From assembly GCA_000002435.2 (NCBI GenBank), contig CM018792.1: a DNA stretch of 64,000 nucleotides. One strand, 5' to 3'. Origin of the DNA: Giardia intestinalis. Its lineage: Eukaryota. Shown here piece after piece: positions 1-64,000 of the stretch. Both the position numbers and the translations under genes were made by a program. Positions within the stretch are counted from its first letter, which is position 1, and each line of letters opens with the position of its first letter. The notes beneath the pieces are model-generated. The model saw only the letters and a program-made list of their open reading frames with translations. It did not search any database and was not told the origin of the DNA.

Positions 1-723
1 AATTGGCGCTATAAGAGATGAGTTATTTGCATCAGATTGCTTTACAAAGTATGAAAGCTTTCTTATCAAGGGTCTTAGCTCTTGATCATCTCCAATTTGT
101 GCGATTGTTAAATGCCCCAGGAATTCTAGTGGTTGTATATTTCCAGAGAGCATATCTATGATCTGCTGGAGTTCAGACTTTTTTCCACCGGCCTGAGCAA
201 GCTTATCCGCTCCTGGCTTTCCTTGCTTAGGTTGTGATATACCATTCAAGAGGTTAGCTATCTGTATGCTAAGCGGATCATGATTACTTGCCAGATAGCC
301 TTGTATATCCTCAGTATTGCCTAGCAGTAAATCAAGCTTGAATCGTGTTTCTGGAGCCAAATGGGGCTGCCTCTGAAGTGCAGCCCCATCCAGGTCAGCT
401 AACGCTTTGATAAAGTTCCTAAGAATGCTTAATATTCCTTCTGTGGCAGTAGCTCTTGCCAGCGTTGCGTGTTTGTATATTCGAAGATAGAACATCTCGA
501 GAAGGGCCCAAATAGATCGTAAGAAGAGCAAGTCATAGGTAATGTTCAAGTTCGATACCTTCAAAGCCTTTACGAGTTCGTCAAACACAGAGAGATAGTC
601 CTGCGATGCTTGAATGGGATCAAAGTGGGTATTAGATGCTCGATTGTGAATAGAGGCTTGGGATGAGAGAAAGACCTTGTGCATTTCAAATAGGAGACGG
701 ATCACTTGCGGCGTAGAGTCCAT
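1..723 (-). CDS. hypothetical protein, partial (ORF continues past the left window edge)
   Basis: ATG at 723..721 on the minus strand. I translated the whole 1..723 minus frame by hand with no stop (MDSTPQVIRLLFEMHKVFLSSQ...SLIAPI). An AAAATTT element lies about 25 nt upstream. The ORF track did not list it because it lacks an in-window stop. Confidence 0.6.
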   Translation of the reverse strand, partial: MDSTPQVIRLLFEMHKVFLSSQASIHNRASNTHFDPIQASQDYLSVFDELVKALKVSNLNITYDLLFLRSIWALLEMFYLRIYKHATLARATATEGILSILRNFIKALADLDGAALQRQPHLAPETRFKLDLLLGNTEDIQGYLASNHDPLSIQIANLLNGISQPKQGKPGADKLAQAGGKKSELQQIIDMLSGNIQPLEFLGHLTIAQIGDDQELRPLIRKLSYFVKQSDANNSSLIAPI

Positions 724-793
724 ACGTGCCTCCGGTCACGATAGCAAATTTTAAGGAAGCCAGATTTACTGTAAAACGCACCGAACCTTCTTT

Positions 794-3331
794 TTACCTC
801 CCTCCTGCTCGTCCAGATGCGCCACGCTTCTTTAGGAGCCGTGCTCTTGCTGCGTCCAGGTCTTTGTAACTATGTTGATCAACTTCCAACATATGTTGAA
901 CTTTATTGGCGGCGCGCTCTCGTCCTGTTTTAAGCTTTAGCTTTTGTTCTGTTCGGAGAGCTGCTTTCCGTCTGATTTCTCTCCGAGCACTCCGCTCCTC
1001 GTCTCGTTTCTGCTTTTTGATACGCTTCTCTTCTACACGGGCGCGCTCGCGGGCCTTGTTGGGATCCATACTCTTTCCTGGGCAAAAGTCAACCATATAC
1101 ATAGGTTCGTTTGCTTTGATCTCAGGAAGCCTATCATCTATCCAACTTAGACTCTGCTCTTTTCTTTCAGACGACAGCGTCTCAACCAGCAAATTAAGAG
1201 ACCACTGAATCGAGAATTGTGTACCAGGGGTGCTATAACTTTCTGCAGGCACTAAGTGAGATTGGAGCTCCTTGCAAATTGGCAATAGAAGTGAGTACTG
1301 TGAGGATAGGTCGTACTTCTTTGCGATCTTAAGTTGTAAGAAACATGCGTTGAGAACTGTTGAGAACCCTGCTAATATATTTCCCAGGGTGAAAGTCAGA
1401 TCGTCCTGGAATAGAGACGGTAGCAACTCAATCTTGTGTTCTGTTGGTACACTTAGGACTATGTACGGCGCAGTAATAGATTGAAAAACCTTCTTAGGTG
1501 TGTCTGTGATGGCAACGGAGTGTGCAAATAACTTGGAATATACACGGAGTATACACGCGAGGCCTCGAGACACAGATGGAATATGAAGTTGAGTTGCATT
1601 ACTTAGCATGAGGGTGGTCAGAACGAGAGCCTGCAAGAAAAGAGTCTCTTGATATATTGTACAGAGCATGCAGCTATTCATATTAATTAGTGCATCCTCT
1701 GTTGTCAAAAGAATCTGTTCAAGGCGCAAACACAGACCTTGAATTGGAGCGTCGTTGGCCAAAAACATAGCGGTATAGAGAGGCTGTTCCTCAAACACGC
1801 GCATATTAGTGAGTGCAAACTCATCTGGGGATAACGTATACCAAGTTCCTTGTGGAAAAACAATGGCCATTAAATTAGAAAGCATAACACCTCCAAATAT
1901 TGCACGACCATGTAGAGAAAGAAACCCTTTTGGCTGCTCATCACAGGCCTCTGTTTTTTGACTGGCTATAGATGCAGTGGAAAAAAGCACAGTGTCAAGA
2001 CCTTCTATTCTTTTCTTCTTATTAGAGCATTTGCTTTTTAAGGCCTCCTGATTGTGTAGAGAGATCCTCATAAAATTCACAGCCTGGACCGCTTTGTGAT
2101 ACGTTAAGATAAGCTTTTGATAGGCAGACATCATGTAATGTGGAATTTCACTGGTTATATGTCGTAGTCCTCGAGCCTGAGCGTCAATGCGAACTGGATC
2201 TAGTTCAGGCGCGTCATAGATGAGGTACATGAAGCGAGTGGTGCAGAAAGATCCCAATCTCTCCATTTCGGGACGATTAGATCTTTCCAAGAGCGTAGAG
2301 TTGGACTTAATGAGCCTGTCTAGGACCAGTATCTCCTCAATCGATTGAACAGAGTCCAACATTGCCTGGAACTCATCCATAGTACTTGGAACTGGCAACG
2401 AGAATGACAGCTTTTCGAAATATGTGGGCTGAACTTCCCGGCAGAGAAAATGAGGCAACTGATGCTCTCTAGTATCATCTTCCTCACTGTGCTCATTGCC
2501 TTCTGTGCCACTTTGCGTATCAGATTCTTCAGGAGTATCAGATGAAAAATTATCTCCTAAGTTGAAATCTCCGTTAAGGCACTCTGGATCATTACTGGTA
2601 ATATTGGTGGATTGCTGGTGGTCAAGTTTAGGACGCATAACTGGAGCTGTGCTCCTGTCTCTATCCATTTTCTCCAGTGTTTCAGCACACGCTCTTACTG
2701 CGTCGGCTAAATTAGTAGCCCCACGTGACGCATGGACGCGGACTCCATCTAAAGGTTGAAACTCTGCAACAATGGACTGGGATTCCAGACGAGTCTCTTT
2801 CGGCAACAGTCGAGACACTGTCCCATAAGCTCTGTCGAGCTGTTGTACGGCTTCTGAAACATCTCTATTAATACGCTTATGCTCTTCTCGGTAGGCTTTT
2901 GCTTTAGCACGGACCTCGGCGTAAACATCTCTAGCACGCTGCCTCATTTCCCGCTCATAAAAAATCCGCTCATCTGGCCGCGTATTATCTGGAAAATCGA
3001 ATTTCTGTGGTGTCTGATTAATACTGTGTCGTATGAGTTCGCTACGTTGATAGGAATAGCCCTTTTCTCCTTGCTTCGGAACAATGCGCTCATCATTTAT
3101 TTCCGCTATTACGTGAGCATTGTTACCCGCAGAACCAAGTGGTTTTTTGATTGCCTCGGTAATGGGCTTTGCACAAGTGTGTCTATATTTATGCTCCCCT
3201 TTGTTGAGGACTTGACGGCGTGTATTCACCTTAATATGATCAAATGGGTTCAGCTTTCCGTCTTCTACACCCATTTTCCGCTTCACTATGTCCAGTTTTG
3301 CTTGTAACTTAAGGTGGGTCGGTTTCCCCAT
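794..3331 (-). CDS. Nop14-like nucleolar (SSU processome) protein
   Basis: The track ORF 794..3604 starts at a GTG inside the GC-rich inverted repeat. The first ATG with a Giardia-type AT-rich initiator (ttaaaataaatataATGggg) is at 3331. The N-terminus, GKLNPFDHIKVNTRRQVLNKG, resembles the NPFEVKVNRQKF signature of Nop14. The C-terminal tail is long and K/R-rich. Family assignment is from memory of the motif, not a search. Confidence 0.55.
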   Translation of the reverse strand: MGKPTHLKLQAKLDIVKRKMGVEDGKLNPFDHIKVNTRRQVLNKGEHKYRHTCAKPITEAIKKPLGSAGNNAHVIAEINDERIVPKQGEKGYSYQRSELIRHSINQTPQKFDFPDNTRPDERIFYEREMRQRARDVYAEVRAKAKAYREEHKRINRDVSEAVQQLDRAYGTVSRLLPKETRLESQSIVAEFQPLDGVRVHASRGATNLADAVRACAETLEKMDRDRSTAPVMRPKLDHQQSTNITSNDPECLNGDFNLGDNFSSDTPEESDTQSGTEGNEHSEEDDTREHQLPHFLCREVQPTYFEKLSFSLPVPSTMDEFQAMLDSVQSIEEILVLDRLIKSNSTLLERSNRPEMERLGSFCTTRFMYLIYDAPELDPVRIDAQARGLRHITSEIPHYMMSAYQKLILTYHKAVQAVNFMRISLHNQEALKSKCSNKKKRIEGLDTVLFSTASIASQKTEACDEQPKGFLSLHGRAIFGGVMLSNLMAIVFPQGTWYTLSPDEFALTNMRVFEEQPLYTAMFLANDAPIQGLCLRLEQILLTTEDALINMNSCMLCTIYQETLFLQALVLTTLMLSNATQLHIPSVSRGLACILRVYSKLFAHSVAITDTPKKVFQSITAPYIVLSVPTEHKIELLPSLFQDDLTFTLGNILAGFSTVLNACFLQLKIAKKYDLSSQYSLLLPICKELQSHLVPAESYSTPGTQFSIQWSLNLLVETLSSERKEQSLSWIDDRLPEIKANEPMYMVDFCPGKSMDPNKARERARVEEKRIKKQKRDEERSARREIRRKAALRTEQKLKLKTGRERAANKVQHMLEVDQHSYKDLDAARARLLKKRGASGRAGGR

Positions 3332-4099
3332 TATATTTATTTTAAGAAGAGATTTACTCCGTGTTAACAGACGAGCTTGCCACCCGCTGCCCGAGCAGGC
3401 CCGCTGGGGCCTCTCCCCCGCCCTGCGCGGTTGACCCCGAGAGCCTGGAGGCCGCCCGATTCTGGGGAGGGGAGGGGTGTCGCGCCTCCTCGCTCTGAGC
3501 GTCGTGACCTTGCTCTTGCGACACCGTCTGGGCTTCTCCTTTCTCTCACTCAGCCCCCTTGGGGCCAACTTCTGTATGGAGTGGAAAGCAGTGATCTTGG
3601 CCACGTAGCCTAGGGCCTTGGTACTCTATGACGAAGATTGCATACGCCATGAACCTCGGGATGGCCCGAAGCTCACCGGATACTTTCTTGTCATCTCGTG
3701 GAGCGGGTGTCCGTCCCACTATCAAGGGTGTGCTCCCCGTATGCCTCTATCTTGGAGTTAGAGTACGCACTCATGGATGCCGGCGGACAGCTCCCATGCG
3801 TTGGTGCCGAGGAAGAGGTCCAGCCCTGGTTTGCCTTCCCGCTCGACCCGTCCTTCTGCTCATGGACCACAGCGCGCCTCTTGTGCAGTGCTAGGAGACG
3901 CATACCGACAGACATTGCGCCTTGCCACGTCACTGGCCGGATCTTCCTGCTCGCGGTTGGCATGCGGCTCCTCGTCTGTCTGAACAAGGCAGTGGGGGTT
4001 GGAGTGGCAGAACTAGAGCGTGTTTGCCAGAGGCGCTAGTCTGCCGGCTAGAGGCGGAGTCGAGCGATGCCTGCCCAGAGATGCTCGCTCGGCTGCGAG

Positions 4100-5720
4100 G
4101 AGCACTGCAGGGGGTTCCACGAGCGCGGGAAGGCTCCCTCCCCTAGAAGCCCCGAGGGCCCTCGCGTCCCCGAGTTCAGTCTCCAGGGGCTTTGCGGGCA
4201 TATGCGACGATCTGGGCGCAAGAGCCCTGGGTGGTCTCGAACTCCGGACGCACGCTTTCACCAGGGTTTCGCACCCGAGCGTCCTCAGATACCACCGGGT
4301 AATCAGAACGAGCTGCTTTGTCTACACAACCATGGACCGCGGCCACAGAAGTCTAGGACAACTCCTCCTTGAGCACATGCAGGCCGACGAGCCGGTCGCT
4401 GAGGGCCTGGTGTTGTCCATCATGGAGCAGCTTTCTACCGGGCTTACCTACCTCCATGACGTCTGCTGGGAGGACGCCAGCGGAGCGCCCTGCCAGGGAA
4501 TCGTCCACTAGAGCCTCACGCCCGCCGACGCCCTCATTAGACAGGACGAACAGCGCGTCGTGCTCGCAGACTTCGCGTCCACAGAAACGCTCTGCACAGT
4601 GGCAGTGCGGAGGCAGAGGGCCCCGCGTACACGGATCCTGAAGCCCTCAGATGGCGCGGCCTCCGATCTCTGGGCCCTTGGTGCTATCGCATGCGAGCCT
4701 GCCACTTTGAAGGGGCCGAGCTTCCTGGACGGGTAAGACGCAAAGGCCCCTTTGTCGCCGGATGGAAGCCGAATCTGGGCCTTGTTGTGAAGGATCTCGT
4801 GTGGGATGTCCTCGGGAGGGTCTTTGCCTCAGACCCCGAGTGGTGACCAACAGCCACCAAGCTCGCCAGCCTGCTTCTGCGTGCGGGACGTCTGCTGTGG
4901 GCCCGGATCTCCAGGCCGGCGAGTTGGCAAGCACGGGCGAGTCTCTGCGGCCAGTGCCGAGTCTGTCCTTTCGAGGCAGGGCCCGAAGATGCCGCTCAGC
5001 ATATCAGAGGCATTGGCGCATCCATCGGGCCGTTCCACCAAAGGGCGGGAGCAGCACACTGCAGACGGGCACGGGGCTTCCATCGAATCGACCGACCAGG
5101 TTGCAGCGAGCGGCACGAGGTCCCTATCCTTCCGGGTCCCTGCGAAGGACTCCTCGTGGACCCGGCTGATGCGCGCTGCCGTTACTGGAGATCTCAAGAC
5201 GGCACAGAAGCACCTTGGTGAAAAGGACAAGAAGAACGAGGCGGCGACGCGGTGTACACTCCTGCCGTCAAGGCCGGACAGGGGCCGATGCTGGAGCTCC
5301 TTGACCTTACGGATAAGGCCGGGTCACGGCGCTCATGAGGGCTGCGGACAGAGGAGACGCAGAGGCAGTGAGGCTTCTGGTGAAGCACGAGGACGGCATG
5401 AGGGATGACGATGATTGACGGCGCTCATGATAGCAGCACGGTATCGCCATCCGGAATGCGTTAAGCTTGCTAGAGAGGGAAGCATGTATGACAGGCATAA
5501 GAGGCGCGACTGCTCTTGTGCATGCGGCGGCCAACGGCAGTGCCTTGTGCATACCCTTCCTCTTGGAGAAGGAGGCATGTGTGCAGGACGCCAGTGGCTG
5601 GTCTGCTCTCGCGTGGGCAACATATCTAGATAAGCCAGAGTGTGCGAAGCTTCTTATGGGGGAGGAGGACATAGAAATCACCCCCATAGCTGGAGGGTAT
5701 GCCGACGATGGCAACAATGG
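4100..5720 (+). pseudogene. NEK-family protein kinase / ankyrin-repeat pseudogene (left-arm copy), GC-rich
   Basis: Kinase subdomains are readable: HPSVLRYH, LTYLHD..GIVH*SLTPADALIRQDEQRVVLADFAS (an in-frame TAG sits where HRD would be), and SDLWALGAIACE. Ankyrin repeats follow (TRLMRAAVTGDLKTAQKHL, TALMIAARYRHPECVKL, GATALVHAAANGSALCIPFLL, SGWSALAWATYLDKPECAKLL). They are spread over three frames with stops. The coordinates are approximate. Confidence 0.7.
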
Positions 5721-8287
5721 CAAGACCGGTGGCGACTATTGTCGACTATGACGACTATGATTACTCGACTCCTATGACCACGATTATCATGCTCCTGACG
5801 ATCATGACGTTTACGATTGCTACGGTTACTAGTATTCTGATAACTATGATTTTCATAATCCTTTTGAATGCGATTCCTTATGTGGCGCCACAGCTCTTGA
5901 GCTAGAGGATGGATCATCGAGGGATAGTGGAGGTTCTTTCAACGCGACTGCAGGGTACTAACGGGCTTCTCTACAGGCACACCTTTATACAACTGCCAAT
6001 CTGTTTGCAGCAGTAAAGCTGCGTCACCGCAGTGGCCTAGGGGCTGCTCGATCTATAATTCCGCAAGGGGCAGGCTGATAAAGCAAAACTCTGCGGCCTA
6101 ATTTGTGCCCTGTACAGCCAGCAAGCAAATCCTCTGGACCGCCAGCAGAGCTGCTCGTTCAGCGGAGCGCCGTCTCGTAGGGAGAAGCGGGACGTCACTG
6201 TCAGGCCCAAGCGAGAGTGCCGGCGCCATGCGAACAGTCTCCGGTCCCTGGAGGCCGCCCCGGGTCACCGAAGGCAGGGTATCCTATTGCACAGTGCAGG
6301 CGCGTAGCAGCTAACAGAACCGGCGCAAGTGGCGGCCGAGCGGTGGCTTTTGCGCCTCTCCGAAGTGGGGAGACAGTGTCCAGAAGGCGCGAGGTTCCCG
6401 CGATTTGTCTGGAGCCAGCCGGGAGCGTCACAGAAAAAGCATCTTGAGGGCTCCCTAGGTGCAGTGGCAAAGGGACGTCCGCTGCTTCTTCGCCAGCGGC
6501 TTGCCCGGTGGACCACAGGGCCTCCTAGGCCGCCAAGCGCGAACACAGCTGCGATGAGTGGCTACTGTACGCCCTTGTGACACAGAGTGGACGTGCAGGA
6601 TGCCAGCGACGTGCTGAGGAAGGCTTTATTACCCTCCTGCTGTCTGTGCACCTGCTCCTGGTAAGGATGCTGAGCCCATGCTTACAAGCCACGGCCCCTT
6701 TGAGAGTGGCCAAAGCCGGTGCTCGAGCAGAGATAGATGGCTGCCTCGCAGATCTCGAATCGCTGCGCATGCCGGTCCAGAGAGACACCGATCAGCCCGT
6801 CACTAGGGATGAGGATCCAGGCATGAGAATCGCCAGCCTCCCGCGCCTCGGATGGACCCAGGCGATGGTGGTACGGGGCTAAGGGTCCTGCTACATCCGG
6901 GCAGACCAGGCATTGCCTCTGAACATGACATCAGGTCAGGGCCCTGTCGCGGACAGAGGGGCGAGGCTAGAAGCCAGCCGAGGCGGAGCAGCTGCATAGA
7001 CGGGAGCGCAGGTTATTATGGCAGCAGACTTCCACAGACGAGGGAGCCCGCGCTCTACTCCAGGATGAAACAGCGACGCCCCAGAGTGCGGCCCCGAACC
7101 ATGCTGCACCCCTCCTTTTGTGGCGCGGGAAGACTGCATGCACTTCAACCACGATGCATCCGGCCTTGAACACTGTGCGGAAAGACAGGCGGCCAGTGCG
7201 ATTCATGCGACGCAAGGAAGATGCCTCACCTTCTGATGCCCTACAATGCGGGGAACATAGCCCCCTGCGCACGGGCTGTCTGCTTAAGGACGGCAAGCAC
7301 ATGGAACCAGGCATGAACGGAACCGGGTCTTGATAGCGGCACGGCTGTCTTCAAGGGAAGGGTGATCTCTTGTCTCTTTAAGCAAGACGTGCTGGATCGC
7401 ACAAGCTTACGATTGGGTGAGGAAGGCTTCTGCATGCAACTCTCTGGCATGACCTAGCTGCAAACAGGCGGCAGCGAAGAGCGGACAGCGGGCTCCAGTC
7501 GTGCGGAAGGAGGATGCACCTGCCTGAGGCTACACGCAGTCATCAGGCGGGGCGTTCTCTGCAGAGGTTACGTGCTATGCAGGGTCGTGTCAAACCGAAG
7601 GACCACTCTTAGATGAGCCAGACCAAGGTGCCCCCATCCGCGCGAGACAGGCCTGTCAGATATATGGCATGCCTGCGAAAGTGAGCGCCGACAGGCAGGG
7701 GCCCGGGTAGACCTGGCGTCCTGGCCCAGAGAGTGAACGAGGACGGCCCGCGATACTTGTCCAGCCGAAGTATGAACGCTATGATGCCCCGGGTTGGACA
7801 AGCAACTCTTAGCGCCCCCCCTGAGAGGCTGCAGAGGACGGGCTTCTGGATGGAGGGACGACCCCAGCCAGGCAGACGTGATCACAGAAGAAGGGGCGCT
7901 GGAACCCGGAACAGTGGCTGACGACTGCGTGTCTGCGCGATGCAGTGCCCACTACTGTCAGTCGGCACACGGCGGTCGGCAGGACGCAGAGCTGCAGAGT
8001 GCTGGAGGCGCCGAGCGAGGCCAGTCTCGCTCATGGGACAGAGGCTGCCTGAGCCCCGCAGTCCTGCGAGCCTCTGGACGGTGGCAACAAGAGACCTTTC
8101 ATGGTACGCATCTGCCTGGATGGCGGCGTGATCCCAGAGCCGGCATCGTACCACTTCACGAGCATCACGATCGCTGTGTCCCCCACGATGGTCACTCGGG
8201 CAGTAGTCAGGTGCAGGGCATGGCGGCTCTTCCCTGTCCCCCAGCAGGACCTCGTAAGAGTAGAGTAGATTGTATAACGATGGACGC

Positions 8288-8302
8288 GTTTACTATCTAA
8301 GT
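8288..8302 (-). terminator. VSP-type extended polyadenylation signal (ACTTAGATAGTAAAC)
   Basis: The motif starts at the A of the TGA stop. It matches the conserved ACTYAGRTAGTRAAY element found 3' of Giardia VSP genes (established knowledge). Confidence 0.75.
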
Positions 8303-10524
8303 CACGCCTTGCCCCTACATATGAACCACCAGCAGAGGAAGCCCACGAGGCCCCCAACGACGACGATGACTGCGACGGAGATGCCCGCGATGGCCCCCGT
8401 GGAGAGCCCGCTCTTATTCGTGCTTCCGCCAGTATTGTCGCCGGTATTATCATCCGTTTCGAAACATATGAACTTGCCGTTAACAGGTGTCGCGCACTGC
8501 CTGCATCCAGCCAGCCCCTCGGAGCACTTTCTGCACGGCCCATTACTACTACTCTCCTTGTAATATCCAGGAGTACATACCTTGCATGTAGTAGCATCGG
8601 CTTCGCAGGTGTAGCAACTTTCGTGGCATTTCGTGCAGGCACTGCCGACCTTCACATATCCGTCCATGCACCTAGAACAGTCCCTAGTGGTGGTGCACTC
8701 AGCGCACCCAGTGTAGCAAGCCACAAGGCTCTCGCCTGTCAGGCTAAATCCTTCTTCCGGAGTCTTGCAGGTTCCGCCTGTACTCTGCGCACTCAAGCAC
8801 ACTGTCGACCCCGGAAGCTGGCTGGTGGAGTAGCAGCCGCCGTTCATCTTGAAGAAGCCGTCTGCGCAGACATTGCACACGCCACCAGTAATGCTTCCAT
8901 CTTTGCACTTATCTGTGCGACTGGTTTTAACAGCACAGACGCCGTTCTGGGGATACTCGTTGTTTTGACTACAGACAGAGCAGTATTTTGTCCCCTCAAC
9001 AGTCAGACCGCACTCCCTGCACTTGCCTGTGCCTGTGCCCGCCGCGCACTCGGCCCCACATGTGCCAGTGTTTCCTGTGGATCCGTAGGTGAGCGCGCTT
9101 CCAGACTTACAGCTTGTGCAATCATTGGCAGTATTTCCGCTACATGTCTTACAGCTGGAATCGCAAGGGGAGCACGCTTCGCCGTAGAAGCCGTCCTTAC
9201 AGAGACCGCACCCGCCATTTTCACTGCACGCGAGACAGTTGGCGACCTCGCACTTCTTGCAGACCCTCTTGTTGCCCTCTGTGCTACTGTAGTAGCCTAG
9301 AATATATTCGCAGTGGTCTATGCACTGGTTTGTTGGCGTCAGATACTTGTTGGACAGACATTCGGTGCAGATCTCTTTGTTTGTTTGTGCACCACTGCAT
9401 GCCTTACAATCCTGAGTACTGCATGGATTTGAAGGGGAATCATTTGGCACGCATTGTGTTTCTTCTTCGTCAAGTTTAAATCCATCATTGCACGTGCAAG
9501 TATTCTCGGTCTTGGCTTCTGAGTTATCAGGGCAGCTACTAATGCACGACTTCTTTCCGAGTCCAAATACCATATTTTCCTTACACGCTGTGCAGGTAAC
9601 GGAGGTGTCACTTTTGGTGCATGTTTTGCAGTTCTCAAACGTTCCTGCCGTGCACGGCTTGCACGTCTTCGGCTCCTCATCGTCGGCGTAGTGGGTGTTT
9701 CCACTCGTGCACGCTTCCTCAGTCACGCACTCGCCTGCCTGATCCTGTGACTGCGCCTTCTTTAGGTACGGCTTGTCCTCATTGCAAGAGGTGCACTTCG
9801 TAGCCTCGGTCTCACAGGTCTTGCATGTCTCAGCGCACTTGGTGCATTTTTTACTGCCTGTTGCATCGACGAAGAAGCCTGCAGTACTCGTGCACTCATG
9901 TTCCGTCACACACGACGTCACGTCGCCGTCCGTCTTAACAATCCTCGCGGTTTGCTGCGCATCAGGGCCGCACGCAGTACACTTAGCAACTCCACTGGCC
10001 TCTACCGTTAATTGTAATCCGTCACAGGCAGTGCACCCATCCACGCCCGTGTACTTCTTATTGCCAGTAAGCGTCACGCCTATCGAATCTCCGCACGAAA
10101 CAACCGAGTCGTGCGCATTATCAGCGCCCGGCGGTAGAAAGTATCCTTCCGTAGCCTGTGTGCACTTACCACCAGCTGCTCCTCCACACATCACATTGCC
10201 AGGCTCAATAGCTTGTTCGTAACACCCGCCCTTGTACATAAAAGTCTGACCAGCGCACTTTGCACAGGTCTCATCAGATGCAGTATTTCCATCGGCAGCT
10301 GTACATTTATCTGTTACATCATCTTTGCCTACACATTTTCCATTGATAGGAACAAATCCTGTGTTACATTGAGAGCAATACAATTTACCACCGATCAGAA
10401 CGTTGCATGCGTTTGCTGCACAATTGGCGTTATTCGCGCAGTGAGCTTCCCGCGCACGTTCTGCTACTTTTTCTGCCCATGCAATCTGGATGGCTAGGCC
10501 CGCGAATATAAAACTGCCGAACAT
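8302..10524 (-). CDS. vsp: Variant-specific surface protein (VSP), 740 aa, copy 1
   Basis: Signal peptide MFGSFIFAGLAIQIAWA. Cysteine-rich with many CxxC motifs and two GGCY motifs. TM helix plus the invariant C-terminus CRGKA. Identical in protein to the ORF at 13767..15989. Confidence 0.95.
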   Translation of the reverse strand: MFGSFIFAGLAIQIAWAEKVAERAREAHCANNANCAANACNVLIGGKLYCSQCNTGFVPINGKCVGKDDVTDKCTAADGNTASDETCAKCAGQTFMYKGGCYEQAIEPGNVMCGGAAGGKCTQATEGYFLPPGADNAHDSVVSCGDSIGVTLTGNKKYTGVDGCTACDGLQLTVEASGVAKCTACGPDAQQTARIVKTDGDVTSCVTEHECTSTAGFFVDATGSKKCTKCAETCKTCETEATKCTSCNEDKPYLKKAQSQDQAGECVTEEACTSGNTHYADDEEPKTCKPCTAGTFENCKTCTKSDTSVTCTACKENMVFGLGKKSCISSCPDNSEAKTENTCTCNDGFKLDEEETQCVPNDSPSNPCSTQDCKACSGAQTNKEICTECLSNKYLTPTNQCIDHCEYILGYYSSTEGNKRVCKKCEVANCLACSENGGCGLCKDGFYGEACSPCDSSCKTCSGNTANDCTSCKSGSALTYGSTGNTGTCGAECAAGTGTGKCRECGLTVEGTKYCSVCSQNNEYPQNGVCAVKTSRTDKCKDGSITGGVCNVCADGFFKMNGGCYSTSQLPGSTVCLSAQSTGGTCKTPEEGFSLTGESLVACYTGCAECTTTRDCSRCMDGYVKVGSACTKCHESCYTCEADATTCKVCTPGYYKESSSNGPCRKCSEGLAGCRQCATPVNGKFICFETDDNTGDNTGGSTNKSGLSTGAIAGISVAVIVVVGGLVGFLCWWFICRGKA

Positions 10525-10590
10525 TAACCAATCTGGTAGATTGATAGGAACAGAATCGCGATATATTCAGCCAATCCGTGTGACTGACAC

Positions 10591-10607
10591 ATGATGATGA
10601 TGATGAT
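10591..10607. repeat. (CAT/ATG)5 trinucleotide microsatellite about 70 nt upstream of the VSP copy 1 ATG
   Basis: atgatgatgatgatgat, read directly. Mirror of 13684-13700. Confidence 0.9.
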
Positions 10608-11449
10608 TTACTCCACCCACCGGTTGCTTCCAGTGGTGTGCTGCTGGGGCCCTCGCCTGCAGGCGCTGTCCGCAAATCTCGCGAGTAAATTCCCGCTCAA
10701 TTTTTGGCGATGTCCGGAGATGAGGGTTGGTCACGGGCCGTAACGATAATCACAGCGGTTGTAAGGAGGAGCTATCTGCATTCCTCGGCTGTTCCGTGGG
10801 CATGCGCACACAACCGGACCTGAAACGAAGGAGAGCCCGCAAGGACCCGATCCACATCATGAACGCAAGATCGTACCTTCGGGCCCCCAGAGAGCAAGCC
10901 GTGAGTCTCTACTTGGGAGACCACTCCAAAGACGCTTGCCCTCTCGGCAGGACACACACGCTGGCTCTGTGGCCTACCGTGCAAGAGTGCCAACAATCAA
11001 CCGAGCACCTGAGAGAAGCAAATGATAACAGACACAGAGTACTAGGTGACGACAAACTGATCATTCCATCCCATATACCGAACCAGACAGCTGCCATGCT
11101 CATCCACCAGGGTGCAGCATGATCGCGAGCATCGAGCAGGCCGGGACTGGGGTAGCGCTCCCCGCTATCAGGGGCCTGAACGCCTTGGTAGGAAACTGCT
11201 AGAAGACTCAAGCAACACAGCAGAGCAGACCCAGAGCAAGGCGGACCCAGACCCCGAGAAGGCGAGACGCCGGATAGCAAACAGGGTGAACAACGCGCTG
11301 AGTTTCGGGGCAGTTGCCAAGGCCCTCCGCGCCCTTGATGACACGCCCACGATAGACAAGCCGGAGAAGGCCGACCGCCCTCAGCGCGCTACACCTGTGC
11401 GTCCCCCCGAAGGCTACGTTGGCCTTGACTACCCTCCATCGATGAGCTC

Positions 11450-13360
11450 GACGGGCTGGAGTGGCAACCGAAGAAGAAATGAGGAAGGCTCTGTTTGAGA
11501 CTCTCAACAAGAAGGCCTCGGGCCGGTCCAGCTCAAGGCGATGAAGCAGAGCGACAGCTTCGTGAAGTACCTCACGCAGGCATACAACGAGCTGACCACC
11601 CACCCCGAGGCGATGCCAGAGGTGATGGCCATGCTCGAGTTCCGGGCGATCCTCATCCCGAAGGAGTCCGACGGATACCGCCCGATCGCGATAGGCGAGA
11701 CGGTGACAAACATCTTCCACCGCGTCCTGCTGAAGGGCTGATCAGGCATGCCAACTACCTCTTGTGCGAACAGATCGCCTTCATGCAGAACGCATACGCG
11801 GTAGGCGTGAGGAGGGCCCACGAGCTCATCAGCAGGACAGGAGCACGCCGTCTCCCTCGACACAAAGAACGCCCTCAACTCGCTCCCGAGGGCGGAGGTC
11901 GTCAGAGCCCTGAACGAGGCGGGCGTCCCGAAGGTCCTGGTCGACTACATCGGGGACTTCCTCGACCTGAGGCACAGCCGGGACGTGAAGTGCGAGGTCT
12001 GCGGCGTCCCCCAGGGCGACCCGCTCAGCATGCTCCTCTTCTGCATGGCCACCGAGCGCCTCCTGAGACGCCTCAGGGAGAGGGGCATCACCTTCCTTGC
12101 CTATGCGGACGACATCGTGGCGTTCCACGACGAGGCCTACCCAGCAGGCGTGATAACACAGCTGGCCATGGGCCTGACGATCAGGAGCGACAATGCAAGT
12201 CCACCATGGCGGGCGAGGAGGTGACCTTCCCCAACCACCCGGTGTCCCCCACTCCTGCCAGTCTCGCGCCGAAGGCCATCGCAGGTGCCGAGACTGCCCT
12301 GAGGAAGATTGAGAACGCCCCCATAACCACCCACCAGAAGCTCATCCTGATGTCACTCTGCGTGGTCCCGATGGTGAACTACGCCCCCCTGGTCGAGATA
12401 ACATCGGATAAGGCGGACTACAAGGAGCTGACAGATATCGCACAAGGCTTCAGCAAGCTAACCAGCAGAAGCTGCGATCGCCTGGTCGACTTCCTGGCGT
12501 ACCAAAGGAGAAGGGCGGCCCGGGCCTGCTCATGCCGGGGTTCTACCACGACGAGCTGCGGAGAGCATGGGCCTCCCTGGACGTCAACAAGGGGACCAGA
12601 GACCCGGTGGAGCTGCCGGTGGAAGGCCAGGCACTGCAAGGGAAGGGGACCTACTCCAACCGCCTCCTCACGCATACACCAGCTTCCGGACAGAGCGGCG
12701 GCGTGCTGACCGAGGAGGAAAGGGCCCTGAAGCAGAGAGATGGCTCGATCATGGGGCAGACAAGAGGCACCTGCCCGGGCTGCCACACGGCAAGGACCCT
12801 CGACCGCGACATGATCGTCACGTGCCTGTACCTCCGCGTCTCAGGGAAGTTCAACGCAGAGCTGGAGGTCAAGACCCACAGCCACCTCAGCGGCCAGAAC
12901 CAGAAGCCCGACATCTGGTTCGTCGACAAGTGCAAGGCGATAGATGTGGGTGTCATCCAGCCCCGCCAGATGGACGCCTACTACAACGAGAAGGTCAAGA
13001 AGTACAGGGACGGGACGCTCCCGATCATCTACGGGACAGACGGATCCCTCCACCCAAGTCCAAGGGGCACCTCGAGGAGCTCCACGTGGACCTCTGTCCG
13101 GGCTGCCTTCGCCATCGCCCACATGGCTGCAAAGGCGAACGAGCACCCGACGAAGCTGATCAGACGGGCCGGGCCGAAAGCCTGGCCACCCAGAGCGACC
13201 GTCTCCTGTCATCCTACTTCTGACAACCGAATGAGTCCATCCCCGGGACCTGTCGACAACGACCGAGAAGGGGCGCAAGACTGGACACACAACCGAGTTG
13301 AATCCCAACCAGAAGAGAAAGCCCCGCTAGCTGCTGCTGATATACATGGACAGTATTGAG
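11450..13360 (+). mobile_element. Degenerate non-LTR (LINE-like) retrotransposon remnant: RT domain with a frameshift and stop, and a REL-endonuclease domain in another frame
   Basis: Track frame 0 carries the RT motifs. RAILIPKESDGYRPIAIGETVTNIFHRVLL covers the IPK..RPI motif (track ORF 11541..11741, which ends in TGA). AVSLDTKNALNSLPR, GVPQGDPLSMLLF and FLAYADDIVAF follow (track ORF 11985..12224). KKASGP upstream lies in a different frame. Track ORF 12532..13359 is in another frame and carries CPGCHTARTLDRDMIVTC (CCHC) plus KPDIWFVDKCKAIDVGV (PD..D/ExK). That is the C-terminal REL-endo architecture of Genie/GilM/GilT/GilD-type Giardia elements (family assignment from established knowledge, no search). 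Local coordinates are approximate to within a few nt. Confidence 0.8.
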
Positions 13361-13683
13361 AATGACAACAAAGACCAGAGCTTCACTCACCGTGAAGGGA
13401 GAGCAAGGAGAGGCACCCTAGTAGACCAGCAAGCCTGCAGGACGGCTTGATCTCTGAAAGAACCGATGTGCACACCCAGTCTGAGCTCACGCCCACGGAA
13501 CAGCCGAGGAATGCAGATAGCTCCTCCCTTCCACTACTGTGGTCTTTGTATTGATACACGACCAACCCTCGTCTCCGGACTAGTCAGGGACTGAGCAAGA
13601 GCTTACCCGTGAGATCTCTGGACCATACCTGCAGGCGAGGGCCCCAGCAGCACACCACTGGAAGCAACCGGTGGGTGGAGTAA

Positions 13684-13700
13684 ATCATCATCATCATCAT
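13684..13700. repeat. (ATC)5 microsatellite upstream of the VSP copy 2 ATG, running into an ATG at 13699
   Basis: atcatcatcatcatcatg. The ATG at 13699 opens a 22-codon uORF. Its TAA stop (13765-13767) overlaps the VSP ATG (13767) as ggtTAATGttc. Confidence 0.9.
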
Positions 13701-13766
13701 GTGTCAGTCACACGGATTGGCTGAATATATCGCGATTCTGTTCCTATCAATCTACCAGATTGGTTA

Positions 13767-15989
13767 ATGTTCGGCAGTTTTATATTCGCGGGCCTAGCCA
13801 TCCAGATTGCATGGGCAGAAAAAGTAGCAGAACGTGCGCGGGAAGCTCACTGCGCGAATAACGCCAATTGTGCAGCAAACGCATGCAACGTTCTGATCGG
13901 TGGTAAATTGTATTGCTCTCAATGTAACACAGGATTTGTTCCTATCAATGGAAAATGTGTAGGCAAAGATGATGTAACAGATAAATGTACAGCTGCCGAT
14001 GGAAATACTGCATCTGATGAGACCTGTGCAAAGTGCGCTGGTCAGACTTTTATGTACAAGGGCGGGTGTTACGAACAAGCTATTGAGCCTGGCAATGTGA
14101 TGTGTGGAGGAGCAGCTGGTGGTAAGTGCACACAGGCTACGGAAGGATACTTTCTACCGCCGGGCGCTGATAATGCGCACGACTCGGTTGTTTCGTGCGG
14201 AGATTCGATAGGCGTGACGCTTACTGGCAATAAGAAGTACACGGGCGTGGATGGGTGCACTGCCTGTGACGGATTACAATTAACGGTAGAGGCCAGTGGA
14301 GTTGCTAAGTGTACTGCGTGCGGCCCTGATGCGCAGCAAACCGCGAGGATTGTTAAGACGGACGGCGACGTGACGTCGTGTGTGACGGAACATGAGTGCA
14401 CGAGTACTGCAGGCTTCTTCGTCGATGCAACAGGCAGTAAAAAATGCACCAAGTGCGCTGAGACATGCAAGACCTGTGAGACCGAGGCTACGAAGTGCAC
14501 CTCTTGCAATGAGGACAAGCCGTACCTAAAGAAGGCGCAGTCACAGGATCAGGCAGGCGAGTGCGTGACTGAGGAAGCGTGCACGAGTGGAAACACCCAC
14601 TACGCCGACGATGAGGAGCCGAAGACGTGCAAGCCGTGCACGGCAGGAACGTTTGAGAACTGCAAAACATGCACCAAAAGTGACACCTCCGTTACCTGCA
14701 CAGCGTGTAAGGAAAATATGGTATTTGGACTCGGAAAGAAGTCGTGCATTAGTAGCTGCCCTGATAACTCAGAAGCCAAGACCGAGAATACTTGCACGTG
14801 CAATGATGGATTTAAACTTGACGAAGAAGAAACACAATGCGTGCCAAATGATTCCCCTTCAAATCCATGCAGTACTCAGGATTGTAAGGCATGCAGTGGT
14901 GCACAAACAAACAAAGAGATCTGCACCGAATGTCTGTCCAACAAGTATCTGACGCCAACAAACCAGTGCATAGACCACTGCGAATATATTCTAGGCTACT
15001 ACAGTAGCACAGAGGGCAACAAGAGGGTCTGCAAGAAGTGCGAGGTCGCCAACTGTCTCGCGTGCAGTGAAAATGGCGGGTGCGGTCTCTGTAAGGACGG
15101 CTTCTACGGCGAAGCGTGCTCCCCTTGCGATTCCAGCTGTAAGACATGTAGCGGAAATACTGCCAATGATTGCACAAGCTGTAAGTCTGGAAGCGCGCTC
15201 ACCTACGGATCCACAGGAAACACTGGCACATGTGGGGCCGAGTGCGCGGCGGGCACAGGCACAGGCAAGTGCAGGGAGTGCGGTCTGACTGTTGAGGGGA
15301 CAAAATACTGCTCTGTCTGTAGTCAAAACAACGAGTATCCCCAGAACGGCGTCTGTGCTGTTAAAACCAGTCGCACAGATAAGTGCAAAGATGGAAGCAT
15401 TACTGGTGGCGTGTGCAATGTCTGCGCAGACGGCTTCTTCAAGATGAACGGCGGCTGCTACTCCACCAGCCAGCTTCCGGGGTCGACAGTGTGCTTGAGT
15501 GCGCAGAGTACAGGCGGAACCTGCAAGACTCCGGAAGAAGGATTTAGCCTGACAGGCGAGAGCCTTGTGGCTTGCTACACTGGGTGCGCTGAGTGCACCA
15601 CCACTAGGGACTGTTCTAGGTGCATGGACGGATATGTGAAGGTCGGCAGTGCCTGCACGAAATGCCACGAAAGTTGCTACACCTGCGAAGCCGATGCTAC
15701 TACATGCAAGGTATGTACTCCTGGATATTACAAGGAGAGTAGTAGTAATGGGCCGTGCAGAAAGTGCTCCGAGGGGCTGGCTGGATGCAGGCAGTGCGCG
15801 ACACCTGTTAACGGCAAGTTCATATGTTTCGAAACGGATGATAATACCGGCGACAATACTGGCGGAAGCACGAATAAGAGCGGGCTCTCCACGGGGGCCA
15901 TCGCGGGCATCTCCGTCGCAGTCATCGTCGTCGTTGGGGGCCTCGTGGGCTTCCTCTGCTGGTGGTTCATATGTAGGGGCAAGGCGTGA
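13767..15989 (+). CDS. vsp: Variant-specific surface protein (VSP), 740 aa, copy 2 (identical to copy 1)
   Basis: Same translation as 8302..10524. ATG at 13767. Ends ...WWFICRGKA. Confidence 0.95.
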   Translation: MFGSFIFAGLAIQIAWAEKVAERAREAHCANNANCAANACNVLIGGKLYCSQCNTGFVPINGKCVGKDDVTDKCTAADGNTASDETCAKCAGQTFMYKGGCYEQAIEPGNVMCGGAAGGKCTQATEGYFLPPGADNAHDSVVSCGDSIGVTLTGNKKYTGVDGCTACDGLQLTVEASGVAKCTACGPDAQQTARIVKTDGDVTSCVTEHECTSTAGFFVDATGSKKCTKCAETCKTCETEATKCTSCNEDKPYLKKAQSQDQAGECVTEEACTSGNTHYADDEEPKTCKPCTAGTFENCKTCTKSDTSVTCTACKENMVFGLGKKSCISSCPDNSEAKTENTCTCNDGFKLDEEETQCVPNDSPSNPCSTQDCKACSGAQTNKEICTECLSNKYLTPTNQCIDHCEYILGYYSSTEGNKRVCKKCEVANCLACSENGGCGLCKDGFYGEACSPCDSSCKTCSGNTANDCTSCKSGSALTYGSTGNTGTCGAECAAGTGTGKCRECGLTVEGTKYCSVCSQNNEYPQNGVCAVKTSRTDKCKDGSITGGVCNVCADGFFKMNGGCYSTSQLPGSTVCLSAQSTGGTCKTPEEGFSLTGESLVACYTGCAECTTTRDCSRCMDGYVKVGSACTKCHESCYTCEADATTCKVCTPGYYKESSSNGPCRKCSEGLAGCRQCATPVNGKFICFETDDNTGDNTGGSTNKSGLSTGAIAGISVAVIVVVGGLVGFLCWWFICRGKA

Positions 15990-16003
15990 CTTAGATAGTA
16001 AAC
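15989..16003 (+). terminator. VSP-type extended polyadenylation signal (ACTTAGATAGTAAAC)
   Basis: tgACTTAGATAGTAAACgcg, read directly after the copy-2 stop codon. Confidence 0.75.
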
Positions 16004-18570
16004 GCGTCCATCGTTATACAATCTACTCTACTCTTACGAGGTCCTGCTGGGGGACAGGGAAGAGCCGCCATGCCCTGCACCTGACTACTGCCCGAGTGAC
16101 CATCGTGGGGGACACAGCGATCGTGATGCTCGTGAAGTGGTACGATGCCGGCTCTGGGATCACGCCGCCATCCAGGCAGATGCGTACCATGAAAGGTCTC
16201 TTGTTGCCACCGTCCAGAGGCTCGCAGGACTGCGGGGCTCAGGCAGCCTCTGTCCCATGAGCGAGACTGGCCTCGCTCGGCGCCTCCAGCACTCTGCAGC
16301 TCTGCGTCCTGCCGACCGCCGTGTGCCGACTGACAGTAGTGGGCACTGCATCGCGCAGACACGCAGTCGTCAGCCACTGTTCCGGGTTCCAGCGCCCCTT
16401 CTTCTGTGATCACGTCTGCCTGGCTGGGGTCGTCCCTCCATCCAGAAGCCCGTCCTCTGCAGCCTCTCAGGGGGGGCGCTAAGAGTTGCTTGTCCAACCC
16501 GGGGCATCATAGCGTTCATACTTCGGCTGGACAAGTATCGCGGGCCGTCCTCGTTCACTCTCTGGGCCAGGACGCCAGGTCTACCCGGGCCCCTGCCTGT
16601 CGGCGCTCACTTTCGCAGGCATGCCATATATCTGACAGGCCTGTCTCGCGCGGATGGGGGCACCTTGGTCTGGCTCATCTAAGAGTGGTCCTTCGGTTTG
16701 ACACGACCCTGCATAGCACGTAACCTCTGCAGAGAACGCCCCGCCTGATGACTGCGTGTAGCCTCAGGCAGGTGCATCCTCCTTCCGCACGACTGGAGCC
16801 CGCTGTCCGCTCTTCGCTGCCGCCTGTTTGCAGCTAGGTCATGCCAGAGAGTTGCATGCAGAAGCCTTCCTCACCCAATCGTAAGCTTGTGCGATCCAGC
16901 ACGTCTTGCTTAAAGAGACAAGAGATCACCCTTCCCTTGAAGACAGCCGTGCCGCTATCAAGACCCGGTTCCGTTCATGCCTGGTTCCATGTGCTTGCCG
17001 TCCTTAAGCAGACAGCCCGTGCGCAGGGGGCTATGTTCCCCGCATTGTAGGGCATCAGAAGGTGAGGCATCTTCCTTGCGTCGCATGAATCGCACTGGCC
17101 GCCTGTCTTTCCGCACAGTGTTCAAGGCCGGATGCATCGTGGTTGAAGTGCATGCAGTCTTCCCGCGCCACAAAAGGAGGGGTGCAGCATGGTTCGGGGC
17201 CGCACTCTGGGGCGTCGCTGTTTCATCCTGGAGTAGAGCGCGGGCTCCCTCGTCTGTGGAAGTCTGCTGCCATAATAACCTGCGCTCCCGTCTATGCAGC
17301 TGCTCCGCCTCGGCTGGCTTCTAGCCTCGCCCCTCTGTCCGCGACAGGGCCCTGACCTGATGTCATGTTCAGAGGCAATGCCTGGTCTGCCCGGATGTAG
17401 CAGGACCCTTAGCCCCGTACCACCATCGCCTGGGTCCATCCGAGGCGCGGGAGGCTGGCGATTCTCATGCCTGGATCCTCATCCCTAGTGACGGGCTGAT
17501 CGGTGTCTCTCTGGACCGGCATGCGCAGCGATTCGAGATCTGCGAGGCAGCCATCTATCTCTGCTCGAGCACCGGCTTTGGCCACTCTCAAAGGGGCCGT
17601 GGCTTGTAAGCATGGGCTCAGCATCCTTACCAGGAGCAGGTGCACAGACAGCAGGAGGGTAATAAAGCCTTCCTCAGCACGTCGCTGGCATCCTGCACGT
17701 CCACTCTGTGTCACAAGGGCGTACAGTAGCCACTCATCGCAGCTGTGTTCGCGCTTGGCGGCCTAGGAGGCCCTGTGGTCCACCGGGCAAGCCGCTGGCG
17801 AAGAAGCAGCGGACGTCCCTTTGCCACTGCACCTAGGGAGCCCTCAAGATGCTTTTTCTGTGACGCTCCCGGCTGGCTCCAGACAAATCGCGGGAACCTC
17901 GCGCCTTCTGGACACTGTCTCCCCACTTCGGAGAGGCGCAAAAGCCACCGCTCGGCCGCCACTTGCGCCGGTTCTGTTAGCTGCTACGCGCCTGCACTGT
18001 GCAATAGGATACCCTGCCTTCGGTGACCCGGGGCGGCCTCCAGGGACCGGAGACTGTTCGCATGGCGCCGGCACTCTCGCTTGGGCCTGACAGTGACGTC
18101 CCGCTTCTCCCTACGAGACGGCGCTCCGCTGAACGAGCAGCTCTGCTGGCGGTCCAGAGGATTTGCTTGCTGGCTGTACAGGGCACAAATTAGGCCGCAG
18201 AGTTTTGCTTTATCAGCCTGCCCCTTGCGGAATTATAGATCGAGCAGCCCCTAGGCCACTGCGGTGACGCAGCTTTACTGCTGCAAACAGATTGGCAGTT
18301 GTATAAAGGTGTGCCTGTAGAGAAGCCCGTTAGTACCCTGCAGTCGCGTTGAAAGAACCTCCACTATCCCTCGATGATCCATCCTCTAGCTCAAGAGCTG
18401 TGGCGCCACATAAGGAATCGCATTCAAAAGGATTATGAAAATCATAGTTATCAGAATACTAGTAACCGTAGCAATCGTAAACGTCATGATCGTCAGGAGC
18501 ATGATAATCGTGGTCATAGGAGTCGAGTAATCATAGTCGTCATAGTCGACAATAGTCGCCACCGGTCTTG

Positions 18571-20191
18571 CCATTGTTGCCATCGTCGGCATACCCTCCA
18601 GCTATGGGGGTGATTTCTATGTCCTCCTCCCCCATAAGAAGCTTCGCACACTCTGGCTTATCTAGATATGTTGCCCACGCGAGAGCAGACCAGCCACTGG
18701 CGTCCTGCACACATGCCTCCTTCTCCAAGAGGAAGGGTATGCACAAGGCACTGCCGTTGGCCGCCGCATGCACAAGAGCAGTCGCGCCTCTTATGCCTGT
18801 CATACATGCTTCCCTCTCTAGCAAGCTTAACGCATTCCGGATGGCGATACCGTGCTGCTATCATGAGCGCCGTCAATCATCGTCATCCCTCATGCCGTCC
18901 TCGTGCTTCACCAGAAGCCTCACTGCCTCTGCGTCTCCTCTGTCCGCAGCCCTCATGAGCGCCGTGACCCGGCCTTATCCGTAAGGTCAAGGAGCTCCAG
19001 CATCGGCCCCTGTCCGGCCTTGACGGCAGGAGTGTACACCGCGTCGCCGCCTCGTTCTTCTTGTCCTTTTCACCAAGGTGCTTCTGTGCCGTCTTGAGAT
19101 CTCCAGTAACGGCAGCGCGCATCAGCCGGGTCCACGAGGAGTCCTTCGCAGGGACCCGGAAGGATAGGGACCTCGTGCCGCTCGCTGCAACCTGGTCGGT
19201 CGATTCGATGGAAGCCCCGTGCCCGTCTGCAGTGTGCTGCTCCCGCCCTTTGGTGGAACGGCCCGATGGATGCGCCAATGCCTCTGATATGCTGAGCGGC
19301 ATCTTCGGGCCCTGCCTCGAAAGGACAGACTCGGCACTGGCCGCAGAGACTCGCCCGTGCTTGCCAACTCGCCGGCCTGGAGATCCGGGCCCACAGCAGA
19401 CGTCCCGCACGCAGAAGCAGGCTGGCGAGCTTGGTGGCTGTTGGTCACCACTCGGGGTCTGAGGCAAAGACCCTCCCGAGGACATCCCACACGAGATCCT
19501 TCACAACAAGGCCCAGATTCGGCTTCCATCCGGCGACAAAGGGGCCTTTGCGTCTTACCCGTCCAGGAAGCTCGGCCCCTTCAAAGTGGCAGGCTCGCAT
19601 GCGATAGCACCAAGGGCCCAGAGATCGGAGGCCGCGCCATCTGAGGGCTTCAGGATCCGTGTACGCGGGGCCCTCTGCCTCCGCACTGCCACTGTGCAGA
19701 GCGTTTCTGTGGACGCGAAGTCTGCGAGCACGACGCGCTGTTCGTCCTGTCTAATGAGGGCGTCGGCGGGCGTGAGGCTCTAGTGGACGATTCCCTGGCA
19801 GGGCGCTCCGCTGGCGTCCTCCCAGCAGACGTCATGGAGGTAGGTAAGCCCGGTAGAAAGCTGCTCCATGATGGACAACACCAGGCCCTCAGCGACCGGC
19901 TCGTCGGCCTGCATGTGCTCAAGGAGGAGTTGTCCTAGACTTCTGTGGCCGCGGTCCATGGTTGTGTAGACAAAGCAGCTCGTTCTGATTACCCGGTGGT
20001 ATCTGAGGACGCTCGGGTGCGAAACCCTGGTGAAAGCGTGCGTCCGGAGTTCGAGACCACCCAGGGCTCTTGCGCCCAGATCGTCGCATATGCCCGCAAA
20101 GCCCCTGGAGACTGAACTCGGGGACGCGAGGGCCCTCGGGGCTTCTAGGGGAGGGAGCCTTCCCGCGCTCGTGGAACCCCCTGCAGTGCTC
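18571..20191 (-). pseudogene. NEK-family kinase / ankyrin-repeat pseudogene (right-arm copy)
   Basis: Exact mirror image of 4100-5720. The mirrored ORFs (18658..18876, 18540..18824, 19780..20271) have identical translations. Confidence 0.7.
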
Positions 20192-20953
20192 CTCGCAGCC
20201 GAGCGAGCATCTCTGGGCAGGCATCGCTCGACTCCGCCTCTAGCCGGCAGACTAGCGCCTCTGGCAAACACGCTCTAGTTCTGCCACTCCAACCCCCACT
20301 GCCTTGTTCAGACAGACGAGGAGCCGCATGCCAACCGCGAGCAGGAAGATCCGGCCAGTGACGTGGCAAGGCGCAATGTCTGTCGGTATGCGTCTCCTAG
20401 CACTGCACAAGAGGCGCGCTGTGGTCCATGAGCAGAAGGACGGGTCGAGCGGGAAGGCAAACCAGGGCTGGACCTCTTCCTCGGCACCAACGCATGGGAG
20501 CTGTCCGCCGGCATCCATGAGTGCGTACTCTAACTCCAAGATAGAGGCATACGGGGAGCACACCCTTGATAGTGGGACGGACACCCGCTCCACGAGATGA
20601 CAAGAAAGTATCCGGTGAGCTTCGGGCCATCCCGAGGTTCATGGCGTATGCAATCTTCGTCATAGAGTACCAAGGCCCTAGGCTACGTGGCCAAGATCAC
20701 TGCTTTCCACTCCATACAGAAGTTGGCCCCAAGGGGGCTGAGTGAGAGAAAGGAGAAGCCCAGACGGTGTCGCAAGAGCAAGGTCACGACGCTCAGAGCG
20801 AGGAGGCGCGACACCCCTCCCCTCCCCAGAATCGGGCGGCCTCCAGGCTCTCGGGGTCAACCGCGCAGGGCGGGGGAGAGGCCCCAGCGGGCCTGCTCGG
20901 GCAGCGGGTGGCAAGCAAATTCTACAAAGATTTACTTCTAAGAACGTAAAGGA

Positions 20954-23900
20954 TTAGATCTTGTATTCTTGACATCCCAATATGATTCCTTCTTCAGCTG
21001 CCTGTCTTACATCGTCTGCCTTTCCAAAAACAACAGTTTGACCAGAGATAACGGCTTCAAATGAAACAGCAGCACTCTTAAGGTCATTAATGGTCATGCG
21101 ACGAATTTGGCCAACAGCTCTTCTGTAATCGTTAACACTGTTGCCTTCTAACCAGTAGTCAACGGCCTGGGTAAAGCGAACTAACGGGGCCAAATCCATT
21201 TGGCGCTTACCGACGGCGCCTATTTTGAAGAAAAGAAGCTCTTCAGCAGTTAAGGTAAGGCGGTCGATATATTCTTTAATCTCATCAAACACCTTCTTTG
21301 TTTCTACCAATTGAGGATCTAAGTATGTTGTTAGATAGGACCAGCGTGATCTGGATAAAATAAAGAAGCAGCCACAAGCTCCATTTTCTATTCGTATCTT
21401 TTTTGCAAGATAATCGTAAGTGATGATATGCAAAAGCAATAATTCCGCACCAGTCAGCTCTGTCAACGGAAGCCGGCCACTTCGAGCAACATAATTAACG
21501 TTGACGGGAGCCGCCACAGAGAGCATCCTATGCTGTATGTCTTGTTCCATTTTGAGGAAGCGCTGAGAGTCCTTTTCTGGGGGGCACAAGTCCTTCTTAT
21601 GCAACTTGACCGGGGTAGTTAGAAAGTGCGCGGCATGTTCAGTTATTGGGAATATGTCTGGCTTCATATTCCACTTGTTTATATCGTAAGTATGTGTTGA
21701 GTATTTGTCGTGTATAATAGCTTGAAGCTTTTGAACTATTAGCAGCCCATTAATAATTTTATCTACCACGGCTTGCGTATTGCTGGTGATAATGCGCTTA
21801 TTCATGAAGGGTTCAAGTTCAGGGACATTTAAGCCAATACAAACAGCAATCGATGTGTGCCTTTGCAGAAGCCTTGCATACATGTTCTTCAGCTTCCTTG
21901 ACATAACAATAGCTATCTTCAAATCATCATCGGTCAATGTGTATACATTATGCTTGATGCATTCCTCATCAAAATCAAGTCCGTTGGCGGAGGAAATTTC
22001 GGAGTCAGCCGGGGGCTCCAGCAAAGTCTTCTTCAGGTATTCCAGATAATTGATCCCATTAACATACTCATCATAGATGGCCCCGATACTCCCAGATAGT
22101 GCCATGGCACGCGTGTAAGCGATGTAGTAGCCCATTTTCTGTAAGAAGTGGCTCTCCATTTGCTCCTTATGGCTGTGAAGTATCTTGAATACTAGCTCCA
22201 GATTGCCCAATCCAACCATTGACTTTTGCCAGATTTCGCTGAGTATAAGGTGAAGGGCCTGATCCGTTTTGCTTTCTAAGAATGAAGCATCTATCCTTAT
22301 ATAGGCACGTGGGTATGTTTCTGACGCATTCAGTGTGTGTACGGTTGAATAACGATACTCCATAGAGACGCGGAACTTTCCTAGGACATTGCTAATTGCT
22401 AGCTGCAGCTGCTCCGGAGATTCATAGTTCTCTGTACTGACATTTCCGAGCATCGCACCTGCTAAGAAAGAGATCAAAGGCGCCTCTTCAAAGGTCACCA
22501 GTTCAGAGACGTCAATAAACATACTAAAGTGAACAATTCCATTTCCCAGACTTCCTGTATTATACACGTTTATGGGGACATCATTAAGGTGAACTCCTGG
22601 GCTATTGTGTTTGGAAAGCGATCGAGAAAATATGCGTAGCTGCAAGTAGTCATCTTCAAGAGAGACTAGGTCTGCTTCCGAGACCTGAGGAAACTCCCTG
22701 AGCACCTTCTCGTCGACTTCATTAGAGCGATTGAGTACAGCCAGTGTTTGTGCAACTAAGCCGTTTATCTCCTTCTCTGACATCATACTCTTTTTGTCCT
22801 GGAGCTCTCTTTGCTTGGCTTCTGCTATGTCCTCAGCAAGACCTGGTGTTGGGGTCAAAATAGCATCCTTCCAGGCTTTGTTGTCAATGTAGTATCTTCT
22901 AAGGAGTTCGCGCATATATACACTTATGGTACCCTCTGCTATTTTCTCTCGTAACTCTAGGAATGCCCCTTCAAACAGTAACTCTTCTTCTGGGGTCACA
23001 TTGTAGAACCAAGAGCCGAAAAGTGAGGTCAGAACCTTGACGCCATAGTTAGTCTGATGCTCACGAAGCTCAAACTCAAGTCTGTCCATCTCTGACGAGA
23101 TTCGGGTTGGAGAAAGATAAAACATATAGTCGGAAAGCGGATCCTGCTCTGTTCGCGTACTATTCTCATTCTCCAAAAGAAGGAAGACACGATCAAGCTC
23201 TCTGCGCAGACGACTAGTGGAATCTTCATCATATTCGCACCCGTGAAGACAAATATATGTGTATCCTTGGCAGTTAGTATCATCAGTCTCCACAGATAGT
23301 TCTGAAATAAGGCCCAACTTCTGTAGATGAGCAAGGACAGGAGAGGAAGTGGCACCAAATAAAATTCCAGAAAGGGTGTCAAGCGCTAAGCGCTCTGTTC
23401 GCGTGACTTCGTTAATGTTGAAAGTACGCCACATACGTACCAAATAGCCTTGTCGAAAGCCTACTTGAGATTCCTTTGCGATAGGGTAAGAGAGGCGCAA
23501 TGGTTCTATGCACGCGTTGATGGGTAAAGCGCCTGCTAAAATAGGGGCCTTTTTAACAATGTAAGGAGCCAGCTCTTCGCTGCTCATAGATTCTAGAGGC
23601 TGCAGATATCTATCATATATCAGTGAGAGCTCCTTCTCTAATGGGAGAGTAGAATGGTAGGCTATACGACCGTTTGCCATGGTATAGTGAGTGCTGTGGT
23701 ACTCGACAAGATCATCCGGCTCTAAGGTGACGATGTGATCAGGGTGTCCAATAGATGTATACATGAGACTGCCTCCATCGAATAGAGCCTGCTTAAGAGC
23801 GTGCACAGCGATGTGGATGGGCTCTGAGAAGGCCACTGTTAGCTCATTAAGGATGGCGCCTCGCAGCTCCAGCTCTGACGTATTGCTCATAAGGTGCATG

Positions 23901-24355
23901 GACCACGCTTCCTGGTGAAAGACTCGCTTGTCGTGAAGGAGTGCAGGACAGAACACCGCGTCGAGATAGATGGCCATTATATTCAGATAGTCCTTTTCAC
24001 AACGCGACGCAAAGGGATAAAGAGTAAATGTGTCGTAGGTTCCAGCGTTAAGGTACGTTTTAAGAGATCCTTGTAACAGCTGGCCAAATGGATCTGGAAG
24101 AGGATAACGGTCGGAACCACAAAGAACAGAACGGCTGAGAATGTGCGGAAGGCCTGTATCAGAGGTTGGAGGAGTGCAAAAGCCAATCGAAGCACTGAAT
24201 TCCGGGTAACTTGCCTGAAGCGGGGTCAATTTGATCGCTCGAAAACCAGTAAGCTTGTGCTCTAGTTCGATCAAGGAGCAATCTATCTCTGGTATCTGTT
24301 CAACCGTGCGAACGACGGTGAAGCCCGAAATGACACTTCCTATTGGCGGAGGCAT
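20954..24355 (-). CDS. M16C-family (PreP/Cym1-like) metallopeptidase homologue with a degenerate zinc-binding motif
   Basis: 1133 aa. ATG at 24355 preceded by atatttttaatttataaaaag. The N-terminal block FCTPPTSDTGLPHILSRSVLCGSDRYPLPDPFGQLL...YLNAGTYDTFTLYPFASRCEKDYLNIMAIYLDAV is collinear with the PreP block FRTPP.DSTG.PHILEHSVLCGS.KYP...NAFT..D.T.YPF.......F.NL..VYLDA. HILSR replaces HILEH. Confidence 0.8.
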   Translation of the reverse strand: MPPPIGSVISGFTVVRTVEQIPEIDCSLIELEHKLTGFRAIKLTPLQASYPEFSASIGFCTPPTSDTGLPHILSRSVLCGSDRYPLPDPFGQLLQGSLKTYLNAGTYDTFTLYPFASRCEKDYLNIMAIYLDAVFCPALLHDKRVFHQEAWSMHLMSNTSELELRGAILNELTVAFSEPIHIAVHALKQALFDGGSLMYTSIGHPDHIVTLEPDDLVEYHSTHYTMANGRIAYHSTLPLEKELSLIYDRYLQPLESMSSEELAPYIVKKAPILAGALPINACIEPLRLSYPIAKESQVGFRQGYLVRMWRTFNINEVTRTERLALDTLSGILFGATSSPVLAHLQKLGLISELSVETDDTNCQGYTYICLHGCEYDEDSTSRLRRELDRVFLLLENENSTRTEQDPLSDYMFYLSPTRISSEMDRLEFELREHQTNYGVKVLTSLFGSWFYNVTPEEELLFEGAFLELREKIAEGTISVYMRELLRRYYIDNKAWKDAILTPTPGLAEDIAEAKQRELQDKKSMMSEKEINGLVAQTLAVLNRSNEVDEKVLREFPQVSEADLVSLEDDYLQLRIFSRSLSKHNSPGVHLNDVPINVYNTGSLGNGIVHFSMFIDVSELVTFEEAPLISFLAGAMLGNVSTENYESPEQLQLAISNVLGKFRVSMEYRYSTVHTLNASETYPRAYIRIDASFLESKTDQALHLILSEIWQKSMVGLGNLELVFKILHSHKEQMESHFLQKMGYYIAYTRAMALSGSIGAIYDEYVNGINYLEYLKKTLLEPPADSEISSANGLDFDEECIKHNVYTLTDDDLKIAIVMSRKLKNMYARLLQRHTSIAVCIGLNVPELEPFMNKRIITSNTQAVVDKIINGLLIVQKLQAIIHDKYSTHTYDINKWNMKPDIFPITEHAAHFLTTPVKLHKKDLCPPEKDSQRFLKMEQDIQHRMLSVAAPVNVNYVARSGRLPLTELTGAELLLLHIITYDYLAKKIRIENGACGCFFILSRSRWSYLTTYLDPQLVETKKVFDEIKEYIDRLTLTAEELLFFKIGAVGKRQMDLAPLVRFTQAVDYWLEGNSVNDYRRAVGQIRRMTINDLKSAAVSFEAVISGQTVVFGKADDVRQAAEEGIILGCQEYKI

Positions 24356-24503
24356 CTCTCACTTTTTATAAATTAAAAATATCGCGTCTTGTGGCGTTCT
24401 TTGCAGCTTGGTTGCCCCGGACTTTGAGGGAGTCACCAACAAAGAGACCGCAAGCATCAGCCAGCGTACCACGGGGAATACTTAAGAGTTTAAGATTTCA
24501 ACC
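24356..24503. promoter_or_regulatory. 148-bp divergent intergenic region holding the AT-rich initiators of both flanking genes
   Basis: Minus gene ATG at 24355 (…atatttttaatttataaaaagtgagagATG). Plus gene ATG at 24504 (…cttaagagtttaagatttcaaccATG). Giardia promoters are short AT-rich elements abutting the ATG (established knowledge). Confidence 0.5.
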
Positions 24504-27500
24504 ATGGCATCCTTAGCCACATCCCAGTTTATATTTCATGATGACACAATAGACATCCTTGTGGGCAACAGGGTTGTTAACAATGTGCAGCTTACAAACT
24601 CTTGCATCTTGGCGCTGCACAGAATAGGAAGATTTGATGTGCCTCAAGTCTTTGCCGTCTATATCAGTAGTGAAGAGCCAGGCCTTCATTCTATCCTTTT
24701 CCGTCTGTCGACGATTAAGGATGTTGCCACACTTGTCCCGCTGATGCGTATTGATATTAGCTCCATAATGTCAAATTGTCCGGGATTGACTGTGTCCCAC
24801 CTTTTTCCAGAGCATACTAAGATTCTTTTGTACCTTCGAGAAGAGCACATTTGCATCCAGTTTTCTCCGTCTTGTATCATTTACGCAAACATGCGACTTT
24901 CGCACCGTGTGGATACTGGCGGTGTGTACCGCTTTGTGCTTCCTTCGACTGCCTCATGCATGCTGAACATACCGAATCCAGAACACATTACATCCATGGA
25001 TGCTAACGAGTACCTGTACGCATGTGTAGGAAATGCGCTTTTACGGACCAAGACTCCTATAAATCTTCACATACTAAGCAGGCGACAGACGCCAATGATG
25101 TTTAAGAGGGTTGCAACACTATCCACTTCTGGAGAGTATGTTTGTCTCAATTGTAGTATACTTTCTGACTCTACCCTTTCCGAAATCGACACTCACAGAC
25201 CGGGTTACAAGCATGCTCCTACATTGTTAAAAAGGCCCATAGATATTGCTCCTTTATCACAAAAGTTTTCTCAGCAACTTCAGTCTGCTTACCCTCCTCT
25301 TCCGTCTACCTTGTTGACTCACAAGTGGCAAAAAGAGATCTCTACTGCATCTCATCTCTCTACTAACAGTACCACTTTTATTAAGCACTATATCATGAAT
25401 ATCTCGGGTAGTAGTCAGACTCCTGTGTTTCTCATCGGAACTCTGGTTCATGACACAACAGGGTGTTTCTCTTTCTTCTCAATTAATATCTACACACTCT
25501 CTCAGGTGCCAATGAGCGACTGGAAACGGTACACAAAAAATGAGATGACTTCTGCATCTATGTTTAGACTGTGCAAGACAGTTGGAAGAATCAATTTGGA
25601 TGAGCTGTGTACGTACAGGTTTCCTCTTGCCACGGAAACGGAAATGAAGCCTCAGCAACTAGGCGGTCCGTCGTTGTGTCATACTAAGACATACTTAGAT
25701 AACTTCACCATCTCTCCATTGCGAGCTATCAACAATTCTTTCTTTTTCTCTATGAGCTTCATGGCCCGATATACCGATACAGACGCATTCCGTTTTTTCT
25801 ATGCTTTCCAGGTTAACTGCGAATCTGCAAACATCCGCCTGGTGATGAAGCAGATCTACTTGTCTGTGCCTCGAGCCCCCGACTGCAATGAGTTTGCACT
25901 TACTGAGCAAACGATTATCAATAACACAATTGCAGGGGTACATCTGGTCTCCTTTATATCGGATAAATCGGAGAATCTCCTATACATTCACGATAACACA
26001 AAGGTGTACTTCCTTATGATGTTTAACGAGAAAATCAAGTTTGTGTCCGGTAGGGATCTCACCCTCTTCATCTATTCGTATGCAAATAACGAGCGCGATG
26101 TCTTTAATATTTACAACTTAGAGCTTTCTGAGAATTGTGCATCCCTTCCGGCGGATGGCTTAGAGGCGCAGGAACATGGAGGACTGTTTGAGGCTGTAAG
26201 CTATAAGTATGTGTCTAAATATAGTGTCGGGCTGGCTGCTACATTCTTGCGCCTGGTTGGCTTTGGAAAGAATCTGATGATGATACAAGGGATTGCAGGA
26301 GCTGCTATGCCTTATGGAAACAAGACCGACAAATTAGATGGAGAACTAATTAAGATAACTATATTTTCTGAAAAAGACGGGAACTATTTGTCTTCCTTCA
26401 AGTACTTAGTCCTTCCACACACATCTCGTGACTCTTCTGAAGCGTCTCTAAAGCACGCACTATTTACTAGCTTTGAGAGGTATGGGCAGCTATACATTGC
26501 TTTCTGCACTGAGTATGCTGCCGACAACAGAGTTCAAATGACCGGTGACACGCTCAAGGTGGATAGTCTTGCACGAATAGCTTCCACAGCATCGATCACT
26601 AGAACATCCTCTATCACGACCATAGGGTCAGACCACTCCACTGAGTCTCTCCTTACTATACCGTCCGATCTTTCCGACGCGTCTGTGAAAACATCCTCTG
26701 GCTTAAAGAACCCGGAGCCTCTTCCTGGCTTCCCGTGCCCGAACATAGATACCCATTTGGATCAGCACACTCGGAGCACATTCATGATTCGAGACTTTAA
26801 CTTGCTGACCATTGTGTTTACTATGTCTGGAAGATATCTTTACTCCACAGGTTTCCAAGACTTAGAATACGATGCTCTTCCTTCGACGGAGAAGGTTACA
26901 AGTGATCCGTCTGATGACCCTCAAACGAGTTTCTTTTCTAGCGGGGTGACACAATTTCGCTGTCTATTGCGCAGATCAAATTTAATTCCTCATCGTTTGT
27001 TCTATGTTCTTCCAAATGACTGCTTGCGATTATCTTTTATTACCCCATATGAGCTGCGTGCCCCACTGCAGCGCCACAAGATACATGTAGAGCGCTTCTT
27101 TTTGCCATTTCTTTCAATTGCCACATGCTTCCTTTCCTCTGCGCCAAGCATTCTCAGAACATACACTGCTCACCTGCACACAACGCTTTTTAGGCGCTTT
27201 ATTACAAATGTGCTGACATCCAGCCACTACCTCTTCAACATTACTCTCCGGGACAAGCTGGAACCAGATACTATCATGAAGTACGCCTTCTTCAACCTTT
27301 ACGATGTTTCTGTTTCGATAAGTGAGTTCACCTCTATTTTACTCTTATCTACTTCTCAACATTATGACTATGACTCTCATCTTACAAATTACATCGTAAC
27401 AAAATTATTGATGTCTAAGGATCTTCCAAGAGATAGACTTCTCCCTTACCTAGTCACCGGCGTTCTCTGCTTAACAAAGCAGCTTGGGCCAAAAGGCTCA

Positions 27501-30500
27501 GATAGTATATCTCAGGATCTGGCGTATGATCTGCCCAATTGGTTGGAAACCTACCTTTCTGCTGATCATGTCGCTGTTGATTATACATTGCTGGCTGCCC
27601 ACTCTGGGTCTGTGCCTCGTATTTTCTTACCGGAAGCACATGCTTTCAAAACAGGCCTGCTCAGAGTTCTCCCGTCTGTCTATCTTAGGGGACTCTTTAT
27701 CGCCATTGGTGACACAGAGTACCGCTTATCAAAAGTGCCGAATTCAGTGGTCACCTTCTACTATGTAATAACCAATCGACTTGTTGTACTTGCAAACCTT
27801 TATCTGCGTGCACAGAATACCAAAGTAGCCACTTTCCTTAAATCCCACACGTACAACGGAGAAGACAGCGCGAGATCGTTTGAGGTCGCCAGGAAAAACG
27901 CATTTGTATTACTGACGAAGTGCGATTATTATATGGCAGCAGCATGGTTCGTCTTGGCGGCCGATTTTGAACACATGGTTACTGTTCTTGTTGATAAGCG
28001 CTACATGGCCAACATAGATCTTGGGCTGGCAGTTTTCAGGTATCTGCGAGACACCATGTCTGATTCACTTGTTAAACTGACCCAACTATCTTCGACATTC
28101 GTCATCACACCTGATCATCTTACATCGATGGAAAGAGTTCTTTTTAACTCCACAATCAAGGAGTATGTTGTCACAGAAGATACAGAGGACACTGGGAGCC
28201 TATCTCCGCAAAAGCATACAGTTATCAATCTGGAAAAGTCTGAGATATCAAGGTTGTCGTACAAGATGTCATCAAGCAGAATTCACAAAAACATCACTGA
28301 TTTTACCTCTCACTGTATGGCAGCATACGATATAATCTACTATTACTTTGTTCTAAGTCAATACGAAGACAGCAGCGAATTTCTTGCTGCAGTTATTACA
28401 GATGTTGTTGCTGCGATCATCTCGTTTACGCAGCACACAACTCTAGAAAATGGTACACCAGCGGATATGCACGAGGCTATCTCTGTGGTACTGCATGTAC
28501 TTCACAACTTCATATTCCTTTGCGTCCATTACAAAATGACAAACGAGATCCGGAGCATCTTGAACGCACTATATCGACTTTACTCATGTAACATGTTTGG
28601 GCCCATTGAGAAGTTGCGAATTCTTAATCTGTCCATGTATATTCTTGCTCTAAGCAGGCGCACATTTGCTGCAGTGGAGGGTCTAGGATCGTTCCTCCTA
28701 CTTTCAGATGTCAAGGTCTCTCAGAGGCAGCTCTTTAACGCGTTTGAGCTCTCTTTCGTGTCACTGATCCACTTACACTCTAACACACTTTCAACGTCTC
28801 TGCTCTACAATGCGTTTCTTTATTTTCTAAACCCTAGCCGATATCTTGGCAGCAGCTACACATCTCGAATGAAGAAGCTAAGAGAGCAATGCGACATTGC
28901 AGCAGAAAAAGAGATAGCAGCCACCGGGAAGGATGAGTCTTCAGACAGTCAATCTGACCGCTTCAGACGCATACTATCTACGTTTGTGTTTTACCTTTGC
29001 TTGGGATTCTTCACTGGAGATGGGAAGAGAGCTGCTAACCTCATGTGGGAGAAATATCAGTCTGAGGTAGCAGAGCATATTTTGTTCACTCAATTGAAGC
29101 GACGCCCAAGCAGATTTGACATAGAAAATGCCCACCTAAAAGAGGAAAGAGTTATCAGACGCCGTCGCCTCTGTGCGGCAAGTGTGCCTGACGGCTATAT
29201 TGATGACAATATCGAGCTTGATAATGACAACGACGAGAGTGACAGCAATAACAGTAGCTATAGCTATAGCGATGACGAAAGCTGTCATGAGCCTATAGAA
29301 GCAGACAGTGAGGAAGAGGTTATGATCAAGGAAAAGAGTCATGATAAAACTAGGGTCCATTTGAAGAATCGCCGCTGCCGGCTGCAGACACCAGAAGAGA
29401 TTCAGCACCTGTGCAGAATTGTCCATGCGTATTTCAAAACTATCTTTGGTTTCACACAGTCTCCTCGTATCATAGATCATACTACTCAGATTCTAAACTC
29501 GTTTGAAGCAACTATTCTTCCTGTCGTCAACACCACTATTACAGCAGCTACGTCTAAGGAGATACACGATATGACCGACTCCTTACTTAACTTGATTTCA
29601 ACCCTTTCAACAGGGGACGAGGCGTCTAAGCAGCTCTTGAATTCAGTGCACTCTGAGGCGCGCGTGTTGCAAAGCGAGTCTGAATATCAATCTATGGCGA
29701 CATCGGATAGAGATAGCACGTCTATTATCCAGCAGTTGTTATTTAAGCGTCGTGAAAACCCCACCTCGGCTAGCTCGGATAGAGAGCTGCTTAAACAGCC
29801 AAAGCACAGAGAGAAGCGTGTGATAACGATCTCGGATATGGAGATGCATACGACCATGCTTTCAGATGCTATGAATGGTCCGTACGATACTCCAGGAGAA
29901 GATGACTATGATAGAACTGCGCGTACACCTTTTGCAAAGCATCCTGTTTTACGCCGCAGTCTTGGGTTTGTAATTGTAACAAAGAATAACACATTAATGA
30001 TTGAACAATATGATACCCTACTAGAATTCTATTCATATCTAACACTGACCCCGGGCGGCTACACAAGGTATGTGCCAGCAGCCTTTAATTCTGCACTGGC
30101 TGCAACAGCCCATTCTATCTCATTGTCGCGTAAAGAGGCCTCGACTATGGGCTTTGAAATGCTCTCTGTTTTCCTTACTCACGGGAGCAATAGCTTGTCA
30201 CATCTTGTGCGACATGGCTTGTCAGCAACTAAACGTGTAGAGCCGATGAACTTTGATTGCTTCCTTGCAACGCATGCTCAGAATTCGATTTCGGACGTTC
30301 GGATCTCCAATCTTTTTTACATTTTAATTGCACTACATGAATACACAATTAACAATGGGAGCATGCTTCTTTTTAGAAACACCATGCAGAGCAAGTATGG
30401 ATTGCAGATTCACCTCAATCAACTTATGGAGAAGACAAGTAACTGCCCGTACAAGGATATCCTTCCTGCCTACCATGCCATCTTTAAAGAGATCCAGCGC

Positions 30501-31997
30501 AATGCACTCACCACGGATGAGGTCTCCTATCTGGAAATACTTGAGCACGCAGGCACCACCTTTGTGGAAAGATTACTGATAGCTAAGAAGCTCATTCTAT
30601 TAGAGATTTACTATATTATCAGTAGGTACAAGACGGTTCCTACGAAAGAATCGCGCATCCATCATATGAGAGCAGCGCAGGACTCCGGTGGTGGGGCGCT
30701 AATCCCATCAACCCTGATAACCTTCCTCAAGAACCCGTTTGTATGTTTCCTAAACGGGCTTCTCAACCATATCTTCTACTCTCCGCGGTTGGCACTGAAT
30801 GCTACACCAATTAGTGTGTTGCATAAGACACAGATTTCAGGAAGTCTTGCTGAGGACTTACTGCCCGTTTTAAAGGACACCCTCTTTTGGCAAACATACA
30901 TAGCAAAAGATTGGAAGACAAGTTATGCGGCCAGCGAGCGGTTCTTTGACAGCAGACTTCTAAGATACTGCATTTTTCTCTCTAAGTACATCCTTCTTTA
31001 CTTGTACCCCTCCTCTATCCTTGTGTTCTCCATCGTGCAGAATAACAATCCATCAAGCACTACCACAGTGGACGGGACAATGGTGTCTATAGATACCTTC
31101 GAGGAGTATGGTGCAACAGATGAAAGCGACAGCGGAACCTCTCTCGATGGGAGCTCTGATGTTCCACCAAGATTGGCACGACGAGGTCGCTTAAAGAGCC
31201 GGGGACGGAAGGATCATCAGACTAGGCGTATGTATGACCTCAGATTAGTGCTTGAATACACGAATGTTACTTCGTTTATCCAAACGTCTAAAAACACTTT
31301 CTATCTCCTTGTCAAGTCAAACTATATCATAGGTGTCACGTTACATAAGGACGGCGACGAGGTTGCAACTGTTTCAGCACCTATTTCCACAAACTTCGAC
31401 TCGGAGAAGCTGATAGGTGGATTAGATACCATTAATGACTTAGGGGTTTTGTTTAGCAAATCTATGTACTCTGTGTTCTGCAAAGATGGTATCGTGGTTC
31501 CAGCAGTTCAAAATCGCAACATTAAGTTTGGCCTGACAGATGCATCGTTATCATTGAAAACTGCCACTATTCATGATATGGCACTATTCACCAACTTCCA
31601 GGCGTTGGCGCTAGTCTCCTATCTTGAGCATGGCTCTTCCGACAACACTCCACCCAAGCTAATTCTCGCCACGGTCAACCTTCTTAATTGCTCCATCATC
31701 GACGGCATTGAACTTGAAGAGGCATACGTCCATATTGTCTTGACTAAAGTGCGCGACATTCAAATTCTTCTGCTTTTTGGCGCGAAAGAGTACTGCATTC
31801 TGTGCAAGCATGTGGCAGGAGCAACAGACACTTATATCAAGGCGGAAGGTGGCCTTCTTCCTGAGGACGTGGGATCAGCACTGGTTCTTGCTGAGGCGCT
31901 TTGTGAGGGAAGCCGGGTCATCTACAGGCTTGTCTACGCCGTGGGACGGGGTGCCGTGAAGACCCACGTCATCACATATCATGTGAACGTTGTCTGA
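24504..31997 (+). CDS. Giant hypothetical protein, 2497 aa
   Basis: Uninterrupted 7.5-kb ORF from an ATG. I recognised no domain. It contains an acidic S/D/N-rich cluster (DDNIELDNDNDESDSNNSSYSYSDDESCHEPIEADSEEE). Confidence 0.8.
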   Translation: MASLATSQFIFHDDTIDILVGNRVVNNVQLTNSCILALHRIGRFDVPQVFAVYISSEEPGLHSILFRLSTIKDVATLVPLMRIDISSIMSNCPGLTVSHLFPEHTKILLYLREEHICIQFSPSCIIYANMRLSHRVDTGGVYRFVLPSTASCMLNIPNPEHITSMDANEYLYACVGNALLRTKTPINLHILSRRQTPMMFKRVATLSTSGEYVCLNCSILSDSTLSEIDTHRPGYKHAPTLLKRPIDIAPLSQKFSQQLQSAYPPLPSTLLTHKWQKEISTASHLSTNSTTFIKHYIMNISGSSQTPVFLIGTLVHDTTGCFSFFSINIYTLSQVPMSDWKRYTKNEMTSASMFRLCKTVGRINLDELCTYRFPLATETEMKPQQLGGPSLCHTKTYLDNFTISPLRAINNSFFFSMSFMARYTDTDAFRFFYAFQVNCESANIRLVMKQIYLSVPRAPDCNEFALTEQTIINNTIAGVHLVSFISDKSENLLYIHDNTKVYFLMMFNEKIKFVSGRDLTLFIYSYANNERDVFNIYNLELSENCASLPADGLEAQEHGGLFEAVSYKYVSKYSVGLAATFLRLVGFGKNLMMIQGIAGAAMPYGNKTDKLDGELIKITIFSEKDGNYLSSFKYLVLPHTSRDSSEASLKHALFTSFERYGQLYIAFCTEYAADNRVQMTGDTLKVDSLARIASTASITRTSSITTIGSDHSTESLLTIPSDLSDASVKTSSGLKNPEPLPGFPCPNIDTHLDQHTRSTFMIRDFNLLTIVFTMSGRYLYSTGFQDLEYDALPSTEKVTSDPSDDPQTSFFSSGVTQFRCLLRRSNLIPHRLFYVLPNDCLRLSFITPYELRAPLQRHKIHVERFFLPFLSIATCFLSSAPSILRTYTAHLHTTLFRRFITNVLTSSHYLFNITLRDKLEPDTIMKYAFFNLYDVSVSISEFTSILLLSTSQHYDYDSHLTNYIVTKLLMSKDLPRDRLLPYLVTGVLCLTKQLGPKGSDSISQDLAYDLPNWLETYLSADHVAVDYTLLAAHSGSVPRIFLPEAHAFKTGLLRVLPSVYLRGLFIAIGDTEYRLSKVPNSVVTFYYVITNRLVVLANLYLRAQNTKVATFLKSHTYNGEDSARSFEVARKNAFVLLTKCDYYMAAAWFVLAADFEHMVTVLVDKRYMANIDLGLAVFRYLRDTMSDSLVKLTQLSSTFVITPDHLTSMERVLFNSTIKEYVVTEDTEDTGSLSPQKHTVINLEKSEISRLSYKMSSSRIHKNITDFTSHCMAAYDIIYYYFVLSQYEDSSEFLAAVITDVVAAIISFTQHTTLENGTPADMHEAISVVLHVLHNFIFLCVHYKMTNEIRSILNALYRLYSCNMFGPIEKLRILNLSMYILALSRRTFAAVEGLGSFLLLSDVKVSQRQLFNAFELSFVSLIHLHSNTLSTSLLYNAFLYFLNPSRYLGSSYTSRMKKLREQCDIAAEKEIAATGKDESSDSQSDRFRRILSTFVFYLCLGFFTGDGKRAANLMWEKYQSEVAEHILFTQLKRRPSRFDIENAHLKEERVIRRRRLCAASVPDGYIDDNIELDNDNDESDSNNSSYSYSDDESCHEPIEADSEEEVMIKEKSHDKTRVHLKNRRCRLQTPEEIQHLCRIVHAYFKTIFGFTQSPRIIDHTTQILNSFEATILPVVNTTITAATSKEIHDMTDSLLNLISTLSTGDEASKQLLNSVHSEARVLQSESEYQSMATSDRDSTSIIQQLLFKRRENPTSASSDRELLKQPKHREKRVITISDMEMHTTMLSDAMNGPYDTPGEDDYDRTARTPFAKHPVLRRSLGFVIVTKNNTLMIEQYDTLLEFYSYLTLTPGGYTRYVPAAFNSALAATAHSISLSRKEASTMGFEMLSVFLTHGSNSLSHLVRHGLSATKRVEPMNFDCFLATHAQNSISDVRISNLFYILIALHEYTINNGSMLLFRNTMQSKYGLQIHLNQLMEKTSNCPYKDILPAYHAIFKEIQRNALTTDEVSYLEILEHAGTTFVERLLIAKKLILLEIYYIISRYKTVPTKESRIHHMRAAQDSGGGALIPSTLITFLKNPFVCFLNGLLNHIFYSPRLALNATPISVLHKTQISGSLAEDLLPVLKDTLFWQTYIAKDWKTSYAASERFFDSRLLRYCIFLSKYILLYLYPSSILVFSIVQNNNPSSTTTVDGTMVSIDTFEEYGATDESDSGTSLDGSSDVPPRLARRGRLKSRGRKDHQTRRMYDLRLVLEYTNVTSFIQTSKNTFYLLVKSNYIIGVTLHKDGDEVATVSAPISTNFDSEKLIGGLDTINDLGVLFSKSMYSVFCKDGIVVPAVQNRNIKFGLTDASLSLKTATIHDMALFTNFQALALVSYLEHGSSDNTPPKLILATVNLLNCSIIDGIELEEAYVHIVLTKVRDIQILLLFGAKEYCILCKHVAGATDTYIKAEGGLLPEDVGSALVLAEALCEGSRVIYRLVYAVGRGAVKTHVITYHVNVV

Positions 31998-32026
31998 GAT
32001 CTTCCGTTTACAAGAGTATTCATTGC

Positions 32027-32929
32027 TTACTCATCGAAGAAGCCCGCATAGGCCTGCTCCTCGATGCTACAGTCGTTTATGCCGCGGATCATGCGGAAGT
32101 AGCCGTCCTCGCCCCAGTCAGGACCCCAGGAGTTGCGGATGATCCAGTAGTCAACGCCGTCGTCGTCTGTGCCGTAGCCCACCATCTCGACTGCGTGGCC
32201 ACCCTCCATGTATCCGTAGGTGTGCTGGTAGACGCCGCTCTCGTAGTACATGAAGTCGGAGTAGACCAAGAAGGCGACCTGGAGAGGGCCGCTCGTGGAC
32301 AGGGCCTTCATCATGGCGGGTATGTCAAGCCCGTAATCCTTGTAAGACGTGGCGGTGGCCAAGTGAACCTTGCTCGATCCATCGGCGCACTTCGTCGGGC
32401 AGGTGCCACGGAGAGTTGTCGACCCGCTCTTGTAGGGGACGCACTCGTCGGTGGTCGTTCCAGTCTTGGTAAGGAACTTCCAGACATTCGGGAGCCAGCC
32501 CCCATTGCAAGCCATGTCGCCATGATCACAGGAGACCACGTACTGTGGGGAGTACTTGACAGGCTTCTTGTCGAGCCCAGCGACGCAGCGGCGATCACCA
32601 AAGGTGGCAACAGAGGAGAAGGCCCAGCAGGAGCCGCACCCGCCCTGGTCGACAACCTCGGGGATGCAGTGAGGATACTCCTCGCGGAAGTCAAAAGACT
32701 CAGGCACGTCGTCCTTATCGGTAAAAGTGCCACGGGGTGCGGCGCCCTTTGCGTTCTTAAGGAAGGAAACAGGCATAAGGAGACTCGAGATCTCGTCCTT
32801 CGTGAGCCCCTCGAAGCGCTTCGGGATGCCCGCCTTCCACCTGGGATTCAGGGACTTGATGTGGTTAAGCTCGGAGACCGTCAGGGCGGGCGCAGAGAAA
32901 GCTGCAGCGGCGAGGAGAAAGAGCTTCAT
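32027..32929 (-). CDS. Cathepsin B-like cysteine protease (papain family C1) with signal peptide
   Basis: The track ORF starts upstream at a non-ATG codon. The real start is at ccaattttaaaATGaagctc (32929), giving MKLFLLAAAAFSAPA. Active-site Cys region QGGCGSCWAFSSVATFGDRRC. His region GGHAVEMVGYG...YWIIRNSWGPDWGEDGYFRMIRGINDCSIEEQ. Confidence 0.93.
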   Translation of the reverse strand: MKLFLLAAAAFSAPALTVSELNHIKSLNPRWKAGIPKRFEGLTKDEISSLLMPVSFLKNAKGAAPRGTFTDKDDVPESFDFREEYPHCIPEVVDQGGCGSCWAFSSVATFGDRRCVAGLDKKPVKYSPQYVVSCDHGDMACNGGWLPNVWKFLTKTGTTTDECVPYKSGSTTLRGTCPTKCADGSSKVHLATATSYKDYGLDIPAMMKALSTSGPLQVAFLVYSDFMYYESGVYQHTYGYMEGGHAVEMVGYGTDDDGVDYWIIRNSWGPDWGEDGYFRMIRGINDCSIEEQAYAGFFDE

Positions 32930-33040
32930 TTTAAAATTGGAGGAAAAGCGTGGACCAAAAAAACAAAAAATGAAATCGCATTCAGAACAATACAGTCTGA
33001 CACCCAGTAACACTAAAAAAACGTTTGACTGTTCGGATGA

Positions 33041-35383
33041 TCACCGCAGAGAAGGTAGGGAAAACTCCGTCTGTGTAATAAAAGGGATCCAGGCGGCCTC
33101 TGTGAAGAGTTTGTTGCTATCTGCAGATGCGTATGCCGGAAAGACCAGATTGTATGTCACTCCCTGCTCGAGTCGAGATGCTGTTCTGATCTGGTCTCCC
33201 TGGACACTATAGCAACGGCTTTCTGCGACAATGGTTTTTTTGAAAAGACCCAGTAACAGTGTCACGTACACAAAGAGTTGCATATACGAGGCGTCGCTCG
33301 GGAATCTTGAGGGTATTGCTTCCAGATTATTGTTAGCAGCACTACAAACTGATTGAACAAGAGACGGTGGACTTTCGCCGCGTTCTAATGGAGCTGTCAG
33401 CTTTGTCCTTCCACAGCAATCTGTACTGTTATTAAAATTGCTCAGCATTGCCAGCACGAAGTGTAGGCTAGACAGGAAGTTTGGATCACGTTCTTCCAGC
33501 TCATTAGTCTTAGAGCTTGCGATTACGCTTGCAATATGGACCAGCGCGCATTGAACTTCGTTTCCCCACTTATTTAAGATAAAATAGGCCCCAAGTTGCA
33601 TCGAGAGGATACTAAGTTCATCTGAGTCCTTGTTACTTCCTAATTGACGGTGCTTGCGATAGTTGTAAATGACTATCTCCTTTTCTGGAAGTAGAGTTGC
33701 GGGTAGAAAGTACAGAAGAAAGTAGAACATCTGCTTCTGCATCCAAACGTACGTATCGTTTGAGAGCGAAAGCATGAGGTCGTGTAGGGCGATATAAGGG
33801 TTGTCGGCCCCTGTCTGGAGACTCTGGATGCGTGCTTGGTTGTGGGCCATAACATCCCTTGTATGCTTAGCCAAGGCTTGTACCTCGAGCTGTACCTCCT
33901 CCAGACGCACCTCCTTGTAGTTAGTATCCTCTGCAATACCAAGTGAATTATCGCGATGTTCTAAATCGGATGTGTATTTCTCAACTAGTTGACGTAGGAG
34001 CGTCTCCAGTGGAATATCTAATAATGCTCTCATAACACTCTCTTCCCCTTTCTCCTTGATTGCTCCTGAGACTGAATGAGCAAAAGAGAGCTCTGAAGAA
34101 AAGGGTGGCAGGATGCTGTTAGCGCCATATGTATTCAATAGGTATGCCCGCAGTGACGGGTTCTTTGCGTCAGTTGTCGGCGAATAATAAGGACTGAGGA
34201 GTAGGTCTGCAATGTCATCACCATTGGTGTTGCTTGATAATTTCACCGGATGTTCCTCTTCGGTTGTATTGAAACTTTCTTTTTTCTCTTCTTGGCTGGT
34301 GGATTGCAACGCGAATAGACTGTGTCTCCCGGTCTCATCCTTGGGGTAAATATACTTTATCGACGAGTCTCGTATCTGTAGACCCAGTAGTTCCTTAGTG
34401 AAGTCGATTACAGTAGTTCCACCTGGTTCAGACCAGGGGCACAAGAGGAAAACTCCTGATAAGAACAATAGAGAGCCTTGCACGTCGACGCTGTTGAAGA
34501 ACGGAGCAGGATGCTCTGTTAACGTGTCATGCTGCAGTGAGTAGTGGAGATACTCAGACTTGCGGCAGTTGCTCGCTTCCTGGGCAATAAGCACTATGGA
34601 ATTCTCTGTGATGGCGACAGAGTTGCGAATGGGTAGGCCATGCAGGTGTGTGCTTTGAGCACTCATCACCATTCCACTTGGACCTAGATTGATCTTATGA
34701 AGGTTGGCCTGAAAGGCCGGTACGGATGCTCCATCACAGATAGGATGGTCCGTAAGGAAGTAAATAACCATTGCAGCATCATGCTTGAGAGAGGTTGGAG
34801 GGTCTTGTATGTCTGCCTTGTGAATGGAAGCGACGCATTTAAAACGTCCAGAATGGCCCCTTGGGGGAGGCGGAGGGGGCGGGCTTTTGTTGCTTATAAA
34901 ATTTGGCGGGGTAGGTGGCAGAACTTGGAGCTTGATGAAGAAAGGTCTTTGTTGTTTACCAGGGTCAGTAGTCGGCTCCTGCATAGAACAGACATCCACC
35001 AATTGCATCGCAACATCCTGACCCTCTATAAGTCTATATGCTGTTTGTACCAGTCGCAGCTCATTGCAGTCTTTCCTGAAAAGAAAGATGAGATATTGAC
35101 TAACACCTTCGACATCCACTAAATTGCATAGTCCCAGAGGCTTCATGATCTCCCTTAGCTCTGTGACGCACACTCTTGGCTGTATCATCAGAGAAACAGT
35201 GAGCCTTGCACTGATTATAAGCACTAGGTCTTTAGTGCTCACCACGAAGAGCCTCTCTCCCTGATGCGCCGGAATACATTCATACATAATTTCAACCCAT
35301 GAAGAACCCTCTAGAACATCGATGCTTATCGCTGTGCCCCTATCATGTAATCTGTACGTGTCATTTTGATGATTAAATAGCAT
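33041..35383 (-). CDS. Hypothetical protein, about 780 aa, with a poly-Pro tract
   Basis: Long ORF. The track start is GTG at 35392. I prefer the ATG at 35383 (gtgataaaaATGctattt). It contains PPPPPPPRGH. No domain assigned. Confidence 0.75.
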   Translation of the reverse strand: MLFNHQNDTYRLHDRGTAISIDVLEGSSWVEIMYECIPAHQGERLFVVSTKDLVLIISARLTVSLMIQPRVCVTELREIMKPLGLCNLVDVEGVSQYLIFLFRKDCNELRLVQTAYRLIEGQDVAMQLVDVCSMQEPTTDPGKQQRPFFIKLQVLPPTPPNFISNKSPPPPPPPRGHSGRFKCVASIHKADIQDPPTSLKHDAAMVIYFLTDHPICDGASVPAFQANLHKINLGPSGMVMSAQSTHLHGLPIRNSVAITENSIVLIAQEASNCRKSEYLHYSLQHDTLTEHPAPFFNSVDVQGSLLFLSGVFLLCPWSEPGGTTVIDFTKELLGLQIRDSSIKYIYPKDETGRHSLFALQSTSQEEKKESFNTTEEEHPVKLSSNTNGDDIADLLLSPYYSPTTDAKNPSLRAYLLNTYGANSILPPFSSELSFAHSVSGAIKEKGEESVMRALLDIPLETLLRQLVEKYTSDLEHRDNSLGIAEDTNYKEVRLEEVQLEVQALAKHTRDVMAHNQARIQSLQTGADNPYIALHDLMLSLSNDTYVWMQKQMFYFLLYFLPATLLPEKEIVIYNYRKHRQLGSNKDSDELSILSMQLGAYFILNKWGNEVQCALVHIASVIASSKTNELEERDPNFLSSLHFVLAMLSNFNNSTDCCGRTKLTAPLERGESPPSLVQSVCSAANNNLEAIPSRFPSDASYMQLFVYVTLLLGLFKKTIVAESRCYSVQGDQIRTASRLEQGVTYNLVFPAYASADSNKLFTEAAWIPFITQTEFSLPSLR

Positions 35384-35452
35384 TTTTATCACAGACCTGC
35401 ATGCACATAGAATGGCCGAATAAAGTCATAAGTTTACTAAAAGTTAGTCAGA

Positions 35453-37972
35453 TCACGGCTCCTCCGAGTCTTGATACTCCAGCCCCTGGCCGTCTGGGAT
35501 GAGCGTGGTATTTTGTTCACAGAATATTGCATCTTCCCGGTCCATCCTCTTACGAAGACGAATAAGAAGCACTACTGTAACAACGATGAGAATGAGTACA
35601 ATAATGAAGACAATAACTCCTACTATGAGGCCTGTATTTGTCTGGCTGTTGCTCTTTGGGAAAACGCATATGTTGACGCCATTGAATAAGGACAACCGGT
35701 ATCCAGCCACACACTCATAACATGTGGACCCGCTGGAGGAGCCTCTCTTCTCGATACAAAGACGACACCCTTCCGAGCACGGATTAATGGATGCATCCTC
35801 GGAATTGTAGTAGTATCCATCCATCGCCAGGTTGCATTGAGTCCCATTGTCGCAACTCAAACAGTTCTCCATGCACTGCTCTATTGTTTTAGATTCTGTG
35901 ATATAAAACCCTTTTGCTGCTTTCTCGCATATAGACTTACCATCCTTTTTTTCCAGGCTGCAAATCTCACAGTTGGGATCGCACTGCTGGCAGATCATTG
36001 TGATTGGCGAGCTCGTTGTGTCGAGGGTCAGATAGAATCCTTGTGCACACACGGAGCAATGATATTCCCTTTCACATAACTCACAGTTGGCCAGGCATTT
36101 AACACATTGTGTTCCAGCGAGATAGTAACCTGGTGCACAGTTAGTACACTCAAAAGACGCAGTGCCTGTTTGCTTACATTCAGCGCAATTTTCGATACAC
36201 GTAAGGCAGCTGGATACCCCGTTGCTCGTTGATAAGAAGTATCCTGGAGCACATGTGCCACAGGAAGTGGCGGAGCTGCAAATAGCACAGTTATCCATGC
36301 ACTTTGCGCAAGTGTGTGTCTCAGAAACATAGTACCCAGTCTCGCAGCCCAAACATCGACCATCAGAAAGACACTTCAAACAGCGGTCTTGGCAAGAGAG
36401 ACACTCTCCATTAAACAGGAACATCCCTGACTTACAATCCGTGCATGTTCTGGTATCTCCGACGCACTTAGCACATCCAAGTGTTATGCTCTCACAGAAA
36501 ATGCACTGTGGTCCACCCTCGGGGCCAGGAGACGCATTAGAAGCGCAGATCAGACAGACACCTGTCGAATCGCAAACCTGGCAGCCAGGTATATGAGCAC
36601 AGGAGATGCATGTATCCTGCTCCCCCGACGGGCTTGGGTTAAGGTAGTACCCTTCGTCACATGTTGTGCACTGGGGTGTACCATCATTCGTGCATTCTAC
36701 ACAATGTGCTATGCCACAACCCTTGATAACGCACTGCCCATTGACCAATGTTGCTATGTCCCTGCACTTAGAACACTTGTTGGAAAGAGGAGGACATTGA
36801 ATACAGTTTTCCAAAGACACGCCAAGACATTTGTACGTGGTACACATATCACCGCTATATCCCGATAAACAAGAAGTACACTTACTCAAGGACTCACAAC
36901 TGGCACAACCTAAAGGGCATTCAACACATGATTCATAGAAGATATTATCAAGCGTGTAACTCTTAAAGCGCCCACTGCTGCAAGAACCGCATGCATTGGG
37001 ATCAATCTGGTCACAGCTGGCACAGCCCTCGAATAGGTTAAACCCACATTGCCGAACAACACAGTTCACGCCACTTAGTCCAGATTCGCAAGGTGTACAA
37101 ATCCCGCTAGTGTTTGGTGCGTACCCATCAAAGCAAACGCCGCACTTTCCCGTCGTCCCACAAGACGTGCAGTGCTCCAATTTCTTGAGTCCGCACTTCA
37201 GAAGGGAGCACTCAGGCCCTAAACGCCCATCTGGACATGCCACGCATTTCCCCAAGCTCACCAAGACACCGTCAATCATTGTCTGTTCATAGACATCTAG
37301 CTTGTAGTCATCGTTGCACTCCCTACACATCATACTATTGTCAGGGCCGCAGACCTTACAGTCATAAATAGCAAAGCCGTTACACTGCTTTTGGCGGCAG
37401 TTGTTGCCACTGGTTCCCTCAGGACACGGCTCACACCTACCTTCGTCGGTCAACTGATAGTCCTCATCGCAAGTCTCACAGGAAGCTTGTATGCCCTTAC
37501 ATTTTGAGCAATAGGGGATTACAGTACTAGCACACAACCTATCTGCACAGTTCTTTCCCATTCTATCGTCTTCGCACGCAACGCATCGATCCCCTACTCG
37601 GTGGCTTCCAAGAGCACATGTCTTACAGCCGCTGCCATCTTCTGTGCACTCTTGGCAATTCGTCATTAGAATGTTGCACATGATATCTGCACAATTGTAT
37701 CCCGTGGTGTTTGTCTTGCCAAGATCCTTTGTACAATCATAGCATGCAGAAAGATCTGGGTACTTAGGCCCATATCCATTATCACATGTTTTGCACAGAG
37801 ATCCAGTCTTAGTACATGTCACACAGTGCTCAATTTCTTTTCCTCTACATGAAATTGACACATTTAGGCTTAGTGGCGGACTTGATGACAGATTGCTATC
37901 TTTAGCATCAGGGGTTTGCGAACAATAAAGTATAAAGAGACCAAAAAGCAGGGTGATAGAGGAACAGGGCAT
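35453..37972 (-). CDS. High-cysteine membrane protein (HCMP; VSP-like but lacking the CRGKA tail)
   Basis: The track start is TTG at 37999. The ATG at 37972 gives the signal peptide MPCSSITLLFGLFILYCSQ. There are dozens of CxxC/CxC motifs (CVTCTKTGSLCKTCDNGY...), one C-terminal TM helix (GLIVGVIVFIIVLILIVVTVVLLI) and an acidic tail ...YQDSEEP. Confidence 0.85.
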   Translation of the reverse strand: MPCSSITLLFGLFILYCSQTPDAKDSNLSSSPPLSLNVSISCRGKEIEHCVTCTKTGSLCKTCDNGYGPKYPDLSACYDCTKDLGKTNTTGYNCADIMCNILMTNCQECTEDGSGCKTCALGSHRVGDRCVACEDDRMGKNCADRLCASTVIPYCSKCKGIQASCETCDEDYQLTDEGRCEPCPEGTSGNNCRQKQCNGFAIYDCKVCGPDNSMMCRECNDDYKLDVYEQTMIDGVLVSLGKCVACPDGRLGPECSLLKCGLKKLEHCTSCGTTGKCGVCFDGYAPNTSGICTPCESGLSGVNCVVRQCGFNLFEGCASCDQIDPNACGSCSSGRFKSYTLDNIFYESCVECPLGCASCESLSKCTSCLSGYSGDMCTTYKCLGVSLENCIQCPPLSNKCSKCRDIATLVNGQCVIKGCGIAHCVECTNDGTPQCTTCDEGYYLNPSPSGEQDTCISCAHIPGCQVCDSTGVCLICASNASPGPEGGPQCIFCESITLGCAKCVGDTRTCTDCKSGMFLFNGECLSCQDRCLKCLSDGRCLGCETGYYVSETHTCAKCMDNCAICSSATSCGTCAPGYFLSTSNGVSSCLTCIENCAECKQTGTASFECTNCAPGYYLAGTQCVKCLANCELCEREYHCSVCAQGFYLTLDTTSSPITMICQQCDPNCEICSLEKKDGKSICEKAAKGFYITESKTIEQCMENCLSCDNGTQCNLAMDGYYYNSEDASINPCSEGCRLCIEKRGSSSGSTCYECVAGYRLSLFNGVNICVFPKSNSQTNTGLIVGVIVFIIVLILIVVTVVLLIRLRKRMDREDAIFCEQNTTLIPDGQGLEYQDSEEP

Positions 37973-38048
37973 CTTCCAAAACCCAATAACCAGAGCCAAA
38001 CTGCTTTTTTATTTTACAACCTATTAATGTCTAAGTATTATAGTTTAC

Positions 38049-38801
38049 TCATTCAATAACAAGCTTCGACGCTTTTCGCTTGATTTCTCGGACAAGTTGT
38101 TCATAGGCCTTTGTATTTTCTCGTGTCTCTTGAAGTATGGAGAAGGAATTTGTCTTCATTTTGGAGTAAAAGGACGGGGTCGGTAGCCCCTTAGGTTCGT
38201 CTGGCGGAGACTTTTCAAGGTCCTCTAATGAGACACACTGCTTGTAGATAGAGAGAATGGCCTTGGCGATTTGCCTTCTGTAGTCCGTGGAAGTCATAAA
38301 GCAAGGGTAGTCGACCGAGTAAATTGTAGTCAGAATCCTCTCTTTTACTTCTGAAAAGCACGTCTTTACAGCTGGGTGGTTCCTTATAGCGGCTAGGGAG
38401 TGAAAGTCCAGGACCACAGCTACCATGAAGGTTTTCCAGCTGTAGTTCACGCCCTTAGAATTGAAGCGTATCAGATCATTTGTCCACTTTACGCGACAAC
38501 TGTGTATGTCTCGCTGCTGAAACAACTCTTGTGCCTTAGAAAAGTCCAAGGACTCCAAGATTATGAACTGAATAAGTAGCTGGAGGTTGTCTACAAAAGA
38601 CCAATGCTTGTAGCGCTTATTGGGCTTCGACTGCTGTTCGTCCTCGTCACTTGGCGATGCATTCTTTATTCGGTCGAAGTTGGGGATCGTAAGGGTCGGC
38701 ATTTCTATGTGCTCGAAATGATTTGGATTTAGTAACGCGTCTCTGTGCTGCTCGAGAATCTTCTTGTCAAATACGACTGTGTAATACTGCTGAATAGTCA
38801 T
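38049..38801 (-). CDS. Hypothetical protein, about 250 aa
   Basis: The track start is TTG at 38807. ATG at 38801 (gataaattgaaaATGact). No domain recognised. Confidence 0.7.
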   Translation of the reverse strand: MTIQQYYTVVFDKKILEQHRDALLNPNHFEHIEMPTLTIPNFDRIKNASPSDEDEQQSKPNKRYKHWSFVDNLQLLIQFIILESLDFSKAQELFQQRDIHSCRVKWTNDLIRFNSKGVNYSWKTFMVAVVLDFHSLAAIRNHPAVKTCFSEVKERILTTIYSVDYPCFMTSTDYRRQIAKAILSIYKQCVSLEDLEKSPPDEPKGLPTPSFYSKMKTNSFSILQETRENTKAYEQLVREIKRKASKLVIE

Positions 38802-38822
38802 TTTCAATTTATCGCCAGGGGT

Positions 38823-40931
38823 ATGGATGTCTACATCCTTTCTGTTGCCCCCCTATCCCTCCTTATCCGTGCCCTGAACAGTAGTAATGCAGTGCTGGTC
38901 AATGTTCCAGGCGGGACGCAGCGAATCCTGAACTCAAATAAGCTAAAGGTAGGAGATATATCCACAGTGCTCCTGACCAATGCACACCCGTATTTCTTAG
39001 AAGGCCTCTCGGGGCTTCTCCAGACCTTATGCAATAACGGCCCTCCGGTGACTACTGATCTACTGACGAGCGACCCCAGTGTTCTTGATCTTCTAGAAAC
39101 ACTCAACAATTTTGCACATACACCATATTGGGATGGACGCACTGTACTGTTTAGTAAGACATACCAGGACTATTCCACTGCTTTGTATGCGATACGCGCC
39201 ATAATCCTGGATTCAGAAATGCCACTCTTATTCTCCATAGAGCATGTTGTGACGAAGCGTAAGTTGGACAAGAAGAAAATTAAGGAGCTAAGATTGACCG
39301 GTCTTCAATGCAAGGAGCTGGCAGCTGGAAGCACGGTTGTTCATGAAGGTGTCCCCATTATTCCCGATGATGTCTCTGTGCTGGCGACTACCCGTAGCGT
39401 TATCATTCTAATGGATACATACTATCCCGAGAAAACAGAGCAAATACTCTCAGCCGTGTTAGAACTAGTTCAAAAGGAAGGGTCGTTTCTTATTTGTGCA
39501 TCTGAGCGGTACAGGCCTCTGTTATCAGCGAAAGTGTTGAAGCGGAATACGTTAGATATTGTATACTGTGCCGACAGCTACACCCTTAAATCTCCAAATG
39601 ATCCAGGTGTTCTCACGGCATATGCAGATTTTGTTGGTTTGCGCAGAATTTGGAATGTACTTGTTCCTCATGCACTTATACCTCCTCTCGAATCGTGTTT
39701 GGCCTCAGAAACTCCCAGTCTGACAAGGTTTTTTCTCAGCACTGCTCTAGAGCGATTTGCTCCGATTCGGCTTTCTACTTTGCAAGACCTTATATCTAGC
39801 CTGGAAATCTATCCCCAATACTCTGGTTTGCTTACAGAGACCGATCCCAGCTTAGCTCCCCTAGCGTGCGTTCACAGTCTAGATGTTCCAGGGCTATTAC
39901 TCTTAGGGACCGGTGCTTCGGTTCCCTCCAAATATCGCAACGTGTCTGGTTACCTGGTTGTCACATCTAGTCGACATACAGTATGCATTGATCCTGGAGA
40001 GGGGACCCTGCAACTATTGGAATGGGCGGCCAGGGGCATATCGGTTTCAGACTTGGTTGTTAGCTTGTCTTTTATTGGCATTACACATAGTCATGCTGAT
40101 CATTATCTTGGATTATCCTCGCTGGTTCACCGGTATTTGCTCGAAGTCATGCGCCTCACAACTGAAGGTGACACAGAAAAACTACATCCTTTGATTATAT
40201 TGGCGGGATCAACAGAACTGTCCTTTTTGGATCACAGTCTTAAGACCCTTGAAAAATCTTATCAACAACTAGCAAATATGTATCTGCAAATATTACCTAG
40301 AGAGGCAACCAACTATTTAGGAAGACTTACCTCCCTTCCGGAGTTCTTGGATGGGTGTCAATCTACTTCTTACTACCTGACAGCTGTACGCGACATTCAG
40401 TTTCTCTGTGTGCCATCTGATCATATCCCCGGCTCTATCTCCATATTCTTGAGGGACAACTCCTTGCAGATCGGTATCGGTATTAGCGGAGATACCAGAC
40501 CCTCTCCGGCCTTCGTTTTTGGGGCGCAAATGCTTAGAGAGGCTAACACTAGGTTCCTAATAATTGTTCATGAAGCTACTTTTGCTGATTCTGAGCAGGA
40601 TCTTGCTGCACTAAAGGGACACAGTACAATAGGCCAAGCAGCCGAACAAATACGAAAATGTGGAGCAGACGTGGGGATTTTCACTCACTTTTCACAGCGA
40701 TACACAAAGAATATTCCAGAATTGTCCTCTGATAAGGATCAGGAGGACAAGGAGGCTCCAATTGACAGGCCTGTCTGCTTGTACGCATCTGACATTATGT
40801 GGCTACCAATTGAACAGCATTCAAATCATCATAGTGTGCATAATTTACCTGTGTCAATCCAGCCCTGGACAGATCTAGCCTCAGTTGTAAAGCAGCTCTA
40901 TGTAATGGCTGACTGTTCCGCTATCAATTGA
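38823..40931 (+). CDS. Ribonuclease Z, long form (tRNase Z / ELAC2-like metallo-beta-lactamase)
   Basis: HxHxDH motif ITHSHADHYLGL. tRNase Z blocks AVLVNVPGGTQRIL, LGTGASVPSKYRNVSGYLVV, CIDPGEGTLQLL and, C-terminally, GDTRPSP, IIVHEATF, GHSTIGQA, IFTHFSQRY. The track starts at a GTG at 38745, which would overlap the neighbouring gene. The ATG at 38823 (MDVYILSV) matches the family N-terminus. Confidence 0.85.
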   Translation: MDVYILSVAPLSLLIRALNSSNAVLVNVPGGTQRILNSNKLKVGDISTVLLTNAHPYFLEGLSGLLQTLCNNGPPVTTDLLTSDPSVLDLLETLNNFAHTPYWDGRTVLFSKTYQDYSTALYAIRAIILDSEMPLLFSIEHVVTKRKLDKKKIKELRLTGLQCKELAAGSTVVHEGVPIIPDDVSVLATTRSVIILMDTYYPEKTEQILSAVLELVQKEGSFLICASERYRPLLSAKVLKRNTLDIVYCADSYTLKSPNDPGVLTAYADFVGLRRIWNVLVPHALIPPLESCLASETPSLTRFFLSTALERFAPIRLSTLQDLISSLEIYPQYSGLLTETDPSLAPLACVHSLDVPGLLLLGTGASVPSKYRNVSGYLVVTSSRHTVCIDPGEGTLQLLEWAARGISVSDLVVSLSFIGITHSHADHYLGLSSLVHRYLLEVMRLTTEGDTEKLHPLIILAGSTELSFLDHSLKTLEKSYQQLANMYLQILPREATNYLGRLTSLPEFLDGCQSTSYYLTAVRDIQFLCVPSDHIPGSISIFLRDNSLQIGIGISGDTRPSPAFVFGAQMLREANTRFLIIVHEATFADSEQDLAALKGHSTIGQAAEQIRKCGADVGIFTHFSQRYTKNIPELSSDKDQEDKEAPIDRPVCLYASDIMWLPIEQHSNHHSVHNLPVSIQPWTDLASVVKQLYVMADCSAIN

Positions 40932-41865
40932 ATATGTTATGGAAAAAGCGCGAAATAGCGTTCCCCGACTCTCTAGTTCGCTTTGTAAATCGCGGGGGAG
41001 GGTCCATAGCTGCCCCGTAGTAATCTTTGTCGCGATGGTAATTCTCAAGCAAGCTTTCGAAATACTCTAGCCCATTTATGGATGAGCTATCAACCCCATT
41101 GAATATTCCATCGAAGTAGACACGGCAACACAGCTCCTTGACTAATGAGTGCACCATAGTAAATATAGTGTTGTCCGTGCACGACACCTCTATAAGCAAA
41201 TCAACAGAATTGCTGACTAGCTTCATGACGAGGTCAAAGGGCGGCGTGTCAATATCGAGTTTGTTAAGACTAAAGGCAGGATGAAATATATACCTTACAT
41301 GTCTGATGGTCTTATGCGGCGGTGGCTCAATCTGTAGCTGTATGTTAAACCATCCGTCCGGCCTCAGTCCAAGGCGGATTGACTCTGGGGAACACTTTGT
41401 TCTTATGGCGACATTCTTTATCTTCCATCTGCGCTCTCCCATTGGTCCATCCATATCTATGTTTGCGCGGCATAATGGGCATGAAGTATTGTCATAGTGT
41501 AGCCATCTAATGAGGCAGATCCGATGAAAGGTATGGGTGCACGGTAGAACAACGACGTCATTAGGGTCTGGATTCGAATGGGCCGTCTCTCGCACCCTGT
41601 TGCAATCTACAATTGTAGCGCTCCTATCAGGCTCCTTGTGTGGTTTGAGCTGAATGACCAGAGGGAGCTTCTTCTTAGACACCTTCGTTGTTATTCTCTC
41701 CATCTCCACACTCCGATGGGACGGGGTCTGTATGGAGGACATAGATTCACATTCGTGCATGCTTGCTTGACAGATTACACACCAAACGCCGTCCTCAGAC
41801 ATCGAGGTACTTGGAATGGGCGTTGGTGTTTGACCTTGACTGGGAGTAACTCTAAACATAGACAT
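40924..41865 (-). CDS. RING-H2 finger protein (putative E3 ubiquitin ligase)
   Basis: CVICQASMHECE...LPCTHTFHRICLIRWL...CPLCR. ATG at 41865 preceded by ttagattaaattaattc. Its last 8 nt overlap the 3' end of the convergent tRNase Z gene. Confidence 0.75.
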   Translation of the reverse strand: MSMFRVTPSQGQTPTPIPSTSMSEDGVWCVICQASMHECESMSSIQTPSHRSVEMERITTKVSKKKLPLVIQLKPHKEPDRSATIVDCNRVRETAHSNPDPNDVVVLPCTHTFHRICLIRWLHYDNTSCPLCRANIDMDGPMGERRWKIKNVAIRTKCSPESIRLGLRPDGWFNIQLQIEPPPHKTIRHVRYIFHPAFSLNKLDIDTPPFDLVMKLVSNSVDLLIEVSCTDNTIFTMVHSLVKELCCRVYFDGIFNGVDSSSINGLEYFESLLENYHRDKDYYGAAMDPPPRFTKRTRESGNAISRFFHNIFN

Positions 41866-41973
41866 GAATTAATTTAATCTAAGTTGATGTGGTTGGGTTC
41901 ATATCCCACTTTCAGGATGAATGTGAACCATGTCTTCATAAGGTCCATAAGTATAGTAGAGCGGAGAAAAAGT

Positions 41974-43377
41974 CTAGTTCTCATCTAACCCCGCTTCACT
42001 TCGCAAGGCGCCGTCAACAAAACCATTTTGACCCATAACAACTACGGTTGGCTCATCCCGATTCTGCCGAGCCCGTTCTCGTGTACCCTCGCTAACACCT
42101 TCTTTCTCATGCTGACCCAACCCATCTTCATCTTCGGCCAGTGGCCGCCCTCCATAGTAGTCTCTATCTTTCCCTTGTAGCATCTCCTTACTAGTCTCCA
42201 CAGAAGCAGGCATAACGCTTGTCAACGTGCTGCTACCACCACATGCGTTTGCGGGTTGTATTTCTCTGAGCTTTTGTCGAATGTGTGTGAGCTTCTGCTC
42301 AATGTCCTGTCTTGTGTTCTGATTGGGAAGATTGATGCGTGGAACAAGCAGCGAATAATCGGGGCCATAGTACTCGTAGAACTGATTTGCTGGTATCTGT
42401 TCGGACAGGACCTGGTTACAGACGAGTGATGTCTCATATGTCCAACACTTGGCGGCAGAACGCGCTGTATACCCACCCCCACCTGTTAAGAGAAGCGGTA
42501 TGCCCTTCGCTTGCGTATACTGATACAGAATCTTAACACACTCCCCGTGACCTTTCAAGGTGACATTGAAGACCCCTAGTCGATCGCCTGCCAGCGAGTC
42601 TGCTCCACACTGCAAGACAACTGCTTGTGGATCATAGCAACACATCACATCCTTTACCACGCTTCCAAAGATGTAGATGAATGTGTCATCATCGATGGCG
42701 TCTTTCAGCGGAAAATTAATGGCGTACCCTTTCCCTTGGTCAGCTCCATTATCAAACAGATTGCCGGTGCCCGGAAAGAAGTCTGTGTCGTACTTGTGGA
42801 ATGACAGAGTCAAAACCCGATTTGTGGTATAGAAGGCCTCCTCGACTCCATCTCCGGCATGGATGTCAATATCTACATACAGCACACGCTCGTGTACCTT
42901 CAAGAGCTCAAGTATCCCTAAGACAAGATCATTGGCATAACAAAACCCAGAGGCTTCAGAAGCCTTTGCATGGTGGAACCCGCCCATCCAGTTGAGGGCT
43001 ACATCGCACATCCCATGATTCAAGTGAGCACATGCATTAACAGAAGCACCCACTGTCATGCTACAGTAGTCGTAGAGCCCAGAGAACACGGGGCAGTCTT
43101 CGGTAATGTTATATCTCTTGGCAAGGTCCTGGAACTTAGAAAGAGTCTCAGGCGTGATATTTTTCAGAAAGCGTATATAATCAGGGGTGTGGTAAAGAGC
43201 CATGTCCTGAAAAGTGGCGTCTCTAGGTGTATAGTAGTTCAAATGCTCATCCAAGCCGTATGCTAAAATAAGCTCATTCACCAAGGCAATCCTGAATGGC
43301 TTCATCGGATGATGCAGCCCAAAGTAGAAGGTGGGGAAGAGTGGGTTGTAGAAGAAGGAGGGTTTTGAAGGCGGCAT
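41974..43377 (-). CDS. Class I histone deacetylase (Rpd3/HDAC1-like)
   Basis: GFCYANDLVLGILELLKVHERVLYVDIDIHAGDGVEEAFYTTNRVLTLSFHKY is nearly identical in pattern to the HDAC1 catalytic core. ATG at 43377 preceded by ggattaaaa. Confidence 0.95.
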   Translation of the reverse strand: MPPSKPSFFYNPLFPTFYFGLHHPMKPFRIALVNELILAYGLDEHLNYYTPRDATFQDMALYHTPDYIRFLKNITPETLSKFQDLAKRYNITEDCPVFSGLYDYCSMTVGASVNACAHLNHGMCDVALNWMGGFHHAKASEASGFCYANDLVLGILELLKVHERVLYVDIDIHAGDGVEEAFYTTNRVLTLSFHKYDTDFFPGTGNLFDNGADQGKGYAINFPLKDAIDDDTFIYIFGSVVKDVMCCYDPQAVVLQCGADSLAGDRLGVFNVTLKGHGECVKILYQYTQAKGIPLLLTGGGGYTARSAAKCWTYETSLVCNQVLSEQIPANQFYEYYGPDYSLLVPRINLPNQNTRQDIEQKLTHIRQKLREIQPANACGGSSTLTSVMPASVETSKEMLQGKDRDYYGGRPLAEDEDGLGQHEKEGVSEGTRERARQNRDEPTVVVMGQNGFVDGALRSEAGLDEN

Positions 43378-43454
43378 TTTTTAATCCTTCAAATCAATGC
43401 AATGTAAAGCCGGTTTAAACACGGAGATGCTATGCATTAGCTCACCAGATGAAC

Positions 43455-45728
43455 TTAGTGCTCAGAGGTAGTAACAACAGACAGCATCTTGGCTAGAACA
43501 ATGTGCCTATTTTGCTGTGTGTTTATCCACGCCTCAAATGATGCTCCATCCACTTGAAGCCAGTGTAAAAGCTCATCAGGAAAATCAAGGACCTGTCCAT
43601 CCAAGGAGCTAGCAGATATCTTGGCGGGATTGAATACATACGTTTGATAGTAGTTGTTAGTAAGAAACAAAGTTTGATCTATACCTTCCTCTGCAAACTC
43701 ATTCAATAAGGTCATGCACAAGACTCCAGATCGCTGGATAGCATTTCGTGATACTTGCAAGGCTAAAATCTGACGAAGAATATCGGATGACTGTGCTGGT
43801 AGTTCAACCATTGTTTTAGCGTGCGGTTGGATCCCTGCAAACTTGACAGTGATGGCTGTTTGTAGCATGCAGCTGCTCGAAGATAAAACACCGCGGCTAA
43901 GCATGGCTATAGTTGCATCTACTGTTTTCCTCAATACGATGGTAGCTACTCTTTTCTCCAGGCAAGACGCGAAGCAGCGCGATCCTAGTATTCGGCAGAG
44001 TGTCAGGGGTGTTTTTTGTATATTGCTGTATTGACAAAGAAGCCCTCCTATAACTGCCTGGGCAGTGTTAGGGTTAAAGTTGCTATATCGTGCAAATACT
44101 GTAAGGAACAAATCAATTACCAAATAATCAAGACTGCTGATTTTTGAATTTTGCGCTTGAGAAGACTGTGCTTTGCTTCTATTAACAGAGATATCATTAG
44201 AACAGGCACTCTTACCCTTTAAATTTGCCATAAGGTTGGTGATTTTCTCGCATAGCTTACGAGTCCCATCGAGCTTAAGTTCACGGTCTGTCTGGTTTCT
44301 GATGAAGTAGTTATTTTCTGTTGATGCTATAACCTGCTGTCTATGTTCTTGTCCGGCAACAAACATAGTTCGCGCCTTTGGTTGCTTGGTCACTAACTTC
44401 AGTTGAGTGCTTAATGGAGGGAGTGTCGTACGTGATGTTATCTCTAGGCTTTTATAGTCTATTTTTGTGCTTGTGTTAAAGACTGGCTGCTTATTTTTCG
44501 TCAGTGCAGAACTCTTTTTGGAAATAGCTGGGGAAGACGAGGACAGAAGCTGCGGCTTAGATAGTGGGGTTTCAGAAGAGCATTCTGCAGGAGAGGTCTC
44601 ATCTATTACGCAGCGCAGAAGTGATAGCAAATCTAGGGGATGTAGGGCCTCACAAAAGTGCAAGGAAAAGAGGCCTAAAACGCCACAACATGCTAGTGTC
44701 ACAATGTGGAACTTGGGGAGCTTATAGAGACCGTCTCGGTATATCAGTCGGAGAAATATGTTTGCCATATAGCGAGATGTCAGGACGCGCTTAGTGATAG
44801 AGCGCGGAGATAGCTCCAAGAGATGCCTATTAAAGCTGTTACTATTAACCTGGGCAATGATACATGGCTGCACTAGAATGTCTGCTACTACATCGGCACA
44901 GATGTGATTCTGACCCGGGGCTATCGCCATCGCAATGGACTCTGCTACAGTGTCCTGCAAGAAGTAGTCTTGCGCACCTTCTGATGCATATGGAAGGGCT
45001 GCTATTCTTTTCATCCAAAGGTCCGCATACTCCATCGTGGAATCCAATAGGATCAAATACTGTAGGCATAACCTATCTGTCGGTACGGAGTTGAAGGGAG
45101 TGTTGGCGATGATGACAGACGACGATTTGGACAGATATACTTGCATTTCTTGAAAGTGGCAATTGTATATGTTAAGCGCTTTGTGAAAGAAAACCCCAGT
45201 TAAATTCCCCAGGCCATGCAACCCAGAAAAGTTAGAAAGTACTGAATAGACGTTTGAGCATACATGACAAAAGAGGGACTCGCACGTAGATATTAGCATT
45301 AAGATGATTGTGCAGGCATCTTCATTTTTAGAGCACTCCTCTTCTGCACTTAAACGCTTAAGAATGGCCTCCAGCAGCATCTGAAGGTATTGGATGCATG
45401 TGACAGGACTTATACTATGCGTGCATGTGACTAAAGCGTCGCACGCGCCATGTACAACACTGGACGTGTTTGAATAAAGAAATATCTCTGTGAATTCATC
45501 CAGAATTTGACCAGAGAGAGGAGACTCCTCAAAGATGTAAGGCGAGTTGGTGATGACTGATAACGCAGTAAGCTGTGCCATGGGGTCCCGTAAACTCAGA
45601 GAACTGATGGCATCTTGGAGCTCTCCGACTGAATAGAATGTGTCAAGCAAGTTTTCTGCTTCCACAGTATACAAAACTTCGTCATCTTCATGCAAGAAAT
45701 GGACACGTCCCGTGGGGTCCTTGAGCAT
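43455..45728 (-). CDS. Hypothetical protein, 757 aa
   Basis: Long ORF from an ATG with an AT-rich initiator (aaaatttgaaatttacctATG). No domain recognised. Confidence 0.75.
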   Translation of the reverse strand: MLKDPTGRVHFLHEDDEVLYTVEAENLLDTFYSVGELQDAISSLSLRDPMAQLTALSVITNSPYIFEESPLSGQILDEFTEIFLYSNTSSVVHGACDALVTCTHSISPVTCIQYLQMLLEAILKRLSAEEECSKNEDACTIILMLISTCESLFCHVCSNVYSVLSNFSGLHGLGNLTGVFFHKALNIYNCHFQEMQVYLSKSSSVIIANTPFNSVPTDRLCLQYLILLDSTMEYADLWMKRIAALPYASEGAQDYFLQDTVAESIAMAIAPGQNHICADVVADILVQPCIIAQVNSNSFNRHLLELSPRSITKRVLTSRYMANIFLRLIYRDGLYKLPKFHIVTLACCGVLGLFSLHFCEALHPLDLLSLLRCVIDETSPAECSSETPLSKPQLLSSSSPAISKKSSALTKNKQPVFNTSTKIDYKSLEITSRTTLPPLSTQLKLVTKQPKARTMFVAGQEHRQQVIASTENNYFIRNQTDRELKLDGTRKLCEKITNLMANLKGKSACSNDISVNRSKAQSSQAQNSKISSLDYLVIDLFLTVFARYSNFNPNTAQAVIGGLLCQYSNIQKTPLTLCRILGSRCFASCLEKRVATIVLRKTVDATIAMLSRGVLSSSSCMLQTAITVKFAGIQPHAKTMVELPAQSSDILRQILALQVSRNAIQRSGVLCMTLLNEFAEEGIDQTLFLTNNYYQTYVFNPAKISASSLDGQVLDFPDELLHWLQVDGASFEAWINTQQNRHIVLAKMLSVVTTSEH

Positions 45729-45854
45729 AGGTAAATTTCAAATTTTAAGAAGACCTTTCACAGCTTGCTCATAATAAACCCCTTGTCTGCTCTCTGCAGT
45801 GTCTGCTGGTACTTTATAGATTGTCTGGCTACTTGCTTGTTTACTCGCTGCTTT

Positions 45855-48800
45855 CTAATAGTCCTTTAATAGACCACCATAAATTAGAGATAATATCTGA
45901 ATCGATAAGCGCCTGCGATTCAGCCGCATAAAACACCCTCCTCCTGGAGCTACAAATCCAAACCCATCTTCATACGGTTCTAGAACATAGCTTTCCTTTT
46001 CTAGTCTTGCGTAGCGGCTAGCACAGAACGGTGATTCGAAAAACTCATTGCTCCAGCACTGACAGAGCCCATCTTCCACCAATTTATCAGCAACAAATAG
46101 ATCCTCCCGCTCGTCACTTATTGGAAGTCCACAGTATATGCAGACTCTGCCTTCTGTTGAATCGAGAAAGAACTTATTCCGACCCAGACTAAAGTATGCG
46201 AGCTTCAGGCGCTGAAAAGCTGTATCTGCTAGTGCTAGAGGACACAGGAGATTAAACGTTGTGGGTTTTATTGTTGTCGATATTGTACTTGTAGTGTTCT
46301 TCATCGCAATTCGGACTACATGGGTCTGGAAGCTGCATGCCTCTGTGCTGAAGGTCGTATTCAAAGCCATGGGCTGGCCTCCGTTCAAGTAGCTCTGTAT
46401 GTTGCGCTTGAGAGAATACGCACGTGCATTGGAAGACTGCTCTGGACAAAGAGCTTCATATATAGCCGCTTCCAGACAGACCAAAATCAAACTGTAGGAA
46501 ATGGCTGTTGCCTCTGTATAATTACGAATGGATCCTATACTTAGTAGGTTGCCAGTAAGTCTCTCCAAGGTACACGTAAGGCACTGCGACAAGTCTTCCA
46601 TGTTGGGTGTAATTGCTTGCTCTCCCAACCGCTGAAGCTCCTTGCTGACGTCCACGGCCATCTCCCAGATGATACGCATAGACAAGACGGCCCTTTCGCC
46701 TAGTTGCACTAGGCACTCGTTCACGGCTTGTACAAACGGCCTCTTGCCTATCCTTGTATCAAAAATCCAAATATATTGTAGCAAATACAGCAGAACAGCG
46801 AATATGCGAGACACGTCTGAGATTACTCTAAGAAACAACTGTGGAAGAGACGGCTCTGCACACATTTCCTGACACTTTGGTAAAAATAATAGAGATTGTA
46901 GATTGCAATCTATAAAATGAATAAGAAAAAGAATCATACCTAAAAGAAAGGGATCAGATGATAACACCGCCTTCAACTCATCTGTATTTGGAAAGAATCT
47001 CTTGGTACCGTGGTTTGAATGAGCAACATGCAATATTCTGATTAATAGTGGGAAAACAAGCTCTACCAGAATGAAGTTATGCATCTTATAGTTAGAGCTG
47101 GACCAGAATATGCTCGGCTGTACAAGAATATCGTGAAATAGAGGTATTCCGGTGATGTATGGAAAGGAGCAAACGGGACAAACTAGCGACTCCGCAACTT
47201 CAGACTCATCGTTACGTAGCATACACGACACGTGCTGGATGTGCGCACAAGATGCTGAGAGCAACGAGAAGAGCTCTGTGCTCGACGTTGTAAAAACAGA
47301 TATGATGATTCCTGCGTGCTCCTCCTCTGCTAACTGCTCAACGTACGGTATTAGAATAGAGTCAGCAGTAATGTCTAGCAAGTATGTATAGCCTGTGCTG
47401 TGATGGGAAATATGTGAGCTGGTGTTTCCTGTGTGAGGATTAAGATCAAATACTGATAGTTCTGGCCAAACACGTGGAGGGTAGTGGGAGACTGTCTCTC
47501 CCAACTGGCAGGCATGCTTGCGGAACGCTATGTACAAAAAATTGCTCCTAATGATTTGTAATGGTACGGCTTGTAATTGGTTGAGCAGCTGCACATCAAG
47601 CTCTGACAAAGCACAGAGCTGCGTTTTATAAACCAGTGATCTATTAATGGTCAGGGACTCCAAGCAAATGCAACAGATAGCGGCATCTACCCCGGTATTC
47701 TGGTGCTCCTTCTTTCCCGAGGAAGATGCGTGTATCATGTGGTGATCTGCCATAAGCTTTCTTAGTGTGCGCGTCAATTTGACCTTAATAGCTTGCGGGG
47801 ATTTTCGTTTGGTTACTCTTTCTGTGAATTTCGTAGCTGAATCAGAAGCCTGGACATAGAGCATCGAGGAGTATTCTATACTATTCTCCCTGAAGCTTTC
47901 CTCAAGATACTCTACAAGAGTCCTTGCCATCGGGTCAAACAGGAGGCGTCCTGCGCTAGATGCTATACGTCCGTGAGCGTAGCTAAGCATCTGGATGATG
48001 TTTGCAGTTGGGACAAGGAATCGGGTCGTTATGCACCTTTTAGATATGCAAATCAGAAGACGAAGAAGATGCAAAAAGCAACAGTGCCGTAAATATCCTG
48101 CACCATACAAATCAATGCAGGCAAATAATAAGTCAGCAAAATACTTACTGCCAGCAAAACAGCTAAGCAGATCTTCGTTACACTGTAGACTTACCAACAC
48201 TGGAAGTATGCGTAGCTCTCGGAGAGCCTCAGAATCCATAAACGCAGAGTGCACCCTATCGAGCTCCAGCGGGGCCAATAGAGGCTCCAGGACACGCCAG
48301 CCATTAGTTGTTAGCCTTACTTCTGCAGAGAAGTCCGTGTCATGTGTCTTGGGACTACAGACTAGCTTCACGGCTTCTAGGATGATCGATGTGTCTGAGA
48401 ACTGTCCAGAAAACTCCACAATTAAAGATGAAGGTGACGTGGTGCGATTTAGCGCTACATAAACGGCAACAAGGCTCTGAATATAGGTATTTCCTACGGT
48501 CAAGTACGGGTTATGAGTCACGAAAATAAGTTGAAGCAACAGTATGAGGGCCCCCTCATACAGAGACGAAAAAAGTGCAGCGGGTTCTGGATGAAGAGCG
48601 TGCGCATTACCAAGTTCTCCACCTACAATCGGAGGTATGAGCTCAGCCGTTTGTGTCATAAATCTTCGTCTGTCGAGTTCAATGGTCAATAGCGGCAGGT
48701 ATGACTGGTTAAAGATACTGGAAGACTGAATATATAGGTTATTGGAACCCCGAGATATCAGTCCAAACGACACTAAAATACCTAGCAAACAACAATTAAC

Positions 48801-51242
48801 AGGGTTGTAAAAACTAGAAAGACTATTGTCAAGAGAACCGTATCTGGCTTTAGAAACCATGATGAAGATAAGGAGTTGGAGTAGCGAGATATGCTTGTGC
48901 CAGATATGTATCTGCTTAGGCCTGTGACAACTGATAAAGAGGGTAGCAACCATTGTAACGTCTTCGCCGTTGCGTGCATATGCCCCGAACGCCATTCTAT
49001 AGACGAGAGAGATACCAATAAGAGTACTAAGTATTTCTAAAAACATTACTGAGGCAATCCGTTCGGATTGACAATCCTTAGTACACGAGGTATCATCGCA
49101 ATGATATGGCATCCTAAACAATGTATCAGCTTGATTTTTAACAATGTCAAAAACTTCATCAGAGGCAAGTATAGGCGGTGGAAGAAGCTCGTCTGCAAAC
49201 TGCCACGAGAAGCAATCAGTCCGAAGAAGAAGTCGCTCATGCATAGTTTTAGCAAAGGACCATGTAGTGGCTGCCGATGAGCTAGCCAAGTATTTAGTAA
49301 GACATGCATGTAGGAGAGAGGAGTACAACGGCAGAGAGGGAAACCGAAGCCCAGACAGTGCATATCCATCTTCAGAAACGCCACTCCACGTCTTCAACCT
49401 ATTAACAAATAGTGGATCCAAGGCCAATCCTGTCGCCTGTGCAGCTATAAAGATGGTTCTATAGTTAGCAGAATACTCATAGGCGTTGTGAACTGCTGCT
49501 AGAAAAATTGCTGGATACGTATACCCTGCGCACCCACGTGCAACCTTCAGTTCGTGATTGTACACATAGGCGCAGAGATTGGTGCGACCATGAAGAGTCT
49601 GGTTAAGTAAGAGTCGGAGAGTAGTGTCCATCAGCTCTATTATATTACCTGAACGGGCCATAAATACCGCGTGGACAGCGCTTAAAGTGGGATGAAACAG
49701 TGCTCGTTCATTATCAACCATTAAGGCCAAGCTTCGTCCAGACAGGTCTGCAGCAGATGCGTGCTCTCCAGAGACCTTTCTGTGTACAAAGGTGAGTTTG
49801 TTACCGACAAGCCTTAGCAACTCTACATACAAGAGAACCGAATCTATGACATCATGGTTCACGGAGTCATAAAAGGTACTGTTCTCCAGAGGAAGAAGAG
49901 CTGCCGAAACCCGAATAGCCCTGGCAAGTTGAGAAACCATATACGTATTGACGGGAAGGTACCTCCCCTCGTGGACCAAGAAGAACAGTTGCTCCAAAAC
50001 TGTCACTCTCTGCGGTGCATCACCGCATGCAGCTTGTAAATATTGCTGAGATAGTGAATCAGTGGAAAATAGACAAAGATAATTAGAAAAGGAATGCAAG
50101 AGCGCCGAGTTTCTCTTTTCTGGACCTCCAAAAATAAGGACAATCCATCTAACAAGAAGGGATTGGACAAGCTGCATATGTGCCAGATCTAGATTAGTAA
50201 AGCGTTTCATAGCTCTGCATCCCAGCTTATATGTCGCTATCAGGTACATCAGGCTTTCGCATGGTTCACGTGTAAGTGTATAGAATAAATCAGAAAAATA
50301 ATCAGATTGAAGGGCCGAGCAAAAGGCATCATCAAACAATAGCGCTCTGCATACTCTCAAATCGCTTGTAGTGAAGACCAGAGGAAGGACAATAAAGGGC
50401 CAGAGCTTGAAAATAAAGCATGGAAAGCTGGTACTATCAGACGCTAGCATAGAGTACAGTGCATGAAGATCAGTGCTAGCGCCAGCACTTGCTGGGCCTA
50501 GTGGCAAGCAACCACTGTGTGTGTATAGGACATAGAACTCTAGGAATGAATAGCCCCTCTTAATAGCTTCATGCAGTTGTCCAACTGAACTAGTACCGTG
50601 ATCAATCAGCTGAAAAAAGCCCTCTAGTGAGCGTACTATCGTGCATACCAATAGTGCATATGTTTTGTTAAGAGCACACTGCGTAACAGGTATTGAAGTC
50701 TGTGGAGATGAGTATTCAAGAAGACCCGGGAGAGTCGGTTTAGTACAACAAACTTGCGCTACAAGTGCGTGGTAAATAGGATATTTCAGTATAAAATTCA
50801 AGACTTCCTGGGCATTGTTCGACAAGTGTGCCTGATAAAGAAGTACTTCAGTTGCAAATACCAGTCTTGTGTAAAGATCGCGGGGGATCCGCGCGTGTAG
50901 AAAGGCCTCTGGATCATCTGGACGTAGGGTCACTGCGTTCATCTGCTCGTGAGCGTGACAGAGTATGCCATTGGCGCAGGAAATGACAGAATAGGGGATT
51001 AAAAACCAGACGTGATCTTCGTGCTGACCCTGCGTAAAGCAATCCAGGCATAATTCTAATTGGTTGTCAGAGTGGCATGTTAGACATACAATTCGTGGTC
51101 CTGGCGGAGCCAAACAAAAGTTGAGATGGGCCAGATCCGGTGGAAGAGCTAGTAAATTTGATTCAATATCATGGCTTACTGAATCAACTACCTTTCTACT
51201 GAAGTTTATCGGTACTGAAATCAAACGATCACGAAGAAACAT
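45855..51242 (-). CDS. Giant protein (1795 aa) with an N-terminal UBR-box-like zinc finger; putative UBR/N-recognin-type E3 ligase
   Basis: Residues about 45-95, RIVCLTCHSDNQLELCLDCFTQGQHEDHVWFLIPYSVISCANGILCH, fit the UBR-box pattern C..C......LC..CF....H..H........G..C. A CCICLE segment around aa 1180 resembles the mid-protein RING of UBR1. The assignment is tentative. Confidence 0.45.
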   Translation of the reverse strand: MFLRDRLISVPINFSRKVVDSVSHDIESNLLALPPDLAHLNFCLAPPGPRIVCLTCHSDNQLELCLDCFTQGQHEDHVWFLIPYSVISCANGILCHAHEQMNAVTLRPDDPEAFLHARIPRDLYTRLVFATEVLLYQAHLSNNAQEVLNFILKYPIYHALVAQVCCTKPTLPGLLEYSSPQTSIPVTQCALNKTYALLVCTIVRSLEGFFQLIDHGTSSVGQLHEAIKRGYSFLEFYVLYTHSGCLPLGPASAGASTDLHALYSMLASDSTSFPCFIFKLWPFIVLPLVFTTSDLRVCRALLFDDAFCSALQSDYFSDLFYTLTREPCESLMYLIATYKLGCRAMKRFTNLDLAHMQLVQSLLVRWIVLIFGGPEKRNSALLHSFSNYLCLFSTDSLSQQYLQAACGDAPQRVTVLEQLFFLVHEGRYLPVNTYMVSQLARAIRVSAALLPLENSTFYDSVNHDVIDSVLLYVELLRLVGNKLTFVHRKVSGEHASAADLSGRSLALMVDNERALFHPTLSAVHAVFMARSGNIIELMDTTLRLLLNQTLHGRTNLCAYVYNHELKVARGCAGYTYPAIFLAAVHNAYEYSANYRTIFIAAQATGLALDPLFVNRLKTWSGVSEDGYALSGLRFPSLPLYSSLLHACLTKYLASSSAATTWSFAKTMHERLLLRTDCFSWQFADELLPPPILASDEVFDIVKNQADTLFRMPYHCDDTSCTKDCQSERIASVMFLEILSTLIGISLVYRMAFGAYARNGEDVTMVATLFISCHRPKQIHIWHKHISLLQLLIFIMVSKARYGSLDNSLSSFYNPVNCCLLGILVSFGLISRGSNNLYIQSSSIFNQSYLPLLTIELDRRRFMTQTAELIPPIVGGELGNAHALHPEPAALFSSLYEGALILLLQLIFVTHNPYLTVGNTYIQSLVAVYVALNRTTSPSSLIVEFSGQFSDTSIILEAVKLVCSPKTHDTDFSAEVRLTTNGWRVLEPLLAPLELDRVHSAFMDSEALRELRILPVLVSLQCNEDLLSCFAGSKYFADLLFACIDLYGAGYLRHCCFLHLLRLLICISKRCITTRFLVPTANIIQMLSYAHGRIASSAGRLLFDPMARTLVEYLEESFRENSIEYSSMLYVQASDSATKFTERVTKRKSPQAIKVKLTRTLRKLMADHHMIHASSSGKKEHQNTGVDAAICCICLESLTINRSLVYKTQLCALSELDVQLLNQLQAVPLQIIRSNFLYIAFRKHACQLGETVSHYPPRVWPELSVFDLNPHTGNTSSHISHHSTGYTYLLDITADSILIPYVEQLAEEEHAGIIISVFTTSSTELFSLLSASCAHIQHVSCMLRNDESEVAESLVCPVCSFPYITGIPLFHDILVQPSIFWSSSNYKMHNFILVELVFPLLIRILHVAHSNHGTKRFFPNTDELKAVLSSDPFLLGMILFLIHFIDCNLQSLLFLPKCQEMCAEPSLPQLFLRVISDVSRIFAVLLYLLQYIWIFDTRIGKRPFVQAVNECLVQLGERAVLSMRIIWEMAVDVSKELQRLGEQAITPNMEDLSQCLTCTLERLTGNLLSIGSIRNYTEATAISYSLILVCLEAAIYEALCPEQSSNARAYSLKRNIQSYLNGGQPMALNTTFSTEACSFQTHVVRIAMKNTTSTISTTIKPTTFNLLCPLALADTAFQRLKLAYFSLGRNKFFLDSTEGRVCIYCGLPISDEREDLFVADKLVEDGLCQCWSNEFFESPFCASRYARLEKESYVLEPYEDGFGFVAPGGGCFMRLNRRRLSIQILSLIYGGLLKDY

Positions 51243-51578
51243 GACACATCAAGGAGGAAGAGCCTGCGCTATAAGATTCTTTTAAATTTAGTGGACCGAA
51301 ATAGAAATTCATACACTGTACTTCTGTATACGACTCACATGATCAGAATGTCTAACTATTTGTTCGCCAGTGAACTCTTTCTCCTTACAGTTTGACGCCA
51401 TTACTTTTTTAATTCGTACTCTCAGTAACCTGTACAAAAAGAAAGAATCGCCTACTGGCACTTTCTGGACAACTGTGCGGTGAGTATTCGCAGTGAATAT
51501 CTATCCTCTTGACATTTTAAATAAATCTTTCAAAAAATTTTAAATTTCACAGCTCTTGTCACAGTACTCTCTCACAGG
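51243..51578. promoter_or_regulatory. 336-bp divergent intergenic region, the largest gap in the core part of the window
   Basis: AT-rich elements lie next to both ATGs (…ttttaaatttcacagctcttgtcacagtactctctcacaggATG on plus, and gatgtgtcATG on the minus side). No ORF or RNA gene recognised. Confidence 0.4.
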
Positions 51579-53696
51579 ATGAGGCACAACGAGGTTTTCC
51601 TGACCCAGCTGGACAACGGCGTAGTCTCAAAAGTTCCCGGCAGTTTTTCCCGTTTTTGGCATGAACTGGTGGATGACTTTCCACCGTTTACTAAGATCGT
51701 AACGGCCAAAGAGTCCAGTTTTTCTTGTAGTGTAATTACCACAAGCCATCGCTTAATCATTACGCAGCTTCTCCAGCCAGGCTTGGCAGCTTCCATTGTT
51801 AATGAAGATAGCCAGGTTCAGTTACCGATTTGCGCGTCTATTCCCTTCTCCCACTTTAGCTCTATCCTTTCAACAGGCGTTAGTACCACTGGGGTGACTG
51901 TCACATTCAATTTTTATTATCCACTGCAGCTTAATCTATTCATCCCCGTCGGCCAGAATCCCCAGGCAATAGTTGATCAAACGGTTAAGCACTGGTGCAT
52001 ACAAGCCCGTGGAGTCTTTCTCCGTCCTATGTCTGTTCCTCTTATTAATGCAGCAAAGGATCTAAAAGGACTTGGACGGTGTGCAGACATACCAACATTT
52101 TGTGATAACCGCCCTACGTTTCTTCGCTCGACTGGCGATGATACACTCAGCACCGCCAATGATCGCTGGACACATTATAGTATATCACGTACAATATTGG
52201 CTATGCAAAAGGGCGGTGATGTATTGCGTGCTAAGTTAGTGCTGGGCCCAGATCAGAACCCTGAGACACTGAAGGAACCCCTCACTGTCCAGAGGTATCT
52301 GAACATTAAGGCACACTACAACGCTGTACTTGATTTAGGTAGTAGCCCTGTCTACGCTGAGGCTTCCATAGATAGCCTCCTAGGTGGTGAGGCAGGTGCT
52401 CTCAAGGAACTTCTTGAATATGAACCTGAAAATGGCCAAGATGGCACCGCAGAGTTTACACGAACTCAGCTCCACATTTGTATCAATAAGAACTACCAGG
52501 TCTGCGAAACATATCCATACCTTCTCTTTCTGCCGAATCAAGCCATCATTAGACCAAACACATTCGTCGATAATCGTTTTCTCTGCGTTGCCGGATTCAT
52601 TGATGGACTTCCCATATTCCGCTCCGGAAACCCTATTCTTGGGATTGGTGCTAATCCCATTGCGGATTTTCTGGACTTCTACATGCCTTCTACGTGCTAT
52701 AAGCGCGCCATTGTTTTTAGTCTAGGACCAACGACCTACTATGACATTCAGAAGCCAGTTAGCACCATGCCACCTAACTCAAATGGTACCTTCATAGATT
52801 ACGCTAATTACTTGCGTGTGTTGCAGACCAAGCTTCCGTTCCTTGAAGAACTGGCCATGGCATTTAATACTATGTGGTCTCTGAACTTGGTACAGCCGAC
52901 GCAATTTTTCTCTAGCGAGCTTCCAGCGAACTGGAATCTTCAGCAAAAGGGGGATACAGATCTCTATAGTGTAGCTGCAGATCTGTTCGACACATTTCAC
53001 ATCAAAACGATTAAGGAGGATAACGATTTCCAGTACACTGTTCGCGTGGAGGAATCTGGCTGGCTGGATTACATAATCTCATTTGTTGCTACAGCAAGGT
53101 TATTGGTTGAACTTCTTCGAGATGACAACAGTCAGAACATGATCATTTTGTCAGGAGACCTGGAGGTGTTCTGGGCTCCTGTAATACTGATCCTTTCTAC
53201 GATAATAGCGAAGAAGCAGTACAGGACTATCAGGGGTCTTTTAGAATTGATGCGTTACTATCTTCCATCTTTTGGCTTGCCACTTGCATCATGTATGAAT
53301 TTCGAGGGCTCTCAAATAGAGGCTAAGGCGCCAGTTCAGGAGCAACACTACAGGCTCATCACGCAACGTGCTGGTCACGTACCAGTTATCCCGCTGCTAA
53401 TAGATTGTATCTCTCTTTTAGTGCATTACTCACGGCCTGCGTTTGGCTTTGGAGAAGGCTTTTTAATGCATCTTTCGGCTATTATTTATTCCAATCTCTA
53501 CGGAGACTTTCTCTTTGATAGTGAAGCTGAGCGCTACTTCCTTGCCATTCCAGAGCTTACTGATTCTCTTTATTCACAGGAGGCCATAGAGCTTCTTTCT
53601 AAAAGGTTTGAAACACCGATTGTTGTCGATTCTCTTGAGCTGAGCTCTTGGCCAACGATCAGCAAGTTCTGGTCACTTGGGCTAGACTTTTCTTGA
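51579..53696 (+). CDS. Hypothetical protein, 705 aa
   Basis: Long ORF from the ATG at 51579. No domain recognised. Confidence 0.75.
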   Translation: MRHNEVFLTQLDNGVVSKVPGSFSRFWHELVDDFPPFTKIVTAKESSFSCSVITTSHRLIITQLLQPGLAASIVNEDSQVQLPICASIPFSHFSSILSTGVSTTGVTVTFNFYYPLQLNLFIPVGQNPQAIVDQTVKHWCIQARGVFLRPMSVPLINAAKDLKGLGRCADIPTFCDNRPTFLRSTGDDTLSTANDRWTHYSISRTILAMQKGGDVLRAKLVLGPDQNPETLKEPLTVQRYLNIKAHYNAVLDLGSSPVYAEASIDSLLGGEAGALKELLEYEPENGQDGTAEFTRTQLHICINKNYQVCETYPYLLFLPNQAIIRPNTFVDNRFLCVAGFIDGLPIFRSGNPILGIGANPIADFLDFYMPSTCYKRAIVFSLGPTTYYDIQKPVSTMPPNSNGTFIDYANYLRVLQTKLPFLEELAMAFNTMWSLNLVQPTQFFSSELPANWNLQQKGDTDLYSVAADLFDTFHIKTIKEDNDFQYTVRVEESGWLDYIISFVATARLLVELLRDDNSQNMIILSGDLEVFWAPVILILSTIIAKKQYRTIRGLLELMRYYLPSFGLPLASCMNFEGSQIEAKAPVQEQHYRLITQRAGHVPVIPLLIDCISLLVHYSRPAFGFGEGFLMHLSAIIYSNLYGDFLFDSEAERYFLAIPELTDSLYSQEAIELLSKRFETPIVVDSLELSSWPTISKFWSLGLDFS

Positions 53697-53803
53697 GTAG
53701 CCACCAGTCCACTTACGCTGCTGCTTGTGTGCTGCCCATATTCTGTAAATGCATGAACTGTTCAAAGAGCCGTTTGTTTACTCACTCGTGGCTACCGTTT
53801 AGG

Positions 53804-54529
53804 TCAAGGCGGGGTGAGGCAGTACTCTCCGCAGTCCGGATCAGTAAAGCACTGGGCACAGTTGGTTGGTGGCAAGGTTCCACAGTTCTCACAGTCGACA
53901 TCTCCGCACTTGAAGACGAACTGCACTCCAGTCGCATCGGGGCATGTGAGGTCAGGGTTGCAGTTGAGATAGAGCTCCATAAGGTAGGGGAGCGTCATAA
54001 GGCCAACAGGGACCGTGCCTGACAGCTGATTGCAGTCTAGGTGGAGCTCCTTGAGAAATTGAAGCTCATTGATGCAGGTGGGGATGGAGCCTGTGAGAGC
54101 GTTGTCACTCATGTACCAGAACATTAGGTGAATGAGGTCGCACATGCACTCGGGAATATCGCCTGTCAGACCGGCACTATTGACCTGCAAGTACTGGAGG
54201 TTCGTCAATTGGCACAGACCCTCTGGGATGGCACCAGCCAATGAGTTGTTGCTCAAGTAAAGGGTCTTGAGGTAAGTAAGGCAGCCGATGTTCTCCGGGA
54301 TGGTACCTGTAAGGCCCATGTCCGAAAGATCCAGGGCGATAACGTAGTTATTCGAGGCCTCACACGTAACACCTGTCCAGGTGCAAATAGAGTCTCCCGA
54401 AAGCCAATTATTGGTCTTCCAATTTGCTCCGTCAGTGGCATCGTAGATTTCGACGAGCACCTCCCTCTGAGTAGCCGGGCAAGTGAGGGCAAGGGCAGAA
54501 CCTGCAAGAGCAAGGAGAGCGAGCATCAT
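53804..54529 (-). CDS. Secreted leucine-rich-repeat protein with plant-type LRRs (LxxLxLxxNxLxGxIP) and a Cys-rich C-terminal cap
   Basis: Signal peptide MMLALLALAGSALA. Repeats such as LTGTIPENIGCLTYLKTLYLSNNSLAGAIPEGLCQLTNLQYLQVNSAGLTGDIPE. Tail CPDATGVQFVFKCGDVDCENCGTLPPTNCAQCFTDPDCGEYC. Confidence 0.8.
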   Translation of the reverse strand: MMLALLALAGSALALTCPATQREVLVEIYDATDGANWKTNNWLSGDSICTWTGVTCEASNNYVIALDLSDMGLTGTIPENIGCLTYLKTLYLSNNSLAGAIPEGLCQLTNLQYLQVNSAGLTGDIPECMCDLIHLMFWYMSDNALTGSIPTCINELQFLKELHLDCNQLSGTVPVGLMTLPYLMELYLNCNPDLTCPDATGVQFVFKCGDVDCENCGTLPPTNCAQCFTDPDCGEYCLTPP

Positions 54530-54567
54530 CCCTGATATTTTATTTCTGTGTTTCTTGATCTGAGAGT

Positions 54568-54616
54568 TGTAAACTGTAGATTGTATACTGTAAATTGTAG
54601 ACTGTAGACTGTTAGC
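54568..54616. repeat. Tandem array of seven heptamers TGTARAY (tgtaaac tgtagat tgtatac tgtaaat tgtagac tgtagac tgttagc)
   Basis: Read directly. It lies in the 148-bp gap between the 3' end of the NEK gene (54678, minus) and the ATG of the LRR gene (54529, minus). Confidence 0.85.
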
Positions 54617-54677
54617 CAGAAAAAATGCAGACAGCCCATGCGTGGCTAGAACAAGAGAATGATTTAGTAAGCCGTTG

Positions 54678-57014
54678 TCATGAAGCGTATTTCATGACAA
54701 AGTCCAATGCCTCTGGAGACCCGAGGTCCTTCGCCACATCGACCCATGTCCTTGAATCGCCAGAAGAGAGAACTACTGTCTTTTGACATTCTACTGGGGA
54801 ATTAGTGAGTATATACTCTGCTGTCGAGTATGCCTTTTGCTCAATTGCCAGCAGAAGAGCGGTATACCCTGCTCCTTTAGAGTGTAAATTGTTTGTTTGG
54901 AGACCCTCTTCTAACGGCAAAAGCAAGCGAACACAGTCAAGAGAATTAGAATGTGCCGCGCACATAAGGGCGGTAGTTCCATCAGCCTTCTGCAGCTTCG
55001 CTTCTCCCGGTGCTAAGAGCTTGCAGATATCTGCATAGCCTTTGTGTGCAGCGCACATCAAGGCGGTCTGGCCCTCAGTCGTCTGCATCTTTATTTCTGC
55101 TGGCTGAAGGCTTCTAACTATATCTAGAAAGCCTTTATTAGCAGCCACCATAAGAGAAGTTTCACCGGTGTCGTCAGCAATCCCAGCCTCGAAAGATACG
55201 AGACTCTCCACAATGTCTGGATAACCAAAGTTGGAAGCTATCTTAAGAGCGGTCCATCCATCCTCGTCAGCAAGCCCGTGCTCGAAATGTATGAGGACAT
55301 CAACAACGTTCTTTCTTTGTGCTTGAGCAGCAATCATAAGCGCAGTTTGGCCATCACGACGAACACACTTTGCTTCATACGGTGCCAACGCTGTAACGGC
55401 AGAAATAAAGCCTCGCCTGGCTACCTGCATCAATGCAGTTTCTCCTTCGAAGATTCTAGGGGCCTTCAGAGCCATCGTCGCTTCCTTTGGAGCAAGCAAG
55501 CGAACAATATCTAACATCTCTTGTTCAGCGGCTACCATAAGGGCTGTGCGGCCGTCCAGTGTTGCACGTCCAGCATGCGTGGGGATGAGCTGCATAATCT
55601 TTTCTATATCCTTGCGTTCTACGGCCAATATCAAGGAGTTGGCCTTGTCTGGGTTGAGTTCGGAGATTGATAGTGTGTTATCGTCGTAGGGGTTCGCTTT
55701 AGAGAGAGCAGACGCGCCTTTATTAGCAGAGCCTGGGGCCTTTGGTGGTGTAGTGCCTTGTATTCCAGTATCTGGGAGAGTTAGCTTTAATGGATTGCTA
55801 GGGGCCATGGGGACGAGTAGGTGATTGTCATCCGGTACTTGTGCCTCTTCAACGTTGTCTGTTCTATCTCGGAGCTTATAAGCTGTTGGGCCATTACTTT
55901 TCGGCTCGCAGTTCGCCGCCAAGAGAGAGGATGGAGTGGCAAGATCCATAATATCCATTAGAACATCTGGAGACATACGGGCCTCGGGCGTATCGCAAAG
56001 GCGTTCTATCGTTTTCATTCTAGAAATGAAAGGGTTGGAGGACGGAGATGGCATAGAGAGAAAGGTCTCTGGAGGGGTTTTATTCATCATGTAGAGCATG
56101 TCTACGACTTGGCGCATCTCAAACAAATCACTCAGAAGAGGCCTGTTAGTCGGGTTGACGTTCAGCATGTAATAGATTGTGCAGCGAAGTATATCTGTAT
56201 AGTCCTGAGGTATTGGACGGCGCTCTGCTGCCACACTCTGCAGGAGCCCGGCAACATCCTTCTTATCCATGTGGGATGGTGCTATGAACAGCGGCTTGAA
56301 GGTACAAAGTTCGTAGAGTAATGCCCCCAAAGACCAGATATCCGATGCTGCGGTATACTCGCCAGTTAGAAACCACTCTGGAGCAGTGTAAATGGCTTGC
56401 TGCGCGTTTTCTTTAATATCTTCTGCAGGGCCATAATGAAACAGTATATAATCGTGGGCAGAAATAGGCTCAACAGACGGCTGACAGATAAATTTGTTGG
56501 GACTGAAGACGGAAAGAAGGTAGTTCCCATCTCTAGTCACAGAGATTGAGGATGGACGAATGTCCATATGAACAGGCGGGCTATCGTTCTTAAGGCGCTG
56601 ATTTTCAACTGGATCATGTATTGACGCCAGTGCATAAAGGAGCTGCGCAAAGATGTACCATATTTTGGCCTCAGATATATGCTCTCCTTGCGCTCGTGCG
56701 CTTGATATGAGATTGAGCAGCGTCTCAGTACTCGGTCTATCGGTAATGACGTATGATGAGGAAGACCCATTGTGACGTTGAACCGAAAAGCACTTAGTAA
56801 TGTATGGATTGGTAACAAATGGAAGATGTCGTATTGAGAGCTCCATGTCGACAAGCTCCATTGTCTTAAGCTTATCGCGCTTGATGCGATATATGTAGAC
56901 GGGGTGGCTATCATGAGCGCGCACGGCCTCATATACGTCAAGTGCATGATATTCTCTCATAAGTCTTCCTAGCAAGTAGCCATGCGGCGTGTACTTCGTG
57001 CATTCTGTGTCCAT
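54678..57014 (-). CDS. NEK-family kinase-like protein with C-terminal ankyrin repeats (likely pseudokinase)
   Basis: Kinase fold motifs SDIWSLGALLYELCTFKPLF and YTAPEW. The catalytic loop reads VHMDIRPSSI where HRDLKPxNI is expected. LSVFSP stands where DFG should be. C-terminal TALM-type ankyrin repeats (GRTALMVAAEQEMLDIVRLLAP, GETALMQVARRGFISAV, GQTALMIAAQAQRKNVV, ...). Confidence 0.85.
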   Translation of the reverse strand: MDTECTKYTPHGYLLGRLMREYHALDVYEAVRAHDSHPVYIYRIKRDKLKTMELVDMELSIRHLPFVTNPYITKCFSVQRHNGSSSSYVITDRPSTETLLNLISSARAQGEHISEAKIWYIFAQLLYALASIHDPVENQRLKNDSPPVHMDIRPSSISVTRDGNYLLSVFSPNKFICQPSVEPISAHDYILFHYGPAEDIKENAQQAIYTAPEWFLTGEYTAASDIWSLGALLYELCTFKPLFIAPSHMDKKDVAGLLQSVAAERRPIPQDYTDILRCTIYYMLNVNPTNRPLLSDLFEMRQVVDMLYMMNKTPPETFLSMPSPSSNPFISRMKTIERLCDTPEARMSPDVLMDIMDLATPSSLLAANCEPKSNGPTAYKLRDRTDNVEEAQVPDDNHLLVPMAPSNPLKLTLPDTGIQGTTPPKAPGSANKGASALSKANPYDDNTLSISELNPDKANSLILAVERKDIEKIMQLIPTHAGRATLDGRTALMVAAEQEMLDIVRLLAPKEATMALKAPRIFEGETALMQVARRGFISAVTALAPYEAKCVRRDGQTALMIAAQAQRKNVVDVLIHFEHGLADEDGWTALKIASNFGYPDIVESLVSFEAGIADDTGETSLMVAANKGFLDIVRSLQPAEIKMQTTEGQTALMCAAHKGYADICKLLAPGEAKLQKADGTTALMCAAHSNSLDCVRLLLPLEEGLQTNNLHSKGAGYTALLLAIEQKAYSTAEYILTNSPVECQKTVVLSSGDSRTWVDVAKDLGSPEALDFVMKYAS

Positions 57015-57213
57015 TTTGTTTCTTTTCAGTTTTTCCCAGACGTTTCCCTTTATGATCGGCTCATCTAGTGAAGGTTTAACGATTAAATGACTCCCAGCAC
57101 ATGCTCATATACCAGCTCACTACCCTGCCTCAACTGCATCCGTTGCGTATTAGGTTTCCATCAGTAAGGCAAAAATTTATCTATAAAATTCCAGTCTCAT
57201 TCCTGGAACATCA
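57015..57213. promoter_or_regulatory. 199-bp divergent intergenic region with AT-rich initiators for both flanking genes
   Basis: gaaaagaaacaaaATG on the minus side and aaaaatttatctataaaatt...caATG on the plus side. Confidence 0.4.
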
Positions 57214-60200
57214 ATGCTTGATGCAGGGTCTGTAGACAGCTCAGTCATCCACAGCACCACCGGATTTAGTTTTAGTTCGACTGGGTCTCTTACGTACACT
57301 CCAAACGGAAATATCATATCTGTGTCACCTTTTGGACTTATCCGGCACACTTTGACAGCGACTGGGGCAAAGATTGACAAAATTTGTCATCTCGGAGAAT
57401 ACGACCAAGTGGTGACGGCCATTCGCGCCCATCCACGGGAAAGCATTGTGGCAGCGGCGGTTTACGGATCCACACAGGGCTCTATTGCGATAGTCAACAC
57501 AGATACCATGGCGCACACTTATGACATCCCGTGGCCTTCTATTTTTGGCGAGCCGTCGGGACTCTGCTTCTCCCATGATGCAAGCTTCTTGGCAGTCACC
57601 ACTAGATTCCCGGGAGCTGTGTATTTTATAATGATGGAGATGGACGCACACGTTATTGTTGCTTCCGTTGAAGGATTTCTCCCAGACGGAGTGCCCTTTG
57701 CGCCCCAATACTTTCTTGCAGATCCGACAAGCCTCCTATCTGACGAACCTTCGTTCATTGTGGAGGCAGGAATGGCATGCATTCATTTATCCCTGCGGAA
57801 GAAATTCAACTATGATAAGGGGGATCTCTCGCGGCTGTCCTCCAGCTATACATGCACTGCCCAATATGTCCTGAACATGACTGGAGCAACGTCTGTCGAC
57901 TTTGCGCCTTTCTACACTAATAATTATCTTGTTGGAGGATTCCCAGACTCTTCTATTGCCCTCTGCGCCCTGCTAAGGCATCCAGACATACCCCACCGCA
58001 GTACTCTGACCAATAATACGTTCACTAAATATCTCCCAACTACTGTGTCCGGTGTAACCGCACGCTCGGGGCAAACATTTGAGAATATGACTCTTGTCGA
58101 GTGTCTTGCGGCAGATACTTATGTTACATTTAAAGAAATAAATAGGCGAATCAACATTCCACTCATACTTCCTAAGAACGTTCCCACTCCCCGGTTTGGG
58201 GTGAGCTCTATACGGGGAATCGTAGGGGGAACTATCTATGTGCTCATGAAGTCAGGAATGTTCTGCTCATTCTATATATCCAGCACCGAGAAGAGAAGTG
58301 CTGAGCTGGATGATCTAAGTAGCGAGGAAAGCGATACGGAGGGTCAGGGGCCTGATGATGTTAAGAGCACAGCCAAGAAACGTGATGTTCGCTTTGATGC
58401 CATGGACAGGCCGGTAGAAGTCAAGAAGCCGCCACAGCTAGAAGGACACACCATCGAACTGCAGACAGCCATGAAAACCGGCTATATGAGTGTAGCTCTT
58501 AACTTTTCTGCTTGTGTTCTCTTGAATGCGGACCTTGTCCTGTGTGACTCTGGAAAGAACGGCTCAGTGACTTCTATCTTTTCCAGGGCATCGTCAATAG
58601 TCGATGAGATAACATCTTGGAGTGAGACTAGGTCGAATATCACGCTTTGTTCCATGACTGTGGATCGTACGGATCTCACGACTATTGCATGTGTGGTGTA
58701 TGACCCCGCCACAGGGTCTGCCTACCCCGTCTATATGAATCTTCCCCAGGTTAATAATAGGACTGCCCTTCAGTGTGTCATGCGCCCAATATGTGCGCCT
58801 TTCATTTCTCTCTTTGGCTATGTTCACATTAACACTATTTCTGGAGCAGTCCCCTATCTCCGTCAAGTGTCTCAGACTTTTTCGTTTATGAGCAAACAAG
58901 CATCACTGATTGGTTCTGATACTCTCGCCTCCTCTACGCGATCTCAGCCATTGCTTGACCCACTGGATAGCACATCTACTGTAGATGATCCAGTTACTGG
59001 CTTTGAGACAGATAGCCTTGTCGCACTGTTCGGGCATTCTAGTCTGGCGCCATTCATTTCTAGTGCTGGCAGGCTATCCACCCGAATAACACTAGTCGAC
59101 TCTAGCTGTGCCTTCAGCACAAGGAGATTTGTTGTCGCTACAAGTGATGGCACTGTTAGACTTTATGAGTATGATGATCAGTGTATTTCGGTAGTTGCAG
59201 CAGTGAGAATTATAGATACCATTACCTCAATTTCTTGCCATCCCATGGGAAATATTGTTGCGGTAGCGTGCACAGACAGCGTACGTCTCTTAATTACTAA
59301 CTCAGACTCTTTGGTGCTAGAGTACGAGATTCCAATTAAGCTATCAACGTATGTGCGCTTTAATACATCAGGCGGGATCCTTTCTGTACTCAAAGGGAAC
59401 GTTGTGTCTTTGTATGACACCTGGACCAAGCACTGTATCGGGACTCTCGAGGGTCACAATGACATGATTGTGGACATATGCCGTCTACCAAACAAGCTCT
59501 ACAAGGATGTCTTCTTTGTGACAGCGGCGAAGGACGGCATGCTTTATCTTTGGAGCCAGGCTGGGGTACGCATATCTGAGATAATAGGCAGAATTCGCTT
59601 TACGTCTCTTTCTCCGTACACTGCACCTATACCTGAGTTTGGCAAATACCCCCCTGTTTTAACATGCGGAAATGGCTGCATTCATCTCTGCGACTTTAAT
59701 TCTAATTTGGTGTTATTTACAGGTTATTATGAAGAAGAAATAGACCAAAATGTGGTATGTCTGCGGCATATACTCTATGACGACTACAGAGACATAGTGT
59801 ATGCCTCAGACATCGATGGCCGTATTCATTCGCTTTTGTTTCCAGACAGCCTCAAGGACAAGTGTCTTCGCATAATAGAGAATAGCAAGACGGGGATGGT
59901 CGGGGTAGACTTGCAGCCAGAGCCGACACCCCTCCGTCAAGCAGAAATGAAACTCCCATATGTCCGATTTTCCACGTCTATGAGTATTGTGGAAACCAAT
60001 CTGCAGGCGACCTTTGGTGCAGGTCTCATGAGCACATACCGCTCGGGCATCACCTCAACGGATCGTCAGCTAACAGCATCCTCTACGACCAAGCGGAAGA
60101 CTCCCGTGTCTGTTCCAACGTCTTCAGAGACACAGAGGCAGATAGAACAGCCTTCTGATGCATCGGACATAGATCTGCCCGAGGTAGCTGGGCCACAGAA

Positions 60201-61977
60201 GCATCTCATTGGAAAGATATCTCGATCTTTTGAAGAAATACAAAAGACAAAGTCTCCCTTGGTTGTAAGGCTTGCTCTTTCTCCAGATCACAAATATCTT
60301 CTTGTCACTAGCACTAATCAAAATGGCTGTTTCACACTTGTCCTTCTTCCAGGCCCATACAAGCCATGCATCCACAGAAAGTTTAGGGAGCTTGCCAGCG
60401 ACATCGGTGTCTTCAAGAATGAGGAGGCTGGTTTCATTGACACAGATATTTTGGTTGACGAATCCTATCTGTATGTCTTGCGCAGAATTCTTCTTACACT
60501 ACTCGATCGCACAAAAGAGGCCGAGCTAGAGTTTGAGCACACAGTTCGGATAGTCATCCAACGGCATGAAAAGGCGGCAGAGGCCGAAAAGTCTCTAGCT
60601 GCTCAGGAACTGGAGAGCGCAAAGCAGCGAACAGACCTATTAGTGAACAACGCCGAGCGAGAGGCAGAGCAATATGAGGCAGAGCTGCATTCACTGGATC
60701 GAATGCACTCTGCAGCCCTAGAGAAATTGGAAGCACAGTATCGTATTAAGGTGCAAGCCAGTCATGAAAAGCATGAGAAACTCAAGCTGGATCTTGAAGC
60801 GTCCCAGACCTACTTAAATGATACGCTCGCTGAGCTCATGAAGCAGCGTGACAGTCGTATGGAATCAACTTTTACAGCATACAATAGGGAAGAGGAAATG
60901 ATCAAGAAGAAATTGTCTAAACTCGATTCTGATCGCGCACAGCTACGCAAGGAGTACCAGGAGCTGCTAAGACAGAGTGACGAAGATGCAGACGTCCAGC
61001 TGCAGGAACTTCAGTCTCGCTACAATGCCCAGCTAGAAGAGCTCCAAACACGCACTAACAGCATTGCCGCAGAAACAGGAATGATAAAGAATAAGTTCCA
61101 GACAATTGAAAAATCAATCCTAACCTATCAAGGAAGCGTTGCTACGTGCGAGAATACCCTTCACAACTTACAACAAACAAGTAACAGCCTCAAGGCAGAA
61201 ATACAACTTGCTCGGGCGGAGGCAGAGGCTCGAAATGAGGCCATCGTGTCCCGGGAGCGGCTTATCTACTCCTTAAAGAAGGAGGCTAAAGATCTTGAAA
61301 AGCATCGCTTTGTCTTAGACTTCAAAATTAAGGAGCTACGTAAGTGCATAGAGCCACGAGAGACAGAGATAAGCGACCTCAAAGAGCAGATAAGGGAGCT
61401 GAGCAACGAGCTGGAGAATTTCCACAAGGCTGCTGCTATATTGGAGAATGTTATCCAGGGACATAAGGATGAAAGCGCCGAGCTGAAGAATAACCTTCTT
61501 CGTCTCAAGTCGGATAACCAACTTCTTCGCAATAAGCTTATGCATTTGGAGCATGATGTACATGACTTGGCTGACGTGCACGGTAGCATACCACTTGCCA
61601 CTCTCAAGGAGAAGTGTCGGACGCTGTTCGATCAGTATGGTGGCTTCAACATCATAGATGCAGACGCAGCTTCGGCCGCCAACGAGAAGGAGCGTCACCA
61701 ACAGTACCTTGTCAAGGCAATCAATATGCTCACCCGTGAACTCCAGAATTCCAAGGATGCAACAGTGACGGAGAACGCTAGGATAGTGGAAGAGAATGCA
61801 GAGCTGCTCAAAGAGGCTGCCGTGTTGCGGCGAGAGATACAGAAGATTTTGCACGGTCCCATCACCCAACAAAACACGGAGAACAGCAAGGTTTTTGCTG
61901 CACGCCTCACTGCTCAGGAAGCAGAGATCAAGCGGCTCAAGAAGCGCATCGTTGAGCTTCAGAACGCCGATGATTAA
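57214..61977 (+). CDS. WD40 beta-propeller plus long C-terminal coiled-coil protein (1587 aa); CFAP43/44/57-like flagellar-type architecture
   Basis: N-terminal WD-like blades (e.g. ...DVFFVTAAKDGMLYLWSQ). The C-terminal roughly 450 aa are a heptad-rich coiled coil (EAELEFEHTVRIVIQRHEKAAEAEKSLAAQELESAKQRTDLL...LKKRIVELQNADD). The family call is by architecture only. Confidence 0.7.
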   Translation: MLDAGSVDSSVIHSTTGFSFSSTGSLTYTPNGNIISVSPFGLIRHTLTATGAKIDKICHLGEYDQVVTAIRAHPRESIVAAAVYGSTQGSIAIVNTDTMAHTYDIPWPSIFGEPSGLCFSHDASFLAVTTRFPGAVYFIMMEMDAHVIVASVEGFLPDGVPFAPQYFLADPTSLLSDEPSFIVEAGMACIHLSLRKKFNYDKGDLSRLSSSYTCTAQYVLNMTGATSVDFAPFYTNNYLVGGFPDSSIALCALLRHPDIPHRSTLTNNTFTKYLPTTVSGVTARSGQTFENMTLVECLAADTYVTFKEINRRINIPLILPKNVPTPRFGVSSIRGIVGGTIYVLMKSGMFCSFYISSTEKRSAELDDLSSEESDTEGQGPDDVKSTAKKRDVRFDAMDRPVEVKKPPQLEGHTIELQTAMKTGYMSVALNFSACVLLNADLVLCDSGKNGSVTSIFSRASSIVDEITSWSETRSNITLCSMTVDRTDLTTIACVVYDPATGSAYPVYMNLPQVNNRTALQCVMRPICAPFISLFGYVHINTISGAVPYLRQVSQTFSFMSKQASLIGSDTLASSTRSQPLLDPLDSTSTVDDPVTGFETDSLVALFGHSSLAPFISSAGRLSTRITLVDSSCAFSTRRFVVATSDGTVRLYEYDDQCISVVAAVRIIDTITSISCHPMGNIVAVACTDSVRLLITNSDSLVLEYEIPIKLSTYVRFNTSGGILSVLKGNVVSLYDTWTKHCIGTLEGHNDMIVDICRLPNKLYKDVFFVTAAKDGMLYLWSQAGVRISEIIGRIRFTSLSPYTAPIPEFGKYPPVLTCGNGCIHLCDFNSNLVLFTGYYEEEIDQNVVCLRHILYDDYRDIVYASDIDGRIHSLLFPDSLKDKCLRIIENSKTGMVGVDLQPEPTPLRQAEMKLPYVRFSTSMSIVETNLQATFGAGLMSTYRSGITSTDRQLTASSTTKRKTPVSVPTSSETQRQIEQPSDASDIDLPEVAGPQKHLIGKISRSFEEIQKTKSPLVVRLALSPDHKYLLVTSTNQNGCFTLVLLPGPYKPCIHRKFRELASDIGVFKNEEAGFIDTDILVDESYLYVLRRILLTLLDRTKEAELEFEHTVRIVIQRHEKAAEAEKSLAAQELESAKQRTDLLVNNAEREAEQYEAELHSLDRMHSAALEKLEAQYRIKVQASHEKHEKLKLDLEASQTYLNDTLAELMKQRDSRMESTFTAYNREEEMIKKKLSKLDSDRAQLRKEYQELLRQSDEDADVQLQELQSRYNAQLEELQTRTNSIAAETGMIKNKFQTIEKSILTYQGSVATCENTLHNLQQTSNSLKAEIQLARAEAEARNEAIVSRERLIYSLKKEAKDLEKHRFVLDFKIKELRKCIEPRETEISDLKEQIRELSNELENFHKAAAILENVIQGHKDESAELKNNLLRLKSDNQLLRNKLMHLEHDVHDLADVHGSIPLATLKEKCRTLFDQYGGFNIIDADAASAANEKERHQQYLVKAINMLTRELQNSKDATVTENARIVEENAELLKEAAVLRREIQKILHGPITQQNTENSKVFAARLTAQEAEIKRLKKRIVELQNADD

Positions 61978-62114
61978 AAATTTATTCAGCTTACAATCTG
62001 CAATCTGTATTTTTATGATGTTATGAACTATATCTCTGTTACAAATTGCTTTAGTGTAAATACCTTATGATGTTTATTTTAAGTTTCAAAATTTAATTTC
62101 TAAATCACAAGCCG

Positions 62115-64000
62115 ATGGAGCACCGTCGTCTACCTCCCCAGTTCTCTTACGTTCAGCTTCTCGGGGAGACGGGCTTTGGGGCTAGTATTCTTGCCCAGCG
62201 CAGGGACACCGGAGTTGGGGTCGCTGTAAAGGACGTTAACACGCAAACGCTCACCGAACTTGGCCGCGTAAAGCTCGAGCAGAACATTGAGCGCATTCGT
62301 TCTCTTCATCATCCCAACGTCAATCCCTATTACGAGACGTACACCACAGAGACCGACCACTTTTACATAACCTCTGACTATCTGCCCCAGGGGAGTCTTC
62401 GTGATGAGATTGCCGCGCGTAAATATGACAATTCACCGTTTCCGGAAGAACGTATCTGGGCTATTATCTCACAGATCCTCCAATCCCTCGCATATCTTCA
62501 CGCTCGCATGAAAGCAAACGCTCCTGACGCGGGTTGCATCATTCATGGGAATTTGAAGCCAAGCAATATACTATTGTGTGATGATGGTCCTCTGCGCGTG
62601 ACTGATTACGCCATTCGTCCGTCTTCCTCAAATAGGGTCTTCTCTACCACGACAAACGATTACACCGTTTGCTATAAGGCTCCAGAGGTGCTGATGCACA
62701 AACCATGTGACGAAAAGCAGGATATCTGGTCTCTGGGATGCATTCTCCTCGAGATGTGCTCTCTCTCATATCCGGCGTTGATTAAGTCGGGGGTTCCCCT
62801 CGAGGATAATTTTCGCGAGGAGCCTGATTGCATTATTCCACAGAAGTACAGTAATACTATTCGTATTTTCTTAGACCATACTCTTGTTCTAGATCCGTCT
62901 AAGAGATTGTCTGCTGCTGAGCTGCTAATGTTCCCGATAATAACGGAAAGCCTGCAAAAGTTATCATTCAAATATGCACCAGAGGATGATCTGCGGCGTA
63001 GCTCTAATATTTTTGTCTACAAGGAGTCTGAGCAGCGTCAGACAGAGATGGTTGAATCTCTCCCTATGGTTCCTGTGGCTCCTCTTGACGATAACTACGT
63101 AGGAACTCCCTTCCTAGGCCGAGCACCGCCTCCTCTTGTAGCTACCACCAAGGAGTATGTACTGGCTGAAAATAGTACTCTACTGCACGTCTCTGCCTCA
63201 AAAGGTGATGTAGATGGAATTAGAACATATATAAGCATGGCAAGAGCTAAGAATGATGACGGGCTCACGGCTCTAATGGTGGCAGCCCAATTCAATCAGC
63301 CCGAAAGCTGTCGTGAGTTGCTGAACTATGAGTGCTATCTTCGGGATGACTATGCAACTACGGCTCTTATGATTGCAGCTACAGAGGGACACATAGACTG
63401 TGTTCGTGTGTTGATGACTCGAGAAGCCGGGTTTATGCGCCCTGACAGAGCCTGTGCATATAGCCTCGCCATGGCTAAAGGGCACATACATGTCGCTAAC
63501 TTGCTAAAGCCTATCGAGGACGTCTGGCGTGACGATAAGGGAAACACGGCTCTAATTCTTGCGGCAATGGCCGGTAACTTAAAACAAGTTACTGATAACC
63601 TCGACAAGGTTCGATTCACTAATGCGCAAGGGAAAACCGCGCTGATGTACGCATCAGAAGGTAATCACGTTGACATAGTGAAAATCCTTACTCCAGATGA
63701 ATCTGGAATACATAAACTTGGGACAAATAACTGCATCGGTGCAACAGCCTTGATGCTAGCATCCAGTGCGGGTCATACACACGTAGCAGAAATACTTGCT
63801 CATTACGAGGCTGGAAAGGTGAAGCACAATGGCTGGACAGCTCTGATGTTTGCAGCCCAGAACGGCCATGACGAAATTATACCCTATCTCATAGATAAGG
63901 AGGCACGTAGGCAGCTTGTGGATGGGTGGACAGCCCTTATGTTTTCTGCAAAAGGAAACTTTATCAAGTGTATGGACAGACTCATTGAATTTGAAGCAGG
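62115..64000 (+). CDS. NEK-family kinase-like protein with ankyrin repeats, 3'-partial in the window (likely pseudokinase)
   Basis: I translated it by hand from the ATG at 62115 to the window end with no stop (MEHRRLPPQFSYVQLLGETGFGASILA..VAVKDV..GCIIHGNLKPSNILL..VTDYAI..DIWSLGCILLEM.., then GLTALMVAAQFNQPESC, TALMIAATEGHIDCVRVLM, ...). HGN replaces HRD and DYA replaces DFG. It is absent from the ORF track because it has no in-window stop. Confidence 0.8.
   Translation, partial: MEHRRLPPQFSYVQLLGETGFGASILAQRRDTGVGVAVKDVNTQTLTELGRVKLEQNIERIRSLHHPNVNPYYETYTTETDHFYITSDYLPQGSLRDEIAARKYDNSPFPEERIWAIISQILQSLAYLHARMKANAPDAGCIIHGNLKPSNILLCDDGPLRVTDYAIRPSSSNRVFSTTTNDYTVCYKAPEVLMHKPCDEKQDIWSLGCILLEMCSLSYPALIKSGVPLEDNFREEPDCIIPQKYSNTIRIFLDHTLVLDPSKRLSAAELLMFPIITESLQKLSFKYAPEDDLRRSSNIFVYKESEQRQTEMVESLPMVPVAPLDDNYVGTPFLGRAPPPLVATTKEYVLAENSTLLHVSASKGDVDGIRTYISMARAKNDDGLTALMVAAQFNQPESCRELLNYECYLRDDYATTALMIAATEGHIDCVRVLMTREAGFMRPDRACAYSLAMAKGHIHVANLLKPIEDVWRDDKGNTALILAAMAGNLKQVTDNLDKVRFTNAQGKTALMYASEGNHVDIVKILTPDESGIHKLGTNNCIGATALMLASSAGHTHVAEILAHYEAGKVKHNGWTALMFAAQNGHDEIIPYLIDKEARRQLVDGWTALMFSAKGNFIKCMDRLIEFEA

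Follow-up and report, generated by a model that had tools for sequence, protein, structure and literature searches.

Known M16C proteins and M16 pseudopeptidases

The PreP-type members of peptidase subfamily M16C, among them AtPreP1 (structure 2fge), human PreP/PITRM1 (4l3t and 6xos) and yeast Cym1, share a four-domain clamshell of ~1000 amino acids with an M16C_assoc hinge and a PreP_C domain. M16C enzymes work as monomers. Their active site includes the HxxEH motif of domain 1, which provides two His ligands and the general-base Glu, a distal Glu, and a domain-4 R/Y pair, which completes the site (PMC12731061, section 3.2), while the cleft residues of human PreP include M206, R900 and Y906 (PMC8983764). 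Falcilysin from Plasmodium, an active zinc peptidase that uses H129, H133 and E243 (PMC12731061), is a protist M16C protein located outside mitochondria. Pseudopeptidases are already known as a kind in family M16. The M16B proteins alpha-MPP and the cytochrome bc1 core proteins have the M16 fold and a degenerate zinc motif, and are selected and functional without catalysis; they are half-clamshells of ~500 amino acids that have a glycine-rich loop and pair with an active beta subunit, and the alpha-MPP motif reads HxxDR (PMC11266112 Table 2). MEROPS also includes 'subfamily M16C non-peptidase homologs' (Babesia microti XP_021338727, C05D11.1-like), which are full-length M16C-type proteins annotated as inactive; they belong to different, older lineages, and the Babesia survey table gives no function for them (PMC8621943).

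The gene and the fold of its product

The window, a stretch of 64,000 nucleotides from Giardia intestinalis contig CM018792.1, includes the gene GL50803_93551 (paralogue 1), which adds one more protein to this kind. The features of the gene are as follows.

20954..24355, minus strand: coding sequence of a 1133-aa M16C (PreP-like) putative pseudopeptidase, from the ORF and its translation (GL50803_93551, XP_001704875.1, G. duodenalis WB)
24131..24145, minus strand: degenerate zinc motif H71-I-L-S74-R75 replacing HxxEH, general-base Glu and second His ligand gone
24038..24052, minus strand: substrate-docking strand L102-N-A-G-T106, kept; equivalent to human PreP residues 135-139 by phmmer alignment onto the cleft residues of PMC8983764
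23903..23914, minus strand: Q148-E-A150-W versus the invariant family QEGW; G150A in all G. duodenalis-complex sequences, Ala also in the muris-like P0006
23834..23860, minus strand: distal-ligand segment G166-A-I-L-N-E171-L-T-V174; third zinc-ligand Glu kept, neighbours changed (VV to AI, M to L, G to V/I)
23741..23755, minus strand: S201-I202-G-H-P versus family SGGxP, invariant Gly lost; I or V at position 202 is confined to G. duodenalis paralogue 1
23672..23686, minus strand: Y224-T-M226-A-N versus family YHPxN, invariant Pro lost; P226M only in G. duodenalis paralogue 1
22529..22531, minus strand: H609 replacing a Tyr found in 96% of the family; Y609H specific to G. duodenalis paralogue 1, codons CAC or CAT
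21368..21394, minus strand: C-terminal R/Y-pair segment R988-I-E-N-G-A-C994-G-C996, which phmmer aligns with R..GGAYG of AtPreP

As in PreP, the protein has the distal Glu, an LNAxT docking strand and the R/Y-pair Arg, but it reads HILSR and has a Cys for the Tyr of the pair, the M206 equivalent and the GG and P invariants are gone, there is no targeting presequence, the predicted location is the cytosol, and the loops hold ~130 extra residues. Falcilysin has the same fold (Foldseek E ~1e-52, TM 0.75-0.80) but is active, whereas GL50803_93551 is without the general base and one His ligand. The replacement of the second His ligand by Arg (R75) is the one seen in alpha-MPP. Unlike alpha-MPP and the core proteins, however, the Giardia protein would be a whole single-chain clamshell that is dead, and the loss of the residues is recent and specific to one species complex. 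Going by its residues, GL50803_93551 can be classed as an M16 pseudopeptidase, that is, a protein with the M16 fold in which catalytic and zinc-binding residues are replaced.

The product of the window gene was 100% identical to P0001, described as 'Metalloprotease, insulinase family [Giardia duodenalis]', and GL50803_93551 is tabulated in the encystation proteome (PMC3877021 Tables S1 and S2) with the same length and the same 3402-nt span as the window ORF. Pfam analysis of the 1133-aa protein revealed M16C_assoc (62.8 bits), PreP_C (48.3) and Peptidase_M16_C (32.1), all above the cut-off. The missing match to PF00675 was considered as a sign of inactivity and dropped, because intact homologues such as that of G. 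muris (P0005) are also without a recorded PF00675 match and its absence is thus not diagnostic. The best sequence match to PreP had an E value of 5e-58. When the AlphaFold (AF2) model (pLDDT 89.7, pTM 0.88) was compared with known structures using Foldseek, the top match was AtPreP 2fge (E 1.7e-57, TM 0.88), followed by falcilysin and closed or partly closed human PreP, with TM values of 0.84-0.89 for the PreP chains. The model thus predicts a single chain of ~1000 amino acids folded as a four-domain clamshell with an M16C-associated hinge and a PreP C-terminal domain, which is the structural definition of M16C. The preliminary description of this DNA had taken the ORF to encode a full-length M16C protein of the PreP/Cym1/falcilysin type, a reading borne out by the Pfam domains, phmmer, the AF2 model and Foldseek.

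The zinc-binding motif

Nucleotides 24131-24145 of the window are acggctgagaatgtg on the plus strand, and the reverse complement, cac att ctc agc cgt, codes for H71-I72-L73-S74-R75. In phmmer alignments with PDB sequences HILSR pairs, with top posterior probability, with HILQH of AtPreP 2fge, which is an E to Q crystal mutant, and likewise with HILQH/HILEH of human PreP 4l3t/6xos. The preliminary description had proposed that HILSR stands in place of the family HILEH and that the substitutions remove both the catalytic Glu and the second His that binds zinc; sequence, translation and phmmer alignment confirmed the first point, and S74 and R75 in the same alignment bear out the second. The possibility that the true HxxEH lies elsewhere was ruled out, as the 1133-aa protein has no other HxxEH and no HExxH. 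The HxxEH of domain 1 seen in active enzymes is therefore lacking in GL50803_93551. Across 158 M16C sequences from outside Giardia, the motif columns of the Glu and of the second His each show 100% conservation, and by this comparison HILSR is beyond the ordinary variation of the M16C family.

The motif HIL(S/A)R was found in 16/16 full-length sequences of the G. duodenalis complex. For strain WB an identical protein is deposited under two NCBI accessions, XP_001704875.1 and KAE8304424.1; HILSR is also present in strain P15, ESU36202.1 and Logan assemblies, while ATCC 50581 has HILAR. The codon for Arg75 differs by lineage (CGT, CGG or CGC), and position 74, a Ser in most lineages, is Ala in assemblage B and has undergone several nucleotide changes.

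Other active-site and family-invariant residues

The downstream zinc-ligand Glu, a point raised in the preliminary description, is present as E171, the equivalent by phmmer of AtPreP E177 and human PreP E205 and invariant in alignment A1. Its otherwise invariant neighbours V167, V168, M172 and G174 have been lost in a lineage-specific way. Residues N103, A104 and T106 of the docking strand are also invariant in alignment A1. Only half of the R/Y pair of domain 4 is left: R988 is kept and the active-site Tyr is replaced by C994 (Y994C), which gives a new CGC triplet, C994-G-C996, the only CxC in the protein. This replacement occurs in all G. duodenalis-complex sequences; G. muris, paralogue 2 (see below) and other fornicates still have the Tyr.

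The extent of the decay was estimated from 82 columns with at least 95% conservation in the 158 non-Giardia M16C sequences. Twelve of the 82 (E74, H75, G150, V167, V168, M172, G174, G202, P226, L558, Y609 and Y994) were lost in G. duodenalis paralogue 1 only, and none in G. muris paralogue 1 only (binomial p = 0.0005). Judged from these columns, residue decay is centred on the catalytic centre of the protein.

Orthologues and an intact paralogue

The G. muris orthologue (P0005) has HIVEH and that of a muris-like Giardia (P0006) has HITEH, and both keep GGAYG. Orthology between the duodenalis and muris-type copies is backed by synteny with a Rav1p_C gene. The comparison of these sequences assigns the catalytic loss to the G. 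duodenalis complex, after its split from the G. muris lineage.

A second M16C gene of G. duodenalis, paralogue 2, encodes a 1172-aa protein (P0140, XP_001705918.1, GL50803_9508) with the same domain set and 29% identity to GL50803_93551 over the full length. In this protein every catalytic residue is intact (HITEH, NEMKS and R..NGAYG), as is also the case for its G. muris counterpart, P0157. In a neighbor-joining tree the two Giardia M16C paralogues are sisters, which indicates a duplication within Giardia, and by this rough method the fornicate clade is found beside plant and insect PreP and not inside the bacterial set. P0008 and P0009 were considered as sequences from other diplomonads and dropped when a cluster look-up identified P0008, together with the 78% identical P0009, as the second G. 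duodenalis paralogue. Paralogue 2, the complex-specific loss, the retained E171 and Y994C were not part of the preliminary description.

Selection and expression

Within the G. duodenalis complex the gene has a pN/pS of 0.12-0.16, no stops and frames that are all open, and the pN/pS of the neighbouring gene is 0.14-0.17. The most constrained blocks are amino acids 55-135 (pN/pS 0.033), which include the docking strand and the dead motif, and amino acids 969-1015 (pN/pS 0.026), and the constraint on the docking-strand/dead-motif block and on the R/C block is 4-5 times that of whole domains. The dN/dS was 0.04-0.06 (Nei-Gojobori), an absolute value that is rough because dS is saturated among assemblages (1.3-3.1) and also to G. 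muris. Residues His71, Arg75, Glu171, Leu172 and Arg988 are preserved across synonymous codon changes.

The protein was detected by mass spectrometry in the encystation proteome, with mean nSpC values of 0.051, 0.924, 0.127 and 0.255 at 0, 4, 8 and 12 h, a transient peak 4 h into encystation with a 4 h/0 h ratio of 18 (t-test 2.8e-5) (PMC3877021 Table S2). GL50803_9508 was also detected, at a roughly constant level (nSpC 0.34-0.47) and with no encystation pulse. GL50803_93551 is thus held as a functional gene by purifying selection, and it is expressed.

Interpretation

We consider it likely, with a probability of about 65%, that GL50803_93551 is a catalytically inert, peptide-binding pseudo-PreP with an M16C clamshell. 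The preliminary description had proposed a non-catalytic pseudopeptidase, possibly a peptide binder, and this is the reading favoured by the evidence, given the expression of the protein and a purifying selection that peaks at the former cleft; the lack of activity is deduced from the identity of the residues. The gene would have originated in a Giardia-specific duplication of a PreP-like peptidase gene, and the catalytic residues were lost once the G. muris lineage had split off, in the common ancestor of the G. duodenalis complex. The changes comprise the general-base Glu to Ser or Ala, the second zinc-ligand His to Arg75 and the transition-state Tyr to Cys, along with those next to the distal ligand, and from the established M16 mechanism we infer that with the Glu, His and Tyr gone the canonical zinc-activated-water mechanism cannot operate. 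By analogy with the HxxDR of alpha-MPP, Arg75 probably occupies the vacant metal site in a pair with Glu171. The predicted four-domain closed-chamber fold, the substrate-docking beta-strand, Arg988, His71 and Glu171 have been kept, so that unstructured peptides may still be captured in the chamber by beta-strand docking and remain uncut. The protein could then serve as a holdase or trap for peptides, or it could compete with or regulate the intact GL50803_9508, although any link to this paralogue is conjecture.

A strong constraint on the cleft would equally fit a non-peptide ligand or a protein partner. A possible but clearly less probable alternative is that the protein, without catalysis, serves as a scaffold or regulator by contacting other proteins, possibly the active paralogue, early in encystation, and that the conservation of the cleft reflects structural integrity only. 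Many pseudoenzymes scaffold or regulate active relatives (PMC11266112), an intact paralogue is present in the same genome, and the pulse at 4 h suggests a regulatory role. However, the unevenness of the constraint, concentrated on the docking strand, the dead motif and the R/C block, is what ligand binding in the cleft predicts, and both halves of the clamshell are in one polypeptide, as in other M16C proteins and unlike alpha/beta-MPP (PMC11266112), so no partner is needed for completion.

It is improbable that the protein is still a peptidase with a rewired site, in which H71 and E171, together with C994 and H609, bind a metal or provide a thiol nucleophile for non-canonical hydrolysis. Two of the three zinc ligands (H71 and E171) and R988 are conserved through synonymous changes, every lineage of the complex has Y994C and Y609H as fixed replacements, constraint along the protein is highest in the cleft blocks, and the protein's sole CxC arose exactly at the former R/Y pair. 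On the other hand, position 74 can be Ser or, in assemblage B, Ala, with several nucleotide changes, so there is no fixed chemistry at this point; Arg75 would repel rather than bind a cation, and the same His to Arg change marks the inactive alpha-MPP subunit (PMC11266112). In addition, the assemblage A sequence ESU36202.1 has C79Y and G995S adjoining the former active sites, and no member with such a mechanism was found in the M16 literature consulted. Somewhat less probable still is a rebuilt cleft in which His71, Glu171, Cys994-Gly-Cys996 and His609 form a new metal- or redox-sensitive site that bridges the clamshell halves. The protein would then be either a hydrolase dependent on a thiol or a metal, with a mechanism unknown in family M16, or a peptide cage gated by redox state and activated when encystation begins.

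The preliminary description had framed the protein within the reduced mitosomes of the organism. That it is a remnant mitosomal presequence protease, a dead chaperone-like PreP that persisted after presequences shortened or vanished, is very doubtful. The family includes mitochondrial and plastid PreP, and the rough tree described above puts the fornicate clade with plant and insect PreP. However, the targeting sequence and organellar location of a presequence protease are both lacking: there is no N-terminal extension, residue 5 being already matched by phmmer to the point where the mature human PreP construct begins, and both GL50803_93551 and GL50803_9508 are tabulated as predicted cytosolic (PMC3877021 Table S2). 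The same N-terminus is seen in the G. muris orthologue, in which the catalytic residues are intact, and the M16 homologues of skoliomonad metamonads were judged non-orthologous to mitochondrial MPP/PreP and likely cytosolic (PMC11316075). A literature search found no mitosome link for either Giardia M16C protein, and when it covered a PreP of Giardia, M16C pseudoproteases and the two gene IDs, the encystation proteome (PMC3877021) was the sole publication found to mention them. The mitosomal framing is thus unsupported.

Finally, a sequencing or strain artefact or a gene undergoing pseudogenisation, both contemplated in the preliminary description, would account for the loss of catalytic residues and nothing more, and is effectively excluded by the sharing of the same substitutions among all 16 full-length sequences, which represent at least five divergent lineages, the open frames, a pN/pS equal to that of the neighbouring gene, the replacements kept through synonymous changes, and the peptides detected by mass spectrometry. 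An intact sister copy is found elsewhere in the genome, so GL50803_93551 would be a selected pseudo-enzyme and not an error or a dying gene.

If the reading as a pseudo-PreP is correct, the gene is a clean and datable case of the transition from enzyme to pseudo-enzyme, with an intact syntenic orthologue in G. muris and an intact paralogue in the same genome; conservation of the dead copy matches that of the live one, and constraint on the dead copy peaks at the former cleft. The protein, one of the few with a spike in early encystation, would then be something other than the 'exopeptidase activity' under which it is filed. The evidence against a role in mitosomal presequence processing also argues against counting it among the proteases of an inventory or treating it as a drug target of the metalloprotease type. 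The protein may be of use to M16 biochemistry as a natural substrate-trap variant of the PreP-type chamber, and comparison with its intact orthologue could show which changes accompany the loss of catalysis when binding is kept.

Upstream region

A Myb2-type encystation element (C[T/A]ACAG) was found neither in the WB upstream region nor as a sequence conserved across assemblages. The region immediately before the gene has one further feature.

24362..24380, minus strand: AT-rich element ATTTTTAATTTATAAAAAG, separated from the downstream ATG by a few bases

Comparable AT-rich stretches are also found before the ATG of L001-L003, and the element resembles the typical Giardia initiator/promoter, which we take to be its function.

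Gene identity and the degenerate zinc motif

The minus strand of the window carries a 1133-codon ORF (20954..24355) whose product is 100% identical to the 'Metalloprotease, insulinase family' protein of Giardia duodenalis WB (XP_001704875.1, KAE8304424.1, UniProt A8BTG2); by length and span the gene, named here paralogue 1, corresponds to GL50803_93551. Pfam M16C_assoc, PreP_C and Peptidase_M16_C each scored above cut-off, and phmmer against all PDB chain sequences matched only Arabidopsis PreP (2fge, E 5e-58), human PreP (4l3t/6xos, E 6e-48) and falcilysin. AlphaFold2, given an alignment of 114 sequences, produced a confident model (pLDDT 89.7, pTM 0.88). The model's top Foldseek matches were full-length AtPreP (TM 0.88), falcilysin and closed or partly closed human PreP, the open states of the latter being poorer matches. 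This agreement with full-length PreP and falcilysin indicates that the four-domain clamshell is, as modelled, intact. The protein is an M16C member by structure and fails two features that define the enzymes, the HxxEH motif and the C-terminal Arg/Tyr (R/Y) pair. The first of these is replaced by the following feature.

24131-24145, minus strand: degenerate zinc motif H71-I-L-S74-R75 (coding strand cac att ctc agc cgt)

The preliminary description had read this motif as H-I-L-S-R, with the catalytic Glu and the second His replaced, and translation confirms it as written, as does the phmmer alignment, in which HILSR lies opposite HILQH/HILEH of the PDB PreP-family enzymes with top posterior probability. 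The true motif does not lie elsewhere, since a motif search found no second HxxEH and no HExxH anywhere in the 1133-aa protein. The third zinc ligand, a downstream Glu singled out for checking, is retained as E171 ('LNEL'), which phmmer aligns with AtPreP E177 ('FNEM'). The Tyr of the R/Y pair (R848/Y854 in AtPreP, R900/Y906 in human PreP) is Cys994 in all G. duodenalis-complex sequences and Tyr everywhere else.

The extent of the decay was assessed on the 82 columns in which 158 non-Giardia M16C sequences show at least 95% conservation. G. duodenalis paralogue 1 alone has lost twelve of them, and G. muris paralogue 1 alone none (binomial p = 0.0005); losses unique among the four Giardia M16C lineages numbered 10 in the former and 0, 3 and 2 in the others.

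Lost columns (12): E74, H75, G150, V167, V168, M172, G174, G202, P226, L558, Y609, Y994

Four of the 12 have a documented place in the active site or cleft (general base, one zinc ligand, the equivalent of human M206 and the R/Y Tyr) and three more flank the distal ligand; the decay is centred on the catalytic site. Two close WB relatives (P0121/P0133, that is ESU36202.1 from assemblage A and a Logan sequence) differ from the WB protein by two substitutions adjoining the dead site: C79Y, which alters the Cys in the near-invariant LCGS, and G995S, which alters the Gly in the invariant AYG.

Origin of the loss and the intact paralogue

HIL(S/A)R was found in 16/16 full-length members of the orthologous clusters, which include WB-identical sequences, close relatives that share their 90% cluster (ESU36202.1 among them), strains P15 and ATCC 50581, and a further two divergent lineages seen only in Logan assemblies; the sequencing or strain error that had been considered possible is thereby refuted. 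The orthologue is HIVEH in G. muris and HITEH in a muris-like Giardia (Logan assembly), and the motif is also intact in two fornicate-like sequences and Kipferlia. Orthology of the G. duodenalis and G. muris genes is supported by their shared head-to-head arrangement with a gene for a Rav1p_C protein some 2250-2500 aa long. Therefore, the loss postdates the split between muris and duodenalis and predates the radiation of the assemblages.

The muris-like lineage (L005/P0006, Logan SRR30592944) is near G. muris (dN 0.13, dS 0.70) and has the same gene order, Rav1 - M16C - Nop14 - ornithine decarboxylase. In its protein the QEGW glycine has already become Ala (G150A), with HITEH still present, and dN/dS for the muris pair (0.19) is higher than for duodenalis pairs. 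In one G. duodenalis-complex contig (L002, 3001-6393) the gene call of P0003 begins at TTG (LVGSV...), with an in-frame ATG CCT CCG just upstream that agrees with the 1133-aa cluster member P0135; three codons are probably missing from this 1130-aa model.

G. duodenalis has a second M16C gene, GL50803_9508 (paralogue 2; P0140 = XP_001705918.1, 1172 aa), 29% identical to paralogue 1. In every assemblage it retains HITEH, NEMKS and R..NGAYG; its G. muris counterpart (P0157) has HILEH. A reading of some matches as other diplomonads was rejected, as the set includes this second gene. In a neighbour-joining tree, a rough method whose topology is indicative only, the two paralogues are sisters inside Giardia and the fornicate clade groups with eukaryotic PreP. 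Two M16C sequences with intact motifs, P0007 (L006, Logan SRR14944320; adjoining NifU and prenyltransferase genes) and P0010 (MetaClust), branch just outside the Giardia paralogues in this tree; other fornicates or diplomonads are their probable source.

Selection and expression

Stop codons are absent from the gene in every lineage. Among four divergent sequences Nei-Gojobori dN/dS was 0.04-0.06 with dS saturated, and the more robust pN/pS was 0.12-0.16, the same level as in the neighbouring Rav1-like gene (0.14-0.17); the suggestion of recent pseudogenisation is thereby refuted. In protein sequence the dead paralogue shows no less conservation than the live one: its identity is about 92% to P15, 84% to ATCC 50581, and 79% and 78% to the two Logan lineages, compared with 89% to P15 and 78-80% to three lineages for paralogue 2. 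The lowest pN/pS values were at aa 55-135, with the dead motif and docking strand (0.033), and aa 969-1015, the R/C block (0.026), against 0.11-0.17 for whole domains. The protein is under selection, strongest at the dead cleft. Arg75 (CGT, CGG, CGC) and Leu172 (CTA, TTA, CTG) use varied codons, and His71, Glu171 and Arg988 persist despite synonymous changes. Position 74 carries Ser, encoded by AGC/AGT, or Ala, encoded by GCT; several mutational steps separate the two, which fits a site without remaining chemical role.

In the encystation proteome (Faso et al., PMC3877021), GL50803_93551 was detected by mass spectrometry with mean normalised spectral counts of 0.051, 0.924, 0.127 and 0.255 at 0, 4, 8 and 12 h post-induction, a transient 18-fold peak (t-test 2.8e-5), and was tabulated as predicted cytosolic; GL50803_9508 was steady at 0.34-0.47. 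An earlier transcript induction of both genes, at about 3 h, is cited there.

Possible function

In M16 enzymes zinc is held by both His of HxxEH and the distal Glu, the HxxEH Glu activates water, and the site is completed by the R/Y pair of domain 4, which also stabilises the transition state (PMC12731061). Since this protein has lost the general base, a zinc ligand and the Tyr, the canonical reaction should be impossible, in keeping with the non-catalytic pseudopeptidase predicted at the outset. The fold is conserved, as are the LNAGT docking strand, Arg988 and the cleft overall, which makes a peptide-binding, non-cleaving clamshell the best-supported reading. Such a protein, deployed when encystation begins, could be a holdase or a trap, and it may be a competitor or regulator of the intact paralogue. 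Arg75 probably sits in the empty metal site, facing Glu171; the inactive alpha-MPP subunit, with HxxDR (PMC11266112), has the same His to Arg change.

A pure scaffold without peptide caging fits less well, because constraint is concentrated on the cleft. A rewired active site, formed by His71/Glu171 with the new Cys994-Gly-Cys996 and His609, is unlikely given Arg at 75, the variable residue at 74 and the polymorphism beside the site. The mitosomal 'dead PreP' raised by the preliminary description has no support: the protein lacks an N-terminal extension and is predicted cytosolic, no literature link of Giardia M16C proteins to mitosomes was found, and skoliomonad metamonad M16 homologues have been judged likely cytosolic and non-orthologous to mitochondrial MPP or PreP.

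M16 pseudopeptidases are already well known (alpha-MPP, bc1 core proteins), and a class of 'M16C non-peptidase homologs' exists in MEROPS, with an example from Babesia microti; in the literature we found no paper noting the degenerate motif of the GL50803_93551 protein. The Giardia case is of added use for its recent datable origin, intact orthologue and paralogue, and encystation-specific pulse.

The surrounding locus

The divergent neighbour (24504-31997, plus strand) encodes a 2497-aa protein with a Rav1p_C (RAVE/rabconnectin-like) domain and shares with the M16C gene a 148-bp intergenic region, an arrangement conserved in G. muris. On the other side lies an inverted repeat (3375-10699/13592-20916) with 7,325-bp arms, 100% identical, and a 2,892-bp spacer. 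Each arm holds a 740-aa VSP gene (Pfam VSP, E 1e-136) and a 200-aa ORF, and the right arm stops 38 bp past the M16C stop codon. A duplication of very recent date, gene conversion or an effect of the assembly could explain the complete identity. Nop14 (794-3604, minus strand) is about 17.3 kb from the M16C gene, the VSP-bearing repeat occupying the gap, whereas in G. muris (L004, 6342-8564) it follows directly, about 100 bp apart; thus the Rav1 - M16C - Nop14 synteny was broken by VSP insertion in G. duodenalis. Three other G. duodenalis-complex contigs (L001, L002, L003) end 260-910 bp past the M16C stop codon, as downstream repeated (VSP-type) sequence would cause there too.
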